The position numbers and the translations under genes are program-made. The notes under the pieces were generated by a model. That model was not told the origin of the DNA and did not search any database. It saw only the letters and a program-made list of their open reading frames with translations. This document shows, one piece after another, positions 1-64,000 of a DNA stretch of 64,000 nucleotides. Each line of letters opens with the position of its first letter. The first letter of the stretch is position 1. This DNA comes from Crocinitomicaceae bacterium (GTDB lineage: Bacteria; Bacteroidota; Bacteroidia; Flavobacteriales_D; Crocinitomicaceae): contig JBAYVD010000011.1 of NCBI GenBank assembly GCA_041674745.1, positions 62,216-126,215 of the forward strand, given 5' to 3'.

Positions 1-18
1 TTTTCATAGATTCTTAAA

Positions 19-1323
19 TTAGATTCTTCGAATTTGTGCACCCAAATTATTCAATCGGATATCGATATCCTGATATCCTCGGTCAATTTGCTCAATGTTA
101 TGAATCGTACTTTTTCCTTTTGCTGAAAGCGCAGCAATTAAAAGGGATACGCCAGCTCTAATATCAGGAGAAGTCATCTGAATTCCTTTTAAGCTATGTG
201 CACGGTTCAATCCAATGACAGTAGCTCGGTGTGGGTCACACAAAATAATTTGCGCCCCCATGTCGATCAATTTATCCACGAAAAACAAACGTGATTCGAA
301 CATTTTTTGATGAATCAATACACTTCCTTTCGCTTGCGTCGCTACTACCAAGATAATCGACAATAAATCTGGCGTAAATCCAGGCCAAGGCGCGTCTGCA
401 ATGGTTAATATTGAACCATCAATGAACGTATCAATTTCGTAGGATTCTTGAGCAGGAACATAAATATCGTCTCCTCTTCGCTCCAATTTGATACCCATTT
501 TCCGGAAAACATTCGGAATAATTCCCAAATTGTCCCAACTAACGTCTTTTATAGTGATTTCGGACTTCGTCATAGCCGCTAATCCAATGAAACTGCCAAT
601 TTCGATCATATCAGGCAAAATTCGATGGAAACAACCACCCAATTCTTTCACACCTTCTATGTGCAACATATTGGATCCAATGCCCGTGATTTTTGCACCC
701 ATGCTATTCAGCATTTTGCACAATTGTTGCAAATAAGGTTCGCAGGCTGCATTGTAAATCGTTGTTTTGCCTTCTGCTAAAACTGCCGCCATCACAACAT
801 TGGCAGTCCCTGTAACAGAAGCCTCATCCAAATGAATATAGGCTCCTTTTAATTTTTTCGCTTCAACAGAATAGAAGTGTTCGCCTGCATCGTAATTGAA
901 TTTTGCACCCAATTTCTCAAAGCCTTCAAAGTGTGTATCCAAACGACGACGGCCAATTTTATCACCACCTGGTTTGGGAATGTAACCTCGGTTGAAACGA
1001 GCCAAAAGGGGACCAACAATCATGATGGAACCTCTCAAAGAACTCGCGCGTTTTCTAAAATCGTCCGTATCGAAATAAGCTAAATCAATGTCTTTTGCTT
1101 GAAAAATAAAAGTACCTCTTTCCACTTTTTCCGTTTTCACACCCATCGTTTGCAATAAATTGATGAGTTTATTGACATCAATTATGTCTGGCAAATTAGA
1201 AATCGTGACTTTTTCGGGTGTTAATAATACAGCACAAAGTATTTGCAAAGCTTCATTTTTCGCGCCTTGCGGAATCAATTCTCCACTTAATTGTTTTCCT
1301 CCTTCTATTTCAAATGAAGCCAT
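19..1323 (-). CDS. murA: UDP-N-acetylglucosamine 1-carboxyvinyltransferase (MurA)
   Basis: 434-aa ORF. Full-length MurA-like sequence: N-terminus MASFEIEGG..LSGE...GAKNEAL, internal KPGGDKIGRRRLDTH, C-terminus IDRGY..I...L..LGA. Lies 3 nt downstream of a DUF4290 gene, the usual Bacteroidota arrangement. Confidence 0.93.
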   Translation of the reverse strand: MASFEIEGGKQLSGELIPQGAKNEALQILCAVLLTPEKVTISNLPDIIDVNKLINLLQTMGVKTEKVERGTFIFQAKDIDLAYFDTDDFRKRASSLRGSIMIVGPLLARFNRGYIPKPGGDKIGRRRLDTHFEGFEKLGAKFNYDAGEHFYSVEAKKLKGAYIHLDEASVTGTANVVMAAVLAEGKTTIYNAACEPYLQQLCKMLNSMGAKITGIGSNMLHIEGVKELGGCFHRILPDMIEIGSFIGLAAMTKSEITIKDVSWDNLGIIPNVFRKMGIKLERRGDDIYVPAQESYEIDTFIDGSILTIADAPWPGFTPDLLSIILVVATQAKGSVLIHQKMFESRLFFVDKLIDMGAQIILCDPHRATVIGLNRAHSLKGIQMTSPDIRAGVSLLIAALSAKGKSTIHNIEQIDRGYQDIDIRLNNLGAQIRRI

Positions 1324-1326
1324 TTC

Positions 1327-1971
1327 TTATTTCTTTTTCTTTTTGTACTTGTTGTTATTGTTGTTGTTCGTCTTTTTGGTTGTTTTTGGAACGGAACTTC
1401 TGGTTCCAGTTCCCAACGCACGAAGCACTTGATTGGTCGCCACCAATTCATCCGGATTTGAAATCGTTAAATAACCGCTGGACAACTCTGAAAGTTGATT
1501 GGCAATCACGTTGTTTTCAACCGTATCATTGTTATAGGCCAAAAATTGCAATTTCATGAAATTGCCCATCATTTTTTCCATGAAAACTTTTTCTTCATCG
1601 GATGTGATGTTTTTGGCTTCTGCTAATATTTTTTGCGTGTATTTGCCGTAATGTCCAAAACGAATTTTTCCTTTTGGATATTCCATAATGGCTGGTTTTT
1701 CTTGCAACGATTCTTTCAAGGGAATCTCATAAGGAGAATCCACATCCAATTGAAAATCAGACATCACAAAAAGGTGCGTCCACAATTTATGACGGTAATC
1801 GTCCTCATCCCGTAAATGCGGATTCAGTTGCCCCATTACTTCAATAATCGCTCTGGCCGCTCGATTGCGCTCATCGCGATTTTCAACGGTCATTGCATGA
1901 CCAATCATATTTTGAACATTTCGACCGTATTCGGGGAGAATAAGCATCGATCTAGTTGTATTGTATTCCAT
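1327..1971 (-). CDS. DUF4290 domain-containing protein with poly-Asn/Lys C-terminal tail
   Basis: MEYNTTRSMLILPEYGRNVQNMI...NRAARAIIEVMGQLNP matches the DUF4290 family normally found upstream of murA. I chose the ATG at 1971, not 2022, because the family starts at M.YNT and a TAnnTTTG box overlaps 2022. Confidence 0.8.
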   Translation of the reverse strand: MEYNTTRSMLILPEYGRNVQNMIGHAMTVENRDERNRAARAIIEVMGQLNPHLRDEDDYRHKLWTHLFVMSDFQLDVDSPYEIPLKESLQEKPAIMEYPKGKIRFGHYGKYTQKILAEAKNITSDEEKVFMEKMMGNFMKLQFLAYNNDTVENNVIANQLSELSSGYLTISNPDELVATNQVLRALGTGTRSSVPKTTKKTNNNNNNKYKKKKK

Positions 1972-2019
1972 GAAGGTTTTTCTAAGAGATTGAATCGAAT
2001 CATATAAGGATTCACCTGT

Positions 2020-2027
2020 CAAAAATA
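2020..2027 (-). promoter_or_regulatory. Candidate Bacteroidota -7 box (TATTTTTG on minus strand) for the DUF4290-murA operon
   Basis: Plus-strand CAAAAATA is TAttTTTG on the minus strand, about 50 nt upstream of the ATG at 1971. No well-spaced -33 TTG was seen. Confidence 0.3.
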
Positions 2028-2074
2028 ATAAAATTAAAGCAATGATGTAATTCTTGCAAAATATTCATATTCAA

Positions 2075-5000
2075 TTAACGCATCAAGTTAATAAAACCGG
2101 CTGCTTCGTTTTCCTCGTTTCGCCAAGTTTTCACTTTTGCTTTGAATGTGTAGGTATCATTATTTTGCAAAACTCCTTTGTAATAGCCATCCCATCCATG
2201 GTCCATATCAAAGGATTCAAAGACCATTTCACCCCATCGATTAAATATCTGGAAATAAATCACTTCTTTGATTCCCCACCCGACAAGATAAATAATATCA
2301 TTAACTCCATCGCCGTTTGGTGTAAAGGTGGTTGGTAAATCAACAAATGTTTCTGGATAAATATGAATCACAAAGATTCCGTCAGCCTTAGAACAGCCTA
2401 AAATATCCTCCATTACGACCGTGTAGGTAATATCTTCTAATCCCTGATGAACGGGATTTGAACAATCATAACAACTCAAACCAGTATTGGGGGTCCAAAT
2501 AAAATTCACAAAGCCATTTTGATTCGAAATCGGTAAAGCAACCGAATCACCAACAACTATTGTAGTATCCCAATAAATATCATCCAAAGGTTGAATGACA
2601 ATGACAGAAGCTTGATCACTGGAAGAGCAATCCGTAGTGGTATCCAAAACCGTAATTGAATAATTAACCGTTTCATTCAAATTAGCGGTGGGGTTGGGAA
2701 TCGTTGCATTGGATAAGCCCGTAGAAGGCGTCCATAAATAAGTATACGCAGCGATGGTTGTATCCAAAGTCAGTTGCCCAACTTGTCCCAAACAAACCGT
2801 ATCATTGAATGCATTGAATACAGGACGATTGAACACAATTACAGATTTCACAATTGTATCACGACAGCCAAATTCAAGGTTGTAAACGCTCAAGCTGATG
2901 TTAAAAGTATCCGCCGTATTGTAGAGGTGGTTAAATGTTAAAGAGTTCGTTGTGGAGGTTGTACCGTCATCGAAATCCCAGGCAAACTGGTCGGCGTTTA
3001 GAGAAGTATTCGTTATCGTTAGAGGATCTCCCATGCAAATAGTTGTATCCAAATCGCCATTTCTTAAAAAATCAGCAATGACTTCTCGAATAAACACTGT
3101 TTTTTCAACCGTAACAGGACACGCTCCTCCCGCTCCGTAAACTGTCAACTTAGCAACAGTTTGCCCCGATGGAGGAATAAATAAATACGGATGAGCAATT
3201 GGGCTAACATCTGTTAAGCTGGTTCCATCGCCAAAATCCCAAGAATAGCCGCCAACCTGCGTTGAATCAAAAATGGTGAATTCAATTTCGTCACCCAAAC
3301 AAATATGATTGGTATCCATCAAAAAATCACCGGCTGGACCAATCACGGTGAAAGTGCTATAAGCCGTATCTCTGCAATTGTACGAAGTACTGGATATTAA
3401 CTGAACCGTGTACGTTCCTGTATTAAAAGTAAAAGCTGGATTGGGTAAATTACTAAACAAACCATTGCTAAACGTCCAATTCGTATAGGCAACCGGTGAG
3501 GTCCCTGAACTATTGTCTAAGAAATTAATGAGTTGAGGACTGCACAATGCCGGCAACGAATCTACATTACTGGCTATCGCAGCCGTTGGATAATTTTGGA
3601 CATCTATGATCACTGTATTTGTGTCTTTGCAACCCGATGAAGCTTCCGTATAAATCACTTGGGCGGTGTAACTGGTATCGCCGTTATAAGTGTGCGAAGT
3701 AAATTGTCCGCTTCCTGTAGTTCCGTCGCCAAACGTCCAAGCAAAATTCAAATTTGAACCTTGCGCGGTATAGTCTGTCGAATTAAATTGAACGGGAGAG
3801 CCTGCGCATACATGCCCGAAAAAGGGACTGATGGACAAGGTACTAATTGGTTTGTAAAAATACAAACGGTGACTGATGGTATCCTCGCAGCCGTTGGCAT
3901 CTTGAACGGTGAAAAATACCCGTGACGTATCGGCTAATACGGTTGTAAAAAGATGTGAAGGATTTTGGGTCGTAGCTGTCAACGAATCAGGGAACACCCA
4001 ATCCCAATTCGCTACGGTTGTATCCGCGGTTGTTTGATCTGTAAAAACGACTGTATTCGGGTCGCAAATGATACTATCCGAAATCGCAAATTGTGCCGTT
4101 ATATTGTATACATGAAAATTATTAGTAGCCGTATCGGTACAGCCATTGATGTCGGTGACGACCAATGTCATCGTTTGTGCCCCAGAAGTATTCAAGGAAA
4201 AATCTTCTGATGGATTCTCTGTTGTAACAGGACGAAGTGTTGGATCTGAAAAAATCCATTTGTACCCTCGGTGACAATCCGCATTCACATCAATCGATGC
4301 ACTCGCATCCCAAGGATTATCTACTCCACCGCAGTAGGTCGACAAATTATTGAAAACAGCTTGGATTTTACGAATGTGTATGAGTGCTGAATCAACTGAT
4401 GCAGAACAACCTGAGGTCGCATTGGTCGCTGTTAATTTCACCCAATAATCGCCAGTAGAAACATACGTATGCAAAGGGTCTGTGGCGGTAGAAGTAGTTC
4501 CATCCCCAAAATCCCAAAGTAAACTGGTATACCCTTGACTTTTATTATACAATTGAAGATCCATCGTGTCGGCACAATCGTAGAGATAATTAAAATCGGC
4601 TATTGGACCCAAGACCGTTAATACATTCGATAAAGTATAGTTGGAAATACACCCATTGTAATCGGCGGTTAATGTGATATCAAAAACTCCTACCGAATCA
4701 TTGAAAACAAAAACACCATTTGGGTTTTCGTGACAGGCAGAAAGCAATTCCCCATCGGATGAATAATGCCAACCATCCACTGAATCAGGGAAAATGCTTG
4801 GGGATAGATTCGTCATGGTGACCGATTCGCCAGGGCAAATCGTAGTAGGTGCTATAGAGAAATTTAGCGGGATAGTCGCCCCCACTTCTATCCAAATGGT
4901 ATCCGAAGTATTGCTGCATCCAATCGAATTATCGGCCGTCATTACAACCTGGTAGACACCTGGATTTGAGTAAACATGTATATTCGGAGCAGAGGCGGAA

Positions 5001-6490
5001 GAAAAATTGGCAAAAGTACCATCTCCATATTCATAATGATAATTTGTAATGGGAAAATCGGATAAGGTTGAATCCGAAAAAGTGACTGTAAGTGGGGCAC
5101 ATCCGTGATATTTATCAGGCATAAATCGCGCACCTACCCAATGTATGGTATCTGTAAAAAAGGTAGTATCAATACAACCACCGGATGTGGTGAAAACTAA
5201 AAATCCATACACATATCTCGGTCTGCGTTTTTTGTATGCGGTGTCCTGAATATGGTAAATAATCGTAGGGTTGGCCAAAGAGGAAATCTGCCCATCTTCA
5301 AAATGCCAATCATAGTTAACAATATTCGAGGTTGTATTCACTGAATAATTGAAAACAGCATGGGTATCACACTGTCCATAAGGCAATCCGGAAACAATAA
5401 CAGTGGGATCTTCCACAAAAATCGTCCGAATGGTATCGTCATTGCAAAGTCCGCCGGGAGATAATATGGTCATTTGAACATTCACTGGACCGGCAACGGA
5501 AAAAGCATTGAGCAATGAATTTAAATTGGAAGTAGGAAATTCGGCATTCGGACCAAATGACCAAGAAACTGAGCCTGCGGAAGTAGATGAATTTTCGAAA
5601 AAGACAAAATCATTAATACACACTGTATCCGGTGAATCAAAAGAAGCGGTCGGACCTCCTACCGTTATGGGCTTCGTCACCGTTTTTACGCAATTATTGG
5701 TATCCGTGATAATCAATTCCACATTCACGGTTCCAAGTGCTGTATAAGTTTGAGAAGGCGGGTTAACAGCTGTTGACGTTGCTGAGTTCCCCATATCCCA
5801 CTGATAGGTCAAGGGCAATGTGCTGATAGAAGTGTTCGTAAAAACAACATTCAAGGGTGAGGTACACGAAAACGCAGGTGATGGTGAAGTTGAAAAATTG
5901 GCTACTGGATTGGAAACACCTACGAACGAATTAAAGGTTACCGTATTGTTGCAGGAAGGAGTATTAGTAATAATACCAATGGACACATTGAAAATTCCTG
6001 GGGTATTGTAAACAAAATTTACATTTTGACCTGTCCCACTCGATCCCTCGCCATATGTCCAAGTATACGTTGTGACCGTGATTCCACTGGGCAGCGTAAC
6101 ATTGGTTTGAAAATTAACAGGCAATGGTAAACAACCTTTTGTATCTCCAATGGCTGTTATGGTTGGAATTGGCTTTGCATATACATTAATCGTTACCGTA
6201 CCTACCACGGGTCCAGAAGCAGAGTTTTTAAATTCCACCACATAACTACCCGGATTGATAAAAGTATTGCTTGGGTTTTGAATGTTTGCACTTGCACCAT
6301 CCATGAAATCCCAGTAAAAAGTGGATGAACCAGCTGGTGCTGTAAAATTTACGGTCAAAGGCACACAACCTTGAACAACATCCGCCGTTTGACTATAAAC
6401 AAACGGAGCTAACAATAGGCTACAAATCGCAAATAATGGAGTTATACCAACTTTTAAAAGTGAAAAAAGTCTTTTTATAGTTCTAAGCAT
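2075..6490 (-). CDS. Large PKD-repeat cell-surface protein with T9SS type B (gliding-motility-associated, CHU_C) C-terminal sorting domain
   Basis: 1471-aa ORF with an N-terminal signal peptide. Many PKD-like units (F.....G...V.F.N.S....Y.WDFGDG). The C-terminus FTPNGDGVNDIIYL...IFNRWGEMVFES...WDG is the type B CTD signature. Confidence 0.87.
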   Translation of the reverse strand: MLRTIKRLFSLLKVGITPLFAICSLLLAPFVYSQTADVVQGCVPLTVNFTAPAGSSTFYWDFMDGASANIQNPSNTFINPGSYVVEFKNSASGPVVGTVTINVYAKPIPTITAIGDTKGCLPLPVNFQTNVTLPSGITVTTYTWTYGEGSSGTGQNVNFVYNTPGIFNVSIGIITNTPSCNNTVTFNSFVGVSNPVANFSTSPSPAFSCTSPLNVVFTNTSISTLPLTYQWDMGNSATSTAVNPPSQTYTALGTVNVELIITDTNNCVKTVTKPITVGGPTASFDSPDTVCINDFVFFENSSTSAGSVSWSFGPNAEFPTSNLNSLLNAFSVAGPVNVQMTILSPGGLCNDDTIRTIFVEDPTVIVSGLPYGQCDTHAVFNYSVNTTSNIVNYDWHFEDGQISSLANPTIIYHIQDTAYKKRRPRYVYGFLVFTTSGGCIDTTFFTDTIHWVGARFMPDKYHGCAPLTVTFSDSTLSDFPITNYHYEYGDGTFANFSSASAPNIHVYSNPGVYQVVMTADNSIGCSNTSDTIWIEVGATIPLNFSIAPTTICPGESVTMTNLSPSIFPDSVDGWHYSSDGELLSACHENPNGVFVFNDSVGVFDITLTADYNGCISNYTLSNVLTVLGPIADFNYLYDCADTMDLQLYNKSQGYTSLLWDFGDGTTSTATDPLHTYVSTGDYWVKLTATNATSGCSASVDSALIHIRKIQAVFNNLSTYCGGVDNPWDASASIDVNADCHRGYKWIFSDPTLRPVTTENPSEDFSLNTSGAQTMTLVVTDINGCTDTATNNFHVYNITAQFAISDSIICDPNTVVFTDQTTADTTVANWDWVFPDSLTATTQNPSHLFTTVLADTSRVFFTVQDANGCEDTISHRLYFYKPISTLSISPFFGHVCAGSPVQFNSTDYTAQGSNLNFAWTFGDGTTGSGQFTSHTYNGDTSYTAQVIYTEASSGCKDTNTVIIDVQNYPTAAIASNVDSLPALCSPQLINFLDNSSGTSPVAYTNWTFSNGLFSNLPNPAFTFNTGTYTVQLISSTSYNCRDTAYSTFTVIGPAGDFLMDTNHICLGDEIEFTIFDSTQVGGYSWDFGDGTSLTDVSPIAHPYLFIPPSGQTVAKLTVYGAGGACPVTVEKTVFIREVIADFLRNGDLDTTICMGDPLTITNTSLNADQFAWDFDDGTTSTTNSLTFNHLYNTADTFNISLSVYNLEFGCRDTIVKSVIVFNRPVFNAFNDTVCLGQVGQLTLDTTIAAYTYLWTPSTGLSNATIPNPTANLNETVNYSITVLDTTTDCSSSDQASVIVIQPLDDIYWDTTIVVGDSVALPISNQNGFVNFIWTPNTGLSCYDCSNPVHQGLEDITYTVVMEDILGCSKADGIFVIHIYPETFVDLPTTFTPNGDGVNDIIYLVGWGIKEVIYFQIFNRWGEMVFESFDMDHGWDGYYKGVLQNNDTYTFKAKVKTWRNEENEAAGFINLMR

Positions 6491-6511
6491 GTTACCAAAT
6501 TTACGTTTTTT

Positions 6512-6540
6512 TTGAATTACCTTTAATTTTAATAACTTTG
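6512..6540 (+). promoter_or_regulatory. Candidate sigma-A promoter (TTG-N18-TAACTTTG)
   Basis: TTG at 6512-6514 and TAACTTTG at 6533-6540 fit the Bacteroidota -33/-7 consensus. The site is 22 nt upstream of the ATG at 6562. Confidence 0.4.
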
Positions 6541-6561
6541 AGTTCCACCACCTTTAAACGT

Positions 6562-7326
6562 ATGAAAATAACTTTTTCCATTTTGATGGTTTTATTTTTC
6601 TCTAATCAACTAAGCGCACAAACTCGCGATAGGTTGCCTTGTGTTGACAAAGAATTTTCGGTAGTTGCACATTTGTTCAAAGACTCCATCGGAAATTTCA
6701 ACATTACTGAGACAGAAATAAATAACTTGTTCAATGCTGTAAATGGTGACTTCGCTCCTATTTGCGTTTCCTTTAAGGTGTGTGAGTTTCAATACCACGA
6801 CAATTGGGAATACAGTGTTCACAATGCTGATCAAGAATGGGGCGAATTGCAGAATTTATACCATGTAAAAAATAGAATCAATTTCTTTTATGTCGACACC
6901 ATAAAAATTCCATTGAATGCTTGTGGATATGCTGGTTTGGGAGCAATTGGTGATTTTTACAGCAGTGGTATCGTGATTCAAATTGGGTGCGGAACAAAAA
7001 CGCATTCACATGAATTAGGTCATTATTTTAGTTTAGAACACACCTTTGAAGATTTCGGTACAACAGAATTGGTCAATGGCGCTAATTGCTTAACGGCTGC
7101 CGATGGCATTTGTGATACTCCTGCCGATCCTTTCATCAAAGGTTCCGACATGTCAATTTGGTTGGATGGATGCAGATTTATCTATACAGGATTAGACGCG
7201 AATGGAGAATTTTATGACCCCATCGTTGGTAACATCATGTCCTATTATCCTTGCAGTTGTGGCTTCACGGATGATCAATTTCATCAAATGGCCACGCATT
7301 ATTTGAACAATATTGGAATGTGGTAA
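6562..7326 (+). CDS. Secreted zinc metalloprotease, metzincin M43 (cytophagalysin/pappalysin-like)
   Basis: HSHELGHYFSLEHTF (HExxHxxxxxH) followed by DGICDTPADP, with signal peptide MKITFSILMVLFFSNQLSAQ. Start moved to the ATG at 6562 because the track start at 6538 lies inside the promoter motif. Confidence 0.72.
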   Translation: MKITFSILMVLFFSNQLSAQTRDRLPCVDKEFSVVAHLFKDSIGNFNITETEINNLFNAVNGDFAPICVSFKVCEFQYHDNWEYSVHNADQEWGELQNLYHVKNRINFFYVDTIKIPLNACGYAGLGAIGDFYSSGIVIQIGCGTKTHSHELGHYFSLEHTFEDFGTTELVNGANCLTAADGICDTPADPFIKGSDMSIWLDGCRFIYTGLDANGEFYDPIVGNIMSYYPCSCGFTDDQFHQMATHYLNNIGMW

Positions 7327-7329
7327 TTC

Positions 7330-8337
7330 ATGCATAAAAGAATACTATATCTTATCCTACTTACTTGGTCTGGCATTGCATTCAGTCAGGACATTCATTT
7401 GTCACAATTTTACACAGCTGATCAATTTCTAAATCCTGCCATGATGGGTCGTCATGATGGAGAATGGCGTTTTTCGGCCAATTATAGAAATCAATGGCGT
7501 CAAATCAACGGTGCACCACTAGCCACGGGTTTGGTTAGTTTCGACAAGAAATTGCATTACTACAACAAAGAAATCAGCGGCGGAATCTATTACGCGCGCG
7601 ATCAATTTTCTGGTTTTCAAACCATCACAAATAAAATTTATTTAACAGGTGCTTACGGTGTCGATTGGTTGAAATGCAACTGGCGTGGAGGCATTCAAAT
7701 GGGATTGGTAACGAATAGCACGGATTTATCGACACAAACCTTTCCAACTCAATGGGATTATCCCAATGGCCAATTCGACCAAAGCATTTACAATGGAGAA
7801 GAAAATATTCGTCCATCACAAATGTATGTGGATGTCAATATTGGTGGCGTTTGGTCGAAAAAATTCAAACGATTCAATCTAGTTTCCGGAATTGCTGCGA
7901 ATCATGTCAATCGACCAAAAGACACTTATTTTAGTCAAGTTTTTGAACGCCGCAAAATGCGGGGTGTTTTTCATACCATGGTAGAAATTCCTTTGAATCT
8001 AAAATTGCAATTGGAACCCAAACTCATGTGGATGTGGACCACCAAAGCCAACGATATGCTTCTAGGCTCGAATCTACGTTATAAAACAGAAAACAAAACC
8101 ATTCCGGCTATTTATGGAGGTGTTTTCTATCGACATGGTATCAAACGAACTTTTGACGCGGTTTACCCCGTTTTTGGTCTGGTTTACAAGCGTTTTGACA
8201 TCGGTGTTAGTTACGATGTAAATGTTTCAGCCCTTAGCAAAGGAATCAAACGCGTTAAAACAATTGAATTTTCACTAATCTATACAGCACCTAGCAACAA
8301 GGTGAAATATAAAATCATTCCTTGTGATCGCTACTAA
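7330..8337 (+). CDS. PorP/SprF family type IX secretion system membrane protein
   Basis: Signal peptide followed by QDIHLSQFYTADQFLNPAMMG, the family hallmark. About 330 aa of beta-barrel-like sequence. Adjacent to a type B CTD cargo gene. Confidence 0.8.
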   Translation: MHKRILYLILLTWSGIAFSQDIHLSQFYTADQFLNPAMMGRHDGEWRFSANYRNQWRQINGAPLATGLVSFDKKLHYYNKEISGGIYYARDQFSGFQTITNKIYLTGAYGVDWLKCNWRGGIQMGLVTNSTDLSTQTFPTQWDYPNGQFDQSIYNGEENIRPSQMYVDVNIGGVWSKKFKRFNLVSGIAANHVNRPKDTYFSQVFERRKMRGVFHTMVEIPLNLKLQLEPKLMWMWTTKANDMLLGSNLRYKTENKTIPAIYGGVFYRHGIKRTFDAVYPVFGLVYKRFDIGVSYDVNVSALSKGIKRVKTIEFSLIYTAPSNKVKYKIIPCDRY

Positions 8338-10384
8338 TTCTTTTTATCGGTGGACGCTAATTTTTGGTGCCATTTTCCTTTCATTTTGTTCTTTGAGTCA
8401 AGAAGTGGATGCCGTGGAACTTTTACAAAAAAAAGACGGTAGAACGTGGCGCTTAGCTATGGAAGCAAAGAGAACGCACAATTTGTACTTGGCTCAAAAT
8501 TATTTGGAGCAATTGTACGCCAAAGACAGCACTCAATTGCACGTTGTAGAAGAATTGGCTGCTATTTATCGGTTGACACACAACTACATCAAAACAGAAA
8601 AATTTTACACCAAAATATTGGATAGCAAAAAAGAAAACAAACATGCGGAAGCTCTTTTTTATCTTGGACAAGCCCAAAAAAATAATGGAAAATACCCAGA
8701 AGCTATTGAATCTTTCAATCAATTTAAAAAGCATTCTTCTGGTTTAGGCAACAGAACTTTGAGTAAATTGTATAAAACAGAACTCGAGGGTTGCTCAATG
8801 GCTATTGCCTACAAAGACAGTATTGAAAATGCCGTTGTAAGGAATTTAGGGGACAAAGTAAACAAACGCCACATCGATTTTTCGCCTATTCCAATTGGGG
8901 ACAATGAATTAATTTTTGGCAGTTACAACGAATCCAAAGAGCGGGTCTATGAATTAATTGACTCCCTACCATTGGATGTTTTAAAAAGACAATTTTACCT
9001 TGCAGAGAAAAAAGACACGATTTGGACGAAAAAAGGCGCTCTACCCGGTCCTTTCAATGACCCAAACATGGATATTGCCAATGGCTGTTATTCGCTGGAT
9101 GGCACCCGTTTTTATTTCACGAAATGTCAAGAAAATTGGCAATACAACATCATTTGCTCCATCTACGAGTCGCGATTGAGCAATGGGAAATGGAGTACGC
9201 CCGAAATGCTGCCTGAATTAGTGAATTCTCCAGATTTTACCACTACGCACCCAACTATGGGACGAGAAACCAAGCGCAACATGGAGGTGCTCTATTTTGT
9301 TTCCGATCGAGAAGGAACTAAAGGGGGAATGGATATTTGGTATGCCGAATTCGATCCTCGCAAAAAAGCCTTTAAAAAAGCTAAAAATGCCGGATCAAAA
9401 TTGAACACCATTGGTGATGAGCTCACCCCATTTTATGATTTAGCGAGCAAAACCATGTACTTCAGCACCAATGGTCGTCCAAATTTCGGTGGTCTGGACA
9501 TCTACTCGATGGTGGGTGAAACCAGCAAATGGGAAAATCCTAAAAATGCAGGAGGTCAAATCAATTCATCCGCTGATGATTTGGATTTTGCTTTGAAACC
9601 GTCCAACCGTGGTGGCTTTTTTGTTAGTAACCGCCTTGGTGGCATGTCTCTTTATCATCCGACTTGTTGCGATGACATTTATGAATTTCAATATACCAAA
9701 TTCATTAGTATAGAAGTCGATGTGGATGTAACAGATGTGGAAACGGTCCGCTTGTGTAAAAATGGCCCAGTGTATGTCGATCTGTATTTGGTGGATGAAG
9801 AGGGTCGTTTGTTGATTGAAGAAAAACGCAATATTTGTGACAATGCTCGATTCAATTTGCGACCCAATCAAACTTATGTTTTGGTCGGGAAGCAAGAAGG
9901 TTATTTCCCCAGCGAAAAAATGCTGAGCACAAGTTACATTTCAACATCGACCGTGTTAAAGGAAAAATTGGTATTGGAAAAACAACCGTTGGAGCCGATG
10001 ATTTTGGCCAATATCCGTTATGAATTTGATAGTCCCAACTTAACAAAAGAGTCAAAAAACATTTTGGATACCACGTTGCTTTTGATCATGAACAAGTACC
10101 CCAATACCAAAATTGAAATCATGGCGCACACCGATAGCAAAGGATCTGACGAATACAACCTGAAACTTTCTCAAAAACGTGCCGAAAGCGTGGTGCAATA
10201 CCTCATCAAACAAGGAATTGACAAAAATAGATTGTCAGCAAAAGGGTACGGAGAAACATTGCCCATTGCGCCCAATGAAAATCCAGATGGCTCAGACAAT
10301 CCAGCTGGTCGCGAGAAAAACCGGCGAACGGAATTCAAAATCATAGGCGAAGTAGAGCAAGAAATCATAGAATACGAAGATTAA
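8324..10384 (+). CDS. OmpA family protein (N-terminal TPR-like region, TolB/WD40-like repeats, C-terminal OmpA peptidoglycan-binding domain)
   Basis: C-terminus NIRYEFDSPNL...MAHTDSKGSDEYNLKLSQKRAESVVQYL...GYGE..P.....NRRTEFKI is an OmpA_C domain. The middle has repeated FS.DG..LYF / D.W motifs. The GTG start overlaps the PorP stop, so the start is uncertain. Confidence 0.8.
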   Translation: MIATNSFYRWTLIFGAIFLSFCSLSQEVDAVELLQKKDGRTWRLAMEAKRTHNLYLAQNYLEQLYAKDSTQLHVVEELAAIYRLTHNYIKTEKFYTKILDSKKENKHAEALFYLGQAQKNNGKYPEAIESFNQFKKHSSGLGNRTLSKLYKTELEGCSMAIAYKDSIENAVVRNLGDKVNKRHIDFSPIPIGDNELIFGSYNESKERVYELIDSLPLDVLKRQFYLAEKKDTIWTKKGALPGPFNDPNMDIANGCYSLDGTRFYFTKCQENWQYNIICSIYESRLSNGKWSTPEMLPELVNSPDFTTTHPTMGRETKRNMEVLYFVSDREGTKGGMDIWYAEFDPRKKAFKKAKNAGSKLNTIGDELTPFYDLASKTMYFSTNGRPNFGGLDIYSMVGETSKWENPKNAGGQINSSADDLDFALKPSNRGGFFVSNRLGGMSLYHPTCCDDIYEFQYTKFISIEVDVDVTDVETVRLCKNGPVYVDLYLVDEEGRLLIEEKRNICDNARFNLRPNQTYVLVGKQEGYFPSEKMLSTSYISTSTVLKEKLVLEKQPLEPMILANIRYEFDSPNLTKESKNILDTTLLLIMNKYPNTKIEIMAHTDSKGSDEYNLKLSQKRAESVVQYLIKQGIDKNRLSAKGYGETLPIAPNENPDGSDNPAGREKNRRTEFKIIGEVEQEIIEYED

Positions 10385-10461
10385 AAATTGAACCAAGAAT
10401 TAAATTTTTAACAGATTCGAGTCAATTCATAAATTGATTCAACATTAAATTGATTTTTCCG

Positions 10462-10490
10462 TTGCCAATCCAAAAGGGCGCTTAAATTTG
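10462..10490 (+). promoter_or_regulatory. Candidate sigma-A promoter (TTG-N18-TAAATTTG) for sdaA
   Basis: TTG at 10462-10464 and TAAATTTG at 10483-10490, 17 nt before the ATG at 10507. Confidence 0.4.
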
Positions 10491-10506
10491 TGTAAAACTT
10501 GTTTCC

Positions 10507-11931
10507 ATGGAATGCATAAGCGTTTTTGATATGTTAAAAATTGGTGTTGGACCATCCAGTTCTCACACGCTGGGACCTTGGCGCGCAGCATTGCGCTTTT
10601 TGGACCAATTGGCATTAAAAACAGATATTTCCACTTTGAAAAGCATCAAAGTAGATTTGTATGGCTCTTTGTCCTTGACAGGAAAAGGTCACGCAACGGA
10701 TATTGCGGTGGTGATGGGATTGTGTGGCAATGACCCTACTTCCTACCCTGTAGAAAATATGCAAGGAGACATCGATCGAATTAAAAAAGAAAAACAACTG
10801 ACACTCAACAATACTTCCTATGCGAATTTTGACTGGGAAACGGATATTGTTTTTCATCGAGAATTTCTGCCGTTTCATCCCAATGCGTTGATTTTTACCG
10901 CGGAATTTACCAAAGGCAAGAACTTAGAAGAAACCTATTACTCCATTGGTGGTGGTTTTGTAGTGCAAGAAGATAGAAAACGATCCAAGAAAAAGGATGA
11001 AATTTTTGCGACCTATCCCTACCCGATCGAAAAAGGAGATGAACTTTTGGCTTTTTGCGCTGCCGAAAACAAGAAAATACACGAAATTGTCTTGGCCAAC
11101 GAACTATCGGTTCGCTCTCAAGAAGAAATTGACAAAGGTTTGCAATCCATTTGGGATGTCATGCTCGATTCCATGTATACGGGTTGTCATACCGAAGGAA
11201 TATTGCCGGGTGGATTAAATGTCACTCGTCGCGCTTATGCGATGCACGAAAAATTAATTGGTGACCGAAGCTATACTTCTCATACAGAATGGGTGGCTAG
11301 TATTCGAAATACAACCGTGGCTTTTCGAGAAATTTTAAAATGGGTTTCCTGTTATGCGCTAGCTGTGAACGAGGTAAATGCTTCATTGGGACGTATTGTT
11401 ACCGCTCCTACCAATGGAAGTGCAGGAGTCATCCCGGCCGTATTGATGTATTATCTTACCATTGAAAATCACAAAGCTGGTTTTGAACACATCAAAGAGT
11501 TTTTATTGGTCGCGGGTGAAATCGGTAGCATTTTCAAAAAAGGCGCTACTATTTCTGCCGCCATGGGTGGTTGTCAAGCGGAAATCGGCGTATCCTCTGC
11601 CATGGCTGCAGGAGCCTTGACTTCGCTTTTGGGTGGAACTCCTGGACAAGTTTTAATGGCCTCAGAAATTGCCATGGAGCATCATTTGGGACTTACCTGT
11701 GACCCAATTGGCGGTTTGGTTCAAATACCCTGTATTGAACGAAATGCCATGGGCGCAATAAAAGCAATCAACGCAGCTGAATTGGCTTTGGATGGAGATG
11801 CGAGCAAAGCCAAAGTTTCACTCGACAATGTAGTTCAAACCATGTGGGAAACAGCACAAGACATGAATTCTAAGTACAAAGAAACCTCAGAAGGAGGATT
11901 GGCAGTGAACGTTGGGTTGGCCGATTGTTAG
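10507..11931 (+). CDS. sdaA: L-serine ammonia-lyase (iron-sulfur dependent, single-chain form)
   Basis: N-terminus [51 protein letters not shown], and about 470 aa in length. Confidence 0.92.
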
Positions 11932-12326
11932 TCTGGCTCATAAAGTTGAGACTTTTGTGCATCAATGGAGTTTGGTAGTATCATCAAAAATTAAGAATGG
12001 AAGCCAATTGTTGGAAAGAAATTAACGATTTAAATGAATAATCCGGTCTATCGTCTTGTTCTAGAAGAAAGTAATTTATTTACTTCTAATGAAAAGAAAA
12101 AACTATATAAATCACAAAATCAGCATTTTAATTGGTTTCTCCAATAATTAAAAGACCCCGTGATTTTCCCCAAAAACCCCGTTTTTATTCCCGTTTCACC
12201 TTTTTAGTGGGTTCAATTCATTAAATTTGATTTGTGTCGAAACAAGAATGGCAATTTTTCACTTGGGAGAGTGATTGGGAAAAGCCAAAAAAATTGTAGC
12301 TGCACTACTAATGATTAACTAAAAAG

Positions 12327-12362
12327 AAACCCTGTATTTCATTTGATTTGCAGGGTTTTTTT
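12327..12362 (+). terminator. Rho-independent terminator-like hairpin
   Basis: AAACCCTG-N16-CAGGGTTT followed by a T-run. It sits about 400 nt downstream of the sdaA stop. Confidence 0.55.
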
Positions 12363-12468
12363 AGTTCAAATTCTGTGAAAAGTCTTTTTAACAAACCCTA
12401 TTCTGATTTAAAATTCTGTATTATCTTGCAGTTGATTTAATAAAACCACAAACCACCCGCAATTAAGA

Positions 12469-12999
12469 ATGAAAAGTAAACTTCTTTATTTATCGCTCAT
12501 TGGTATTTTATCAAGCTGCTATTTGAAACAAAATTCTAAAAAAGTTTTTTATTCCTACAATCCCAAAGCGAACGAAACGACCTTAACGATATCCCCGATT
12601 GGGAACATCCATATTCCAGGTAAATGGAAACGAACTGGGTACGATGAAAAAATGAAATCGTATTTATTTATAGATGATGAATACAACCGAATTGCCATTG
12701 CCAAAAACCGCCAAGCCGATTTTATCTTTGTTCGTCCAGCCATGACGGAAGAAATGTTTGTACTGGAATATTTTGCTTGGGAAACCAGACGTTCTGCAAG
12801 TCCAACCTTTCAAATGAAAAAGTTGCCTCATTTTGAAGGCGATAATTACCTTTTTTGGACGGCAAAAGGCAAAAATCTAGAAGCCATATATCTGTTTGGC
12901 GCCAAAAACAAAATTGCTTACAGCTTAGCCATTTATTCAGAAAATTGGGACTTTCAAGAAAATCTAGCTTTTTTGAAAAAATTATTTGACGACAATTGA
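12469..12999 (+). CDS. Hypothetical lipoprotein
   Basis: 176-aa ORF with a lipobox-like signal peptide (LIGILSSC). No family recognised. Confidence 0.55.
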   Translation: MKSKLLYLSLIGILSSCYLKQNSKKVFYSYNPKANETTLTISPIGNIHIPGKWKRTGYDEKMKSYLFIDDEYNRIAIAKNRQADFIFVRPAMTEEMFVLEYFAWETRRSASPTFQMKKLPHFEGDNYLFWTAKGKNLEAIYLFGAKNKIAYSLAIYSENWDFQENLAFLKKLFDDN

Positions 13000-13021
13000 T
13001 TCAGCTAGTTGATTTAATCAC

Positions 13022-13057
13022 AAAAAAAGGAGACTTGTAAAAACAAATCTCCTTTTA
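13022..13057. terminator. Bidirectional terminator hairpin between convergent genes
   Basis: GGAGACTTG-loop-CAAATCTCC (one mismatch), flanked by an A-run upstream and a T-run downstream. Confidence 0.5.
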
Positions 13058-13073
13058 TCTAAACTATTTTGGC

Positions 13074-15650
13074 CTATTTTACTAGAACCAATGAAACTGT
13101 CTTGTTGAATTGATCCGTTACAACGTTGATGAGATAAGTCCCTTGTGCTGCATTTTCCATGGAAATAGAAGTTGTAGAATGCACCAATTTTTCAGAATGG
13201 ATGATTCTTCCTGATAAATCCATTACAGTAACCACGGCAAGGCTGTTGGCATCAATCAATTGAACCGTAAAAATACCCTTGTTCGGATTCGGATACACTT
13301 TAAACAAATTCTCCGTTAACACGTCAATTCCAGCCACATTTTGAATGGTAATGCCAGAAATTGTAACAATATGGTTACAAGCATCGGTCACATTTACTGC
13401 GTACGTTCCGGCCACTAATCCGGTTAAATCTTCTGTATTTGATGTAAATCCGCCAGTTCCAGTCCATGAAAATGAATACGGAGCAAGACCTCCAGAAACT
13501 GTAATATCAATTGTTCCATCATTTCCGGTGATTTCAGGTGAAGAATTTGTAAAATTAGCTACCAACGGAGTCGCACAAGGATCAATCATGCCTACGCAAA
13601 AATTATTGGTTTCACTGTTTCCAAAATTCAGCGTTTGAATGCTTGCCAAAACAGCAGAAGCACTATCAGTAATTGAGTAGCTACCATTGGATGAACAACC
13701 AGATGATGTTCCTTCCATTCCATCGCCGTAATCATCAAAAATGGTAAAATCATAGCACCCTACGGCCAAACAAAGAGTTGTATTAACCGTTGTTTGATCT
13801 CCATAAGCACCCAGATCCGTTTGAGTAGCGACTTGAGTTCCACCAGGCAGCACAAATTCTTGATTCCCTCCAGAAGTCACCAAATTACTCCCAACATCTC
13901 TTAATTCCCAATAAGTTTCATATCCCCAACAGTCTGTTGTTACACTAATCGTAACCGCTTGACCCGTCGTAGAAGTTGTAAAACTCGAACTATTCGCATC
14001 ATTTCCTGTTCCCGTATCAGGTACACCGTTTGGCATTGAAGTAGCACAATTGAAAACATGTGCGCCAGCAGCAACCGTCATACTCGGCAAAGTAACAGAA
14101 GTGCTTGAACCGGGAGCCAAACTTCCTGTCCAAGTGTAGATGTTGTTGGTGCCTCCATCGACATTGTAATTGATGGTCGTAGATGTCAACACATTGTTTC
14201 CGTAATTTTTAATTGTAACGACTGGCACAAATTGGCCAGAACAATACAATCCGTTGGGTGAAGTTATCGCATTAACACCTGCATTATCTGGCGTTACGGC
14301 AACATTTGGGTCATATCCATCCAAAATGGTTAAACCCGAATTGTTGGGATCCAACCAATGTTTTAATTGTGCTGAAATAGACGCATTATTTGTCCAAGAA
14401 AGCGATAATTTACCATATTCATCTGATAAATCTGAATTTCCACAACCCGAAGCACCACCATGCAACTGACCAACAATTCGGTGATTCTGGTCAAACAATG
14501 GCGATCCAGATGAACCGCCTTCTGTCACACCTGAATCCCAATAATCTACTCTCCAATGACTGTTGGCAGGTGTTCCAGCCCACGTACCTGAAAGCAATGG
14601 ATTATTCTCGAACGAAATCTTTTTAATATCACCTGATGGGTGATGAATTCCTACAGCGGAAGTTGGAAAAGCACCAGTGGCATCCCATCCTGCAAAATAA
14701 GCATTGAACGAACTTGGAACTGTTCCATTGACAAATGGAGTTCCACTTGTAGCGGTCATTTCAACTAAACAGAAATCAGAAGGTGTATCCCTAGCTCTTA
14801 AAACTGCGCCATTAATGGATTGAAAAGTTGGAGAAGATCCAGGGTTTGGACAACCCGCTGCTTCCCAATTAAAACGGAAAATCCAGTTCGTTGGTGTGCT
14901 ATAACAATGGTTCGCTGTTAAAATATAGGGCTTGCCATCTTGTAACGTATTGTTAACGAGAGCACCTGAACAAAAACCATTGCTTCCTGAAACCAGCATG
15001 ACTACACTGCGTTTTTCATCGGACCAAGCAGCGCCTGAAGGACAGTTGGCGTTGTTGTTGCAATTTCCTGAGGAACCAAATGCTTTTTCAGCAAATTCGT
15101 TTGCTGTACGATACCCGTGTGTTACTTGATCAAATCGGAAGGAGCCATTCGCATTGTTTGGCGCGACGTAATATTCAACGATAGCGGTGTTCCCTGGCAC
15201 CAATTCGGTTCCCAATACATTTTCGCACAAGTGCTGTGTTGTAAATTTTCCGAGAATAAAACTTTTATCTTCATTGTAAACGTATAATTCATTTCCTTCC
15301 GGAATGTTTACATTATCCAATGTCAAATTTACGGTCAATGCGTTTTCACACACCAATTTTACCCGCCAAATCTTTCCACTATTTGGAAGGGTAATCCAAG
15401 CACCTGAATTGGCCAAGGTCAGATTCGTATGGTTGTTGAAACCAAATCTCCACGGACCTGCTTTTTGAGCATCTATCAAAGAATCTTCTTGACGAAGTGC
15501 TGTTATATCAGGCTCACTAAAATGGACGACAGGAATCACAAAGTGTTGATTTGCTTTGTTACTTTTCGGTAAGCCTCCGCCTCCTTGTATTTGTGCATTT
15601 GATGATAGTCCGATAAGCAATAGCCATCCTAGGAGTAATTTTATTTTCAT
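13074..15650 (-). CDS. Secreted trypsin-like (S1) serine endopeptidase with T9SS type A (Por_Secre_tail) C-terminal sorting domain
   Basis: Catalytic motifs LTANHC and TEGGSSGSPLF. A SprB-like repeat (GNDGTIDITVSGGLAPYSFSWTG...AGTYAVNVTDA). C-terminus KVYPNPNKGIFTVQL....VTVMDLSGR is a type A CTD. Confidence 0.8.
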   Translation of the reverse strand: MKIKLLLGWLLLIGLSSNAQIQGGGGLPKSNKANQHFVIPVVHFSEPDITALRQEDSLIDAQKAGPWRFGFNNHTNLTLANSGAWITLPNSGKIWRVKLVCENALTVNLTLDNVNIPEGNELYVYNEDKSFILGKFTTQHLCENVLGTELVPGNTAIVEYYVAPNNANGSFRFDQVTHGYRTANEFAEKAFGSSGNCNNNANCPSGAAWSDEKRSVVMLVSGSNGFCSGALVNNTLQDGKPYILTANHCYSTPTNWIFRFNWEAAGCPNPGSSPTFQSINGAVLRARDTPSDFCLVEMTATSGTPFVNGTVPSSFNAYFAGWDATGAFPTSAVGIHHPSGDIKKISFENNPLLSGTWAGTPANSHWRVDYWDSGVTEGGSSGSPLFDQNHRIVGQLHGGASGCGNSDLSDEYGKLSLSWTNNASISAQLKHWLDPNNSGLTILDGYDPNVAVTPDNAGVNAITSPNGLYCSGQFVPVVTIKNYGNNVLTSTTINYNVDGGTNNIYTWTGSLAPGSSTSVTLPSMTVAAGAHVFNCATSMPNGVPDTGTGNDANSSSFTTSTTGQAVTISVTTDCWGYETYWELRDVGSNLVTSGGNQEFVLPGGTQVATQTDLGAYGDQTTVNTTLCLAVGCYDFTIFDDYGDGMEGTSSGCSSNGSYSITDSASAVLASIQTLNFGNSETNNFCVGMIDPCATPLVANFTNSSPEITGNDGTIDITVSGGLAPYSFSWTGTGGFTSNTEDLTGLVAGTYAVNVTDACNHIVTISGITIQNVAGIDVLTENLFKVYPNPNKGIFTVQLIDANSLAVVTVMDLSGRIIHSEKLVHSTTSISMENAAQGTYLINVVTDQFNKTVSLVLVK

Positions 15651-15938
15651 ATTTTTTCTGTTTTAGCAAATAAGGGGTTCTTGTAACAAGTCAATTCCTT
15701 TCGCCGGTTTTATTTTTAGCGAAATAAAAGTAAAACAATTGCAACAAGACTCCAAATTAATAAACGATAATTGCGAACAAAAGGTTGAAGTATAGAAGTG
15801 AATCAAGATGGCTTTTGATAAGATTAATCTGATTAACAAAATTGTTTTCGTCCGGTAACCCTTTTATCCCAAAAAGAATGACGTACTTGCGCTAAATCTT
15901 TCGTGTGAATGCACACACTTGCGATTTCGGTATAAACG

Positions 15939-16556
15939 ATGAGCAAGCAAAATAAAGCGGAGGTAGCGCAATTTGAAGGATTGATTCAAGGATTGATTGA
16001 TCATCAATACGGTTGTTGCAATGATTTTCTAACTCTCGCAGAACTTGCAGGACTTAGAGACAACTTATTAGCATTCAGACAAAAAGGAACACTAAAAAAT
16101 GCTGGTATCGGCAATAAACTAGCTTTGCACAAAGACAAATCCATTCGAGGTGATCAAGTCAAATGGATTGACGAACAGAGTTCAAACGTTTTTGAAAGTA
16201 TCTATCTCAAGAAAATCTGGCGTTTCATTGACTACTTGAATAAAAGTTGCTTCACCTCTATTTTAACATTTGAAAGCCATTATGCAAACTATGCGTGCGG
16301 TGATTTTTACAAACGACATCTCGATCAGTTCAAAAATGAAAAAGGTCGAAAATTCTCGATAGTATTGTACTTAAATCAAGACTGGAAAATGGAAGATGGA
16401 GGCTTGCTTTCACTCTATCCTGAATTAGGAGCTCAGCAAAACATTTCTCCGATGGAAGGTCGTTTGGTCCTCTTCAGAAGTGATGAAATGGAACACGAAG
16501 TTCATCCTTCACCAACCCGAGAAAGAAGCAGTATTGCTGGGTGGATGAAAAATTGA
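15939..16556 (+). CDS. 2OG-Fe(II) oxygenase family protein (prolyl 4-hydroxylase-like)
   Basis: F.KRHLDQF......RKFSIVLYLN.DW...DGG.L.LYP and GRLVLFRSDEMEHEV.P......RSSIAGW carry the HxD...H/R signature. Confidence 0.78.
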   Translation: MSKQNKAEVAQFEGLIQGLIDHQYGCCNDFLTLAELAGLRDNLLAFRQKGTLKNAGIGNKLALHKDKSIRGDQVKWIDEQSSNVFESIYLKKIWRFIDYLNKSCFTSILTFESHYANYACGDFYKRHLDQFKNEKGRKFSIVLYLNQDWKMEDGGLLSLYPELGAQQNISPMEGRLVLFRSDEMEHEVHPSPTRERSSIAGWMKN

Positions 16557-16614
16557 GACGGACACTGTTTGGTTATTTTTTTCACACTTGCCTATTCTCT
16601 GTACGGATTGAGAT

Positions 16615-17463
16615 TCACAAACGCAACCCAATCAAACAAATGTCATCGGTTTGTTCATTGGCACCTTTCCAATCAAGGTGTTCAGATAGCAGACGATTTT
16701 TTTGATCCTCCAAGCAATCTGAAGCGTTTTCCTCTAGTAGTTTCCGTAGGGCAATGGATTTGTATTTTTTGTCCTTCGGTCCACCAATCTGGTCTTGAAA
16801 ACCATCTGTGCTTAAATAAAGTGTGTCGCCTGTTTTGTATGCAATTGATTTTGATTCGAAATTCCGATCGGCTGAAATTTGCCAACCACCGAGTGGATAA
16901 ACAGAACCTTTTAGAATTTCAATGCCTTTTTTTTGTACCAAGAACGCTTTTTGCTTGGCGCCAGCGTAATGAATCATTTTATTTTTTCGATCAATGCAAC
17001 ACAGTGAAATATCCATCCAGTCATTGTTGAAGCCTTCGTCTTGCATATCCGAACTGAAACTTTCGATGAACCGTTTGTCCATTTCCATCAAAATACGATT
17101 CACTTTCTTGATCCGTTTCTTTAGAATGGCGTACGTCAGCATATTGTTTCCCAAAATGGATAGCATCGCTCCTGGAACACCATGACCCGTGCAATCACCC
17201 ACGGCCACATAAACCAAGTCATCATTTACTTCTGACAACCAATAAAAATCGCCCGAAATAATATGTTGAGGCAAAAATAAGACAAATGAATCGTCAAAAA
17301 TTCGGTTGAAATGGCGAGGCTTGGGGAGTATACCTTTTTGCAGAATCGCAGCATATTTCAAACTACTGATAAACTCACTGTTCATATTTCCATTCAGGTT
17401 ACGCGAAATCGTTTCATTTGTGACATTTTCAACAGTTGGGACTAAATCCTTTAGTCTGCGCAT
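16615..17463 (-). CDS. PP2C-family (SpoIIE/RsbU-like) serine/threonine phosphatase
   Basis: ISGDFYW, AVGDCTGHGVPGAMLS, YLSTDGFQDQ and DDICLIG motifs. Confidence 0.8.
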   Translation of the reverse strand: MRRLKDLVPTVENVTNETISRNLNGNMNSEFISSLKYAAILQKGILPKPRHFNRIFDDSFVLFLPQHIISGDFYWLSEVNDDLVYVAVGDCTGHGVPGAMLSILGNNMLTYAILKKRIKKVNRILMEMDKRFIESFSSDMQDEGFNNDWMDISLCCIDRKNKMIHYAGAKQKAFLVQKKGIEILKGSVYPLGGWQISADRNFESKSIAYKTGDTLYLSTDGFQDQIGGPKDKKYKSIALRKLLEENASDCLEDQKNRLLSEHLDWKGANEQTDDICLIGLRL

Positions 17464-17707
17464 TTTAGTATCGTTGGTTTATTTGGTAAATCTTGTGTTA
17501 ACAAAAGTAATGGCGCTAGGCTGTTGCCGTGCTACCTCAATATTAAGTTCGTGTTATGATATTGAGGAGAATTCAAGCTTTTCAAGGCTTTCACCTAGTT
17601 TTGACAGGCGATTCACGTACAATTTCTCCTCTATCTTTTCCTCCATCAAAAACCACTAAAATCTTTGTACCTTTCTGACGTTTAATGATTCAAAAACTAA
17701 AATACCA

Positions 17708-18430
17708 GTGAAGTCAACTCGTTACAAAAACAGTCGTAGAAAATCATCCCTCCTGCTGTTGCTCTTTTTTCACTTTTGCAGTCTAAGTTTTGCCCAGAAA
17801 GATACTGCCTGCACTTCCTTATCTTACGCACTGCAGCATCCATTGGAAATAACGAATCTAGAATTGGTTGGTCAACATTTAGATACTTTACCAGAGGAGA
17901 TAGGAGAAATGATTCATCTCAAATACTTGTTGCTGGAAGACAACCAACTTTCCTTTTTACCAGCTTCCATGTGCCAATTGATCGAGCTGGAAGAATTGGG
18001 CGTAGACGGCAATAAGTTAAGCGAATTACCAGCATGCATCGGGCAATTGAAACAGTTGAAATACCTGGGTATGGACGACAATCAACTGACCGTATTTCCA
18101 AAAAGTTTCACCGATTTAACTCAACTGGAAGAGTTGTACATGAATGGAAATCAACTTGCTGCCTTGCCCGATGATTTTGGGAAACTAATCCAGTTGGAAG
18201 TAGTGGAAATGGATGAAAATCAAATCACAGGACTCCCTTATTCCTTTGGAAATCTGACCAATTTAGAATTCCTCTTACTTGGAAATAACCCCATTTTACA
18301 GTTTCAAGAATCGTTTTTCAAACTGACCCAATTGGAAGAACTAATGATATCAGGTCCTACCTTTACACCTGAAAGAAAAGCATTGATTCGCAGTAGATTG
18401 CCCAACTGTGTCTTGAATCCAACGAATTAA
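17708..18430 (+). CDS. Secreted leucine-rich repeat (LRR) protein
   Basis: Signal peptide followed by about 8 units of 23 aa (L..L..L.L..N.L..LP..). Confidence 0.85.
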   Translation: MKSTRYKNSRRKSSLLLLLFFHFCSLSFAQKDTACTSLSYALQHPLEITNLELVGQHLDTLPEEIGEMIHLKYLLLEDNQLSFLPASMCQLIELEELGVDGNKLSELPACIGQLKQLKYLGMDDNQLTVFPKSFTDLTQLEELYMNGNQLAALPDDFGKLIQLEVVEMDENQITGLPYSFGNLTNLEFLLLGNNPILQFQESFFKLTQLEELMISGPTFTPERKALIRSRLPNCVLNPTN

Positions 18431-18543
18431 TAAAAATTGTTAGGGACCGATTCAAATGAGAACTTTTAATTGAATAAAAGAGCATCACGGTTGAACCCTT
18501 CTACCTTTCTCTTGTACTGAGCTAAAAACAAATCAAAAGTACC

Positions 18544-19512
18544 ATGAGAAAATTTTCATCAATCGCTATTCTATTCTTTATTCAATCGGCAAGTTTCGCG
18601 CAAGTTTCCGGCAACATCAATTACCAAAAACAAGTTGCGTTTCCTGAAAAAAACATCGATATTCGATTACAAACCAACAATGAAAACTCCATTTCCGTAA
18701 AAGGTTTGGCCAATGTAAAAGCCGATGCTTACATCGCCATTTTTAATGTTTCACAAGAAGGAAAAACCGCGGAAGAAGTAAATGAATTAATCGACAAACG
18801 CATTTCTGAGTCTTTGACGAAAATTAAATTGAAAAAGGAGATTGAAACGTATGTAGACATGATTTCATTCGTTCCGGTTTATGAATATGAAGTGGAAAAA
18901 AAGATTTTCAGCAAGAAAAATTATATGGAAATCCCGGTGGGATTTGAATTGAAAAAAACCATCCACATCCGTTATACCAATCCAAATTTCCTGAATGAAT
19001 TCATCGAAATTTTGTCACAAAACGAAATTTATGATTTGGTTCGCGTAGATTATTTCTCCACGGCATTGGAAGCCATCAAAAAAGAACTCATGACCAAAGC
19101 CAAATTGTTACTCACGGAGAAAACGAAAAATTACGAAGCCATTTTGGGAGAGACGTTTGCCAATACTGAAAAACAAATCGCCGATGGATTCAAAGTTGTT
19201 CTACCCGTGGAAATGTACCAATCTTACGAAGCATATAGCAGTTCATCACTCAACTTAAAGCGATCGGCGAATGTCAATGTTGCCCAGAAATCAAAAACCT
19301 TGTATTACCAACCGATCGTTGACAAAGAATTTGACTTTGTCATCAATCCCGTGATTTTAGAACCCGTTATTCAAGTGATGTACGAATTGAAACTCAGCGT
19401 TCTCCGAGAGAAAAAAACGGCTCCTGCTCCCACCGTTGAAGTGAAAAATACCAAAGAGTACATTTTAATCACCCCAAATGGTGATCTAAAAAACTTGAAT
19501 TTGATTAAATAA
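18544..19512 (+). CDS. Hypothetical secreted protein, possibly SIMPL/DUF541-like
   Basis: Signal peptide. ISVKGLANVKADAYIAIFNV resembles the SIMPL N-terminal motif, but the assignment is weak. Confidence 0.45.
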   Translation: MRKFSSIAILFFIQSASFAQVSGNINYQKQVAFPEKNIDIRLQTNNENSISVKGLANVKADAYIAIFNVSQEGKTAEEVNELIDKRISESLTKIKLKKEIETYVDMISFVPVYEYEVEKKIFSKKNYMEIPVGFELKKTIHIRYTNPNFLNEFIEILSQNEIYDLVRVDYFSTALEAIKKELMTKAKLLLTEKTKNYEAILGETFANTEKQIADGFKVVLPVEMYQSYEAYSSSSLNLKRSANVNVAQKSKTLYYQPIVDKEFDFVINPVILEPVIQVMYELKLSVLREKKTAPAPTVEVKNTKEYILITPNGDLKNLNLIK

Positions 19513-19619
19513 GTATGGAAAAGTGTCAATAAAATATTTAATTAATTGAATAGCTAATAGTTATTTTATATTTCAAGCTTTTTAAAGAAAAATTCCCTGT
19601 TAAAATTCCCCAATTCGTA

Positions 19620-19649
19620 TTGTGGGAATTTTTTGTTGTACTACATTTG
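19620..19649 (+). promoter_or_regulatory. Candidate sigma-A promoter (TTG-N19-TACATTTG) for the DoxX-MarR-nitroreductase cluster
   Basis: TTG at 19620-19622 and TACATTTG at 19642-19649, 32 nt before the ATG at 19682. Confidence 0.45.
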
Positions 19650-19681
19650 TATCGCATACGATATAATCGCAATCGATAAAA

Positions 19682-20110
19682 ATGAAAAACCGACCAAATT
19701 TCAAAACAATTTCCCGAATAATTTTGGCCAGTTTCATGATTTTTGCTGGGTTCAGTCATTTAACTTTTAACCGCATAGAATTCCAATCGCAAGTTCCCAA
19801 TTGGGTTCCACTCGGCAAAGATTTGGTCGTTATTTTATCTGGAATTGTTGAAATGATACTGGGAATTGGATTACTCTTCTCGAAGAAATACCGTGTACAT
19901 TTTGGATGGGCCTTGGCTACTTTCTATGTTTTGATTTTCCCTGGCAACATCGCTCAATACATCAATGGAACCGATGGTTTTGGTGCATTGAATACAGATA
20001 AAGCGCGACTCATTCGACTTTTCTTTCAGCCCGTTTTAGTGTTATGGGCTTTGTGGTCGTCTAACGCATGGCAAGTTTATCAATCAAAAAAAACACGTAA
20101 AAATGGATGA
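19682..20110 (+). CDS. DoxX-like family membrane protein
   Basis: 142 aa with four hydrophobic segments. FAGFSHL......VP.W.P......V..SG..E..LG..LL pattern. Confidence 0.6.
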   Translation: MKNRPNFKTISRIILASFMIFAGFSHLTFNRIEFQSQVPNWVPLGKDLVVILSGIVEMILGIGLLFSKKYRVHFGWALATFYVLIFPGNIAQYINGTDGFGALNTDKARLIRLFFQPVLVLWALWSSNAWQVYQSKKTRKNG

Positions 20111-20561
20111 TCAACAATTGTTGTTAGGCAATCAGATTTGCTTTCCGTTGTATTCGGTTTCCCGACTCATCACCAAAGCGTATACGCCCTATTTAAAAAA
20201 GATGGGTTTGACCTATCCTCAGTATTTGGTGATGATGGTTTTGTGGGAAAAAGATGCTGTCAGCGTGAATCAAATTGTAGAGCAGTTGATGCTGGATACC
20301 AATACACTGTCTCCTTTGCTAAAACGCATGGAAAAAATGGAGTTGATCAAACGCAATCGTTCCACAGAAGACGAACGTTGTGTGCACATTGGTTTGACCC
20401 AAAAAGGAAGAGAATTAAAGAAAACTGCCGTCCCAATCCCTGAGCAATTGTTACAAAATCTACTAACTGAAAATATTGAATTAGAAGAAATTATCCATTT
20501 AAAAGAGGTGCTCAATACCTGGATAGATGCATTAGCAAAAAAACAAACAACAATCAAATAA
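20103..20561 (+). CDS. MarR family transcriptional regulator (OhrR-like)
   Basis: QICFPLY...R...KAY.P.L...GLTYPQYLVM..LWE......V..I...L.LD..TL.PLLKR.E is typical of OhrR-type MarR proteins. Overlaps the upstream gene by 8 nt. Confidence 0.85.
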   Translation: MDDQQLLLGNQICFPLYSVSRLITKAYTPYLKKMGLTYPQYLVMMVLWEKDAVSVNQIVEQLMLDTNTLSPLLKRMEKMELIKRNRSTEDERCVHIGLTQKGRELKKTAVPIPEQLLQNLLTENIELEEIIHLKEVLNTWIDALAKKQTTIK

Positions 20562-20574
20562 CAGTCAAATCAAA

Positions 20575-21207
20575 ATGGAATTATTAGACAAATTGAACTG
20601 GAGATACGCTGCCAAAGCGATGAACGGAGAAAAAGTAGCACAAGACAAAATCGATCGGATTTTAGAAGCGGCTCGATTGGCACCTACTTCCAGTGGCTTA
20701 CAACCTTTCGAAATTTATGTGATCACCAACCAAGAAGTAAAGGAAAAAATCAAACCCGTTGCATGGAACCAATCAGTCATCACGGATTGTTCGCATTTAT
20801 TGGTTTTCGCCGCGTGGGACACGTACACAGTGGATCGTATCAATAAAATGTTTGATTTAACCAATGAAGTTCGTGGTTTTTCAAACGAAGGATGGGAAAA
20901 TTACCGTCAAATGTTGTTGGCAAGTTACCCACAACGGGACGAAGAATTAAATTTCAATCACGCGGCAAGACAAGCCTACATTGCCTTTTCACAAGCCATT
21001 GCAGCAGCTGCTTTTGAAGGAGTGGATGCTACACCTTTGGAAGGTTTTGACCCCAATGCAGTAGACGAAATATTAGGTTTGCGTGCAAAAGGATTGCGTA
21101 GTGTGGTCTTGCTTCCATTGGGTTACAGAGCCACCGATAAAGATTGGTTGGTCAACCTAGTAAAAGTGAGAAAAAGCACAGAAGACTTGGTTACAGTCAT
21201 CGACTAA
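20575..21207 (+). CDS. NAD(P)H-dependent nitroreductase family oxidoreductase
   Basis: L.WRYA.K.......V....I..ILEAARLAPTSSGLQP and PLEGF motifs, 210 aa. Confidence 0.85.
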   Translation: MELLDKLNWRYAAKAMNGEKVAQDKIDRILEAARLAPTSSGLQPFEIYVITNQEVKEKIKPVAWNQSVITDCSHLLVFAAWDTYTVDRINKMFDLTNEVRGFSNEGWENYRQMLLASYPQRDEELNFNHAARQAYIAFSQAIAAAAFEGVDATPLEGFDPNAVDEILGLRAKGLRSVVLLPLGYRATDKDWLVNLVKVRKSTEDLVTVID

Positions 21208-21298
21208 TCATCGATAAAGTTCATTAAATCAACGATAGTTCGAACGGTAAAGTTGGACTATCGTTGTTGTTCATTCATCACCGATTTGAAAAAAATCC

Positions 21299-22327
21299 AT
21301 GAAAAAAATTAAGTATTCCGTCTTAGAATTGGCGATCGTATCCAAAAACAATACCATCGACCAAACCTTGCACAACAGTCTTTGGTTGGCGCAAAAAGTA
21401 GAGGAAGTTGGTTATACGCGATTTTGGTTGGCGGAGCATCATAATTCAGATCATATCGGCAGTTCAGCTACTTCCATCTTAATTGGCTACATTGCTCAAG
21501 GAACCAAAACAATTCGCGTGGGTTCCGGCGGAATTATGTTACCGAATCATTCACCGCTCATTGTCTCAGAGCAGTTCGGAACTTTGGGATGGTTGTATCC
21601 GAATCGAATTGATTTAGGATTGGGTCGAGCCCCTGGAACCGATCAAGCCACGGCCACAGCTATTCGTTCCGATCAACGAAATGCAGCCTTTACTTTTCCT
21701 GAAAACATAGAAGAAATTCAGACGTATTTTTCCAAAGAAAATGCAACAGCCAAAGTACGAGCCACGGTTGCAGAAGGCGTAGCTATTCCACTTTATATTT
21801 TAGGTTCAAGTACGGATAGCGCTCATTTGGCGGCAAAAAAAGGATTGCCTTATGCTTTTGCGAGTCACTTCGCGACTTCCCATTTGTACAACGCTCTGCG
21901 CATTTACCGTGAAGAATTTCAACCATCGGCCCAACTTACATCTCCTTATACACTAGCGGGTGCAAATGTCATTGTCGCCGAAACCGACCAAGAAGCCGAA
22001 AAAATCTTCACTTCCCTGATTCGAATGATCGTCAGTTTGCTCACCGGAAAAAGAGATGCACTGCAAGCACCTACAGAAATGACCGAAGAACTGCGCGAAA
22101 TTGCAAAGCATCCTTCGGTACAAGAAATGTTACGATTTACCTTTGTTGGCAGTAAAGCAACTGTCAAAAAGCAAATAGAAGACTTTTTAGCAAGAACACA
22201 GGTGGACGAAATTATTGCCGTTACCAACATCTACAATGCAGAGGATCGAATAAAATCCTACATACTTTTTTCTGAAATTATGCAAGAAATCAATGAGCAA
22301 GAGCAAGAGGTCGCACGGATTGTTTAA
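21299..22327 (+). CDS. LLM-class (luciferase-like) flavin-dependent oxidoreductase
   Basis: GY.RFWLAEHHN...IGSSATSILIG.IA..T..IRVGSGGIMLPNHSPL.V.EQFGTL and DLGLGRAPGTD. Confidence 0.85.
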   Translation: MKKIKYSVLELAIVSKNNTIDQTLHNSLWLAQKVEEVGYTRFWLAEHHNSDHIGSSATSILIGYIAQGTKTIRVGSGGIMLPNHSPLIVSEQFGTLGWLYPNRIDLGLGRAPGTDQATATAIRSDQRNAAFTFPENIEEIQTYFSKENATAKVRATVAEGVAIPLYILGSSTDSAHLAAKKGLPYAFASHFATSHLYNALRIYREEFQPSAQLTSPYTLAGANVIVAETDQEAEKIFTSLIRMIVSLLTGKRDALQAPTEMTEELREIAKHPSVQEMLRFTFVGSKATVKKQIEDFLARTQVDEIIAVTNIYNAEDRIKSYILFSEIMQEINEQEQEVARIV

Positions 22328-22421
22328 AAAGCACCATTATACTGTCTAATTTCAGGATTAAACTGGTCAACTTCGGCAATTGTCGTAAATTTACGAACCG
22401 CAAAAAAATTATAACAAATAC

Positions 22422-22754
22422 ATGGAACAATCCGATTTTTTAGACCGACACGTTTTCTCCAATTTAAAAAGCACCACGGGTGGTGTAGAGACCGATCCAA
22501 TTTACTTCTTCTCAGAAGCCGATTTCTTGGTAGTTCTGGAGCGTGTGGAACATTTCGGAATTAGTATTTATACCATTGAACCTTTTTTGGACGGTAAATC
22601 TTATGGCATACAAACCAATGAAGATTTAAAGAAAAAAGCCACCGATGCCAAATGGTATGGAAAAGCTTTTGCCACTTACAAACATCGACAAGAAGGAATG
22701 TTGTATTCAGCCACTTACAAAGTTCCTGCAAAATTATTGGCACGCTATTCTTAG
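22422..22754 (+). CDS. Hypothetical protein
   Basis: 110-aa ORF in a coding-dense region. No family recognised. Confidence 0.45.
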   Translation: MEQSDFLDRHVFSNLKSTTGGVETDPIYFFSEADFLVVLERVEHFGISIYTIEPFLDGKSYGIQTNEDLKKKATDAKWYGKAFATYKHRQEGMLYSATYKVPAKLLARYS

Positions 22755-22822
22755 AATAAATTCGTGTTTAAGTGTGATTGAATTTTATTTTCATAAATTC
22801 GATTCCTTAAAAACAAGCAAGT

Positions 22823-23002
22823 ATGTCAGAAAAGAAGAATTCTAAGTCAGGCAACGAAATAGGAATTGGAGCTGCTCTGGGAGTTGCTTTCGGAGCCCTA
22901 TTTGGAAATTATTTCGGAAATTCTTCTAGAAATATTGCCCTAGGCATTTCAATAGGGGTGACTGTCGGCGCTATTTTTGAATACTTCAAAAACAAAAAGT
23001 AA
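22823..23002 (+). CDS. Small (59 aa) glycine-zipper membrane protein, absent from the ORF track
   Basis: Translated by hand: MSEKKNSKSGNEIGIGAALGVAFGALFGNYFGNSSRNIALGISIGVTVGAIFEYFKNKK. It has GxxxG repeats, fills an otherwise empty 278-nt gap, and is one residue below the track's apparent 60-aa cutoff. Confidence 0.5.
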   Translation: MSEKKNSKSGNEIGIGAALGVAFGALFGNYFGNSSRNIALGISIGVTVGAIFEYFKNKK

Positions 23003-23032
23003 ATTCCTTCAAAACTCCATTCTCTAAATCAA

Positions 23033-23539
23033 ATGATTAAACAGATCCTACTCCTTGTAATTCCCGTAGCACTGATGCGAATTACGACTAGTTGCGATTT
23101 GTTTCACAAAAAATCAAACACCATGGAAGAACCAACAAGCTCCGTATCGGCGAACGATACGACACCGAAAGTGATTGGAATAGGCGGGATTTTCTTTTTT
23201 ACGGACGATCCCAAAGCGACTAAAGAATGGTACAGCCAAAATTTAGGCATGGAGATCAATGATTGGGGATCCTCTAGTTTTGAATCCCGAGACATCAATC
23301 ATCCGGATACCATCCACTCGCTTCAGTGGACACCTTTCAAAACAGGAAGTGACTATTTTGAACCGTCCAAGAAGGATTTTATGATCAATTACCGCGTTCA
23401 AAACTTAGAAGGATTGGTCGAAAAATTGAAACAAAACGGCGCGAACATCTTGGATAGCATAGCTGTGTATGATTATGGTAAATTCGTTCACCTGATTGAC
23501 CCAGAAGGAAACAAAATCGAACTTTGGGAGCCAAAGTAA
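23033..23539 (+). CDS. VOC (glyoxalase/bleomycin-resistance) family lipoprotein
   Basis: Lipobox (ITTSC). GIGGIFFF.DDP.A...WY...LG and F.DPEGN.IELWEP motifs. Confidence 0.72.
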   Translation: MIKQILLLVIPVALMRITTSCDLFHKKSNTMEEPTSSVSANDTTPKVIGIGGIFFFTDDPKATKEWYSQNLGMEINDWGSSSFESRDINHPDTIHSLQWTPFKTGSDYFEPSKKDFMINYRVQNLEGLVEKLKQNGANILDSIAVYDYGKFVHLIDPEGNKIELWEPK

Positions 23540-23624
23540 CCGATCTGAAAAACTTTTTTCACAAAACAACCTTTGGTTGATTCAATTCATTTTTTCGTAT
23601 CTTGTTCTTTCAAATTTTTGAGAA

Positions 23625-24545
23625 ATGGCATCGAAAACTTTATTGCACGCACCGGAATTAACGCATGAACGATCGCTGAAAACGTTGGTGGAAAATCGCA
23701 CGGTTTTCTCTTTGGAGAATTGCGAATTGAATATTTTTGAAACCTACCAACAATCTACTTTGGTTCCGCTAAAATTCAATGATTTGGTTGTTACGAGCAT
23801 GTTGCGTGGTAAAAAAGTGATGCATCTATTCGATGAACCTGGTTTTGATTATTTGCCGGGCGAAACAGTGGTGATTCCCGCCAACGAAGTCATGAAAATT
23901 GATTTCCCAGAAGCAAAAAACAACAATCCAACCCAATGTTTGGCTTTGGCCATTGACCAAGCAAAAATCACCGAAACCTTGAATTTCCTCAACGAAAAAT
24001 ACCCGAAAGAAGGGAAAAATAAGATGTGGCAGTTGAATTCAGAAAATTACTTTTTCTACAACAATGTAGATTTAGCTAGTACGATCAACAAATTGGTAAA
24101 GGAATGCATGAGCACGAATTTGACCAAAGATGCTATCGCGGATTTAACTTTGCAAGAATTGTTGATTCGAATTATTCAATCGCAAACGGCCAAATCAGCC
24201 GAACAAGGCAATTACATCGATATCGATAGCCCAATTCAACATGTGGTGGAATACATTCACAACAATTTGAACGAAAGAATTCAATTGAAAACATTGAGTG
24301 AACAAGCCGGAATGAGCAATACCTCGTTTTATCGGTATTTCAAACGTGAATTGGGTATGAGTCCCATTGAGTTTGTGCTCAACGAGAAAATAAAGTGCGC
24401 CAAACAATTGCTCCGCGACCAAGGTTTGCACATCAACGAAGTCGGGTATTTAGCAGGATTTGAAGATTGTAATTATTTTATTCGCTTGTTCAAAAAGCAC
24501 GAAGGTATCACGCCAAAACAATATCAATTGTTGTACATCAATTAA
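23625..24545 (+). CDS. AraC family transcriptional regulator
   Basis: C-terminal double HTH: L..L...AGMS...F.R.FK...G.SP..F....KI..A..LL......I.EV.Y..GF.D.NYF.R.FKK..G.TP..Y. Confidence 0.85.
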   Translation: MASKTLLHAPELTHERSLKTLVENRTVFSLENCELNIFETYQQSTLVPLKFNDLVVTSMLRGKKVMHLFDEPGFDYLPGETVVIPANEVMKIDFPEAKNNNPTQCLALAIDQAKITETLNFLNEKYPKEGKNKMWQLNSENYFFYNNVDLASTINKLVKECMSTNLTKDAIADLTLQELLIRIIQSQTAKSAEQGNYIDIDSPIQHVVEYIHNNLNERIQLKTLSEQAGMSNTSFYRYFKRELGMSPIEFVLNEKIKCAKQLLRDQGLHINEVGYLAGFEDCNYFIRLFKKHEGITPKQYQLLYIN

Positions 24546-24916
24546 TCTTCTACAAATTTCAGGGGCGTCAATTGTGTCAATTCTTCGTCGGTAAACATCC
24601 GTGATTGGGTCAAAAATCGGAAACCCAAGGGAATCTCCAATGAAAAACTAGAACCCATTCCTTTTACGACATGAATCGTTAAGTGAGTGTATTTCCAATA
24701 TTCGAATTGGTCTTTGTTCATCCAAAACTCACAGCCTTCAATTTCACCCAAACAAACGTCACTTTGTCCCAAGCGAAAATCTCCTTTTTCGAAACACATC
24801 GGTTGTGAACCATCGCAGCATCCGCCACTTTGATGAAACATCAATTCGCCATATTTTTCTTTGAGCTGATGGATCAAAGCAATGGCTTCTGGGGTGATGG
24901 ATACGCGGTTTGTCAT
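24542..24916 (-). CDS. DUF779 domain-containing protein
   Basis: V..TPEA..LI..L...YG.LMFHQSGGCCDGS.PMC...G.F..G..DV.LG.I.G..F.M. Lies directly downstream of an aldehyde dehydrogenase, as is typical. Start set at the ATG at 24916. Confidence 0.85.
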   Translation of the reverse strand: MTNRVSITPEAIALIHQLKEKYGELMFHQSGGCCDGSQPMCFEKGDFRLGQSDVCLGEIEGCEFWMNKDQFEYWKYTHLTIHVVKGMGSSFSLEIPLGFRFLTQSRMFTDEELTQLTPLKFVED

Positions 24917-25021
24917 GGTGTTTTTGATATTTTTGTTCTGGATTTGTTTTAGTCTACTGATAAACAAGAATTTTACCTTTTAAATTTGCAAACCTCCCCC
25001 TTGATCCCCCTCCAAAGGGGG

Positions 25022-25067
25022 AAAATAAAAAGGCCAAAGCCTGACTAAGGGAAAATCAGGCTTTGGC
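25022..25067 (-). terminator. Rho-independent terminator of the aldehyde dehydrogenase gene
   Basis: 12-bp perfect stem GCCAAAGCCTGA / TCAGGCTTTGGC followed, on the minus strand, by CTTTTTATTTT. Confidence 0.65.
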
Positions 25068-25085
25068 ACAATCATTTGATCTAAA

Positions 25086-26588
25086 TCAAAAGAAACCTAA
25101 CTTGTTTTTATCGTAAGAGATCAACATGTTTTTTGTTTGCGTGTAATGCGCCAACATCATTTTGTGATTTTCTCTACCGAATCCTGATTTTTTATATCCT
25201 CCAAAAGAGGCATGAGCTGGATAAGCGTGGTAATTGTTTACCCAAACGCGTCCTGCTTGAATTGCACGTGGAACTTGGTACAATTCATGCGCGTCACGTG
25301 TCCAAACACCTGCACCCAACCCATACATCGTATCGTTCGCAATTTCAATGGCTTCTTCCACTGTTTTAAAAGTTGTAACGCAGGTTACTGGTCCAAAAAT
25401 TTCTTCTTGGAAAATACGCATTTTGTTGTGTCCTTTGAAAATAGTTGGTTGGATGTAAAAGCCATCCGCCAATTCACCTTCCAAATGGTTTACTTCACCA
25501 CCGCAAAGAACTTCCGCTCCTTCTTCTTTACCAATTTTCAAATACGATTGAATTTTCTCGTATTGGTCGTTAGACGATTGAGCACCCATCATCGTAGACC
25601 CGTCCAATGGATGGCCCATTTTGATAGCGTTGGTGCGCTCAATAACGCGGGTCATGAATTTTTCATAAATGTCTTCTTGTACCAAAATTCGAGACGGACA
25701 AGTACAAACTTCACCTTGATTCAAGGCAAACAAAACTGCGCCTTCAATCGCTTTATCAAAGAATGCATCATCTTCATCTGCAACAGAGGAGAAGAAAATA
25801 TTCGGTGATTTCCCGCCCAATTCCATGGTAACGGGTATCAAGTTTTCAGAAGCATATTGCATGATTAAACGACCTGTAGTAGTTTCACCTGTAAAAGATA
25901 CTTTCGCTACACGATCCGATTGCGCCAATGGTTTACCTGCTTCCAATCCGAAACCGGTAATCACATTCAAAACGCCTGCTGGTAATAAATCTTGAATCAA
26001 TTCCAAAAGAATCATAATCGACGTTGGCGTTTGTTCCGCTGGTTTTACTACACAGCAGTTACCAGCTGCTAAAGCAGGAGCAATTTTCCAAGTCGCCATC
26101 AAAAGAGGAAAGTTCCAAGGAATGATTTGTCCTACAACACCCAAAGGCTCGTTCAAACAAATGCTTACCGTGTTTTCGTCATGTTCTGAAATTCCACTTT
26201 CATCTGCGCGAATAACACCAGCAAAATAGCGGAAATGGTCAATTACCAACGGTAAATCAGCTGCTCTAGTTTCACGAATCGCTTTCCCGTTGTCAATTGC
26301 TTCAACAATTGCAAGGTATTCTAGATTTTCTTCTATTCGATCAGCAATTTTGTTCAATACACTGCTTCGGTAGGCTGCAGATGATTTTCCCCATGTTTTA
26401 AAAGCCAAATGTGCCGCATCCAGAGCCGCATCCACATCTTCTTTCGTCGAACGTGCCGCGCTTGTAAACACTTTTCCATCAATTGGAGAAATGTTATCAA
26501 AGTATTCTCCTTTGATTGGAGCAACAAATTTGCCCCCAATAAAATTACCGTATTTTGCCTTAAATTCAGGTCTTTGTGCTATACTCAT
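25086..26588 (-). CDS. NAD(P)-dependent aldehyde dehydrogenase
   Basis: [10 protein letters not shown]....A..R......IA, FTGET..G, the catalytic ELGGKSP and EVCTCPSR, and PFGGYK.SG.GRE. Start set at MSIAQRPEF (26588). Confidence 0.9.
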
Positions 26589-26728
26589 AGTTACTTGTTT
26601 TAGTATTCCTAAAACCAAAAGTATCCGCGAAGTCAAAAAAGGAATAGCACAATTTGACCAAATGATAGCACAAAAAAGTTTCGAAGTAGAAAGTCGCAGC
26701 AGGAAACCTACCTTTTCCTGAATTAAGG

Positions 26729-27385
26729 TTAGATTTTATTTTTAGTCAACTGAATGCGCACACCATCTTTCATGAGTGTTTCGTCTCCATAATAATTCCA
26801 TTCATCCTCTACTGGATAGCTGAATTGAATCGTAGTGATATATTTTGACTCTGACTTTTTAATCAGTTCCGCTAAGTTTAAACACAAAGCATCATAAACA
26901 TAGTTCATATACTTTTTCTTTTCACTGGCAGTATCCGGATTCAAACTGGTTAATTTTTGACTGAGCAAACTTAAGTTCACATGACTTTCTAGTAAGTCTA
27001 TTAGTTCTTTGACGCTTCCCCCATTTTTACTTTTAAAGAAAAAAAGGGCAACATTCAAAGAATCCACTACTTTTTTTTGAGCAAACAAAGTTCGGTTCGA
27101 AAGCGGTTTTGGATTACCAGGATTCAGTAAAAACGGCTGTTTAGTGAAGGTAAAATTCAAACGAGGATAAATGGTTGGATTCATCCCTGAATAATCCCAG
27201 GCAATGGAGACCATATGTATGTGCTCCTTTCTGCCTAAAAAATGGTTGATAAAACCGCCGAAATCAGGATGCAAAGTAATTTCCGATAAGGAAAGCGACC
27301 AGGATTCATTGGAAGTATCCAATTGTTTTCTGAAATTTCGAAAATTGATCAGATGAGCATCAGTAGTAAGTTGAGTTTCCATCAT
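26729..27385 (-). CDS. Hypothetical protein
   Basis: 218-aa ORF with no signal peptide or recognisable motif. Confidence 0.45.
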
Positions 27386-27470
27386 TTTTATTTCAAACTT
27401 AACGATTATAGTTGATGGAATTTACAACAAACTTTGGTGATTTTTCCCGAGAATTTGGGGTTTTCCCCAT

Positions 27471-27504
27471 AAAAAAAAGTGACCCATTTGGACCACTTTT
27501 TTTT
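27471..27504 (-). terminator. Possible purL terminator
   Basis: An imperfect hairpin (AAGTGACCC..GGACCACTT) flanked by A/T runs just downstream of the purL stop. Confidence 0.35.
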
Positions 27505-27521
27505 AAAAAATATTCTAGTGA

Positions 27522-29759
27522 TTAAGCTTCCAAACGTTTGCCTAATGCATTGTCATAGATTTCTTTCGCTTCATGGATAAATCCAAAATGGTAATCATCC
27601 ACGGTCATTTTTCCTTTGGTAACGTGTCCTAGCAAAGTAAAGTTCACGCCAGATTCAATCATGAATTCAATGAAATCTTCTTCTTTGTCTTCTTCAACCG
27701 TTACTACTACTCTACTTTGAGATTCTCCAAACAAGAATGCATCTTCTCTGATTTCGGCATCTGTTACAATATCAAATCCTAAATTTCGAGGAGCAGACAT
27801 TTCGTACAAGGTAATGAACAAACCACCATCGGCACAATCGTGTACAGCGTTAACTATTTCGTTCGCAATTAATCCTTTTACTTTCTCTTGTAATTCAAAT
27901 TCTTTGTCCAAATCAAAGAAAGGTGCTGGAGACTCTTTTACACCGTGGTAACTTACCAAGTATTCAGAAGAAGAAATATCGTTATGTGAATCGCCCAAAA
28001 TAAAAATCAAATCTCCTTTTTGTTTGAAATCCAAACTCATCACTTTGTCTTTGTCCTCCAAAATTCCAATCATTCCAATCGTAGGCGTTGGGAAAACCGG
28101 GATTTCAACTCCATCTATGGATGTTTGGTTGTAGAATGAAACGTTTCCACCGGTTACTGGTGTCGAGAATTTCAAACACGCTTTTGACATTCCTTTGATC
28201 GCCCCAACAAATTGCCAGAAGGATTCTGGATTGTATGGATTTCCAAAGTTCAAACAATTTGTAATCGCAGATGGAACACCACCCGAACAGACAATGTTTC
28301 TTGCTGCTTCTGAAACCGCGATTTGCGTTCCAACTTCCGGATCCGCATGTACGTAACGGGAATTGCAATCCACCGTCATCGCTAAAGCTTTGTTGGTTCC
28401 TTTGATATTTACGACACCTGCATCCGAAGGACGGTTCGTTGTCATGGTTCTTGTTCCAACCATGGAATCGTATTGTTCGTACACCCATCGTTTGGATGCA
28501 ATGTTTGGATGTGCCAACAAAGTATTCGCTACCGCCACTAAATCTTCTGGTTGAGGAACGGAATCAATGTTAAATTTTTTGTATTCTTGGAAGTAAGCTG
28601 GTTCTTTGTATTCTCGTTCGTAAACGGGAGCACCGCCACCCAAAACCAAGGATTCAGCTGGAACGTCGCCTACCAATTCACCATTCATGAAATAACGAAC
28701 TTGCGTGGAATCTGTAACAACTCCAATTTCCTCTGCATGCAAATCCCATTTATCGAAAATGCGTTTCACTTCTTCTTCGTGTCCTTTGTTTACGACTACC
28801 AACATTCGCTCTTGCGATTCTGAAAGCAAAATCTCATACGGTAACATATTATCTTGGCGTGTTGGAACGCGGTCCAAATGAACATCCATTCCGACATTAC
28901 CACCTGCACTCATTTCACATGAAGAACAAGTAATTCCTGCCGCACCCATGTCTTGCATTCCTGCAACTGCGTCGGTTGTCAGCAACTCCATGGTTGCTTC
29001 CAATAACAATTTTTCCATAAATGGATCACCCACTTGTACAGATGGCAAATCCGATGCAGATTCTTCTGTAATATCTTTTGAAGCGAACGCGGCACCTGCA
29101 ATTCCGTCTTTTCCTGTAGAAGAACCTACAATGAAAACCGGGTTGCCGGGTCCTTTAGATTTCGCTGAAATAATCTTTTTAGAGTCGATGATTCCTGCAG
29201 AGAAAGCATTCACCAAAGGATTTGTGTTGTAGGAATCATCGAAGAAAACTTCTCCTCCAACGATTGGAATACCAAACGCATTTCCATAATCGCCAATTCC
29301 TTTTGTAACACCTTTCACCAACCACTTTGTGCGGTCGCGATCGATGTTTCCAAAACGAAGGGAATTCAATTGAGCAATGGGACGAGCACCCATTGTGAAA
29401 ATATCACGGTTGATACCACCAACACCCGTTGCCGCGCCTTGATACGGCTCCAATGCACTTGGGTGATTGTGTGATTCGATTTTAAATGCGCAACCCAAAC
29501 CATCTCCGATATCGACCAATCCAGCATTTTCTTCACCGGCTTTCACCAACATATGTGGACCATCTTTGGGCAATTGTTTCAACCAAAAAATCGAGTTTTT
29601 ATACGAGCAATGTTCCGACCACATGACAGAATAAACGGCCGTTTCTGTAAAATTGGGTGTACGACCCAAAATCTCTTTGATTTTATCAAATTCATCAGGT
29701 CTTAAGCCTAATTCTACTGCTTGTTCTAGTGTTGCTTCTTTTTGTAATGTGCTTTCCAT
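27522..29759 (-). CDS. purL: Phosphoribosylformylglycinamidine synthase subunit PurL
   Basis: SEHCSYK, ESHNHPS, GA.TGVGG..RD and DCLNFGNP motifs, about 745 aa. The start at 29759 (MESTLQKE) is preferred over 29789 but remains uncertain. Confidence 0.92.
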
Positions 29760-29875
29760 AACGCTCGATTGAGGTGCAAAATTAATCAAATTATCTGTGA
29801 AAGGAAGGACTAGTTTTCACGAATAAGAGAAGTTTTTCACACATCTATGGTTCTAACTTCTGGTGTTGAGTAGAT

Positions 29876-30262
29876 ATTTCATCCCGATGGGATTCGGATT
29901 CGGGGTACGCATTTTGGGATTAGATACATTGCATCCCGATGGGATTTCATTTTGAGTGAGAATTTCATGTCTCTCAGATTTCATCTCGATGGGATTCAGA
30001 TTTATAGTTAGCGCTTTGAGCCTTGGCACATTTCATCCCTATGGGATTCGGATTCGAGGTAATCATTTTGAGATTAGATACATTACATCCCGATGGGATT
30101 TCATTTTGAGTGAGAATTTAATGCCTTTTAGATTTCATCCCGATTGGATTCAGATTTATAGTTAGCGCTTTGAGCCTTGGCACATTTCATCCCGATGTGA
30201 TTCGGATTCGGGGTACGCATATTGGGATTAAATACATTACATCCCGATGGGATTTCATTTTG
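29876..30262. repeat. REP/BIME-like array: 154-bp composite unit repeated about 2.5 times (units start at 29876, 30030 and 30184)
   Basis: Each unit holds three copies of the hairpin core CATCCCGATGGGATT (stem ATCCC/GGGAT, loop GAT) in three flank contexts (A, B, C). The units align nearly base-for-base. Confidence 0.85.
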
Positions 30263-30399
30263 AAACCAAGTCCTGTAAGGACGATATCCTTTAACCACAA
30301 AAGCTTCCCAACGCAGCAAAAGTCCCAGCGGGACGACATATTTTGCCTAAATTTTAGAAATAGAACTGATAAATCTTGCTTTAAATCAACTTTTGAAAT
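30263..30399. repeat. About 137-bp repeat module D, copy 1
   Basis: AAACCAAGTCCTGTAAGGACGATATCC...AGTCCCAGCGGGACGAC...AAATCTTGCTTTAAATCAACTTTTGAAAT, repeated at 30573-30733. Contains two further 5-bp-stem, 3-nt-loop hairpins (GTCCTgtaAGGAC and GTCCCagcGGGAC). Confidence 0.85.
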
Positions 30400-30572
30400 T
30401 ACATCCCGATGGGATTTCATTGTTTTTTTTAGACCGTGTTGATTTCAGCCCAATGGGATTCGGATTTGAGGTAAGCATTTTGAGATTAGATGCATTTCAT
30501 CCCGATGGGATTCGGATTCGGGGTAAGCATTTTGAGATTAGATACATTACATCTCGATGGGATTTCATTGGT
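30400..30572. repeat. Four more copies of the CATCCCGATGGGATT-type hairpin repeat
   Basis: Cores lie near 30401, 30448, 30498 and 30550, some with 1-3 substitutions. Confidence 0.8.
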
Positions 30573-30733
30573 AAACCAAGTCCTGTAAGGACGATATCCT
30601 TGTAACCACAAAAACCTCCCAACTCGCAAAAGTCCCAGCGGGACGACATATTTTGCCGAAATTTTAGAAATAGAACTGATAAATCTTGCTTTAAATCTTG
30701 CTTTAAATCTTGCTTTAAATCAACTTTTGAAAT
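30573..30733. repeat. Repeat module D, copy 2, immediately upstream of the Y1 transposase gene
   Basis: About 90% identical by eye to 30263-30399, but with the 12-bp unit AAATCTTGCTTT present three times instead of once. Confidence 0.85.
30681..30716. repeat. 12-bp tandem repeat (AAATCTTGCTTT) x3
   Basis: Three perfect tandem copies. A single copy sits at the equivalent position in module D copy 1 (30371-30382). Confidence 0.9.
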
Positions 30734-30765
30734 AACTTAAAGTGAAAATTTTAAAATACTACTAA

Positions 30766-31233
30766 ATGGCGAACACCTATACCCAGATTTACATGCAATT
30801 TGTTTGCGTGGTAAAGTATCGAAGCAACCTGATCCATACATCATGGAAAGTTGAACTATACAAATATATTACCGGCATTGTTGAAGCGAAAGGTCATAAA
30901 CTTTTAGCAATTAATGGAATGCCGGATCACCTGCATATATTGATTTCGATGAAGCCCCATCAATCTACTTCTGAACTTTGTCAAGTAATCAAAGCAAATT
31001 CATCACGTTGGATTAATGAACGGAAATTTACTCGATCGAAATTCGAATGGCAAAGTGGTTTTGGCGCTTTTTCATATTCAAAATCACACGTATCGAGCGT
31101 TGCAACGTATATTCATAATCAAGAAATTCATCACGCCAAAAAGACTTTTCACAAAGAGTATCAGGAATTTCTAATAGAACATGAGATTGATTTTGATGAG
31201 AACTATACTTTTCATGAACCTTTGGATGAGTAG
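30766..31233 (+). CDS. HUH/Y1 tyrosine transposase, REP-associated (RAYT) / IS200-IS605 TnpA-like
   Basis: 155 aa. HUH motif in PDHLHILIS, FEWQSGFGAFSYS, and the catalytic Tyr context VATYIHNQEIHH. Single gene with no TnpB, flanked on both sides by the hairpin repeat. Confidence 0.8.
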   Translation: MANTYTQIYMQFVCVVKYRSNLIHTSWKVELYKYITGIVEAKGHKLLAINGMPDHLHILISMKPHQSTSELCQVIKANSSRWINERKFTRSKFEWQSGFGAFSYSKSHVSSVATYIHNQEIHHAKKTFHKEYQEFLIEHEIDFDENYTFHEPLDE

Positions 31234-31242
31234 GAGATGTAT

Positions 31243-31316
31243 CATCCCGATGGGATTCCTATTACGATTGATTTTCTTCAGATTAGCGACATTTCATCAC
31301 GATGTGATTTCATTTT
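31243..31316. repeat. Two hairpin-repeat copies downstream of the Y1 transposase gene
   Basis: CATCCCGATGGGATT at 31243-31257 and a degenerate ATTTCATCACGATGTGATTTCATTTT at 31291-31316. Confidence 0.75.
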
Positions 31317-31433
31317 AAACTAGAATTTGATTCGTTTCACCTTAGATTGGAATTTGATAGATACTTAAGTTATTGAACCTCCTATTTTCAAATCTTTCCT
31401 TAACTTCGCCACTCAAATAGATATTTAGCGAAT

Positions 31434-32825
31434 ATGAATTACGATATTATTGTCATAGGAAGTGGACCAGGTGGATATGTAACTGCCATTCGTGCCGCGC
31501 AATTGGGTTTGAAAACGGCAATTGTAGAAAAAGAAAATCTTGGAGGAGTTTGTTTGAATTGGGGTTGTATCCCAACAAAAGCATTGTTAAAAAGTGCCAA
31601 CGTTTTCGAATACATCAACCATGCAGCTGATTATGGAATCAAAGTGGCGGCACCAACTGCTGATTTTGGTGGAATGGTCAACCGAAGTCGTGACGTAGCC
31701 GGCGGTATGAGCAAAGGTGTTCAATTCTTGTTGAAAAAAAACAAAATTGACGTTTTGATGGGTACTGGTGTTGTGAAACCTGGTAAAAAAGTAGCGGTTA
31801 CAGATGCGGATGGCAAAGTAACGGAGTACGCAGCTGACAAAGGTTTGATCATCGCTACTGGCGCTAGAAGTCGTCAATTGCCAAACTTACCACAAGACGG
31901 TGAAAAAATCATTGGTTACCGTGAAGCAATGACATTGAAATCACAGCCGAAAAAATTAGTTGTGGTTGGTTCAGGTGCTATCGGTGTTGAGTTTGCTTAT
32001 TTCTACAACGCGATCGGAACAGAAGTTACAATCATAGAATACATGCCAAACATCGTTCCGATTGAAGACATTGAAGTTTCAAAGCAATTGGAAAAATCTT
32101 TCAAAAAAGCAGGAATCAATGTGATGACAGGTTCATCTGTTGAATCGGTTAGCACGAAAGGTAAAGGTTGTGTTGTAACCGTAAAAACAGCAAAAGGAGA
32201 AGAAAAAATCGAATGCGATGTTGTTCTTTCTGCCGTTGGTATTGAGGCCAACATTCAAAATATTGGTTTGGAAGAAATGGGAATTGTAACGGATAAAGGT
32301 CGTATTCTTGTAAACGATTTCTACCAAACAAACATTCCAGGCTATTATGCAATCGGCGATGTAATTCCAACTGCTGCTTTGGCACACGTTGCTTCTGCTG
32401 AAGGTATTATTTGTGTTGAGAAAATAGCAGGACACAATCCAGAACCATTGGATTATGGAAATATCCCAGGATGTACTTATGCTTCTCCTGAAATTTCATC
32501 CGTTGGAATGACAGAAGCACAGGCGATCGAAAAAGGATTCAAAATCAAAGTAGGTAAATTCCCATTCTCAGCTTCAGGTAAAGCAAGTGCTGCCGGAGCA
32601 AAAGATGGATTTGTGAAGTTGATTTTCGACGAACAATACGGTGAAGTTTTAGGTGCACATATGATTGGCGCTAACGTAACTGAGATGATTGCTGAAATCG
32701 TTGCGATTCGCAAACTGGAAACAACCGGTCATGAGTTGATCAAAACAGTTCACCCGCATCCAACCATGTCGGAAGCGATCATGGAAGCGGCAGCGGCAGC
32801 TTACGGAGAGGTGATTCACTTGTAA
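31434..32825 (+). CDS. lpdA: Dihydrolipoyl dehydrogenase
   Basis: YD..VIGSGPGGY..A.RAAQLG, the redox-active GGVCLNWGCIPTK, GDV and HPHPT.SE. Confidence 0.92.
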   Translation: MNYDIIVIGSGPGGYVTAIRAAQLGLKTAIVEKENLGGVCLNWGCIPTKALLKSANVFEYINHAADYGIKVAAPTADFGGMVNRSRDVAGGMSKGVQFLLKKNKIDVLMGTGVVKPGKKVAVTDADGKVTEYAADKGLIIATGARSRQLPNLPQDGEKIIGYREAMTLKSQPKKLVVVGSGAIGVEFAYFYNAIGTEVTIIEYMPNIVPIEDIEVSKQLEKSFKKAGINVMTGSSVESVSTKGKGCVVTVKTAKGEEKIECDVVLSAVGIEANIQNIGLEEMGIVTDKGRILVNDFYQTNIPGYYAIGDVIPTAALAHVASAEGIICVEKIAGHNPEPLDYGNIPGCTYASPEISSVGMTEAQAIEKGFKIKVGKFPFSASGKASAAGAKDGFVKLIFDEQYGEVLGAHMIGANVTEMIAEIVAIRKLETTGHELIKTVHPHPTMSEAIMEAAAAAYGEVIHL

Positions 32826-32845
32826 TCCAATTTAAACTATATTTC

Positions 32846-32879
32846 AAAGCCGAATTTCAAAAAAGAAGTTCGGCTTTTT
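32846..32879 (+). terminator. Rho-independent terminator of lpdA
   Basis: AAAGCCGAA-loop-TTCGGCTTT followed by Ts. Confidence 0.6.
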
Positions 32880-32943
32880 AGCTCTTACCAACACAGGATC
32901 CCAACTCCATCGAATATTTATCAAAACCAAAACATTTATTTTC

Positions 32944-32951
32944 TACTTTTG
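32944..32951 (+). promoter_or_regulatory. Candidate -7 box TACTTTTG
   Basis: Matches TAnnTTTG 47 nt upstream of the ATG at 32998. No clear -33 TTG. Confidence 0.3.
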
Positions 32952-32997
32952 AAACGTGATCGATTTGAAATTGTCAAAATAATTTCCAGCATTCTAT

Positions 32998-34140
32998 ATG
33001 CCAAAATTGAAGTATATTTTTCTCTTGTTGCTTTTCTCCTTAGGCATCAAAGTAGTTTATTTAATTGTCAATGTTACTTTTGCTGAGGAACCTCTCTACG
33101 GAAATGTGTACGAAAAGTATATCCAAACCACAAGAAAATATGATGCTTACTGGTATCAAAAAATTGCGGAAAATGGTTACCCAATCGTCACAAAGAAAAT
33201 CGATTTAGGGTACGCCAACGCCAAAGATTTCAAACAAAGCGAATGGGCATTTTTCCCGCTTTATCCCAAACTACTGGCTGGAATGAAAAATGTGTTGGGG
33301 ATGGGTTATGCTTCCGCCGCATTTGTACTCAGTCTATTGTTTTCATTTCTTTCCATGCTTGGCATGTTTTGGTTTGGTCTTCTATTTCTAAAAAATGAAC
33401 AAAATGCCTTGTATGCCACCGTACTTCTTTTTTGCTTTCCATTTGCCTTTTATTTTTCCATGTTTTATACTGAGGCGCTCTTCTTCACTTTTCTGATTTT
33501 CAGTTTTATTGCTATTCATTTCAAAAGACAAGTACTCCTGTCTTTTTTAATAATTCCTTTGATTTTGTTGCGCCCTAATGGATTGTTCTTATTAATACCT
33601 TTGTTTGTTTATTATTTGGAACAAAATAATTTATTGGTTAAATGGAAATTAGATTGGCAAAACGTAAAGTCAAAAAAAACAATCCTCACTTCTTTGGCCT
33701 TTTTAACGGGTCCAATCGCCTTCCTTCTTTACTGTTATTACCAATACAAAATGACTGGTTTCCCTTTTGCATTCAGCATTGCTCAAGCCGGTTGGTACAG
33801 AGAATTCATGTTTCCCCTACTCGCATTTTTTAGAAAAGGCGATTTGGCCACCCAATTCAATTCCATATATTCCATATTCGCTATACTTTTTGCCTTTTCT
33901 ATCCGAAAAAAGTTACCAATCAGCTTAAATCTTTTAATTTGGATTAGTCTGATTCTCCCACTCTGTTCCGGATCGGTTACCTCCATGACTCGTTTCATTT
34001 CCATTATTTTTCCTTTTTTTTTAGTTTTAGGAAAACAAATTGCGATGTCAAATAAAAAATATTTGTGGCTCGTGATTTTACTCGGATTTCACTTACTAAC
34101 TTTCGTTACCTGGGTGCAAAATTTAGTGATAAGCAACTGA
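32998..34140 (+). CDS. Polytopic membrane glycosyltransferase-like protein (PIG-V/mannosyltransferase-like family)
   Basis: YDAYWYQKIAENGYP ... EWAFFPLYP followed by about 9 hydrophobic helices. This pattern is typical of bacterial 'mannosyltransferase family' proteins. Confidence 0.55.
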   Translation: MPKLKYIFLLLLFSLGIKVVYLIVNVTFAEEPLYGNVYEKYIQTTRKYDAYWYQKIAENGYPIVTKKIDLGYANAKDFKQSEWAFFPLYPKLLAGMKNVLGMGYASAAFVLSLLFSFLSMLGMFWFGLLFLKNEQNALYATVLLFCFPFAFYFSMFYTEALFFTFLIFSFIAIHFKRQVLLSFLIIPLILLRPNGLFLLIPLFVYYLEQNNLLVKWKLDWQNVKSKKTILTSLAFLTGPIAFLLYCYYQYKMTGFPFAFSIAQAGWYREFMFPLLAFFRKGDLATQFNSIYSIFAILFAFSIRKKLPISLNLLIWISLILPLCSGSVTSMTRFISIIFPFFLVLGKQIAMSNKKYLWLVILLGFHLLTFVTWVQNLVISN

Positions 34141-34314
34141 AAGACATAATACTAACAATTGTTAGTATTCAATGGATAAGATGTATAATTGTTAAACATT
34201 TCACATGTGGATAAAAAATTCATGTCCAGTTTCTTAAAACCGCAATTACTCTTTACTTTTACATGCAACTTATTAAAAAACTTCTGCGTCTAATCCAGAG
34301 TAGAAAAAAATAAT

Positions 34315-34767
34315 ATGAATATGATAATTAAAACTATGAGATTTTCACTTTTTCTTTTCTCGATTGTTTTGTCCAGTTTCACTTGGGCTCAAAGCACCGG
34401 AAATTTATCGAATGAATGGCAATTGTTGAACGAACAAAGCGGCGTTCAAATTTACGGCAGGGTTCAGCCATGTTCCATGTCCAAAGATTTGAAAGCCCCT
34501 TTTGATATCGCTTTTTTGAAAATTGTCAATACGACAAATGAAGCGAAAGAAGTTTCGTACAATTTTGTGATTGAGTACACAGAAGGATGTCATGGATGTA
34601 ATGATGAATTGGAATCATTTTTTGTGCAAAAAATCCAAGCCAACTCAACGCTTCAAGAGGATTGTTCTTTCACGCAAAATGGTATGTCTCATATCATTAA
34701 AAATCCAAATTTCAAGGGTGGTTGGAATTTTACCAATACACGTATTACCAATTTAAAAATTGACTAA
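34315..34767 (+). CDS. Hypothetical secreted protein
   Basis: 150 aa with a signal peptide (FTWAQS), 10 nt upstream of a T9SS cargo gene. Confidence 0.5.
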   Translation: MNMIIKTMRFSLFLFSIVLSSFTWAQSTGNLSNEWQLLNEQSGVQIYGRVQPCSMSKDLKAPFDIAFLKIVNTTNEAKEVSYNFVIEYTEGCHGCNDELESFFVQKIQANSTLQEDCSFTQNGMSHIIKNPNFKGGWNFTNTRITNLKID

Positions 34768-34776
34768 AATCGAATT

Positions 34777-37509
34777 ATGAGAAAATTACTAGCTTTTTTA
34801 TTTGCTTGCACTATCCTCTTTTCGAGTAAGGTGAGCGCACAAGGTATTTGTTTAATTGACGTTTACCCAATGTATACAAATATCGTTTGTCCAGGTGACT
34901 CTGTTTTAATTTCAGCTGTTGGTGGATTGGTGGATTCAAGTCAAATTTTCGACTTTAATACCTCCGCTTTACCAGCTGGCTGGTCGGCTTCAGGAACCAC
35001 TTTTTTCTCCTCACCATGTATCGCAAGTTTGGACAATACACCCTATTATTGGGCAGCAACGAGTACTGGTATTCCAGGACTTACTACCGCTGCTTTCGAT
35101 GTTACTTGTGGGGGATTGATCAACTTTGAGATGGTATATGCCGTTCAGGGCGGGACTACGCCATGCGAAGGCCCGGATCAATCAAATGAGGGCGTGAGTC
35201 TTCAATACAGTTTGGATGGTGGTTTGACTTGGATTGATATCATCTATTACAGTCCTGGAGGATTTACCCTTCCGACCAACCCAATGACTGTTTCACCTGG
35301 ATACTCAGGAGCGACAGCCTATACGTCTTGGAATTCATTCCAAGTTGCTATTCCCGCTGGAGCATTAAGTACAAGTACTATGTTCCGTTGGACCCAGTCT
35401 ACGACTTCTGGTTCTTGTTGTGATAACTGGGGAATTGACAATATCGCCATTAATGCAACAGGGGCACCTTGTGGTACGAATTCAGTTATTAACTGGAGTA
35501 CTGGATTAATGGACACGACTTCTTTCTGGATGGTTCCAACGGGTGACACTTCTTTTGTAGCTTATGTTTACGACACAACGGGGGTTTTACAATGTACATC
35601 TGACACGGTTTACGTTAATTTGTTCAACGGTGCATTTTCCTATAATTTACCTGCTTCTGCAACTGTTTACTGTCCTTTGGCTACAACCACCGCATCCGTT
35701 ACAGGAATTACAGCTACTGCATCCCAACCAATTTCTTACAACTGGAGCTCGGGGAGCACTACAGCAACTGGATCACTTGCCGCCGGAGGAAATCCGCACG
35801 ATACAATAACGTATTATGTCGACGTCACCGACGGTTGTGGGTTCACGGTCACGGATAGTTTACTTCTGTATGTCAATCAATCGCTTACGATAGATACCAT
35901 AACGCATGTAGATCAATCCAATTGCAGTGCGAATGGTTCTGCCCATGTTGTGGTAAGTGGTAATCAAGGTCCTGTATCTTATAACTGGTCTGCCGCTCCA
36001 GGAGCGACGGGTAATACTTCTTCCATCTCCAGTAACATGAATGGTTTAAGTCCGGGATGGTATTATGTTACGGTTACAGACAACGTTTGTTCAACAAATG
36101 ATAGTGTTTACATTGATCACTTTGATGTGGATTTGTTCGACTTCAATCTTTTTGATACCATGACGGTTTATTGTCCAGGAGATTCAGCTTTGGCACAAAT
36201 TACAGGTATTGTTGGTGCAGTTGGTCCGATTTCTTACAACTGGTCCAATGGAAGCAGCACGATTTTCTCTTTCTTGAATTCAACGCCAACCGCTATTACT
36301 GATACGATTACATTTTATGTAACAGCAACAGAGGCTTGTGGATATATTGAAAATGATTCGATTGTTTTGGTTGTTTCTCAAATAGACAACTTAATGTATA
36401 ACTTACCAGACACGATAACCAAATATTGTCCATTTGAAACGGCCAGCGTTGGTGTTTCCGGAGTAACTGGAGCTTCCGCCCCAATAACCTATTTGTGGTC
36501 AAATGGTTCAACATTGAATACAACGACAATGACATCAACCGGCGCTGAACACGAGGAATTAACTTATTACGTTACCTTCCAGGATAAGTGTTTGCGCACA
36601 CGAACAGATTCTGTTATTTTCGTTATTGACAAAAAATTGAACATTGATCTTTTGACACAAACACCTTCGACAACTTGTCAACCTGACGGATCCGTAAATG
36701 CTGTTTTCTCAGGAGCGACGGGTTCACCAATTCTGTTGTGGCAAGATTCGATTGACCATGTTACACCAGGGATGGGTGGTTCAATTTCATCTAATCTTTG
36801 GAACAATATCACAGGTGGATGGTACTATTTCACAATTACGGACAACGTTTGTTTTGATGTAGATAGTATTCAAGTAGATATGCTCAACCCTCCATTGGCT
36901 GATTTCACTGTAAGCTCAAATGATGGCTGTGCTGGGATGTATGTAGACATTACCAATACTAGTCAAAATTGCACATATTACGAGTGGGACTTTGGTAATG
37001 GAAATACGTCAATCAATACGGATTTGACTGGCTCAACTCAACAATATTTTACTTCCGGACAAATAACGCTTTTGGCTTATTTGGACAATACAAAAACGTG
37101 TGGTACTTCTGCTACGCTCAATATCGATGTAGTCGTTTGCGGTTGTACTGATCCAAACGCGATGAATTACGATCCAACGGCAGTGATAAACAATGGCAGT
37201 TGTGTTTACCCAATTCCAGTTGTACAGGACCCGAATGTATTTACGCCAAACGGTGACGGTAAAAATGATTTGTTCTTCTTCGAAACTATCTATACGGTGG
37301 AATTCAAATTGACAATTGTGAACCGTTGGGGTAATGTAATGTACGACCGAACGCTTGATTACACTGTAGATTATCCTCAAGGTTGGGATGGTAAAACACC
37401 AAACGGAAATGAAGCAGGAGATGGTACTTATTTCTATAACTACGAAGCGATTGGCATCAATGGCGACACAGTTAAAGGAAAAGGATTTGTTCAATTGGTA
37501 AGAAACTAA
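34777..37509 (+). CDS. Cell-surface protein with T9SS type B (gliding-motility-associated) C-terminal sorting domain
   Basis: Signal peptide. MAM/choice-of-anchor-like N-domain (CCDNWGIDNIAI). Repeated SYNWS.GS / GWYYVTVTDNVC SprB-like units and a PKD unit. C-terminus FTPNGDGKNDLFFF....IVNRWGNVMY...WDG. Confidence 0.85.
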   Translation: MRKLLAFLFACTILFSSKVSAQGICLIDVYPMYTNIVCPGDSVLISAVGGLVDSSQIFDFNTSALPAGWSASGTTFFSSPCIASLDNTPYYWAATSTGIPGLTTAAFDVTCGGLINFEMVYAVQGGTTPCEGPDQSNEGVSLQYSLDGGLTWIDIIYYSPGGFTLPTNPMTVSPGYSGATAYTSWNSFQVAIPAGALSTSTMFRWTQSTTSGSCCDNWGIDNIAINATGAPCGTNSVINWSTGLMDTTSFWMVPTGDTSFVAYVYDTTGVLQCTSDTVYVNLFNGAFSYNLPASATVYCPLATTTASVTGITATASQPISYNWSSGSTTATGSLAAGGNPHDTITYYVDVTDGCGFTVTDSLLLYVNQSLTIDTITHVDQSNCSANGSAHVVVSGNQGPVSYNWSAAPGATGNTSSISSNMNGLSPGWYYVTVTDNVCSTNDSVYIDHFDVDLFDFNLFDTMTVYCPGDSALAQITGIVGAVGPISYNWSNGSSTIFSFLNSTPTAITDTITFYVTATEACGYIENDSIVLVVSQIDNLMYNLPDTITKYCPFETASVGVSGVTGASAPITYLWSNGSTLNTTTMTSTGAEHEELTYYVTFQDKCLRTRTDSVIFVIDKKLNIDLLTQTPSTTCQPDGSVNAVFSGATGSPILLWQDSIDHVTPGMGGSISSNLWNNITGGWYYFTITDNVCFDVDSIQVDMLNPPLADFTVSSNDGCAGMYVDITNTSQNCTYYEWDFGNGNTSINTDLTGSTQQYFTSGQITLLAYLDNTKTCGTSATLNIDVVVCGCTDPNAMNYDPTAVINNGSCVYPIPVVQDPNVFTPNGDGKNDLFFFETIYTVEFKLTIVNRWGNVMYDRTLDYTVDYPQGWDGKTPNGNEAGDGTYFYNYEAIGINGDTVKGKGFVQLVRN

Positions 37510-37529
37510 TCCGCTAACAAATAGTTTGA

Positions 37530-37566
37530 AAAGCGAGAATTCTTTATTGAATTCTCGCTTTTTTTT
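37530..37566 (+). terminator. Rho-independent terminator
   Basis: GCGAGAATTC-TTTATT-GAATTCTCGC followed by T8. Confidence 0.75.
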
Positions 37567-37670
37567 GTTCTAAGCGTTTAAAGCAATGTCTATCCCTAGC
37601 CGACGATGTATAAAAATTCGATTTAAGATGGTTGGTCAGAATGACAATTGCATCCATTTTCGTACCTTTA

Positions 37671-38471
37671 ATGAAATACAACTCCAAAATGGATATTAAA
37701 CTAGCTGTACTTATTGACGGCGACAACATACCTTCCGCTTACATAAGTGAAATGATGGAAGAAATTGCAAAATACGGCAATCCGACTATCAAGAGGATTT
37801 ACGGTGACTGGACCAAACCGCACTTAACGAAATGGAAAAATTTATTGCTCGAAAATGCCATAACCCCTATTCAGCAATATGGGTATACAACAGGTAAAAA
37901 CGCAACTGATTCAGCCATGATTATTGACGCCATGGATATACTGTATTCTGAAAAAGTGGATGGTTTTTGCCTCGTTTCAAGTGATAGTGATTTCACTCGT
38001 TTGGCTACTCGACTCCGCGAAGCAGGAATGAAAGTATTCGGAATTGGTGAACGAAAAACACCCAACCCTTTTATTGTTGCCTGTGATAAATTCATCTACA
38101 TAGAAATTTTAAAGAAACTACCACAAGAAAGCGAAACAGAAGACACAGAAGTAAAAACAGCCGAGAAAGAACCCGTTACACAAAAAGTAATACAGTTTAT
38201 CTCCAACAGTATTTCAGATTTGGCAGATGAAGACGGATGGGCTTTTTTAGGTGATGTGGGTGGCTTGTTGCAAAAAAAACAGCCCAATTTTGACGCGCGA
38301 AATTATGGTTTCTTAAAATTAACCCCTCTCATAAAATCCATTCCTCAATTTGAGGTAGACCAACGAGACAGTCAAAACGGTCGTTATAAACTCATTTATG
38401 TAAAAGTTGCTGAAAAGTTACAAGGCAACAAAAAGTCACCGATAAAAAAGACGATACGGAAAAATAAATGA
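37671..38471 (+). CDS. NYN (LabA/PIN-like) domain protein with C-terminal OST-HTH/LOTUS domain
   Basis: KLAVLIDGDN, RIYGDW, ATDSAMIIDAMD and LVSSDSDFT.LA..LRE.G..V.G.G define NYN. WAFLGDVGGLL....P.FDARNYGF.KL..L.KS...FEV defines LOTUS. The start could be 37671 or 37689. Confidence 0.8.
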   Translation: MKYNSKMDIKLAVLIDGDNIPSAYISEMMEEIAKYGNPTIKRIYGDWTKPHLTKWKNLLLENAITPIQQYGYTTGKNATDSAMIIDAMDILYSEKVDGFCLVSSDSDFTRLATRLREAGMKVFGIGERKTPNPFIVACDKFIYIEILKKLPQESETEDTEVKTAEKEPVTQKVIQFISNSISDLADEDGWAFLGDVGGLLQKKQPNFDARNYGFLKLTPLIKSIPQFEVDQRDSQNGRYKLIYVKVAEKLQGNKKSPIKKTIRKNK

Positions 38472-38947
38472 AGCCTTCGAGTTTAAAAGACATAAAATCG
38501 GATTTAAAAAATTGTTCCCAAGAGGAACTGTTGGAATTGACATTGCGACTCATCCGGTTTAAAAAAGACAACAAGGAGCTCGTTTCATATTTGCTATATG
38601 AATCCGAAAGCGACGATTTGTTCATCGAATGTGGCAAGGAAGAAATGAATGAAGCCTTTGCGCAAATCAATCGTTCCAGTTTTTTCTATATTCGAAAAGG
38701 CATCCGTAAAATTTTAGCCAATACAAAAAAGAACATTCGGTACGCTCAAAAAAAGGAAATAGAAATTGAACTCTTACTCCATTTTTGTAAATGTGTTCTG
38801 GAATTTAGACCCAAGGTTGAGCGCAACAAAGTAATCATGAATACGCTCGAAACGCAAATCAGAATGATTCGTAAAGGTATTCAAACCTTAAACGAAGATT
38901 TGCAACACGACTACACAGTACTACTGGAAGAACTTCTTGCTCTTTAA
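38468..38947 (+). CDS. Hypothetical helical protein, translationally coupled to the NYN-LOTUS gene
   Basis: 159-aa ORF whose ATG overlaps the upstream stop (ATGA). No family recognised. Confidence 0.5.
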   Translation: MKPSSLKDIKSDLKNCSQEELLELTLRLIRFKKDNKELVSYLLYESESDDLFIECGKEEMNEAFAQINRSSFFYIRKGIRKILANTKKNIRYAQKKEIEIELLLHFCKCVLEFRPKVERNKVIMNTLETQIRMIRKGIQTLNEDLQHDYTVLLEELLAL

Positions 38948-39382
38948 TGCCTAAAGGCCTTGAGAATTCACAAAATTGGATTGAATGCTGGCATTTTTTT
39001 CAATATAATATTTCCAATTCAAATGATTCGGCACTTTAGAGGAAATAACTCGGTATCCAAAGTAGGTGTGTTTTATAAAAAGGAAGTTCAACGTATCGAA
39101 AATTAATTGGGCGAATCGAACAAGAAAAATAGTCACCTAAAATCAGTTGCCAAAGTGCACAATTCAGCACAATTTGAATTGTTTCTCTACGCTTAAAATT
39201 CTGATTCAAATGGATATAAAATAACAAAAGTTTAGTATTATTGTAAATTGATTGTGAAAACGACAAACCAATTATTTCTCCGTTTGTCGACTATCTTGAA
39301 TGAACTTTTTAGAGTCGATTCAAGTCTCTACAAAACCGATTAAAAAGGTTGACTCTTCTTAAAATTCCAAAAAAATAATGCT

Positions 39383-42300
39383 ATGAAAAAAAGTCTACTA
39401 CTCAAACAATTGTTGATTATTTTCCTCTTTCCCTTTACATTTTTCGGGCAAGTCAATGATACAAGTTGGGTAAACATGATGGCTGACCCAGCTGCCAATT
39501 TCTATGATGTTCAAAATGCCTTCAATAACTATTGGCGAGATAAAACTATTGAAAAAGGAAAAGGCTACAAAACATTTAAACGCTGGGAAAATTACATGGA
39601 ACCACGCGTTTATCCAAGTGGTGACATTACACTTCCCTCGTTGGCTTATCCCAATTATCTAGATTGGATCGTTTCGTGTCAAAATGACTCTACACCAACT
39701 CCTTTAGCAAATTGGACGCCCGTTGGGCCCATTGGAGCACCCGTTGGAGGTGGTGCTGGAAGAATCAATTTTGTTCGATTCGACCCAACCAATTCTAACA
39801 CAATTTATGTTGGAGCCCCAGATGGAGGCTTGTGGAAATCTACAAATGGTGGAGTAAGCTGGACCACCAATACGGATCAGTTGACCGTCATTGGTTGCAC
39901 AGATATTGCCATAAATCCAGCCAACACACAAACAATGTACCTCGCAACAGGCGATGGTGAAGCGGGCGATTCTTATAGTATAGGTGTTTTGAAATCTATA
40001 GATGGCGGAGCAACTTGGAATACAACTGGTTTGACCTGGGCGGTTTCACTTGGACGAAGAATATCTAGGCTATTAATGCACCCAACCAATCCACTTATTT
40101 TGATTGCTGCTACAACCAATGGCATTTACCGAACCGCAGATGGTGGCACCACATGGACGCAAACGAGCACGGGTTCATTTAAAGATGCTGAATTTTCTCC
40201 AGGAACGGCTAATACAGTTTATGCAGCCGGTACAATATTTCAAAAGTCTACCGATAATGGAATTACCTGGTCAACGATTTCATCCGGTTTGCCTACTTCG
40301 GGTGTTCAGCGGATTGCCATTGCCGTTACCCCGGCCAACAATGCCTATGTATATTTATTGATTGGACAATCCTCTGATCAAGGGCTATTGGGTATTTATC
40401 GATCAACCGATTCAGGGGCCACATTTTCAACCCAAAAAGGACCAACTTCACCCAATTTATTGGGATGGAATGCCAGCGGAAGTGATTTAGGAGGTCAAGC
40501 CTTTTACGACTTATCCATTGCCGCATCTCCAACTGCCGCTAATACAATTATTGTCGGTGGAGTAAATACGTGGCGGTCAACAGATGGTGGTGTTACTTGG
40601 ACCCTCAATTCTCATTGGACGGGCAGCAGTGCTCCTTATGTGCACGCCGATTGCCACGCCATCGAATATTTGCCGGGTTCTTCAACCACTTATTTCATTG
40701 GTTGTGATGGTGGTATTTTCAAAACATCCAACTCGGGTACATCTTTCAGTGACATTAGTGCTAACTTGCAAATTGCACAACAATACCGTATTGGTTTGTC
40801 CTCAAACATTGCAGGTAAAATAGTTGCTGGACATCAAGATAATGGAACCAATTTATTAAATGGTGGGGGTTGGTCCCAAATTTACGGTGGCGATGGTATG
40901 GATTGCTTTATCGATCGAACGAATAACAATACGATATACGGTTCTTATGTTTACGGTGATTATTACAAATCTACCAATGGTGGTTCCTCTTGGACAACCA
41001 TTACAACCGGTTTACCTGGCGGAAGTTGGTTGTGCCCATACAAACAAGATCCCGTTGCTGTCGCAACACTTTATGCTGCCGGTCGAGCAGATCTTTACAA
41101 ATCTACCAACGGAGGAACAAGTTGGTCAGCGGTAGGAACGCCCTCAGGAACAAACAACGTTTTGGAGTTTGTTGTTTCACCGAGCAATAATCAAATTATT
41201 TATGCAGTCAAACAAAATGCAATTTCAAAGTCGTCCAATGGAGGAACTAGCTTTACAAATGTAACTGGAACGTTGCCAACTGGCACAGCCTCATTGACCA
41301 ATGTTACCGTTTCAAGTACAGACCCCAATATTGTGTGGGTCACTTTTTCTGGTTATTCTGCCACTACGAAAGTATTTAAATCAACCAATGGTGGAACCTC
41401 GTGGGTAAACACAAGTACGGGATTGCCAAACGTTCCTTGCAATACGATTGTTTACCAAAATGCGGCAGCCAACGATGTGGTTTATGTCGGCACGGATGTT
41501 GGCGTATTTTTCATGGACAATACGATGAGTTCTTGGGCCAATTACATGCCAGGTTTACCAAGAGTATCCATTAGTGACTTAGAGATTTACTATCCCACTT
41601 CCAAAATACGAGCAGGTACATTTGGTCGTGGGACTTGGGAAAGCGATCTAGCCAGTACGAGCACCTTCCCTCCAATTGCAGATTTCACTTCCCCCCAAAC
41701 CGTTTGTTTAGGAAACACCGTTGCTTTTACGGATGGATCCTTGTTTGCTCCTACTGCTTGGACCTGGACTTTCCCTGGTGGAACGCCTTCAACGTCTACA
41801 GTTCAAAATCCAGTCATAACTTACTCTACTGCTGGAATTTACGATGTAACCTTGGCCATATCGAATGCGAATGGCGCAGACACAATCGTGAAACTAGCTC
41901 ACATAAGCGTTTTGGCTGGATCTGGCTCCACCCTTCCATTAACGGAAGGTTTTACTACCGCAACTTTTCCTCCAACCAATTGGTCGGTTGTGAATGCAAA
42001 CAATTCTTCCACATGGGTGCGAAGTTCTACAATTGGCACAGCTCCAACCGCGGGTAATTCGATGCTATTTGACAACTATAATATCAACGATTCGGATGAT
42101 GACGAAATGCATGTCCAACCGGTCAGTTTATTGGGACTAAGCGATGCTAAATTGACTTTTGATGTAGCGTATGCACCATATAATACTGTGAATTTTGATG
42201 GATTGGATGTATTAGTTTCTACCGATTGTGGAGGAACTTTCACGACTATTTACTCTAAATCTAATTTGGTTTTGGCAACAGCGCCAGCTACTTTATCAAG

Positions 42301-44536
42301 TTTCACACCAACCGCAGCTCAATGGCGAAGTGATACAGTTGACTTAACTCCTTATATTGGTAATTCAAGCGTGATCGTTGCCTTCAAAAATATTGCGAAC
42401 TACGGCAACCGCTTGTTTATTGACAACATCAATATTACTGGTACTACAATTGTTCTACAGCCAACCGCAAGTTTCACAGGGTCGCCAGCAGCCATTTGCC
42501 CTGGTCAATCCGTTGCTTTCACAAATACATCAACGGGCACACCGACTTCCTATTTGTGGACTTTTACAGGTGGAACACCGGCTACTTCAACAGCGGTCAA
42601 TCCAACTGTAACCTATGCTGCTTCTGGAAATTACACAGTGGAACTCACGGCTACCAATGCAGGTGGGTCGAATACTACTACAATTACGAATTACATCACC
42701 GTTAACTCAACGCCATCAACTCCAACTATATCTGCTGGCGGCCCCATAACATTTTGTTCTGGAGGATCGGTCGTATTGTCTTCCTCCTCCCCAACTGGCA
42801 ATCTTTGGTCGACGGGTGCAACAACTCAATCCATAACCGTTCCTTCATCAGGAACCTATACCGTTGAGGTAACCAACGCAGGTTGCGCCTCCAGTCCATC
42901 ATTGGGCACAACAATAACGGTAAATCCTATACCAACTGCACCGACCATTTCTACCGGCGGTCCAACAACTTTTTGCGCTGGAAATAACGTAGTGTTAACC
43001 TCTTCTGCGGCGTCTGGAAATTTATGGTCGACTGGTGCAACAACCCAGTCGATTACCGTTTCCACCTCTGGAACTTTTACCGTAAACACAACAGCCTTGG
43101 GATGTACCTCATCAAATTCTGGAGGTACAACCATCACGGTAAACCCTGTACCAACCACACCAACCATTTCTGCAGGAGGCCCAACCACTTTCTGCACGGG
43201 AGGATCAGTTCTGCTGACGTCATCCTCTGCCACTGGTAATCTTTGGTCAACTGGAGCAACCTCTCAATCCATTACCGTTCCATCTGCTGGGACCTATACT
43301 GTTGCCGTCACAACGGCTGGCTGTACTTCAGGCAACTCTTTGGGCACAACGATAACCGTAAATCCAATTCCAACCGCTCCGACCATTTCAGCGAGTGGCC
43401 CCACATCTTTCTGTTCTGGAGGTAATGTGGTTCTCACATCGTCTGCTTCCACCGGAAATATTTGGTCTTCAGGTGCAACAACGCAATCCATAACTGTTTC
43501 AAATTCTGGAATCTATACGGTCACATCATCAAATGCAGGTTGTACATCGGCGCCATCATTCGGTACGTCAATTATTGTAAATCCCATTCCTGTAATTGCT
43601 GTTGGAACGATTACCGACCCTTCCATTTGCTCCACAGCTAATGGAAGCATTGAAATAAATGGTGCTGGATCTGGTAATTTATTCTGGTCAGGAACGTCTT
43701 CTGGTTCAATGAACGGTACCTTACCTTTATCGGCAAATGGAATAGGCGCCGGTTCCTATTCATTTACATTTACGAGTGCTGTAGGTTGTAATTCAAATAC
43801 GGTTTCGCAAGTATTGAATGACCCAACTCCACCAGCTACACCACTTATTACAGCCAGTGGTCCGATCACTTTTTGTGATGGCAATTCGGTTACGTTGACG
43901 TCTTCTTCAGCCGCTGGAAATACGTGGTCAACTGGTGAAAATTCATCTTCCATCACAGTGAATTCTTCGGGTAATTACAGTGTTACTTATACGGATGGAA
44001 ATGGCTGCTCTTCTACCTCTAACGCTACAAATGTTCTTGTCAATTCTTTGCCCATTGTTTTATTTGACGCACTTGAAAATGTCTGCATTTACAATCCTGT
44101 CATTCCATTGGTTCAAGGTTCTCCAGCAGGTGGGATTTACAGTGGAAATGGCGTGACTGGTAGTCAATTTGACCCCAATCTTGCTGGTCTAGGATTGAGT
44201 ACATTGACCTACTTTTATACCGATGGCAATGGTTGTGGCAACTCCGCAGTATCGACTATATTCGTGGATGGTTGCGCCGGAATCGATGAGCCTACTAGTA
44301 GCAAGCTCGAAATATTTCCGAATCCTTCAACAGGAATTCTGACGATAAACGCAGGCAATACGGTAATCGTTCAATTGATTGTTTTTGATTACGCGGGAAG
44401 AAAAGTCGCAGAACAAAATGGTAATTCTAGTGCTCAATTACTGATTGATTTATCAGATCTGGCAAACGGCATGTATACCTTTGAGGTTATTTCGTCGAAT
44501 TCTGCACAACGTTTACCCATTCTAATTCAACATTAA
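39383..44536 (+). CDS. Very large surface protein: BNR/sortilin-VPS10-like propeller region, PKD and choice-of-anchor-J-like domains, tandem Cys-containing Ig-like repeats, T9SS type A CTD
   Basis: 1717 aa with a signal peptide. At least 8 S.(D/N)GG.(T/S)W motifs. PKD unit (F.D.S...PT.W.W.F.GG.P). LPLTEGF....FPP.NW (choice-of-anchor J-like). C-terminus LEIFPNPSTGILTI......FDYAGRKV. Confidence 0.85.
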   Translation: MKKSLLLKQLLIIFLFPFTFFGQVNDTSWVNMMADPAANFYDVQNAFNNYWRDKTIEKGKGYKTFKRWENYMEPRVYPSGDITLPSLAYPNYLDWIVSCQNDSTPTPLANWTPVGPIGAPVGGGAGRINFVRFDPTNSNTIYVGAPDGGLWKSTNGGVSWTTNTDQLTVIGCTDIAINPANTQTMYLATGDGEAGDSYSIGVLKSIDGGATWNTTGLTWAVSLGRRISRLLMHPTNPLILIAATTNGIYRTADGGTTWTQTSTGSFKDAEFSPGTANTVYAAGTIFQKSTDNGITWSTISSGLPTSGVQRIAIAVTPANNAYVYLLIGQSSDQGLLGIYRSTDSGATFSTQKGPTSPNLLGWNASGSDLGGQAFYDLSIAASPTAANTIIVGGVNTWRSTDGGVTWTLNSHWTGSSAPYVHADCHAIEYLPGSSTTYFIGCDGGIFKTSNSGTSFSDISANLQIAQQYRIGLSSNIAGKIVAGHQDNGTNLLNGGGWSQIYGGDGMDCFIDRTNNNTIYGSYVYGDYYKSTNGGSSWTTITTGLPGGSWLCPYKQDPVAVATLYAAGRADLYKSTNGGTSWSAVGTPSGTNNVLEFVVSPSNNQIIYAVKQNAISKSSNGGTSFTNVTGTLPTGTASLTNVTVSSTDPNIVWVTFSGYSATTKVFKSTNGGTSWVNTSTGLPNVPCNTIVYQNAAANDVVYVGTDVGVFFMDNTMSSWANYMPGLPRVSISDLEIYYPTSKIRAGTFGRGTWESDLASTSTFPPIADFTSPQTVCLGNTVAFTDGSLFAPTAWTWTFPGGTPSTSTVQNPVITYSTAGIYDVTLAISNANGADTIVKLAHISVLAGSGSTLPLTEGFTTATFPPTNWSVVNANNSSTWVRSSTIGTAPTAGNSMLFDNYNINDSDDDEMHVQPVSLLGLSDAKLTFDVAYAPYNTVNFDGLDVLVSTDCGGTFTTIYSKSNLVLATAPATLSSFTPTAAQWRSDTVDLTPYIGNSSVIVAFKNIANYGNRLFIDNINITGTTIVLQPTASFTGSPAAICPGQSVAFTNTSTGTPTSYLWTFTGGTPATSTAVNPTVTYAASGNYTVELTATNAGGSNTTTITNYITVNSTPSTPTISAGGPITFCSGGSVVLSSSSPTGNLWSTGATTQSITVPSSGTYTVEVTNAGCASSPSLGTTITVNPIPTAPTISTGGPTTFCAGNNVVLTSSAASGNLWSTGATTQSITVSTSGTFTVNTTALGCTSSNSGGTTITVNPVPTTPTISAGGPTTFCTGGSVLLTSSSATGNLWSTGATSQSITVPSAGTYTVAVTTAGCTSGNSLGTTITVNPIPTAPTISASGPTSFCSGGNVVLTSSASTGNIWSSGATTQSITVSNSGIYTVTSSNAGCTSAPSFGTSIIVNPIPVIAVGTITDPSICSTANGSIEINGAGSGNLFWSGTSSGSMNGTLPLSANGIGAGSYSFTFTSAVGCNSNTVSQVLNDPTPPATPLITASGPITFCDGNSVTLTSSSAAGNTWSTGENSSSITVNSSGNYSVTYTDGNGCSSTSNATNVLVNSLPIVLFDALENVCIYNPVIPLVQGSPAGGIYSGNGVTGSQFDPNLAGLGLSTLTYFYTDGNGCGNSAVSTIFVDGCAGIDEPTSSKLEIFPNPSTGILTINAGNTVIVQLIVFDYAGRKVAEQNGNSSAQLLIDLSDLANGMYTFEVISSNSAQRLPILIQH
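42722..43597 (+). repeat. 4 x 219-bp in-frame tandem repeat (73-aa units) inside the 1717-aa gene
   Basis: Units start at 42722, 42941, 43160 and 43379. Consensus PTIS.GGP.TFC.G..V.LTSS...GNLWSTGATTQSITV...G.YTV......C.S..S.GTTITVNP.P. A fifth, diverged unit lies at 43841-44059. Confidence 0.85.
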
Positions 44537-44556
44537 TCGCAAAAATGAAAATCAAG

Positions 44557-44590
44557 AAAAATGCTCGTCCGATTTGGACGAGCATTTTTT
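44557..44590. terminator. Bidirectional terminator between convergent genes
   Basis: ATGCTCGTCC-GATTT-GGACGAGCAT flanked by A4 and T5. Confidence 0.72.
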
Positions 44591-44634
44591 ATATAAAATA
44601 ACGAATTTACCTCTTCATGAATGAAGTAGGATTG

Positions 44635-45888
44635 TTAATCAGCTAACTCATCCATTTTCTCGTCATTGTCGTCGAGATCATCTTGTTTGAATTCTTCTTT
44701 CAAATTTCCTTCTTCATCGTATCGATCTTTTTTAGAGCCTTCGTAAATAGAAAATTTACGGAAACTACATTCCAAATCTCCATTGTACAAACGTACCCTT
44801 CGCTCAGGACGCAAACCTACATTTTTCAAACCTTCTTCACTCGCTGAAATAATCCAGCAGGTAAATCCAGTCAGCTCTTTTTTCATCCAATCGCCCAATT
44901 CCGTATACATTTCTGGAATATCAGACCCCATTCTTTCTCCATAAGGGGGATTTGAGATCACCATGCCAGATGGAAATGGTTTTTTCACATCGGCAAAATC
45001 ATTGGAAGTAATATCAACGAAACGCCCAATGGCCAATCCACGTAAATTTCGTTTTGCTTTCAACATCATGTCCGAACTAATGTCACTTCCAGCAATTTTG
45101 CATGGCAAACCTGTGCAACGCTTATTGGCATCTTCGTATATTTTGTCCCAAACCTCCGGTTGAAAATTCTTGAAGTTTTTAAAAGCATAATGGTGTCTTT
45201 CGATATTGGAAGGAATATTTGCAGCCAACAATGCCGCTTCAATCAAGATGGTACCTGAACCACAAAATGGATCGTACAAATCTGTTTTTCGATCCCAGCC
45301 TGACAAGCGAATTAATCCTGCCGCCACCACTTCATTAATCGGTGCATCTCCTACGGATTCTCTGTAGCCTCTTTGAAACAAAGGTACACCTGACGTATTC
45401 AAGGAAATCACACAATCATTTTCTTGAATGTACAAGTCAAACATCACTTGAGGAGCTTTCACCTGTACATCTGGTCGATCGATTCCTTTGTCACGAAATT
45501 TGTCAACAATCGCATCTTTCAATAAGAAGTGTGGATATTGAGAGTGACGGAACAATTTGGAAAATACCGCTCCTTTTACTGCAAAGGTCTTGTCGTTGGA
45601 GAAATATTGAGTCCAATCAATTTTAAACGCTTTTTTATACAAATCGTCTTCATCTTTGATTCTGAATTTAGCGATTTGCACCAAAACGGAAACTGCACAT
45701 CGCACGTGCAGATTCATAAAATAAACATCTTTCCATTCGCCCGATAATTGTACTGCGCGATTTAAAATTGTAATGTCTGAAAAACCCAATTCTTCCAATT
45801 CTTCTTTCAAAACTTCCTCTAAACCAAAAAAGGTTTTTAGGGTGATTATTAAAGGTTCCGACTCGTTTGTTTTATTGATTTCTGTCAT
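44635..45888 (-). CDS. THUMP-domain class I SAM-dependent RNA methyltransferase (RlmL-N/YpsC-like) with acidic C-terminal tail
   Basis: QRGYR, DPFCGSGT and NPPYGERMG motifs. The last 40 or so residues are highly acidic (EEFKQDDLDDNDEKMDELAD). Confidence 0.83.
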   Translation of the reverse strand: MTEINKTNESEPLIITLKTFFGLEEVLKEELEELGFSDITILNRAVQLSGEWKDVYFMNLHVRCAVSVLVQIAKFRIKDEDDLYKKAFKIDWTQYFSNDKTFAVKGAVFSKLFRHSQYPHFLLKDAIVDKFRDKGIDRPDVQVKAPQVMFDLYIQENDCVISLNTSGVPLFQRGYRESVGDAPINEVVAAGLIRLSGWDRKTDLYDPFCGSGTILIEAALLAANIPSNIERHHYAFKNFKNFQPEVWDKIYEDANKRCTGLPCKIAGSDISSDMMLKAKRNLRGLAIGRFVDITSNDFADVKKPFPSGMVISNPPYGERMGSDIPEMYTELGDWMKKELTGFTCWIISASEEGLKNVGLRPERRVRLYNGDLECSFRKFSIYEGSKKDRYDEEGNLKEEFKQDDLDDNDEKMDELAD

Positions 45889-45909
45889 GGTTTCACTATA
45901 TTATTCGCT

Positions 45910-45938
45910 TTGATTGTTCGCAAATACTTTTAAATTTG
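45910..45938 (+). promoter_or_regulatory. Candidate sigma-A promoter (TTG-N18-TAAATTTG) for the patatin-like gene
   Basis: TTG at 45910-45912 and TAAATTTG at 45931-45938. It overlaps the track's proposed start at 45936. Confidence 0.4.
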
Positions 45939-45953
45939 TACAAAAGAACGCAT

Positions 45954-48242
45954 TTGAAGTCATTTCTTAATAAATTTCTTCTACTATTCCTCCATTTAAT
46001 CGCTGTCACAACTCTTTTTGGACAGCAAAAAGTCGGTATAGTTTTGAGTGGCGGGGGCGCAACCGGCTTCGCGCACATCGGCGTACTGCAGGCTCTGGAA
46101 GAAAAAGGAATTCCAATCGATTACATTACAGGAACATCGGCAGGTGCCTTGGTTGGTGCATTCTATGCTGCCGGATTTTCTCCAGTAGAAATTAAAGAAT
46201 TTTGTAAAAATGAGAATTTCTATCGAATGGCAACGGGCGAACTTCGGCCAGAACAACAATTTTTATCGAAAGAGGATGATCCCAAAAGTTCGATGTTTTC
46301 TTTTCCGCTTTCTTTAGACAGCATACTTCAAAAATCTTTGCCTACCAATTTTACGAACTCGACCTTCTTGGATTACGAGCTCATGAAATTATTAGGAACG
46401 GTTGGTGCGGCGAAAGGGAACGATTTTGACAACCTTTTTGTGCCTTTCCGGTGTTTGGCATCAGACATTGTATCGAAGGAAAATGTGATTTTCAAATCAG
46501 GACACTTGAATGAAGCCGTGCGCGCATCTATGACATTCCCTTTCTATTTTCAACCCTTGCGTGTTAATGGACGACTTTTATTTGACGGTGGAATGTACAA
46601 CAACTTTCCAGCAGATGTTTTATACGATGAATTCATTCCAGATTATATTATTGGTAGCAATGTATCCTACAATGCATCGGCACCAGCGGAAAATGATTTA
46701 TTGTCGCAAATTGAAAACATGTTAGTTCGGTATTCCAATTTCGAATTGCCATGCGAAGCTGGAATTTTAATTGAACCCATTTTAACGGTCGGCACGTTTG
46801 ATTTTAAGCAAGTGGAACAAGCCATCAACATAGGCTACCTCACGGGTTTAAAATACGCCGATAGCATTTTACCTTTTATCGAAAACTTGCGTTTACCGTC
46901 TGATTTGGCCATGGAACGTCAGAAATTCCGAGAAAATATCCCTGCACTAAAAATTGACAAAATTAACAGCGGAACGGATAAAAAAATCAATTCTTTTGTT
47001 CGCAATTCTTTGTTGAGAGAAAAAAGACGGAAACCATTGACTTCCAAAGAAATTGAAAGACGCTATTTTAGATTGGCTGCTACGGAACACATTGGATTTT
47101 TATTTCCAACCATTGATACAAATGGCAACGGAACCTATGACATGAACTTGGTCGTTCGTAAAAAAAATCAATTAAAACTAGAGGTGGGAGGGCTCATTTC
47201 TTCTCGGCCAATTAACACAGGTTACTTGGGCATTACGTATTATCGCTTGAAAAAAACAGCTTTAAAAATACACGCTGAGTCCTTTTTTGGGAAGTTTTAT
47301 GGTTCCATCAATACCAATGCTAAAATTGAAATCCCTGCCTTATTTCCCATCACTATCGAACCCTACTTCACCATGAATCGGTGGGATTATTTCAAAAGTT
47401 TCGCCACCTTTTTTGAAGATGTAAAACCTTCCTTTTTGATTCAGAATGAAATGTATTATGGATTAAAAATTTCACACCCAATCACCAATAACAGCAAGAG
47501 TACCTACGATTTTCGTTTGTTTAACCTAGAAGATGATTATTACCAAACCGAAAACTTTACCTCGCAAGACACAAGTGACATTACTACTTTCAAAGGCGAA
47601 ACCTATTGTTGGAAGCTGGAACAAAACTCACTCAACCGCAAACAATTTGCCAGTTCGGGTCATTACCTCAGCTTCAAGGCTCGTTTTGTGCACGGACATG
47701 AAAAAACCATCAGTGGTTCCACATCCATCGAACCCGACCAAGAAAAATCACATCAATGGCTCAATTTGAATGCCGACTTTCAAACTTTCCCCATCAGCAC
47801 GGCATTTTTTCATTTAGGTTTTCAAGGAAAAGCCACTTTCAATAGTCAGAGTTTATTTGGAAATTATACTGCTTCGTTGCTTTCCATGACTGCATTCAAT
47901 ATTATTCCCGACGCTTTTACCTATTTTCTACCAGAATATAGATCTCCTCAATTTTTCGGAGGTGGCATCAACTTAATTTTCAGTTTGCCGAAAGGCATTG
48001 ATGTACGATTTGATGGTTTCTATTATCAACCGTTGATTCAACTGGTGAAAAATGATACTGGTGGTTTCAATTATTCGAAACCATTCAAGGGCGAATCGTA
48101 TTTAGCTTCTGCTTCTGTTATTTATCACTCTGTTTTAGGGCCACTGCGCGCCACCTTGAACTATTTCCCGAAACAGACCACCCCACTCAATTTCCAAATT
48201 AGCTTTGGCTACGTTCTTTTTAACGAAAGAGCTATCCGATAA
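45954..48242 (+). CDS. Patatin-like phospholipase family protein with large C-terminal beta-barrel-like region
   Basis: GIVLSGGGATGFAHIGVL.ALEE.GI and the catalytic GTSAGAL, plus a D-G-G motif (LFDGGMYNNFP). There is no in-frame ATG near the 5' end. The TTG at 45954 gives a signal peptide MKSFLNKFLLLFLHLIAVTTLFGQ, but the start is uncertain. Confidence 0.78.
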   Translation: MKSFLNKFLLLFLHLIAVTTLFGQQKVGIVLSGGGATGFAHIGVLQALEEKGIPIDYITGTSAGALVGAFYAAGFSPVEIKEFCKNENFYRMATGELRPEQQFLSKEDDPKSSMFSFPLSLDSILQKSLPTNFTNSTFLDYELMKLLGTVGAAKGNDFDNLFVPFRCLASDIVSKENVIFKSGHLNEAVRASMTFPFYFQPLRVNGRLLFDGGMYNNFPADVLYDEFIPDYIIGSNVSYNASAPAENDLLSQIENMLVRYSNFELPCEAGILIEPILTVGTFDFKQVEQAINIGYLTGLKYADSILPFIENLRLPSDLAMERQKFRENIPALKIDKINSGTDKKINSFVRNSLLREKRRKPLTSKEIERRYFRLAATEHIGFLFPTIDTNGNGTYDMNLVVRKKNQLKLEVGGLISSRPINTGYLGITYYRLKKTALKIHAESFFGKFYGSINTNAKIEIPALFPITIEPYFTMNRWDYFKSFATFFEDVKPSFLIQNEMYYGLKISHPITNNSKSTYDFRLFNLEDDYYQTENFTSQDTSDITTFKGETYCWKLEQNSLNRKQFASSGHYLSFKARFVHGHEKTISGSTSIEPDQEKSHQWLNLNADFQTFPISTAFFHLGFQGKATFNSQSLFGNYTASLLSMTAFNIIPDAFTYFLPEYRSPQFFGGGINLIFSLPKGIDVRFDGFYYQPLIQLVKNDTGGFNYSKPFKGESYLASASVIYHSVLGPLRATLNYFPKQTTPLNFQISFGYVLFNERAIR

Positions 48243-48264
48243 TTCTTGATTTGGTACAAGTTTT

Positions 48265-48272
48265 TATCTTTG
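48265..48272 (+). promoter_or_regulatory. Candidate -7 box TATCTTTG
   Basis: TAnnTTTG match 18 nt upstream of the ATG at 48291. The spacing to any -33 TTG is suboptimal. Confidence 0.3.
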
Positions 48273-48290
48273 CCCTCTTAAAACAATCTC

Positions 48291-49358
48291 ATGCAAAAAA
48301 TCATCAGTGGAATACAACAAATGGGGATCGGTGTTCCCAATGTTCCTGAAATTTGGAAATGGTACCGCACATTTTTTGGTGTAAACGTAAAATTATTTGA
48401 AGATGCTGCAGAGGCACCACTAATGATTCGATACACCGGAAACGAAGTTCACAAGCGAACTGCCACATTAGCGCTTTCCATGGATGGTGGCGGAGGATTT
48501 GAAATTTGGCAATACACATCTAGAAATACTGAAAAAGCTACTTTCGCTATTCAATTGGGCGATTTTGGTTTGTATGCTTGTCGTATAAAATCAAAAGACA
48601 TTCAAAAAAGTTTCGACTATTTCAAAAGCAATGGCGCTGATATTATTGGTGGCTTGGCCAAAAGACCGGATGGTGGATTACACTTTTTTGTGAAAGACCC
48701 AAACGGTAATATTTTTGATGTTGTCGAAGGATTGGATTGGTTTTCCAATACGAATCACCCAAGTCACTGTGGTGCCGTAGCCGGAACACTAATTGGAGTT
48801 AGCGACATCGATGCTGCCATGAAATTGTATTCCGATGTTTTAGGGTATACAAAAATCGTTTACGACGAAACAGCTGTTTTTGACTGCTTCAGTGGATTGC
48901 CCGGAGGGCAAACAAAATACCGTAGAGTTTTATTGGGACATCCAGAAAAAAGAAAAGGACCTTTTGCTGAACTTTTGGGTTCCACAGAAATCGAATTGGT
49001 CCAATCTTTAGACCGAACCGATTGTAAAAAAATATTCGAAAATCGCTATTGGGGAGATTGGGGATTCATTCACCTTTGTTTTGATATTCAAGGCATGGAT
49101 CAATTGAAATTGGATTGTGAAAAAGCCGGTTTCCCATTTACCGTGGATAGCGGTAACACCTTCGACATGGGCGAAGCAGGTGGTCGTTTTTCTTACATTG
49201 AAGATCCTGATGGAACGTGGATTGAATTCGTTGAAACACACAAAGTTCCAGTCATGAAAAAATGGGGTTGGTACATCAATTTGAAAAACCGAAACCCTGA
49301 AAAACACCTGCCAAAATGGATGCTGAAAGCCATGGGATTCAGCAAAGTAAAAGACTAA
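48291..49358 (+). CDS. VOC family protein (two glyoxalase/dioxygenase-like modules)
   Basis: Two beta-alpha-beta-beta-beta modules with F..DPNGN.F and IEDPDGTWIEF motifs. Confidence 0.65.
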   Translation: MQKIISGIQQMGIGVPNVPEIWKWYRTFFGVNVKLFEDAAEAPLMIRYTGNEVHKRTATLALSMDGGGGFEIWQYTSRNTEKATFAIQLGDFGLYACRIKSKDIQKSFDYFKSNGADIIGGLAKRPDGGLHFFVKDPNGNIFDVVEGLDWFSNTNHPSHCGAVAGTLIGVSDIDAAMKLYSDVLGYTKIVYDETAVFDCFSGLPGGQTKYRRVLLGHPEKRKGPFAELLGSTEIELVQSLDRTDCKKIFENRYWGDWGFIHLCFDIQGMDQLKLDCEKAGFPFTVDSGNTFDMGEAGGRFSYIEDPDGTWIEFVETHKVPVMKKWGWYINLKNRNPEKHLPKWMLKAMGFSKVKD

Positions 49359-49416
49359 ATTGAGCCAATGGCCCTTGTGACTGAGTTAACGGTTATGAAA
49401 GTCAGTTTGAATTCCT

Positions 49417-49424
49417 TACATTTG
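49417..49424 (+). promoter_or_regulatory. Candidate -7 box TACATTTG
   Basis: TAnnTTTG match 17 nt upstream of the ATG at 49442. Confidence 0.3.
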
Positions 49425-49441
49425 TTTTCTTAACAGCAATT

Positions 49442-50554
49442 ATGAATAAATTTCTTTTGATTTCCTTGTTGGCACTCATTGCCTTTTCATTTCAATCTTG
49501 TAACGAGGATGTGCAATTGGCGACCGAATACAAAGAAGTCCCTGTAATTTATGGACTTTTAGACCAAAGCGATTCGCTACATTTTATTAAAATAAACAGA
49601 GCTTTCATTGGCCCTGGAAATGCGTTTGATATAGCGCAAATTGCTGATTCCAATTATTTTACAAATGTAAATGCCAAAATTGAAGAAGTGATCAACAACA
49701 CTGTTGTTCGTTCCTGGACTTTGCGAGACACTACCTTGTATACAAAAAGCACCAATGGACTATTTTATGCTCCGGAGAACAAAGTCTATTATTTCGACAC
49801 GAAAACAAATCCTTTGTTGGAGAATGCAACGTATCGCTTAACCGTTGATATCAACGAAGGTAAATTAATCGTGCAAGGGGAAACTCGCTTGGTGAGTGGT
49901 TTTGCTACTCAAATCGGAGCAAACACTTCGGTACTGTCTAATAACAATCTTACTCTTAAGTTCGCGAAAGATCCCGGAGAATTGATTAGCACTTCCATTT
50001 GGTGCCAAGCAGGTACAGCCGCTTTCGGTAATGTTTCCTTGGATATTGAAATTTCAGAATACAGAGGAACGGATAGCACCCACATTCACGTTCCATGGGT
50101 GGTTTCAGAATCAACCGTTGCCAATAATAAAATTACTGGGGTTGCATTGGGACAAACATTTTACGACTTGGTTAAAAGTAAATTGACCAATGATAATACC
50201 ATTGATAAACGAAATTTTGAAGGCTTTAGAGTAACATACACAGGTGGCGCAGATGAATTGTACAAATACATTTTGGTGAACAAACCAACCTCATCTTTGA
50301 CACAGTCCAAGCCGACTTTTACCAACCTAACGGTTACAGAAGGATACTCAGTGGTTGGGTTGTTCTCTGCTCGAAACGTTTTTTCAATTTACATACCGTT
50401 TATAAACCCTGATTCTCAGTATATTCGTTGTATCGACGCAAATACAATGAGAGAACTCTGTCAAGGAGCTATCACCGGGAATGCCTATTATTTCTGCAGC
50501 CAACACCCAATAGACAATAGTAGCTCAAATCCAAAACCCTACGCGTGCAACTAA
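49442..50554 (+). CDS. Hypothetical lipoprotein
   Basis: 370 aa with a lipobox (AFSFQSC). Family not recognised. Confidence 0.55.
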   Translation: MNKFLLISLLALIAFSFQSCNEDVQLATEYKEVPVIYGLLDQSDSLHFIKINRAFIGPGNAFDIAQIADSNYFTNVNAKIEEVINNTVVRSWTLRDTTLYTKSTNGLFYAPENKVYYFDTKTNPLLENATYRLTVDINEGKLIVQGETRLVSGFATQIGANTSVLSNNNLTLKFAKDPGELISTSIWCQAGTAAFGNVSLDIEISEYRGTDSTHIHVPWVVSESTVANNKITGVALGQTFYDLVKSKLTNDNTIDKRNFEGFRVTYTGGADELYKYILVNKPTSSLTQSKPTFTNLTVTEGYSVVGLFSARNVFSIYIPFINPDSQYIRCIDANTMRELCQGAITGNAYYFCSQHPIDNSSSNPKPYACN

Positions 50555-50590
50555 TTCCTGTAGGAAAAAAATAGTATGTACCTTTAACGC

Positions 50591-53077
50591 ATGAGTGAAA
50601 GGCAAACCCTTTTTATTGATGTAATCATTCCAGTTCCGGTTCATCGGGCTTTTACCTACCGTGTTCCTTTTGAGCTGAATGACCATATTCAAAAGGGAAT
50701 TCGCGTCATTGTCCCTTTTGGAAAAGCCAAATTATTGACAGGTATCGTCATCAAAGTTCATGAAACGGCTCCAGCGGATTATCAAGCCAAATACGTCGAA
50801 CACATTTTAGATGAAGCACCAATCATTACGGGAAATTTATTGACATTTTGGAATTGGATGGCTACTTATTACATGGCGCCAATTGGCGATGTAATGAATG
50901 CTGCTTTGCCCTCCAATTTCAAATTAGCCAGCGAAACCAAAATCGTGCTTCACCCCGATTTCGATTTGAAAACCCCCATGACCGACGACAAAGAAATTGC
51001 CATCGTCGATGCATTGGAAGTGCAAGAAGTACTCGATTTAAAAGAAATTTCTGAAATAGTTGGAATCAAAACGATTCAACCCATCATTAAAAAAATGCTG
51101 GAAAAACATATCATACTTACCTTGGAAAGTTTGGATGATAAATTCACCGCAAAAACGGCTCTGTACGTTCAACTAGCACCGGACTATTTACGGGAAGAAA
51201 AAATCAACGAAATACTCACGGCTTGGTCTGATAAAAAGTCAAAAATCAAGCAATGTGAAGCCATTTTAACGCTGCTAGCGGAAGGAAAGTACAGCGCTGA
51301 GCAAATGACACCAGTACTAAAAAAAGACTTAGAGACAAAAGGCATTTCGAATAGTGTTTTGAAAACCTTAGCAAAGAATGAGATCATTTCAATAACAAAG
51401 CAAGTGATTTCGCGCGTTGTTTCCGAGGAAGAAAATGAATCCTTCCGAACGTTTGAATTGAGCCAAGCTCAAAGCAAGGCGTTGACGGAAATAAAATCGC
51501 ATTTTCAAGAAGACAAAGTTTGTCTGTTGCAAGGTGTTACCGGTTCGGGAAAAACAGAAGTCTATGTTCGCTTGATTGAAGAACAATTGGCGCTCGGTAA
51601 ACAAATTTTGTTTTTGGTACCCGAAATCGCCCTCACAACTCAGTTGATTCAACGTTTACAAAAAATATTCGGTCAACAAGTTGGTGTGTACCATTCCAAA
51701 TTCAATCAAAATGAACGCGTGGAAATTTGGAACAATATTCTCGTCAACAATCCTGATAATTACCGAATTGTTGTTGGCGCACGTTCATGTGTTTTTCTAC
51801 CCTTTCAGGATTTGGGTTTGATTATCGTTGATGAAGAGCACGAATCGACTTTCAAACAATACGATCCGTCACCAAGATACAATGGTCGTGATTGCGCAGT
51901 CGTATTAGGGCAAATTCACAAGGCACACGTTTTATTGGGTTCTGCCACGCCATCCATGGAATCCTATTACAACAGTCAAATTGGAAAGTATGGCTTGGTG
52001 CAACTAGAAGAACGCTATGCCGGGATTCAAATGCCCGAAATTTTATTGGCTGATTTAAAAAAGGAACGACAACAAAACAAAGATTTTCAGTTTTTCAGCA
52101 ATTTTTTGATTGACTCCATGCGCGAAGCATTGAACAACAAAGAACAAATCATACTTTTTCAAAACCGACGTGGCTACAATCCTCGCTGGCAATGTGAAAT
52201 TTGCAGTTGGACGCCTCATTGTGTGAATTGCGATGTTTCCTTGACCTATCACAAACATACCAATACCTTAAAATGTCATTATTGCGGACATACCGCGGCA
52301 CCGATGGGTTCTTGTCGTAAATGTGGAAGCAATCGACTGAAAATGATTGGTTTTGGAACCGAAAAAATTGAGGATGAAATGAGTCTAATTTTTCCGGATG
52401 CCAATGTGGGTCGATTGGACTTGGATACGACCCGCAATAAAAATGGATACGAAAACATCATTCATGCTTTTGAAAATCGACAAATCGATATTTTGATTGG
52501 TACACAAATGATTAGCAAAGGATTGGATTTTGACCATGTCAGTATGGTGGGGATTTTAGATGCCGAAGACATGCTGAATCGCCCCGATTTTCGTGCCTTT
52601 GAAAAATCGTTTCAAATGATGACCCAAGTGGCCGGTAGAGCCGGTCGAAAACACAAACGAGGAAAGGTTATTATTCAAACGGGGCAAGTCGATCATTGGA
52701 TCATTGAAAAAGTCTATCAGTATGATTACAAAGGGTTTTACGCCCATGAATTAATCGAACGGGAGAATTTCTTTTATCCACCATTCTACAAAATCATTCA
52801 ATTCACCCTTCGTCACAAAGATGAAAACGTATTGAATTCAGGTGCAAAAGACTTGGCCGATCAACTCAAAGGCATATTCAAAGAGCGAGTAATTGGACCA
52901 GAATTTGGAATTGTACCAAGAATCAACAATCAATTCATAAAAATAATTAAACTGAAATACGAAAAATCGCTTTCAGACAAAGGGATAAAAGAAAAAGTCC
53001 AACAAATGTTGGACTCATTCTATAGTAAAGTAGGTAATAAATCTATTCGCGTATCCATTGATGTGGATCCTATCTAG
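50591..53077 (+). CDS. priA: Primosomal protein N' (replication restart helicase PriA)
   Basis: V.VP.P....FTY.VP, Walker [17 protein letters not shown], the Cys-rich zinc region (C..C.....C..C...L.YH......C.HYCG......C..CGS), and GTQM..KG.DF. Confidence 0.92.
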
Positions 53078-53943
53078 CCCAAATACGATTTAAGCATTTT
53101 GCTGCGTGAAGTATGTTTCAATCTTCGAATCGCTTTTTCTTTAATTTGGCGCACTCTTTCTCGGGTCAAATCAAACCGATCGCCTATTTCTTCTAAGGTC
53201 AATGGATATTTTCCATTCAAACCATAATACATTTTCAATATTTCACTTTCGCGCATGGTCAAGGTCGACAAGGAACGATCGATGTCTTTGCGCAACGATT
53301 CGATCACCAATTCTCGCTCTGGCCCAGGCAAACTATCATTGGGCAAAACATCATACATACTGGAAGAAGATTCATCCCCTTCTACCAACGGAGCATCCAT
53401 CGATACATGACGACCACTGTTGTTCAACGATTGTCGTACATCTTCCACGGAGCATTCCAAATGTTCGGCCAACTCCTCAGCAGAAGGTGGACGTTCATAG
53501 CGTTGCTCCAATTCAGAAAATGCTTTTTTAATTTTATTGATGTTTCCAATTTTATTCAAAGGCAAACGCACAATTCGTGCCTGTTCCGCCAATGCTTGCA
53601 AGATTGACTGACGAATCCACCAAACGGCATAGGAAATAAATTTAAATCCTCTTGTTTCATCAAATCGTTCAGCAGCCTTAATCAAACCGACATTTCCTTC
53701 ATTGATCAAATCGGGTAATGAAAGTCCTTGATTTTGATACTGTTTTGAAACAGAAACAACAAATCGCAAGTTGGCTTTGGTCAATCTTTCTAAAGCGGCT
53801 TTGTCTCCTTCTCGAATTTTTCGAGCCAATTCAACTTCCTCTTCAGCCGTTATTAAATCAACTCGCCCGATTTCCAAAAGATATTTATCCAAGGATGCCG
53901 TTTCACGATTAGTGACTTGTTTTACAATCTTAAGTTGTCTCAT
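53074..53943 (-). CDS. rpoD: RNA polymerase primary sigma factor (short Bacteroidota RpoD/SigA)
   Basis: Region 2 ([37 protein letters not shown]...[14 protein letters not shown]), region 3, and region 4 ([21 protein letters not shown]). 289 aa. Confidence 0.92.
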
Positions 53944-54118
53944 AAAATGTGGGTATTAATTAAACTCACTTTATATAAGACGAAAAAATCAAAAAAAGGT
54001 TGGCGAGATTTTGTTTTTTAACATTTTTTACTTATGAAATGGGTGCAACCAGTTAATTTTTAAGCGATTTAATGGCTATAAAATTTTTTCGATGAGTAGG
54101 TTTGAGTACTTTTGCGCC

Positions 54119-54586
54119 ATGAAAATACTCATGGTTTGTTTGGGAAACATTTGTAGATCTCCTTTGGCTGACGCTTTGATGCGTAAAAAAGTAGCTGAAA
54201 GAAATTTAGAGATAGTGGTCGATTCAGCTGGAACATCAGCCTATCACATTGGAAATCAACCCGACGAAAGAACACAAGAAAATGCAAAAAAGCACGGTTT
54301 AGACATTAGTTTCTTGCGTGCTCGTCAATTTGTAAAAGAAGATTTCGATCTGTTCGACTTGATCTACGTCATGGACCGAACCAATCAATTCAATGTTTTG
54401 GAGCTTGCGTCCACCGACGAACATCGTCAAAAAGTAAGACTTATCCTGGATGAATTGCCAGATGAACACAAAAAAGAAGTTCCGGACCCCTATTATTTGG
54501 GTGAACAAGGTTTTGAGCGTGTATACCAATTGTTGGACGCTGCAACGGATGAAATTCTTCAAAATTTAATGGAAACTGTCCAATGA
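54119..54586 (+). CDS. Low-molecular-weight protein-tyrosine phosphatase
   Basis: MKILMVCLGNICRSP (the CX5R P-loop) and the DPYY motif. Start set at 54119 rather than 54092. Confidence 0.85.
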   Translation: MKILMVCLGNICRSPLADALMRKKVAERNLEIVVDSAGTSAYHIGNQPDERTQENAKKHGLDISFLRARQFVKEDFDLFDLIYVMDRTNQFNVLELASTDEHRQKVRLILDELPDEHKKEVPDPYYLGEQGFERVYQLLDAATDEILQNLMETVQ

Positions 54587-55314
54587 GCGCACCAGCCCCG
54601 TACCGAGGAAAAATTTATTTATTGCCCTGTCCAATAAGTGAAGAAGATTTTCGAAATGTAATCCCAGAAGAAGTCGTAAAAAAAGCGGCTACGTTTCGCT
54701 ATTTCGCTGTGGAAGATGTAAAATCTGCCCGCCGTTTTCTTCGAAGAATGGATCGAACCTTCCCGATTGATGACAGTATATTCTTTGTTTTAAATAAAAA
54801 AACAACGGCTGATCAATTGGAGAAAATGATGGAACCCATCATGGCCGGACACGATGTCGCTATTATCAGCGAAGCGGGTTGCCCTGGCGTTGCTGATCCC
54901 GGAGCAGCTTTGGTAGATTACGCGCACAAAATTGAGATTACTGTTCATCCTTTGGTTGGACCTTCGTCTATCCTTTTGGCGTTGATGGGGAGTGGTTTCA
55001 ATGGACAATCTTTCACCTTCCATGGCTATCTTCCCAAGGAACGAAAAGACCGTGTGAAATCCATCAAAGACTTTGAGTTCAATTCGCTAAAAACAGGACA
55101 TACAAATCTATTCATGGACACGCCTTTTCGCAACATGAATGTGCTACATGACTTGTTGAATGAACTAAACGACAATACATCTTTGTGCATCGCAAGTCAT
55201 ATGACAGGTTTGCATGAAAAAGTAAACACGCGAACCGTGAAAGAATGGAGAGAAAGTGCCTATGATTTGGGGAAAATACCTTGTATCTTTGCCATCGGAA
55301 AAGGGCAATCTTAA
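54583..55314 (+). CDS. SAM-dependent methyltransferase, tetrapyrrole-methylase superfamily (RsmI-like)
   Basis: YLLP.PI, ISEAGCPGVADPGA.LV and GPSS..LAL..SG motifs. Overlaps the upstream stop by 4 nt. Confidence 0.72.
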   Translation: MSAPAPYRGKIYLLPCPISEEDFRNVIPEEVVKKAATFRYFAVEDVKSARRFLRRMDRTFPIDDSIFFVLNKKTTADQLEKMMEPIMAGHDVAIISEAGCPGVADPGAALVDYAHKIEITVHPLVGPSSILLALMGSGFNGQSFTFHGYLPKERKDRVKSIKDFEFNSLKTGHTNLFMDTPFRNMNVLHDLLNELNDNTSLCIASHMTGLHEKVNTRTVKEWRESAYDLGKIPCIFAIGKGQS

Positions 55315-55360
55315 GGAATTGAGATAACAGTCACTTTGCTTATTAAATTGAATTGAAAAT

Positions 55361-56137
55361 ATGATCATTTATAAAACAGCGGACGAAATTGAAATCATGC
55401 GTCAAGCAGCGCAGGTAGTGAGTCGTACGTTAGGAAAAGTAGCGGAAAAAATTCAAGCGGGTGTAACACCAAGAGAATTGGATCTATTTGCAGAGCAATA
55501 TATCTTATCACAAGATTCAATTCCAGGTTTCAAAGGTTTGTACGGCTGTCCAAGTACCTTACTCATATCGGTAAATGAACAAGTAGTTCATGGATTACCG
55601 ACAGACACGCCTTTGAAAGAAGGTGATATCGTTTCCGTTGATTGCGGTGCTGTTTACAAAGGATATTATGGCGATCATGCCTATACATTTGCCATTGGTG
55701 AAGTCAGTGAAGAAAAAGCACGATTGCTGAAAGTAACGGAAGAATGTTTGTATTTGGGTATCGAACAAGCTCGAGTAGGCAACCGCATCGACGATATTGG
55801 TTGGGCGATTCAAACCCATGCCGAAAAAAATGGTTACGGCGTAGTGCGCGATTTGGTGGGTCATGGCCTTGGGAAAACCTTGCATGAAGATCCTCAAGTT
55901 GCCAATTATGGTCGACGAGGACGTGGGAAAAAAATTCAAAATGGATTAACCATAGCGATTGAACCGATGATTAACATGGGGACAGAGCGTGTGGAGCAAT
56001 TGGATGACAATTGGACGATTGTAACAGCAGATGGCTTACCAAGTGCCCATTTTGAGCATGATATTGCGGTGGTAGACGGCAAACCAGTTATCCTTTCTAC
56101 GTTCGATTATATTCTTGAAGCATTAAGCAAAAAATAA
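55361..56137 (+). CDS. map: Type I methionyl aminopeptidase
   Basis: VHG.P, DCGA...GY.GD.A.TF, GHG.G...HE.P.V.NY, LTIAIEPM and SAHFEH motifs. Confidence 0.92.
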   Translation: MIIYKTADEIEIMRQAAQVVSRTLGKVAEKIQAGVTPRELDLFAEQYILSQDSIPGFKGLYGCPSTLLISVNEQVVHGLPTDTPLKEGDIVSVDCGAVYKGYYGDHAYTFAIGEVSEEKARLLKVTEECLYLGIEQARVGNRIDDIGWAIQTHAEKNGYGVVRDLVGHGLGKTLHEDPQVANYGRRGRGKKIQNGLTIAIEPMINMGTERVEQLDDNWTIVTADGLPSAHFEHDIAVVDGKPVILSTFDYILEALSKK

Positions 56138-56697
56138 TGACGGAACAGAAACTGTTTTACACCGTTTTTGCCACTTTGCTGGTGTACGGTTTAGGCAGTT
56201 TTTTTCAATTAGGGACTTTTGTACTTCCCCTTCCATTTTTTGAACTAGGCCTTTTGCTCATTAGTTTTTTCTTGGGGTTTTCGAATGGGTCGAAAAACAA
56301 AACATTAAGTCTGTTCCTAATCGCTTTTGGAATTTTGCAATTCTTTGCGATAAATTACAATTACAGCTTTTTTCTCAATGACCAAAATTTGGAAATATTG
56401 GCGCAAAGCCCCATCACAGACTTATTCAGTATTGCTGCTCGAATCACCTTGCTGGGCATTTTATTTCTTCAAAATCGGACTAAAATCGTGTTCACGCATC
56501 CAATACACCTCCTTTTATTTTCTTTGGTATTATTATCCACTTTGTTTATACCAGAACCCGCTTTCATCCTTCTGCCCCTGCTCTATCTATGCATCCTATT
56601 GGTTATCAAAGGAAAACAATTTGATCATTCTTGGAGTTTGTGGTTGTATTTGCTATTGTTCATTGGTTCTCGAGAACTCAGTTTCACTTTTTTATAA
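56137..56697 (+). CDS. Hypothetical integral membrane protein
   Basis: 186 aa with about 6 hydrophobic helices. The start overlaps the map stop. Confidence 0.5.
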   Translation: MTEQKLFYTVFATLLVYGLGSFFQLGTFVLPLPFFELGLLLISFFLGFSNGSKNKTLSLFLIAFGILQFFAINYNYSFFLNDQNLEILAQSPITDLFSIAARITLLGILFLQNRTKIVFTHPIHLLLFSLVLLSTLFIPEPAFILLPLLYLCILLVIKGKQFDHSWSLWLYLLLFIGSRELSFTFL

Positions 56698-56747
56698 GGA
56701 ATTCAACTTTTTTTTTCCAAAACTTTCATTTGTGCCAATGAAATTAC

Positions 56748-56755
56748 TACTTTTG
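56748..56755 (+). promoter_or_regulatory. Candidate -7 box TACTTTTG upstream of tRNA-Ser
   Basis: TAnnTTTG match 22 nt before tRNA-Ser. The nearest TTG is only 15 nt upstream, which is off-consensus. Confidence 0.35.
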
Positions 56756-56777
56756 CCGGCACGTTCTTTGAACATCC

Positions 56778-56864
56778 GGAGGGATGGGTGAGTGGCTGAA
56801 ACCACCAGTTTGCTAAACTGACGTACGGGTAACTGTACCGCGGGTTCGAATCCCGCTCTCTCCG
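56778..56864 (+). tRNA. tRNA-Ser (anticodon GCT)
   Basis: Folded by hand. Acceptor GGAGGGA/TCTCTCC, anticodon loop TTGCTAA, long variable arm GTACGG-GTAA-CTGTAC, T-arm GCGGG-TTCGAAT-CCCGC. CCA is not encoded. Confidence 0.9.
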
Positions 56865-56904
56865 CATAAAACAAAGAAAATAGTTCGAAATATTTATTTT
56901 TTTC

Positions 56905-56934
56905 TTGCTATTTTCATTTTTAACAGTATCTTTG
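56905..56934 (+). promoter_or_regulatory. Candidate sigma-A promoter (TTG-N19-TATCTTTG) for tRNA-Pro
   Basis: Exact consensus spacing, 60 nt upstream of tRNA-Pro. Confidence 0.5.
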
Positions 56935-56994
56935 CACTCGCTTTGACAATCTAGCGATAGAAAATCAAGCGACAAAAGACGAACTTTTAGAGTT

Positions 56995-57068
56995 CGGGGT
57001 GTAGCGTAGCCCGGTATCGCGCCTCGTTTGGGACGAGGAGGTCGTAGGTTCGAATCCTGCCACCCCGA
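56995..57068 (+). tRNA. tRNA-Pro (anticodon TGG)
   Basis: Acceptor CGGGGTG/CACCCCG, anticodon stem CCTCG/CGAGG with loop TTTGGGA, T-loop TTCGAAT. Confidence 0.9.
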
Positions 57069-57072
57069 CACT

Positions 57073-57098
57073 GGGGAAGAGAAATCTTCCCCTTTTTT
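57073..57098 (+). terminator. Rho-independent terminator after tRNA-Pro
   Basis: GGGGAAGA-GAAA-TCTTCCCC followed by T6. Confidence 0.7.
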
Positions 57099-57125
57099 AT
57101 TTCCAATGGTTTGTAAAAAATCATT

Positions 57126-57177
57126 GGGCTTTATAGCTCAGTCCGCAGCGGCGGAAGCAACTGCCAAAGTTGCAGAG
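57126..57177 (+). pseudogene. Degenerate 5'-half copy of tRNA-Arg with its D-loop replaced by a 14-nt GC palindrome
   Basis: GGGCTTTATAGCTCAG + TCCGCAGCGGCGGA + AGCAACTGCC... aligns to tRNA-Arg positions TAGCTCAG/AGCAACTGCC. The upstream flank (TTGTAAAAAATCATTGG) also resembles the flank of the intact gene (TTGTAAAATGATTGG). There is no T-arm. Confidence 0.5.
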
Positions 57178-57190
57178 TTGTAAAATGATT

Positions 57191-57264
57191 GGCCCCGTAG
57201 CTCAGCTGGATAGAGCAACTGCCTTCTAAGCAGTAGGTCTTTGGTTCGAATCCAAACGGGGTCA
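57191..57264 (+). tRNA. tRNA-Arg (anticodon TCT)
   Basis: Acceptor GGCCCCG/CGGGGTC, D-arm GCTC-AGCTGGATA-GAGC, anticodon loop CTTCTAA, T-arm TTTGG-TTCGAAT-CCAAA. Confidence 0.9.
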
Positions 57265-57265
57265 C

Positions 57266-57293
57266 AAAAGAGGAAGCAACCGCTTCCTCTTTT
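57266..57293 (+). terminator. Rho-independent terminator after tRNA-Arg
   Basis: AAAAGAGGAAGC-AACC-GCTTCCTCTTTT. An identical copy lies at about 57622-57649. Confidence 0.65.
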
Positions 57294-57312
57294 CAGTTTA
57301 ACACTATTTTTT

Positions 57313-57570
57313 ATGACCTATTATTCATATGTGCTGCGCTCCTTGGAAAATGGAATGCTGTATAAAGGATCCACTGAAAATATCGTAAATCGACTAGCAA
57401 CACATAATTCAGGAAAAGTACGTTTTACCTCACGCCATTTACCTTGGGAATTAATTTTAGTAGAAGAATTCACAACCCGAGCGGACGCTATGAAACGCGA
57501 AAAATGGTACAAAACTGGAGTCGGAAGGGAATGGATTAACAATGAAATTCAAAACAGAGAAAATGGATAG
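57313..57570 (+). CDS. Small GIY-YIG nuclease family protein
   Basis: 85 aa: MTYYSYVLRSLENGMLYKGSTENIVNRLATHNSG....T....PWELI..EEF.T...A...E...K. The Slx1/UPF0213-like GIY..YIG core. The start at 57313 lies after the tRNA-Arg terminator, and the stop codon lies inside a tRNA-derived segment. Confidence 0.8.
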   Translation: MTYYSYVLRSLENGMLYKGSTENIVNRLATHNSGKVRFTSRHLPWELILVEEFTTRADAMKREKWYKTGVGREWINNEIQNRENG

Positions 57571-57694
57571 AGCAATCCGCCGCGGCGGATAGGTCTTTGG
57601 TTCGAATCCAAACGGGGTCACAAAAGAGGAAGCAACCGCTTCCTCTTTTCGGTTTAACACTATTTTTTATGAGCTATTATTCTTATGTGCTGCG
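57564..57694 (+). repeat. Partial duplicate of the tRNA-Arg 3' portion, terminator and first 27 nt of the GIY-YIG ORF, with the anticodon arm replaced by the palindrome TCCGCCGCGGCGGA
   Basis: 57590-57694 matches 57234-57338 over 105 bp with about 4 mismatches. TGGATAGAGCAA (57564-57575) matches the D-loop region. 57576-57589 is a perfect 14-nt palindrome. The duplicated ORF start (MSYYSYVLR) runs into a stop after 22 codons. Confidence 0.8.
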
Positions 57695-57958
57695 GATCAA
57701 ACGATCAAGTCTAAAAGTTGGGGATTACCATATTTAACACTTCGATTAAAATTCTTTCTTCCCCACAACATTTGATAGCGTTCTGCAATTTTACAGCTTT
57801 TTAGCATTTTTTTTAAGAAACCAATACAACTTGCGACTAAATTTGAACGTACGTAGATTGTGCTCCTAATTGATTCTAATAAATAAATCTTCTTCGATAT
57901 CACTTTTCGAAAACAATACGACTTGACGCAATTTTATCGGGTTAAAATTCAAATACTT

Positions 57959-58738
57959 ATGCTTAAACTAAAAGAAACTACGTTGTACTCTAGCAAGCAT
58001 TTAGACGTCCGATTCAATAAAAAAAATAGTTTATTCATTCAAGAATGGAATCACAATTTACCTGTTCCCTTGAACGAATTCAGAAATGAATTATTAGCCT
58101 TCAAAGAACTCATCAAAATTCACCGGCCCAAAAGCACTATCTGGCTGCAGGAGGATTTTTCAACCATCTTGAAGTTTGAAGACAACTTATGGATTGAAAA
58201 AAATGTCAATGAAGAGTGTCTCCAGTACGGTTTGAAAAAATGCGCGTTTGTGGTTGGGAAAAACGTTATGGCACAATTACATGTATTCAATTTCTTTGAT
58301 AAAGTTCAATCCTGCATTGCTCCAAGACATTTCTCAGAAAAGGACGAAGCTTTGAATTGGATTCTCTATGACGAGCTCACGTCCAAGGCAGGCGGTGACG
58401 AAATTCAAATTGAATATGGCGGTAAAACGGCGGATGGAAAAAGTCAATACACGTTCAAAACCAGTTCTAAAAACACGGAGGTCACGCTAAAATCGTTCAA
58501 TATATTACTGAAAGAGAATGCATTTATGAAAGAAAATGCCATTCGTTTCTTTTCATTAACCAATCGTGAAAAAGAAATTTTTCAATTGTATGCCAATGGT
58601 GCTAATTTTAAAACCATTGCAGCAGAATTGTTTCTTTCTGAACTTACAATCCGCACACACTGGCGGAATACGAAGAAAAAACTAGCTATTAAGAGCCTTT
58701 CCGATATTACGGATTACAAAAATTCATTTTTGCGCTAA
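57959..58738 (+). CDS. LuxR/GerE-type helix-turn-helix transcriptional regulator with unknown N-terminal domain
   Basis: C-terminus LTNREKEIFQLYANGANFKTIAAELFLSELTIRTHWRNTKKKL. Start set at the ATG at 57959. Confidence 0.78.
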   Translation: MLKLKETTLYSSKHLDVRFNKKNSLFIQEWNHNLPVPLNEFRNELLAFKELIKIHRPKSTIWLQEDFSTILKFEDNLWIEKNVNEECLQYGLKKCAFVVGKNVMAQLHVFNFFDKVQSCIAPRHFSEKDEALNWILYDELTSKAGGDEIQIEYGGKTADGKSQYTFKTSSKNTEVTLKSFNILLKENAFMKENAIRFFSLTNREKEIFQLYANGANFKTIAAELFLSELTIRTHWRNTKKKLAIKSLSDITDYKNSFLR

Positions 58739-58900
58739 ATCGAAAACTACCCACATTTGGGTATTGTTTAGCTCCTCAAACAAATTTATATTTGACATCT
58801 GCATAGCAGGATTGTTTTAATTGTTTAAATTTTGAGCTTGGCTCTATAATTTTAAATATCGGTGTCATTCATTTGATACCGATATTTTTTTGAGCAAGAA

Positions 58901-59494
58901 TTAATATCCAGGATACCCTGAAAGATAGCGCTTCCCGATACAATGCATTAAAATTCCACTTCCGATGCCTATCAACGCACCTACTAACACATCGCTTGGA
59001 TAATGAACGCCTAAATGCATTCTGGAATAGCCCGCCAAACCGGCCCATACAAAAGAAGGTGCAATGACATACCATTTTGGATAAGCCAAGCAAAGACTTG
59101 TTGCTGCCGCAAATGCGCTAGAAGTATGACCGGAAGGAAAGGAATAACTTCCCGCCTTGTCTAACTTTACAATATCGGGATAAGTTACAAATGGCCGTGG
59201 TCGTTTAACAGCAAACTTCAAACCCGTAGTAATTGCTCCGTTCAACAACAAGGTCCCTCCCATGACCATGCCTCTTTGAATTGTCGTTTTATCTTTTTGA
59301 ATCAAACCAATTGTCAATACAGACAAGGGAGCGGCCAACATGATGGGCGTAACGGAATTGGAGACAAATTTAAAAGCAGGATCCAATTTCACATTTCGAT
59401 TCACATTGATCTTGCGCAATAAATCAATATCGGTATTTTGGGCACTTGCCAAATTGACAAACAAAACGAGAATTAGGAGTGTTTTTATTTTCAT
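58901..59494 (-). CDS. PAP2 family phosphatase
   Basis: K.....RPRP, PSGHTS and SR...GVHYPSDV motifs. Signal peptide MKIKTLLILVLFVNLASAQ. Confidence 0.85.
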   Translation of the reverse strand: MKIKTLLILVLFVNLASAQNTDIDLLRKINVNRNVKLDPAFKFVSNSVTPIMLAAPLSVLTIGLIQKDKTTIQRGMVMGGTLLLNGAITTGLKFAVKRPRPFVTYPDIVKLDKAGSYSFPSGHTSSAFAAATSLCLAYPKWYVIAPSFVWAGLAGYSRMHLGVHYPSDVLVGALIGIGSGILMHCIGKRYLSGYPGY

Positions 59495-59633
59495 ATTCCT
59501 CAAAATTACAGAAAATGCTTTGGTATCCACATTAATTTAAATTCCCTTTTTAAATAAAAGGTTTGCTTTCAGGTCATTGCTTCAAAACAGCCTGTTTACA
59601 TAATTTTTTTTCTGCTTTTTTTCTGCTTTTCAC

Positions 59634-59663
59634 TTGCAGAAACAAAATTTATACTTACTTTTG
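59634..59663 (+). promoter_or_regulatory. Candidate sigma-A promoter (TTG-N19-TACTTTTG) for tRNA-Asp
   Basis: Exact consensus spacing, 75 nt upstream of tRNA-Asp. Confidence 0.5.
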
Positions 59664-59738
59664 CCCACGCTTTTAACGTAAAGCAATACACAATTTCTTC
59701 ATCTTACTGTTGTAAGAGTTCGAAAGAGCAAGAAAATT

Positions 59739-59812
59739 GGTTTGGTAGTTCAGTTGGTTAGAATACCTGCCTGTCACGCAGGGGGTCGCGGGTTCGAGTC
59801 CCGTCCAGACCG
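59739..59812 (+). tRNA. tRNA-Asp (anticodon GTC)
   Basis: Acceptor GGTTTGG/CCAGACC, anticodon stem CCTGC/GCAGG with loop CTGTCAC, T-arm GCGGG-TTCGAGT-CCCGT. Confidence 0.9.
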
Positions 59813-59860
59813 CAAAACGCTCACGTTAAAAGATAAGCCTCTATGGCTGGAGGACTAGAA

Positions 59861-59900
59861 ACCCCTAAGATGTATCAAATATCTTAGGGGTTTTGTCTTT
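59861..59900 (+). terminator. Rho-independent terminator after tRNA-Asp
   Basis: 11-bp stem ACCCCTAAGAT / ATCTTAGGGGT followed by TTTTGTCTTTT. A second weaker GC hairpin (GGGGC..GCCCC + T5) lies at 59915-59939. Confidence 0.6.
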
Positions 59901-60073
59901 TATAGAAAATCGTAGGGGCACCATTGGGGGCCCCTTTTTCTTTAAACACTCTGCCCTACTCTCTTTTACTAAACGAGCTGTATCAAAATGTCAAATTTGC
60001 CGACAGTAAAGATACATTGAAATATTTACCTTTAATTTGTATAACCTAATTTTAAATCCATGAAAACGAATGA

Positions 60074-60301
60074 ATGTCTTATCCAAATCACGATTCAAAC
60101 TGGGGCTTGAATGACCAAACAAGCTTTACTACACAAGTAAAAAAGAGTAAACAAATAAGAAACAAGAAGAATAGTTTCTTGAGGCTCTTGCCGAAGGTGG
60201 ATTCCAAGTGGGACCACGATAAAGCCTCCAAAATGGACCTTAATTACGCAAGGCTCAAATTAGGGGAAAATGAAAAAAAGATTAAAGAAAAATTTCTTTA
60301 A
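60074..60301 (+). CDS. Hypothetical small basic protein (75 aa), uncertain
   Basis: Lys-rich ORF that ends 8 nt before a terminator-like hairpin. No homology recognised, and it may not be translated. Confidence 0.3.
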   Translation: MSYPNHDSNWGLNDQTSFTTQVKKSKQIRNKKNSFLRLLPKVDSKWDHDKASKMDLNYARLKLGENEKKIKEKFL

Positions 60302-60308
60302 AAATTGG

Positions 60309-60336
60309 AGAGAGTCATGAAATTGGCTCTCTTTTT
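60309..60336 (+). terminator. Terminator-like hairpin
   Basis: AGAGAGTC-N8-GGCTCTCT followed by T4. It lies inside the 5' extension of the Abi ORF as drawn in the track. Confidence 0.45.
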
Positions 60337-60421
60337 AGTTATTAAAAATGCATATTTCATATGTTGGTTTTCTTTATTATTCAATGAAAAGTATATTTGT
60401 AAAAAAACCAGAAATATCTCT

Positions 60422-61429
60422 ATGTCTGAATTCAAAAAGAATAAACCTTCAAGAACTCCTAATCAATTAATAGCCAAGCTTAAGGAGAGAGGATTAACAA
60501 TCAACGATGAACTTGAAGCAACAATCGCTATCCGTACTTATGGATATTTTAGATTATCTGGATATTTTGGACCTTTACAAAGCTCTAAAGACACCTTTTA
60601 CCCTGGTACCACATTTAAAGATATATTAAGATTGTATCATTTTGATAGAAAACTAAGGAGAATAACTTCCCAAGCCCTGAAATCTATCGAGGTTTCAATC
60701 AAATCCCACTTAACCAACATAATGTCAGATGAATATGAAAGTGATTGGTATGAGAACGAAGAAATTTTCATGACTGAGAAAAAGAAACGAATATACATTA
60801 TTAAGCATCGTTGTGAGAAGGATGAAATTATTGATTATCAGCAAGAAGTAGATATTGGCATGTACAGCCTGCTCAAATCAAGTATAGCAAATTATATTGA
60901 CAGAAATTCAGAATCTGATTTCATTAAAAAATTTAAAAAAGCCTACGGTTCAGATTCTACTGTTCCTTCATGGATGATGATGGAATGTATTTCGTTTGGA
61001 GAGTTGAGTAGACTTTATTCATTAATTAAACCAAGCACAACTGAAACAAGAACAATTGCAAAATATTTTGGAGCACTTACAGCTGATAATTTTACATCCT
61101 GGTTGTATGGTTTTGTAGTTTTACGAAATGCATGTGCCCACCATGCAAGAATATGGAACAGGATGACTATATTGGATTTAAAATTTCCTCATAAAAAAGA
61201 ATACAAATTCATATCAATAGATGAAACAAAATACAAAAGTAAGTTTTATGGTATTTCGGCCTGCATATTAAAATGTTTGTCAAAAATATCCCATGAAGAA
61301 TATGAAACGTTCAAAACAGAGTTTTATAACTTGACTGAAGAACATGGAATTGTTCTGTCTGCTATGGGCTTTCCAACTACTCTAGAGCCCCATGATATAT
61401 GGAAAAAAATGGAAATAGAAACTATTTAA
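60422..61429 (+). CDS. Abi_2 (AbiD/AbiF-like) abortive-infection family protein
   Basis: YGYFRLSGYF, LY.FDR.LR, FGELS.LY and LRNACAHHARIWNR, the family's R..xxAHH motif. Start set at MSEFKKNK (60422), downstream of the hairpin. Confidence 0.8.
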   Translation: MSEFKKNKPSRTPNQLIAKLKERGLTINDELEATIAIRTYGYFRLSGYFGPLQSSKDTFYPGTTFKDILRLYHFDRKLRRITSQALKSIEVSIKSHLTNIMSDEYESDWYENEEIFMTEKKKRIYIIKHRCEKDEIIDYQQEVDIGMYSLLKSSIANYIDRNSESDFIKKFKKAYGSDSTVPSWMMMECISFGELSRLYSLIKPSTTETRTIAKYFGALTADNFTSWLYGFVVLRNACAHHARIWNRMTILDLKFPHKKEYKFISIDETKYKSKFYGISACILKCLSKISHEEYETFKTEFYNLTEEHGIVLSAMGFPTTLEPHDIWKKMEIETI

Positions 61430-61432
61430 AAT

Positions 61433-61500
61433 AAAGAAGCCTCTCGGTTTGAGCGATTCTCTTCGTTAAAAGAGTCTAAGCTTGAGAGGCATTATTAATA
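61433..61500. repeat. Hairpin repeat, copy 1 (probable minus-strand terminator)
   Basis: Shared arms AAAGAAGCCTCTCGGTTTGAGCG ... CTTGAGAGGCATTATTAAT with outer stem GCCTCTC/GAGAGGC and inner stem CTCTT/AAGAG. Confidence 0.6.
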
Positions 61501-61551
61501 CAAATGTATAAACTATTGGCCAATAAATCAAATTATGAAAAATTAATTTAA

Positions 61552-61618
61552 AAAGAAGCCTCTCGGTTTGAGCGGTTCAATGTATTTCAGAACCTATACT
61601 TGAGAGGCATTATTAATC
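61552..61618. repeat. Hairpin repeat, copy 2 (probable minus-strand terminator)
   Basis: Same outer arms as copy 1. The core differs but is again self-complementary (GGTTC/GAACC). On the minus strand the hairpin is followed by TTCTTTTT. Confidence 0.6.
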
Positions 61619-61741
61619 ATAAATAGATTAAAAAATAAAAATATTCTTTCAAATCTCAGAATAAAAACCCCTATAATTTAGTTAATTCAAGAGAATTCAT
61701 AAGGTCGGTTTCATCTTGCAACATGAACTCTATTAAGTCAA

Positions 61742-62620
61742 TTAGATTATACATTGGAGTCCAAGGTCCACATGAGGCAAGCTACATTTTTCAGGAAGTT
61801 TCAAACTGTCATCAAAAATAAAAACTTCTTTTCCTTTTTGGACAGTAGCTGCGCTGTACTGTAAGTCATATATGAAATGTCTTCTGTCAGTATATAACTC
61901 CAAAATTTCAGGAACTCCATCATAAGATAATACCCATGGGTGATTTATTCTATTTTGAATGGCAATCGCCAAATCTGCATGGTCATTCTTCTTATAGGAA
62001 TTCAAATAAAGTTCACTTGCCTTATTGTAATATGGAGGGTCGAGATAAACCAACGTATTATTGTCTAAATTAGGAATGTAATTATCAATAAAAGTCTCTC
62101 CGTCAAGATTACTTATATGGATATTGTCTTTAAAAAGACTTATTAATTCAATTCGCTGAATGAGGTCATTTCTATTGAAACGAGCATCCATTTTATAATT
62201 ACCAGTCTGATTTAATCCCCCAATTACACCAGCAGAAAGTACGCCAGACCTATTAACTCTATTTAAGTAAAAGATACTAAAACCCAGGTCAAATAAATCA
62301 TGTTGAGTTGGATTACGAACGATTTGTTGCTGTCTCCTCCATTCTTCAATAGTCATTGATGCGCTAAATATTTTACGACAGAGTTTTTCTGGATGATTTA
62401 TAATTGAGTGCCAAAAAGCATAAATCCCAAGGTGAGAATCGTTCAAGTGAACGTTAGATATTTTCTTTTTAATTAATAGTTCCATTGCTACTCCCGCACC
62501 ACCTGCAAAAGGCTCGACATAGTGACCAGTAATTGAGTTAGCTTCAAGAATTTCGTCTATGAATGGAGTTAATCTTTGTTTGCCACCTGGGTATCTTAAA
62601 GGTGTTATGAATCGTCCCAT
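61742..62620 (-). CDS. Dam-class (D12) N6-adenine DNA methyltransferase
   Basis: PLRYPGGKQRL, EPFAGGAGV (motif I), FYLNR..RSG and YLDPPY (motif IV). 292 aa. Confidence 0.88.
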   Translation of the reverse strand: MGRFITPLRYPGGKQRLTPFIDEILEANSITGHYVEPFAGGAGVAMELLIKKKISNVHLNDSHLGIYAFWHSIINHPEKLCRKIFSASMTIEEWRRQQQIVRNPTQHDLFDLGFSIFYLNRVNRSGVLSAGVIGGLNQTGNYKMDARFNRNDLIQRIELISLFKDNIHISNLDGETFIDNYIPNLDNNTLVYLDPPYYNKASELYLNSYKKNDHADLAIAIQNRINHPWVLSYDGVPEILELYTDRRHFIYDLQYSAATVQKGKEVFIFDDSLKLPEKCSLPHVDLGLQCII

Positions 62621-62627
62621 ATTTTAA

Positions 62628-63986
62628 TTAATTCATTGCTTGAAGCAAAGGGTATATATTACTAAATAATGTACAAATGTCAGAAGGAATGATTGAGAAA
62701 GATGGGTTATGGACCAACTGATTCATTGAAGTTACCGAGAGTATTTTATTTGGATTTGTTATTTCAACATGTGCACCGTGCAAGACCCTCGTCATTGGTA
62801 AATTTTTCTTATTTGCTGTCAAATGGTTGGTGGCATCAGTTAAAAGTTCTGAAAGAGTTTTTTCTTTACCATTAGGCTTTGTGGTAGATAACGAGTTGTC
62901 ATCACAATAAGCTTTTGCAGAAATTTCAAACGTGCTTCTAAGTAGAAAGCAAAAGGCTATAGGATTACTGCTCACTTTTAATTTAAGCATTTCATCCCTC
63001 AAAGTTACAACTTTAGGTCTATTCACAGTTGGAACAAACTGTTTTAAAAGAGAATTTACATGTTTTTGAGTATTTGTTGCAGCAGATTTAGGTGATGGAA
63101 CTGCAGCTGGAATAACTAGCGTTGGTGTTCCGTTTATTGGAGATGTTGTGGGAGATGGCTGGGGCACTGATGGATTAGTTGAATTTGTAGATACACTCGA
63201 TTGAGGGGATGGTCCTGACGAACTAGTCGGATTAGTTTCAGGCTGTGAAGGTGCAACTGCATCTGAAATAGTTATTGGCTCAAGAGGAGGAACTGGTGTA
63301 AATCCGCCAAAACCAACAGTAAAATCACTTTTTTCATCTCTTATTTGTTTAAACCCTAAATTTCCAAGGCCAATAGACAAAAGAATCTCTTCTAGTTTAT
63401 CTCTATCCGAAATATTTGGGTAAGCTTTAACAAGGTCAGTGGATGAATCACATTTAAAGCGAAAAAGCAATTTTGGTATTGTTGCATCAAGTACACTTAA
63501 ATTGTAATCACCAGCCCAACGTTCTTTTTGTTGAGCATTGATATTACGTCCATTCTCAATATATTTCTCAAGTAAATTCAACCCTTCCTCCTTAGCTTTA
63601 TTTATATCTCTATTATGTCTTGCTTTGGCAACTGAAGTCCATGGGTCTCTGCTAGCTTTATCTCCTTTACCATGCGTAAGCGCAACAATACGTTCGACCC
63701 TTTCTGATTCATTTTCTTCGTAAACTGAACACGGTACAGATTTGTTTCTGCTTTTCCAAGAATTATCAAGTGATAAAATTTTCGCTTTTGTAGATTCTGG
63801 AATTTGAAATTCATTAATTTTATGCAAGCCAAGAATCAATTTCATTGCTGCAATTCTGCGGTTTCCTTCTTTAACAATTATTTCTTTTCCTTGTTTCTGA
63901 CAGATAATATTCTCGGTCGGAATATATTCATCCTCTAAAAGACTGTCAATTATTCCTCCGAAACGATTTGGATTAACTGCAATCAT
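62628..63986 (-). CDS. ParB-N (ParB/Srx fold) domain protein with P/S/T-rich linker and uncharacterised C-terminal domain; 5' end possibly outside the window
   Basis: AVNPNRF...IIVKEGNRRIAAMKLILG resembles the ParB N-terminal box. Residues 231-307 or so are Pro/Ser/Thr-rich. I cannot assign the C-terminal 145 or so aa to any family. The reading frame stays open from 63986 to the window edge. The stop is 7 nt upstream of the Dam start. Confidence 0.6.
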   Translation of the reverse strand: MIAVNPNRFGGIIDSLLEDEYIPTENIICQKQGKEIIVKEGNRRIAAMKLILGLHKINEFQIPESTKAKILSLDNSWKSRNKSVPCSVYEENESERVERIVALTHGKGDKASRDPWTSVAKARHNRDINKAKEEGLNLLEKYIENGRNINAQQKERWAGDYNLSVLDATIPKLLFRFKCDSSTDLVKAYPNISDRDKLEEILLSIGLGNLGFKQIRDEKSDFTVGFGGFTPVPPLEPITISDAVAPSQPETNPTSSSGPSPQSSVSTNSTNPSVPQPSPTTSPINGTPTLVIPAAVPSPKSAATNTQKHVNSLLKQFVPTVNRPKVVTLRDEMLKLKVSSNPIAFCFLLRSTFEISAKAYCDDNSLSTTKPNGKEKTLSELLTDATNHLTANKKNLPMTRVLHGAHVEITNPNKILSVTSMNQLVHNPSFSIIPSDICTLFSNIYPLLQAMN

Positions 63987-64000
63987 AGCGTGAATGGCTC

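Follow-up and report, generated by a model that had tools for sequence, protein, structure and literature searches.

The 64-kb stretch of Crocinitomicaceae DNA analysed here (the window) carries between purL and lpdA what is probably a cassette resembling a REPtron, centred on a domesticated Y1/HUH gene that is related to IS200, and comparison with homologous loci supports the view that the short hairpins around this gene are its cognate repeats. The observations behind this reading are the anatomy of the locus, a family-wide association of hairpins with the gene, covariation within the stems, a rule of orientation, signs of vertical inheritance, purifying selection on the gene, non-dispersal of the hairpins over the sequence covered and loss of the gene in sister lineages.

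Anatomy of the purL-lpdA cassette

The whole cassette (29842..31382, unstranded) is a lineage-specific segment between two conserved leaders, that of purL, which ends ...GAAGTTTTTCACA at 29841, and that of lpdA, which begins TATTTTCAAATC at 31383. The initial annotation had described about 14 hairpin copies around a lone 155-aa HUH/Y1 gene with an HLH motif and a YIHNQ tyrosine; the copies were recovered, and the protein has DHLH and YIHNQ. Searching with CATCCCGATGGGATT and at most 2 mismatches gave 15 matches in 64 kb versus 0.10 expected from shuffles, and 14 of them, all on the + strand, lie at 29880-31309, 12 upstream and 2 downstream of the Y1 ORF. The 15th match, at 18930, falls inside a 322-aa ORF and was set aside as chance. 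The interval between purL and lpdA contains no ORF longer than 90 aa besides the Y1 ORF, and therefore no TnpB, as had been claimed. From one side to the other, the cassette consists of 2.5 right-end copies, a gene-less left end, four right-end modules, a left end, the Y1 gene and a right end.

The tandem array at the purL side (29876..30263, + strand) showed a period of 154 bp with 2.5 copies and 91% matches in Tandem Repeats Finder, the same super-unit that had been noticed by eye, and is also outlined by repeat families D1, D3 and D4 and by alignment with 31234-31392. Eight hairpins of the right-end type lie within it, at 29880, 29932, 29982, 30034, 30086, 30136, 30188 and 30240. The 154-bp unit is identical to the true right end at 70 of 97 positions, and on this alignment each unit duplicates the right end in full. 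A separate ENA assembly (L109), obtained independently and ending inside the array, is 100% identical to the window from 30010 onward, so that an assembly artefact is ruled out from that position on. A CRISPR-like array was also ruled out, as the spacers recur within the 154-bp unit, the repeats are just 15-26 nt long and only purL and lpdA adjoin the cassette.

The array is followed by a gene-less copy of the left end (30256..30400, + strand; repeat families D6 and D8), which shares 93.5% identity over 153 nt with 30546-30697. It contains a distal module GTCCT-GTA-AGGAC+GATAT at 30270-30289 and a proximal module GTCCC-AGC-GGGAC+GACATAT at 30322-30341, whose loop and tag orientation agrees with the upstream modules of the family. 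It also has a leader of about 60 nt, with just 1.5 units of a 12-bp microsatellite (repeat family D5), and is joined directly to the right-end hairpin at 30402. That hairpin belongs to four further right-end-type modules (30398..30569, + strand) with a 52-bp period in 2.4 copies, the others being at 30446 (degenerate), 30498 and 30550. The left end of the gene-bearing copy (30580..30651, + strand) repeats the modules GTCCT-GTA-AGGAC+GATAT at 30580-30599 and GTCCC-AGC-GGGAC+GACATAT at 30632-30651, inverted partners of the right-end hairpins; the family consensus for upstream modules is hairpin+GATAT and hairpin+AAATATYGGTAG. The leader between this left end and the ATG carries 3.5 units of the 12-bp microsatellite TAAATCTTGCTT (30680..30721, + strand), so that the proximal hairpin is displaced to -134 from its customary place at -23.

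The intact Y1/HUH gene of 155 aa lies at 30766..31233 on the + strand. The proximal module of its right end, ATGTATC + ATCCC-GAT-GGGAT (31239..31262, +), has a hairpin that starts 11 nt past the stop codon. In the distal module, TTAGCGACATTTC + ATCAC-GAT-GTGAT (31282..31314, +), the tag resembles the family's CTACCGATATTT, and the stem of the hairpin at 31295 has a compensatory double change that leaves pairing perfect, with a DNA fold of -2.0 kcal/mol. Repeat family D7 and an alignment weakly point to a decayed third module at 31335..31358 (+), which probably corresponds to hairpin number three of every 154-bp unit.

The 15-mer of the initial annotation is the right-end hairpin. Its claim of a single orientation holds for the 14 CATCCCGATGGGATT matches and fails for the locus as a whole, where inverted left-end partners stand at 30270/30322 and 30580/30632; two of these were detected as - strand copies of CATCCCGATGGGATT with 3 mismatches (30321-30335 and 30631-30645), which together with those at 30270 and 30580 make up the left-end pair. 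The statement that the locus has no IS ends has to be withdrawn, since conserved inverted end modules are present.

Hairpin modules in Bacteroidota relatives

When 80 loci of Y1 relatives in other Bacteroidota were compared, 69 had a module on at least one side. The family layout has two oriented modules per side, and the right pair is the inverted image of the left pair. In both modules a 5-bp hairpin precedes a tag, AAATAT(C/T)GGTAG in the distal one and GATAT in the proximal one; the modules stand at fixed distances from the gene, about -75, -23, +6 and +57, and their tags are conserved. Perfect [AG]TCC[CT]-N3-5-[AG]GGA[CT] hairpins occurred at 3.64/kb within -600 to +300 of 83 homologous genes versus 0.049/kb farther away. 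With any 5-bp stem plus tag counted, upstream forward modules reached 7.2/kb and downstream reverse modules 8.3/kb versus 0.08-0.10/kb at a distance, and modules in the wrong orientation were 4-6 times rarer. Such hairpins flank homologues in 80 other genomes, with a density close to the gene that is 74-90 times the density at a distance, which bears out the earlier suggestion that they are cognate to it. Homologues with the same hairpin type occupy unrelated chromosomal sites, and in 32 of 37 loci conservation was higher in the flank that bears the tag than in the opposite one.

The very short stem that had been reported was confirmed, as the sixth position is unpaired and the stem comprises 5 bp only. 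At the outer pair, A-T was found 195 times and G-C 151 times versus 21 for A.C and 10 for G.T, and whole stems (GCTCC, GCGAC, GGTGC, ATGCC, GTTGC and others) have been exchanged between clades while the architecture stayed constant. Such covariation would equally be expected of a palindromic binding site in double-stranded DNA. Folded as DNA, the hairpins are weak, at -2.0 to -3.9 kcal/mol, and thermodynamics was left out of the evidence because the stability of the main, CATCCCGATGGGATT-type 15-mer was no better than that of shuffled sequence.

Units without a gene also exist in the family, 165 bp long and ordered distal-proximal-proximal-distal, one of them 5.6 kb from the gene. A donor joint, the mark of precise gene excision with two inward-facing tags within 120 nt, was searched for and none was found; only doublets with outward-facing tags occur. 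In the arrays of one relative (L009), modules are conserved and spacers diverged. In the window array the 15-mers differ at 3 of 45 nt and the spacers at 9 of 109 nt, and the extra window copies look neutral because divergence has been as rapid in the 15-mers as in the spacers. The 154-bp, 310-bp and 12-bp tandem structure is the outcome to be expected from plain slippage or unequal crossing-over.

Beyond the locus, no hairpins were found elsewhere in the 64-kb window, tagged modules more than 1.5 kb from the gene were no commoner than expected by chance in 1.08 Mb of sequence flanking homologues, and no module was present beyond the locus in the 124 kb read of the 602-kb Bernardetia chromid. 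A metagenome scan with ATTWCATCCCGATGGGATTY gave 26 single matches, the source genome not being among them. Over the window, the flanks and the part of the chromid covered, the hairpins do not appear to be dispersed in the manner of REPs. The REP interpretation of the initial annotation is contradicted, on the terms it had set itself, by the restriction of the motif to this locus in all sequence examined. These hairpins lack the GT[AG]G that REPs carry 0-2 nt 5' of a stem of 7 bp or longer; GGTAG lies 8-9 nt 3' of the hairpin instead.

The Y1/HUH protein and its inheritance

The Y1 ORF matched Y1_Tnp in Pfam (PF01797, 2e-28) and contains D54-H55-L56-H57, W95-Q96 and Y115-IHN-Q119-EI-H122-H123, and all invariant residues of the family alignment are present. 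Around the tyrosine the family consensus is YIxNQExHH and the window reads YIHNQEIHH; family members have I, L or V at the third position of the DHLH motif, and the window protein also contains EWQ. The protein has 155 aa versus 153 in its relatives, and its C-terminal F128, E131, Y132, L136 and F149 are invariant. Model searches did not agree with the label RAYT-like that the protein had been given. It scored 39.8 bits with the NCBIfam model REP_Tyr_transpos (NF047646), below the cut-off of 80, and 73.5 with transpos_IS200 (NF033573), above the cut-off of 55. The family profile matched IS200/IS605 TnpA structures in the PDB and missed E. coli TnpA_REP (4ER8), and the best Foldseek matches of the AF2 model (pLDDT 84.7) were the ISDra2 and IS608 TnpA structures. 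The catalytic motif of RAYTs, or class 2, is Y---NP (PMC6006769), whereas that of the window protein is Y---Q--HH, and judged by its sequence the protein is not a RAYT.

Subclass 1.2 of TnpA-Y1 was described by Quentin et al. (2018, BMC Genomics 19:475, PMC6006769) as a sister of IS200 with Y---Q--HH, DH[IV]H and WQ motifs, a length of about 148 aa, a subclass-specific conserved C-terminal domain and hosts among Bacteroidetes or Cyanobacteria, without REPs or terminal secondary structures. Assigned from these published motifs rather than from the authors' sequences or models, the window protein seems to fit this subclass, as motifs, length, C-terminal residues and host group (a Crocinitomicaceae MAG) all agree. 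The published trait of having no associated structures does not apply, since a conserved hairpin cassette is present; this is a departure from the published description and no ground against membership. With the DH-hydrophobic-H motif, the family also shares with subclass 1.2 a length close to 150 aa, a conserved C-terminal tail of some 30 aa, an apparently low copy number, lack of IS behaviour and occurrence in Bacteroidetes, and differs from it in carrying two hairpin modules per side. The automatic search of Quentin et al. required GTAG or GTGG 0-2 nt 5' of a 7-20-bp stem (PMC6006769), and it was blind to these modules because their stems have 5 bp and the tag is 8-9 nt away.

The Y1 locus is syntenic across genera at Y1 identities down to 73%, and dN/dS values of 0.02-0.13 indicate strong constraint. 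By its synteny and low dN/dS, which favour vertical descent, the gene appears to behave as a domesticated one. In four relatives with LpdA 90-94% identical (L113, L114, L115 and L117), only about 40 nt stand in place of the cassette, and in L111 a 13-codon stub of the Y1 gene is left. The sister lineage L116 has a Y1 pseudogene and no intact hairpin, so gene and hairpins have decayed together there. No second Y1 copy was found within +/-10 kb at any of 82 loci, and none of 5.8 billion proteins was a Y1 relative of more than 68% identity outside the same organism. Relatives were found on 2 of 72,556 plasmids and on no phage.

Competing explanations and meaning of the cassette

The canonical alternative, a RAYT with a genome-dispersed REP/REPIN family as first proposed, is very improbable. 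An apparently single-copy Y1 gene with inverted flanking hairpins and local clusters would suit it, and "REP element-mobilizing transposase RayT" is the name that JGI gives to some of the relatives, but the tyrosine motif, the failed RAYT model, the missed 4ER8 structure, the lack of a GT[AG]G foot and the lack of dispersal in the window, flanks and chromid all speak against it. We also regard it as quite unlikely that the locus is an ordinary TnpA-only IS200-type IS, with the hairpins as its ends and the array as junk from repeated self-adjacent insertion. The passed NCBIfam IS200 equivalog model, the nearest solved structures, the gene-less derivatives and the presence or absence of the cassette at one purL-lpdA site in close relatives would agree with such an element. 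Against it stand the absence of second copies within +/-10 kb and of close relatives in other organisms, the synteny and constraint of the gene, and its near absence from plasmids and phage. Its ends are moreover inverted; in IS200/IS605 elements, by contrast, the hairpins of both ends are on the top strand and terminal inverted repeats are missing (PMC3333891).

A chiefly regulatory or structural role, in which the hairpins would be autoregulation operators, terminators, read-through insulators or mRNA stem-loops of the kind found in the IS200 leader, uncut by the protein, and the arrays a product of slippage, is unlikely but deserves somewhat more weight. The proximal hairpins lie close to the start codon and the stop codon, the window array copies look neutral, the 154-, 52- and 12-bp periodicities fit slippage, and a double-stranded palindrome accounts for the covariation equally well. 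This role is harder to reconcile with modules inverted on both sides, and with four-module units 5.6 kb from any gene. An RNA-level stem gains no special support because the G.T wobble is not favoured over A.C, and no Rfam family matched the locus at gathering thresholds or at E<=10. In addition, the conserved modules and diverged spacers of the L009 arrays indicate selection on, or regeneration of, the module.

For the REPtron-like cassette that we favour, a mechanism can be proposed on the model of IS608/ISDra2 TnpA and E. coli TnpA_REP. The enzyme, presumably a dimer, would bind the hairpins in single-stranded DNA and would cut and rejoin at a site set by the adjoining tag, and its action would bring some benefit that keeps the gene. 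Extra modules and gene-less left-plus-right units may arise beside the gene through this cut-and-join reaction, through slippage or unequal recombination between modules, or through both.

The REPtron (Nunvar 2010; Bertels & Rainey 2011; Ton-Hoang 2012, PMC3333891) offers a single vertically inherited Y1 gene with variable numbers of inverted cognate hairpins, local hairpin amplification, gene loss in some lineages and inverted doublets with outward tags. The hairpin traits and the gene loss recur here, and synteny and low dN/dS suggest that the vertical inheritance does too, with no second copy within +/-10 kb. The differences are Y---Q instead of Y---NP in the protein, stems of 5 bp instead of at least 7, GGTAG 8-9 nt 3' of the hairpin instead of GTAG at its 5' foot, and hairpins that, over the sequence covered, keep to the gene instead of spreading through the genome. 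Closest in sequence and fold are the IS200/IS605 TnpA proteins (IS608, ISDra2, IS200), which have in common with the present family a catalytic set of HUH and Y...Q, small hairpins some way from the presumed cleavage site, and MITE-like gene-less derivatives. Unlike them, the present family does not appear to be multicopy, is off mobile replicons, has inverted ends and no TnpB, and is syntenic across genera. Class 3 and subclass 2.6 (Quentin et al. 2018), the latter also from Bacteroidetes, likewise have non-canonical weak structures around the Y1 gene, found only by manual inspection, but their motifs are others (Y----Q in class 3; YIH[QN]NP, about 179 aa, in subclass 2.6) and their structures were reported elsewhere in the genome, in class 3 up to about 600 copies.

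What is new here is a hairpin cassette around subclass 1.2-type genes across Bacteroidota, which the published survey did not report. Wherever genes of this subclass are annotated, they bear the label "IS200/IS605 family transposase", and the sole systematic survey reported no associated DNA structures for them, which left neither a substrate nor a hypothesis. The candidate substrate is now concrete (5-bp hairpin plus tag, two-plus-two inverted layout, covarying stems), and the enzyme is therefore testable with four oligonucleotides. Such cassettes, enough to span a whole phylum, escape REP searches that demand long stems and a GTAG foot. With IS200-like sequence, REPtron-like layout and inheritance, and repeats that seem not to have spread, the family looks like an evolutionary stepping stone from selfish IS200 to domesticated REP/RAYT. 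We tentatively raise the broader possibility that subclass 1.2 enzymes and 5-bp modules form a distinct, phylum-wide class of self-contained REPtrons, in which a domesticated HUH nuclease may act on its own locus alone, expanding, contracting and at times budding 165-bp gene-less units, and never colonising the genome. If so, these cassettes would be a living intermediate between IS200 and REP/RAYT systems, and the selected function would be local processing of single-stranded DNA at one chromosomal site rather than repeat dispersal.

The Y1 gene and its hairpin array

The 155-aa product of the Y1 gene (30766-31233, +) matched PF01797 (2e-28). The gene is flanked by purL (- strand, ATG at 29760) and lpdA (31434-32825), and the purL-lpdA interval leaves no space for a TnpB, in agreement with the initial annotation. 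The RAYT identity proposed there was not supported. The protein scored 39.8 against the NCBIfam RAYT model, far below the cut-off of 80, and 73.5 against the IS200 equivalog, above the cut-off of 55. Both the window protein and a 23-sequence family profile matched ISDra2, IS608 and Sulfolobus TnpA in the PDB (down to 2.8e-12), and E. coli TnpA_REP (4ER8) was not recovered by either, even with the threshold relaxed to E<=10; the Foldseek ranking of the AlphaFold model (pLDDT 84.7) agreed, with 4ER8 only at rank 30. Class 2 (RAYT) is defined by Y---NP (Quentin et al. 2018, PMC6006769), instead of which the protein carries YIHNQEIHH, together with DHLH and EWQ; YIxNQExHH is common to its relatives. 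Subclass 1.2, the IS200-sister group, has Y---Q--HH, DH[IV]H, WQ, ~148 aa and a specific C-terminal tail, and is described as low in copy number, without IS properties and present in both Bacteroidetes and Cyanobacteria, with the entry "REP: no" (PMC6006769). The host here is a Crocinitomicaceae MAG. Judged by the published motifs, the protein fits subclass 1.2 and was filed there. Among the top 150 family representatives, about 20 (outside the window; e.g. P0241, P0245, P0246) are ~290 aa long and carry two complete Y1 domains per chain, each with separate HUH and Y...Q..HH motifs; such proteins may correspond to the usual dimer in a single polypeptide.

The 15-mer CATCCCGATGGGATT, the right-end hairpin, matched the 64-kb window 15 times at <=2 mismatches, vs 0.10 expected by chance. 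Fourteen matches lay within 29880-31309, all on the + strand, and the remaining one (18930) falls within a 322-aa ORF. Tandem Repeats Finder reported a tandem array at 29876-30263 (154-bp period, 2.5 copies, 91% matches), another of 52-bp period at 30442-30564 and a microsatellite of 12-bp units at 30680-30721, and an independent ENA contig, which breaks inside the array, was 100% identical from 30010 onward. The 14-copy array, with its 154-bp unit repeated 2.5 times, is confirmed.

The canonical right-end pair lies downstream of the gene at 31243 and 31295, where a compensatory pair of substitutions preserves the stem of the second hairpin (ATCAC-GAT-GTGAT). At the left end, the canonical pair consists of GTCCT-GTA-AGGAC+GATAT (30580) and GTCCC-AGC-GGGAC+GACATAT (30632), the latter also recovered by the 15-mer search on the - strand with 3 mismatches. 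The single orientation claimed for all copies thus held for the 12 upstream 15-mers, which are + and of right-end type, and failed at the locus level, where the left-end pair is inverted. The 154-bp unit could be aligned with the whole right end (70/97 positions identical), and a second, gene-less left-end copy (30236-30402), 93.5% identical to the gene-bearing one, was joined to a right-end hairpin. The locus reads right end x2.5, left end, four right-end modules, left end, microsatellite-bearing leader, gene, right end. Because 15-mers and spacers diverge equally fast, slippage may have contributed as much as the enzyme to this array, which is the most expanded among the sampled loci. The 12-bp unit TAAATCTTGCTT occurs 3.5x in the gene-bearing leader (30680-30721) vs 1.5x in the gene-less copy (30370-30387), an expansion located at the likely promoter region. 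Elsewhere in the window, a 105-nt direct repeat (57234-57338 and 57590-57694, 97% identical) lies beside a tRNA cluster (56778-57264 and 59739-59812).

Oriented hairpin modules around relatives of the gene

The best non-self relatives were <=68% identical. In 185,579 species genomes at least 581 loci were found; 80 of them were retained with flanks of up to 10 kb. Perfect [AG]TCC[CT]-N3-5-[AG]GGA[CT] hairpins occurred at 3.64 per kb from -600 to +300 of the gene vs 0.049 per kb elsewhere, and nearly all of the latter were array extensions within ~1.1 kb. Each module joins a 5-bp hairpin to a tag: the distal one (hairpin + (t/a)AAATAT(C/T)GGTAG) sits at about -75, the proximal one (hairpin + GATAT) at about -23, and mirror images of proximal and distal at about +6 and +57. 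A count of all tagged GC-rich 5-bp hairpins, whatever their stem sequence, gave forward and reverse densities of 7.2 and 1.2 per kb in the upstream 150 nt, 2.0 and 8.3 in the downstream 150 nt, and 0.10 and 0.08 beyond 1.5 kb; one or both sides carried a module in 69/80 loci. Loci without the ATCCC type showed the same layout with wholly different stems (GCTCC, GCCCC, ACCCC, GCGAC, GTCGC, GGTGC, ATGCC, GTTCC, GTTGC). With stems anchored on CCC/GGG, the outer pair was A-T 195 times and G-C 151 times, vs 21 for A.C and 10 for G.T; pairing did not extend to the sixth position, and the tag-side flank was conserved more than the opposite flank in 32/37 loci. Near-gene density, fixed layout, stem covariation and one-sided conservation therefore establish that the hairpins are cognate to the gene, as first proposed, that pairing rather than sequence is conserved, and that the modules are oriented.

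Enrichment away from the locus, part of the REP-like proposal, was not found. The 64-kb window held no tagged module beyond the locus, and in 1.08 Mb of relatives' flanks modules >1.5 kb from the gene were at chance level (13 distal-type observed vs ~10 expected, as estimated from the proximal-type count). In 124 kb of a Bernardetia chromid, the GTTGC/GCAAC stem occurred only in a tnpA-adjacent four-module unit and in one untagged copy within coding sequence. This complete gene-less unit (L118 19755-19930; Bernardetia sp. Wsw4-3y2, NZ_CP147018.1, 53755-53927) lies directly 5' of tnpA, whose downstream side is without modules; the record holds a second Y1 match.

Smaller versions of the window's end duplications were seen at other loci (e.g. 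L031, L025, L018). A clean gene-less unit of 165 bp (distal-proximal-proximal-distal) occurs at L065, as two tandem copies beside the gene and a third 5.6 kb off in an intergenic gap. Doublets with outward-facing tags had gaps of 7-105 nt, and inward-facing ones within 120 nt were never found. Downstream of the gene in L009 (10490-10910), ~10 conserved 26-nt modules (TTACCGATATGTTGTCCCTACGGGAC) are separated by diverged ~20-nt spacers, a pattern of drifting sequence between maintained modules. L029 (10465-11400) carries nine near-perfect 49-bp tandem left-end-type modules on the downstream ("wrong") side, with a different stem, ATGCC/GGCAT, adjoining the gene. A very compact array of 26-bp period (GCCCC-TGAC-GGGGC+TACCCATATGCC) lies just 3' of the stop codon in L044. 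Four short low-GC metagenome contigs (L091, L105, L089, L097) have 2-4 clustered hairpins of the same family and no Y1 gene; these may represent gene-less units, or the contigs may break close to a gene.

Inheritance and loss of the cassette

Within sets of related genomes the flanking genes were conserved. Y1 identity was only 73-76% among Arcicella, Emticicia and a third genome, vs ~91% for neighbouring proteins, and orthologous Y1 pairs gave dN/dS of 0.02-0.13. No locus had a second gene copy within 10 kb, only 2 of 72,556 plasmids carried a relative (both ~0.6-Mb non-mobilizable Bacteroidota replicons), and the phages searched had none. At the purL-lpdA site of the window's relatives, ranked by LpdA identity, L116 (96%, the closest) has a Y1 pseudogene with lost start, stop codons, frameshifts, a destroyed HUH motif and no intact hairpins; L111 (95%) keeps the last 13 codons and two degenerate modules; and L117, L113 and L115 (94%, 93% and 90%) have 170-196 bp of clean intergenic sequence. 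This makes the cassette an old insertion now being lost from sister lineages, much as tnpA_REP has been lost from some strains of E. coli (PMC3333891). L116 also has a 357-aa ORF (3743-4816) between pseudogene and lpdA, with no Pfam match on record.

Proposed mechanism and place among known systems

At the sequence level, the catalytic set is intact, oriented hairpin-plus-tag modules are conserved in mirror-image pairs, stems covary and gene-less units exist. By analogy with IS608/ISDra2 TnpA and E. coli TnpA_REP (PMC6006769, PMC3333891), the dimer would bind the hairpins in single-stranded DNA and cut at a position set by adjacent bases, yielding a 5'-phosphotyrosine. The obvious candidate cleavage site is a conserved (C/T)TACC located 8-9 nt from the 5' side of the hairpin or, read from the opposite strand, GGTA(G/A) on its 3' side.

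The system works like a REPtron without having a RAYT, and its protein resembles that of IS200 although the element shows no IS behaviour. By motifs the protein fits subclass 1.2 of Quentin et al. 2018, for which no associated structure was reported, whereas here there is a hairpin cassette; the automatic search in that study demanded a 7-20-bp stem with GTAG at its foot (PMC6006769). We found no published description of the cassette in the literature.

Follow-up and report, generated by a model that had tools for sequence, protein, structure and literature searches.

A probable PD-lambda-5-type anti-phage defence operon pairing a ParB-fold protein with a D12-class DNA methyltransferase in a chromosomal island of a Bacteroidota genome

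What is the role of a gene pair in which a ParB-like protein, rather than a recognisable restriction enzyme, is coupled to a DNA methyltransferase? The question is raised by the end of the window, as we call the whole 64,000-nucleotide stretch of DNA analysed here, where the list of open reading frames places on the minus strand an upstream gene for a ParB-fold protein (gene A) followed by a gene for a D12-class DNA methyltransferase (gene B). A sequence-only reading of the window had taken the pair for a candidate defence or mobile-element module for which it knew no named system. Gene A (62628..64000, minus strand) runs past the edge, so that codons 30-485 and the stop lie inside the window; its frame is still open at the edge, as had been noted, and a direct reading shows no stop codon ahead of the ATG at 63986. 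Extension of the contig past 64000, which the same reading had recommended, recovered from a longer contig copy (L001) the full-length protein of 485 aa (P0001, 100% identical), whose 29 N-terminal residues lie beyond base 64000, and brought no ParA, integrase or nuclease family into view. The product of gene B (61742..62620, minus strand), 292 aa long, is a DNA amino-methyltransferase of the alpha (D12) class. The spacer between the two genes (62621..62627; TTAAAAT on the coding strand) is 7 nt long, a spacing and position that the earlier reading had given correctly, and is consistent with a single operon.

Protein A, as a member of the PD-Lambda-5_A family, and protein B, as a member of PD-Lambda-5_B, are both matched almost from end to end by PADLOC profiles. 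Protein A aligns with PDLC03997 (PD-Lambda-5_A) with a score of 617.9 bits and an E-value of 3.1e-186, residues 1-485 covering positions 1-490 of the 491 in the profile, and the part of the protein encoded in the window reaches 573.7 bits by itself. It also matches 23 other PD-Lambda-5_A profiles, several of them across both domains; the match to PDLC03998 (E-value 3e-44) extends over the full length. Protein B matches PDLC04018 (PD-Lambda-5_B; 1-279 of 291) with a score of 387.9 bits and an E-value of 6.8e-117. A homologous pair is carried by a prophage of E. coli O121; its methyltransferase is 43% identical to protein B (E-value 5e-78) and its ParB/Srx protein aligns to protein A in the N-terminal domain (E-value 7e-5) and the C-terminal domain (E-value 5e-6). 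The phage protein family phrog_9592 likewise matches protein A over its full length with an E-value of 1.3e-23. Our assignment is based on the PADLOC profiles and the E. coli O121 prophage homologue, which is distinct from the ECOR7 proteins of the original system. From these similarities we conclude, with a probability of about 0.85, that this locus of a Crocinitomicaceae (Bacteroidota) genome represents an anti-phage defence operon of the PD-lambda-5 type; its family identity, taken on its own, is firmer still. The defence role proposed in the sequence-only reading is upheld to the extent that both proteins match profiles of an experimentally validated phage-defence system.

PD-lambda-5 is a two-gene anti-phage system found and validated in E. 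coli by Vassallo et al. 2022 (PMC9519451), with the proteins RCQ13837.1 and RCQ13838.1 in E. coli ECOR7. It is listed in Table S1 of that study as 'ParB/HEPN, methyltransferase', was read by its authors as a compact restriction-modification (RM) plus abortive-infection (Abi) system, and protects against a broad phage panel, comprising nearly all phages tested (PMC9519451). Its cloning required a host without the mrr region (delta-mrr; PMC9519451), a requirement that fits an active DNA-modifying enzyme in the E. coli system. The present locus is similar to the ECOR7 system in its A-then-B gene order, in protein sizes of ~490 and ~290 aa, in its D12 methyltransferase, in the ParB N-terminal domain and, tentatively, the HEPN-like C-terminal domain of protein A and in its mobile or island context. 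It differs from E. coli PD-lambda-5 in residing in a chromosomal island rather than in a prophage, in its long Pro/Ser/Thr tether and in the replacement of the HEPN arginine. The distance between the subfamilies is considerable, viz., ~23-28% identity in the alignable parts of protein A and the E. coli O121 prophage protein, which fall under PDLC03997 and PDLC03998, respectively.

The association between the two genes is not confined to this genome. Among 68 related genome loci the methyltransferase is present in all, and in 64 it lies directly downstream on the same strand, with a similarly short A-B spacing, so that the conservation as neighbours suggested as a check on the sequence-only reading is evident. 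These loci are distributed over Bacteroidota, Proteobacteria, Planctomycetota, Verrucomicrobiota, Chlorobiota, Ignavibacteria, Cloacimonadota and Acidobacteriota, and the two genes are a self-contained module that moves together across at least eight phyla. The 112 flanking proteins from 64 loci were assigned to 121 Pfam families and, because the largest of these has four members, there is no recurrent third partner; no ParA-type, integrase or nuclease family recurs among the families listed for them. In two loci (L046 and L069) a window-type gene A lacks its own methyltransferase and adjoins another PD-lambda-5 pair. We also note a natural variant in which the same methyltransferase type is paired with an AAA ATPase. 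Translated searches (tblastn) with protein A gave one weak partial match to the N-terminal domain among 72,556 plasmids, on a Mesorhizobium plasmid, and four such matches among 50,697 phages, including gp98 of the P2-like phage Wphi.

The N-terminal half of protein A within the window (residues 30-261; 63303..63998, minus strand) consists of a nucleotide-binding core of the ParB/Srx fold and, after it, a conserved helical region, and is modelled by AlphaFold with pLDDT values mostly above 90. Its best Foldseek matches in the PDB are CDP/CTP-bound ParB (PDB identifiers 6sdk, 7bnr and 7bnk), Noc, sulfiredoxin (PDB identifier 6ky4; TM score of 0.62 normalised to the target) and SbnI, with probabilities of up to 1.0 for the top matches; BrxU is a weak match of protein A at rank 25. 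Of the ParB/Srx-type box that the sequence-only reading had delineated, the KEGNRR segment (63855-63872) stands: E73-G-N-R-R77 (63855..63869, minus strand) is the equivalent of ParB Box II (P-motif) and is unchanged in 64 homologues and in 60 genome-encoded homologues. The NPNRF segment (residues 38-42) is not the equivalent of ParB Box I, a position occupied instead by the invariant Box-I-like motif LDLKNFR (residues 14-20), which lies outside the window. The Box II arginine is needed for NTP binding in ParB-fold proteins (bioRxiv 10.1101/2025.10.10.680097). The Box III position reads A-L-T-H-G-K-G and, because ENLQR is replaced here by THGKG, hydrolysis of the NTP is not assured. Seven further residues (H138, K140, R146, W149, R156, H157 and R159) are invariant in this half, and the H138-K140-R146-W149 loop is invariant yet flexible. 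With both the modelled fold and the Box II GxRR signature present, protein A is best described as a member of the ParB/Srx fold superfamily.

Pfam and NCBIfam, on the other hand, are silent on protein A. The Pfam ParBc, HTH and ParB C-terminal models do not match it at E-values up to 1, nor does the Pfam HEPN model match it, nothing meaningful emerged from the Pfam and NCBIfam searches, a sequence-profile search against PDB chains returned only artefacts of the low-complexity linker, and the database copies are all annotated as 'hypothetical protein'. Two candidate identities were rejected. A classical restriction enzyme was set aside as no match to PD-(D/E)xK, HNH, GIY-YIG or PLD nucleases was found by Pfam, PADLOC or Foldseek, and a partition ParB of the ParABS type as there is no adjacent ParA, no match to the ParBc, HTH or C-terminal models and no ENLQR. 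A match to a known restriction endonuclease, or to a partition protein with its ParA, had been named in advance as evidence against a defence module, and neither was found.

A disordered Pro/Ser/Thr-rich tether (residues 262-334; 63084..63302, minus strand), delimited by AlphaFold and the homologue alignment, connects the two domains. The linker, noticed in the initial reading, is real: pLDDT falls below 50 at residues 274-333 and column identity among 64 homologues is 0.30, whereas the domains on either side reach 0.73 and 0.78. Across these homologues its length ranges from 42 to 84 aa, with 88% of residues being P/S/T/A/G/N/Q, and no DNA tandem repeat underlies it.

The C-terminal helical domain (residues 335-485; 62631..63083, minus strand), which the sequence-only reading had recognised and could not place, folds confidently in AlphaFold (pLDDT of 85.8 and pTM of 0.81 for a model of this domain alone). 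The structure search advised for it returned HEPN proteins as the best PDB matches (2q00_A, 2hsb, 1o3u and 7ae6), at Foldseek E-values of 0.7-2, which are not significant. For example, 2q00_A and 2hsb could be superimposed on the domain with TM scores of 0.50/0.61 and 0.50/0.59, respectively, at E-values of at least 0.69, and the best BFVD match, at similarly non-significant E-values (at least 0.69), is a 'HEPN domain-containing protein'. A comparison by hhalign of the domain profile with the neighbouring AbiD, a bona fide HEPN protein, found no relationship, though a single sequence set against a shallow profile makes this a weak test. Conservation within the domain is concentrated in two motifs. 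The first is the L-R383-S-x-F-E387 helix (62925..62942, minus strand), in which R383 and E387 are invariant and which is retained in other PD-Lambda-5_A subfamilies as LLRALFE and LLRAIFE, and in the E. coli O121 protein as FLLRALLE. The second, T452-S-M-N455-Q-L-V-H459 (62709..62732, minus strand), resembles a degenerate motif of the HEPN type: N455 and H459 are invariant, the His being retained in other subfamilies, while the arginine is replaced. The canonical Rx4-6H catalytic motif of HEPN domains is absent from protein A; T452/M454 is found in 58 of 60 genome homologues and an arginine at position 452, giving R-x6-H, in the other two. As the HEPN arginine is replaced in this subfamily, the domain may serve dimerisation or regulation rather than act as an RNase.

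Protein B carries PLRYPGGK (62579-62602), motif I EPFAGGAGV (62489-62515) and motif IV DPPY (62030-62041), all on the minus strand, with motif I (FxGxG) preceding motif IV as in D12-class (alpha) DNA amino-methyltransferases. It matches Pfam PF02086 (D12 class) with an E-value of 1.1e-22 and 81.4 bits against a gathering score of 22. The earlier description of a canonical D12, Dam-class adenine methyltransferase is borne out by the D12 motifs and the Pfam match, and is overstated in its Dam-class adenine part: the score against the NCBIfam 'dam' model (TIGR00571) is 68.8 bits, below the cut-off of 114.85, and the nearest solved structure is that of M.CbeI (PDB identifier 7m6b; E-value 3.7e-21). 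M.CbeI is reported as an N4-cytosine (m4C) enzyme and also has DPPY. Protein B is of the D12 class and not a Dam orthologue, in a clade closer to an m4C enzyme than to Dam.

How might such a pair provide defence? We propose that protein B would methylate a short motif on host DNA as a mark of self, while protein A, probably a dimer through its HEPN-like C-terminal domain, would bind NTP with its ParB-fold domain and engage DNA. On unmethylated incoming phage DNA, protein A would then either cut the DNA or fire a toxic activity that halts infection. This would amount to restriction-modification logic built on a ParB-fold effector in place of a classical restriction endonuclease. We put forward an RM-like mechanism for the pair tentatively, as having somewhat less than an even chance of being correct; the gating of a ParB-like effector by the methylase, already suggested by the sequence-only reading, is plausible. 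A more specific and decidedly speculative version casts PD-lambda-5_A as an NTP-gated DNA clamp of the ParB type that may have been turned to immune sensing. Dimerisation would again be through the HEPN-like domain, the N-terminal domains would close on DNA upon NTP binding, the reach of the ring would come from the long disordered tether, and either loading or the firing of the R383/E387/H459 site would be confined to sites unmarked by the cognate methyltransferase. If true, none of the classical RM types would share this principle of restriction, and the CTP-switch biology of ParB would extend into immunity.

One alternative is a plain type II-like RM system, in which protein A is an unconventional ParB-fold endonuclease conferring direct immunity by cleavage of unmethylated DNA, its C-terminal domain only dimerising and contributing no RNase or abortive-infection arm. 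We consider this unlikely, albeit with several observations in its favour, viz., the T452/M454 replacement of the canonical HEPN arginine in nearly all homologues, the weak HEPN fold match, the tight linkage to a methyltransferase and the strong match of protein B to PADLOC type II methyltransferase profiles (PDLC03358; E-value 4.8e-92). However, R383, E387, N455 and H459 of the C-terminal domain are invariant and the R, E and H are retained in distant subfamilies, a pattern that suggests a functional site more than a surface used for packing alone. Moreover, with 52-72% identity between phyla, compared with 40-53% for protein A, the methyltransferase shows an unusual degree of conservation; in typical type II systems, by contrast, specificities diversify. 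Classical type II systems and the present pair have in common a methyltransferase tightly linked to a putative DNA-targeting effector in a horizontally mobile module; they differ in that the effector here has a ParB/Srx NTP-binding fold and a HEPN-like domain instead of a nuclease fold, and in that the methyltransferase is highly conserved, not diversified, from one phylum to another.

The pair could also be a selfish, toxin-antitoxin-like addiction module, a behaviour known from classical RM systems, in which protein A kills cells that lose the methyltransferase; post-segregational killing would then maintain the pair, phage defence being incidental. The tight linkage of the genes and their horizontal movement into unrelated contexts agree with this possibility, which we nevertheless regard as improbable: addiction and defence could go together, the E. 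coli member confers resistance to nearly every phage tested, and gene A occurs alone in L046 and L069, though with a second PD-Lambda-5_B methyltransferase nearby. Still less probable is that a mobile element uses protein A as its ParB-type partition or DNA-organising factor, accompanied by an orphan or regulatory methyltransferase and having no part in defence. Its N-terminal half does resemble CTP-bound ParB and Noc over ~250 alignment columns, and its succession of N-terminal domain, helical region, flexible linker and C-terminal domain is reminiscent of the ParB layout. With the ParB and Noc clamps of ParABS systems it shares the N-terminal fold, the Box II GxRR and the domain order. However, neither the window nor the extended contig supplies a ParA partner and none recurs among the 64 loci, no plasmid or prophage backbone surrounds it, and plasmids and phages yielded only the few weak partial matches described above. 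Box III is not conserved, the Pfam ParBc, HTH and ParB C-terminal models find no match, the linker is much longer, the C-terminal domain is HEPN-like instead of having the ParB dimerisation fold, and the E. coli family member gives phage defence. A categorically new and unnamed modification-linked defence or mobile-element module, as first proposed, can hardly be maintained, and in its strong form is refuted by the PADLOC matches: protein A has no Pfam or NCBIfam family and its database copies bear no functional name, but both proteins are matched end to end by the profiles of a named, validated system that is routinely called in genome censuses, and the architecture already appears in Vassallo et al. 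2022 and in a 2013 survey of HEPN domains.

That survey (Anantharaman et al. 2013; PMC3710099) catalogued ParB-HEPN fusions as well as operons of ParB, HEPN and methylase genes. The Saro_3948 and MAE_28990 types predicted there by comparative genomics share the domain combination and the RM-like context of the PD-lambda-5 pair, orthology not being implied, and the MAE_28990 type has its HEPN and ParB parts encoded by different genes, unlike the window protein. Other ParB/Srx-fold NTP-binding domains in modification-linked defence are those of DndB and DUF262 (GmrSD, BrxU), though protein A has no Pfam DUF262 or DndB match. The partner domain in GmrSD is HNH/DUF1524, whereas in protein A it is HEPN-like, and GmrSD, which is directed against modified DNA, lacks a cognate methyltransferase. 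A standard defence-finder run would label the locus PD-Lambda-5, beside AbiD, and as a discovery it carries little weight. Its value lies in the experimental handles that it offers on the PD-lambda-5 mechanism, namely the domain map, including a tether whose length is conserved, the distribution, the methyltransferase clade and the natural variants.

The pair lies in a small chromosomal island that adjoins a tRNA-Asp gene and also carries an AbiD gene. The GC content of the island is 0.27-0.32 as compared with 0.35-0.44 in its flanks, in keeping with the AT-rich island beside an Abi gene described from the sequence. The neighbour (60305..61429, plus strand) is an AbiD/Abi_2 (HEPN) abortive-infection gene by Pfam (Abi_2, E-value 5.4e-50) and PADLOC (AbiD, E-value 5.4e-60). 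It is a separate defence gene of the same low-GC island, outside the PD-lambda-5 module, and none of the 68 other loci has AbiD in its flanks. Neither the window nor the 4.8 kb recovered past its edge contains a gene of a ParA, integrase or nuclease family, in agreement with the initial view that no REase-like, ParA-like or integrase gene is visible, and no plasmid or prophage backbone was seen around the locus in the extended contig. No att-type direct repeat of the tRNA-Asp 3' end was found that could bound the island; the one repeat that touches this tRNA does so at the 5' end and seems fortuitous. Rfam recognised four tRNAs only. Scanned for sigma-70 promoters and for terminators, the operon scored no better than shuffled sequences, and the sigma-70 model is in any case unsuited to Bacteroidota promoters. 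By palindrome statistics the most avoided 4-mers in the window are GATC (observed/expected ratio of 0.61) and GGCC (0.65), an avoidance that is not attributable to the gene pair and cannot name its target motif. Gene B and the AbiD gene converge on an intergenic region (61433..61617) that holds two copies of a hairpin, GCCTCTC...GAGAGGC followed by a T-run, ~119 nt apart. These copies, repeat families D3 and D4, lie at 7274-7339 and 7392-7458 of L001 (window position = 68891 minus L001 position), fold with energies of -18 and -16.9 kcal/mol (z-scores of -2.9 and -1.9) and are probably terminators.

The pair consists of two minus-strand open reading frames, gene B (61742-62620, 292 aa) and, upstream across a 7-nt spacer (62621-62627), gene A, which extends from 62628 to the window edge and is still open there, with an ATG at 63986 and no stop codon from that point to base 64000. 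In L001, a longer copy of the source contig (window position = 68891 minus L001 position), the true start of gene A lies 29 codons past the window edge, and public assemblies hold the identical 485-aa protein, labelled 'hypothetical protein', from a Crocinitomicaceae MAG (P0001, whose residue numbers are used throughout). This arrangement was described correctly in the sequence-only reading, as were the positions of the motifs KEGNRR in gene A (63855-63872, minus strand) and PLRYPGGK, EPFAGGAGV and DPPY in gene B.

Searches of the PADLOC library identify both proteins as members of PD-lambda-5, a two-gene anti-phage system. The PD-Lambda-5_A profile PDLC03997 scores 573.7 bits against the window part of protein A and 617.9 bits against the full protein, aligning residues 1-485 with profile positions 1-490 of 491, and 23 further PD-Lambda-5_A profiles match, several spanning both its N- and C-terminal domains; protein B matches the PD-Lambda-5_B profile PDLC04018 with 387.9 bits. 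Vassallo et al. 2022 (PMC9519451) obtained 21 systems from E. coli isolates by functional selection; PD-lambda-5, two genes of ECOR7 entered as 'ParB/HEPN, methyltransferase', is among them. The HHpred table of that study gives ParBc (96.4%) for the N-terminus of its first protein, only a weak DUF4145/HEPN match for the C-terminus, and MethyltransfD12 (99.9%) for the second protein. ParB-HEPN fusions and operons of ParB, HEPN and methylase genes had been listed already in a 2013 HEPN survey (PMC3710099), and the architecture is already published. Judged by sequence, the window pair is a new member of this named and experimentally validated system, with a predicted function in the present lineage; the proposal of a defence module is supported by the profile matches, and that of an unnamed, novel system does not hold, as PADLOC names both proteins. 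Later papers only census PD-lambda-5 or class it among RM-related and HEPN-containing systems, and our literature search found no mechanistic study of it.

Relatives also occur in E. coli and phages. A gammaproteobacterial homologue of gene B, used as query in a DNA search, led to a lambdoid prophage of E. coli O121 RM8352, in which two adjacent genes are homologous to the window pair: a 'DNA adenine methylase' (43% identity to B, E 5e-78) and a 467-aa 'ParB/Srx family N-terminal domain-containing protein' resembling P0001 in its N-domain (E 7e-5) and C-domain (E 5e-6). PADLOC assigns these to PD-Lambda-5_A (PDLC03998, 248 bits, full length) and PD-Lambda-5_B. P0001 likewise has a full-length match to the phage protein family phrog_9592 (E 1.3e-23).

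A pattern scan, with one genome per species, yielded 68 related loci in Bacteroidota, Beta- and Gammaproteobacteria, Planctomycetota, Verrucomicrobiota, Chlorobiota, Ignavibacteria, Cloacimonadota and Acidobacteriota. The expected conservation of the two genes as neighbours is borne out: all 68 carry a methyltransferase homologue, directly downstream on the same strand in 64, and B is the more conserved partner (52-72% identity, against 40-53% for A). The nearest flanking genes of these 64 canonical loci encode 112 proteins in 121 Pfam families of at most four members each, with no recurrent ParA, integrase or nuclease among them; without any recurrent flanking family, the pair thus forms a self-contained mobile module. 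The four exceptions to adjacency are informative. In Aquitalea aquatica (L046, 5977-10875) and an Undibacterium MAG (L069, 104-3047), a window-type A without its own methyltransferase adjoins another PD-lambda-5 pair, which belongs to a different subfamily and has an A' best matching PDLC04013 and a methyltransferase of the PD-Lambda-5_B type; two effectors may share one methyltransferase here, or one effector gene may be decaying. In Orbus hercynius (L049, 7506-9173) the gene for an AAA_15/GajA-like (also PtuA-like) ATPase interrupts the pair, and in Massilia (L065) two genes, one for a second ParB-N protein and one unknown, separate A from a PD-Lambda-5_B methyltransferase.

An AlphaFold2 model of protein A built on 64 homologues (mean pLDDT 83.6) has confident blocks at residues 1-270 and 335-485, with disorder at 274-333. 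Foldseek searches of the PDB with the N-terminal half return first CDP/CTP-bound ParB (6sdk, 7bnr, 7bnk) and Noc, then sulfiredoxin and SbnI, with probabilities up to 1.0, and on these matches to the model we regard it as established that the N-terminal core has a ParB/Srx fold. The ParB alignments cover about 250 columns with low TM-scores (0.38-0.40), so that the modelled likeness of the following helical region to the ParB DNA-binding domain is only suggestive. NPNRF (residues 38-42) is not the equivalent of ParB Box I; the invariant Box-I-like motif is LDLKNFR at residues 14-20, off the window. Column identity in the linker (42-84 aa, median 67.5; 88% P/S/T/A/G/N/Q) is only 0.30, compared with 0.73 and 0.78 for the domains on either side, so the linker is kept as a feature and not as a sequence. 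Modelled alone (pLDDT 85.8, pTM 0.81), the C-terminal domain, left unplaced in the sequence-only reading, best matches the HEPN protein 2q00_A (TM 0.50/0.61), followed by 2hsb, 1o3u, 7ae6, 1wwp and 1wol, and among viral models a 'HEPN domain-containing protein'; as every E-value is 0.7 or worse, a HEPN-like fold is a consistent lead that falls short of proof.

Protein B belongs to the Pfam D12 class (E 1.1e-22), as had been proposed, but its narrower assignment to Dam was rejected, with 68.8 bits against a TIGR00571 cut-off of 114.85. Its closest solved structure is 7m6b (E 3.7e-21), M.CbeI, which also has DPPY and is called an alpha-class N4-cytosine methyltransferase by its depositors.

Beyond the demonstrated family membership, domain folds, conserved sites and obligate A-B linkage, we tentatively favour, at a probability of roughly 0.45, a restriction-modification-like logic. 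Protein B would mark host DNA, and protein A would engage DNA through its NTP-binding ParB-fold domain and act on unmarked DNA, either by cleavage or by setting off a toxic activity that resides in the conserved site of the C-domain. In E. coli, PD-lambda-5 gives broad phage protection, changing the plating of nine of the ten phages tested, and needed a cloning host without a modification-dependent restriction region (mrr region deleted; PMC9519451). A more restricted version, with a purely structural C-domain and direct immunity, is rather unlikely. At the expected HEPN site the motif is T452-S-M-N455-Q-L-V-H459, from which the HEPN arginine is missing (R at position 452, giving R-x6-H, in 2/60 genome homologues); its N and H are invariant, and even distant subfamilies keep R383, E387 and H459. 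More doubtful still is the idea that protein A works as a true NTP-gated clamp in the manner of ParB, in which loading would be the step that senses methylation. Box II of protein A (E73-G-N-R-R77) is invariant among homologues, and its arginine is required by ParB-fold proteins for binding CTP, ATP or GTP (bioRxiv 10.1101/2025.10.10.680097); the Box III position reads THGKG, not ENLQR, and is followed by an invariant flexible loop (H138, K140, R146, W149; pLDDT <50 at 140-149). An addiction-module role is compatible with defence. A partition ParB, which the N-terminal fold might recall and which finds no recurrent ParA in the flanks, and an entirely new system, as the 'hypothetical protein' label might imply of a pair that PADLOC names, are both highly improbable.

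Other partnerships were seen in phage-related loci. In the P2 hotspot of an E. coli RM14723 P2-like prophage (L072, 3815-6375), a PD-Lambda-5_B-type methyltransferase is paired with an AAA_15/GajA/PtuA-like ATPase standing in place of the ParB/HEPN protein; together with the Orbus locus, this suggests that the methyltransferase clade pairs with different effectors. Phage Wphi (L071, 96-2331; gp98, gp96) and the Massilia locus (2615-5739) share a related arrangement of three genes. One encodes a ParB-N protein of about 400 aa, whose best PADLOC match is PDC-M38A and which also matches the PD-Lambda-5_A N-domain; another encodes an unknown 340-370-aa protein without a PADLOC match; the remaining one encodes a methyltransferase, which in Massilia is of the D12 class and in Wphi is a cytosine methylase encoded on the opposite strand.

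The pair and an AbiD gene, which is not a conserved neighbour at the 68 loci, share a low-GC stretch (0.27-0.32 against 0.35-0.44 in the flanks), a defence island bordered by tRNA-Asp(gtc) at 59739-59813; no integrase or att repeat was found there in the window or L001. Between the converging methyltransferase and AbiD genes, the intergenic stretch 61433-61617 holds two copies of a hairpin, GCCTCTC...GAGAGGC plus a T-run, about 119 nt apart (-18 and -16.9 kcal/mol), probably duplicated bidirectional terminators. Among the 4-bp palindromes of the window (1-64000), GATC (observed/expected 0.61) and GGCC (0.65) are the most strongly depleted, which may reflect restriction pressure assignable to no particular system. 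Beyond base 64000, L001 (325-2358) encodes a 677-aa protein with AAA+ ATPase, ClpB_D2-small and Peptidase_M41 domains, an N-terminus unlike that of classical membrane-anchored FtsH and a weak PADLOC DolB match (4.6e-05); it is separated from gene A by a lipoprotein-like ORF of 299 aa and by three small ORFs that match no family. A 271-aa protein (57923-58738) has a C-terminal LuxR/GerE-type HTH, an N-terminal region without a family match, and a weak PADLOC CARF3--CARF match (2.2e-04) that covers the HTH part only and is probably not meaningful. A tRNA cluster, Ser(gct), Pro(tgg) and Arg(tct), lies within 56778-57570, where the listed TTG start of a GIY-YIG ORF (57241-57570) overlaps the end of tRNA-Arg.
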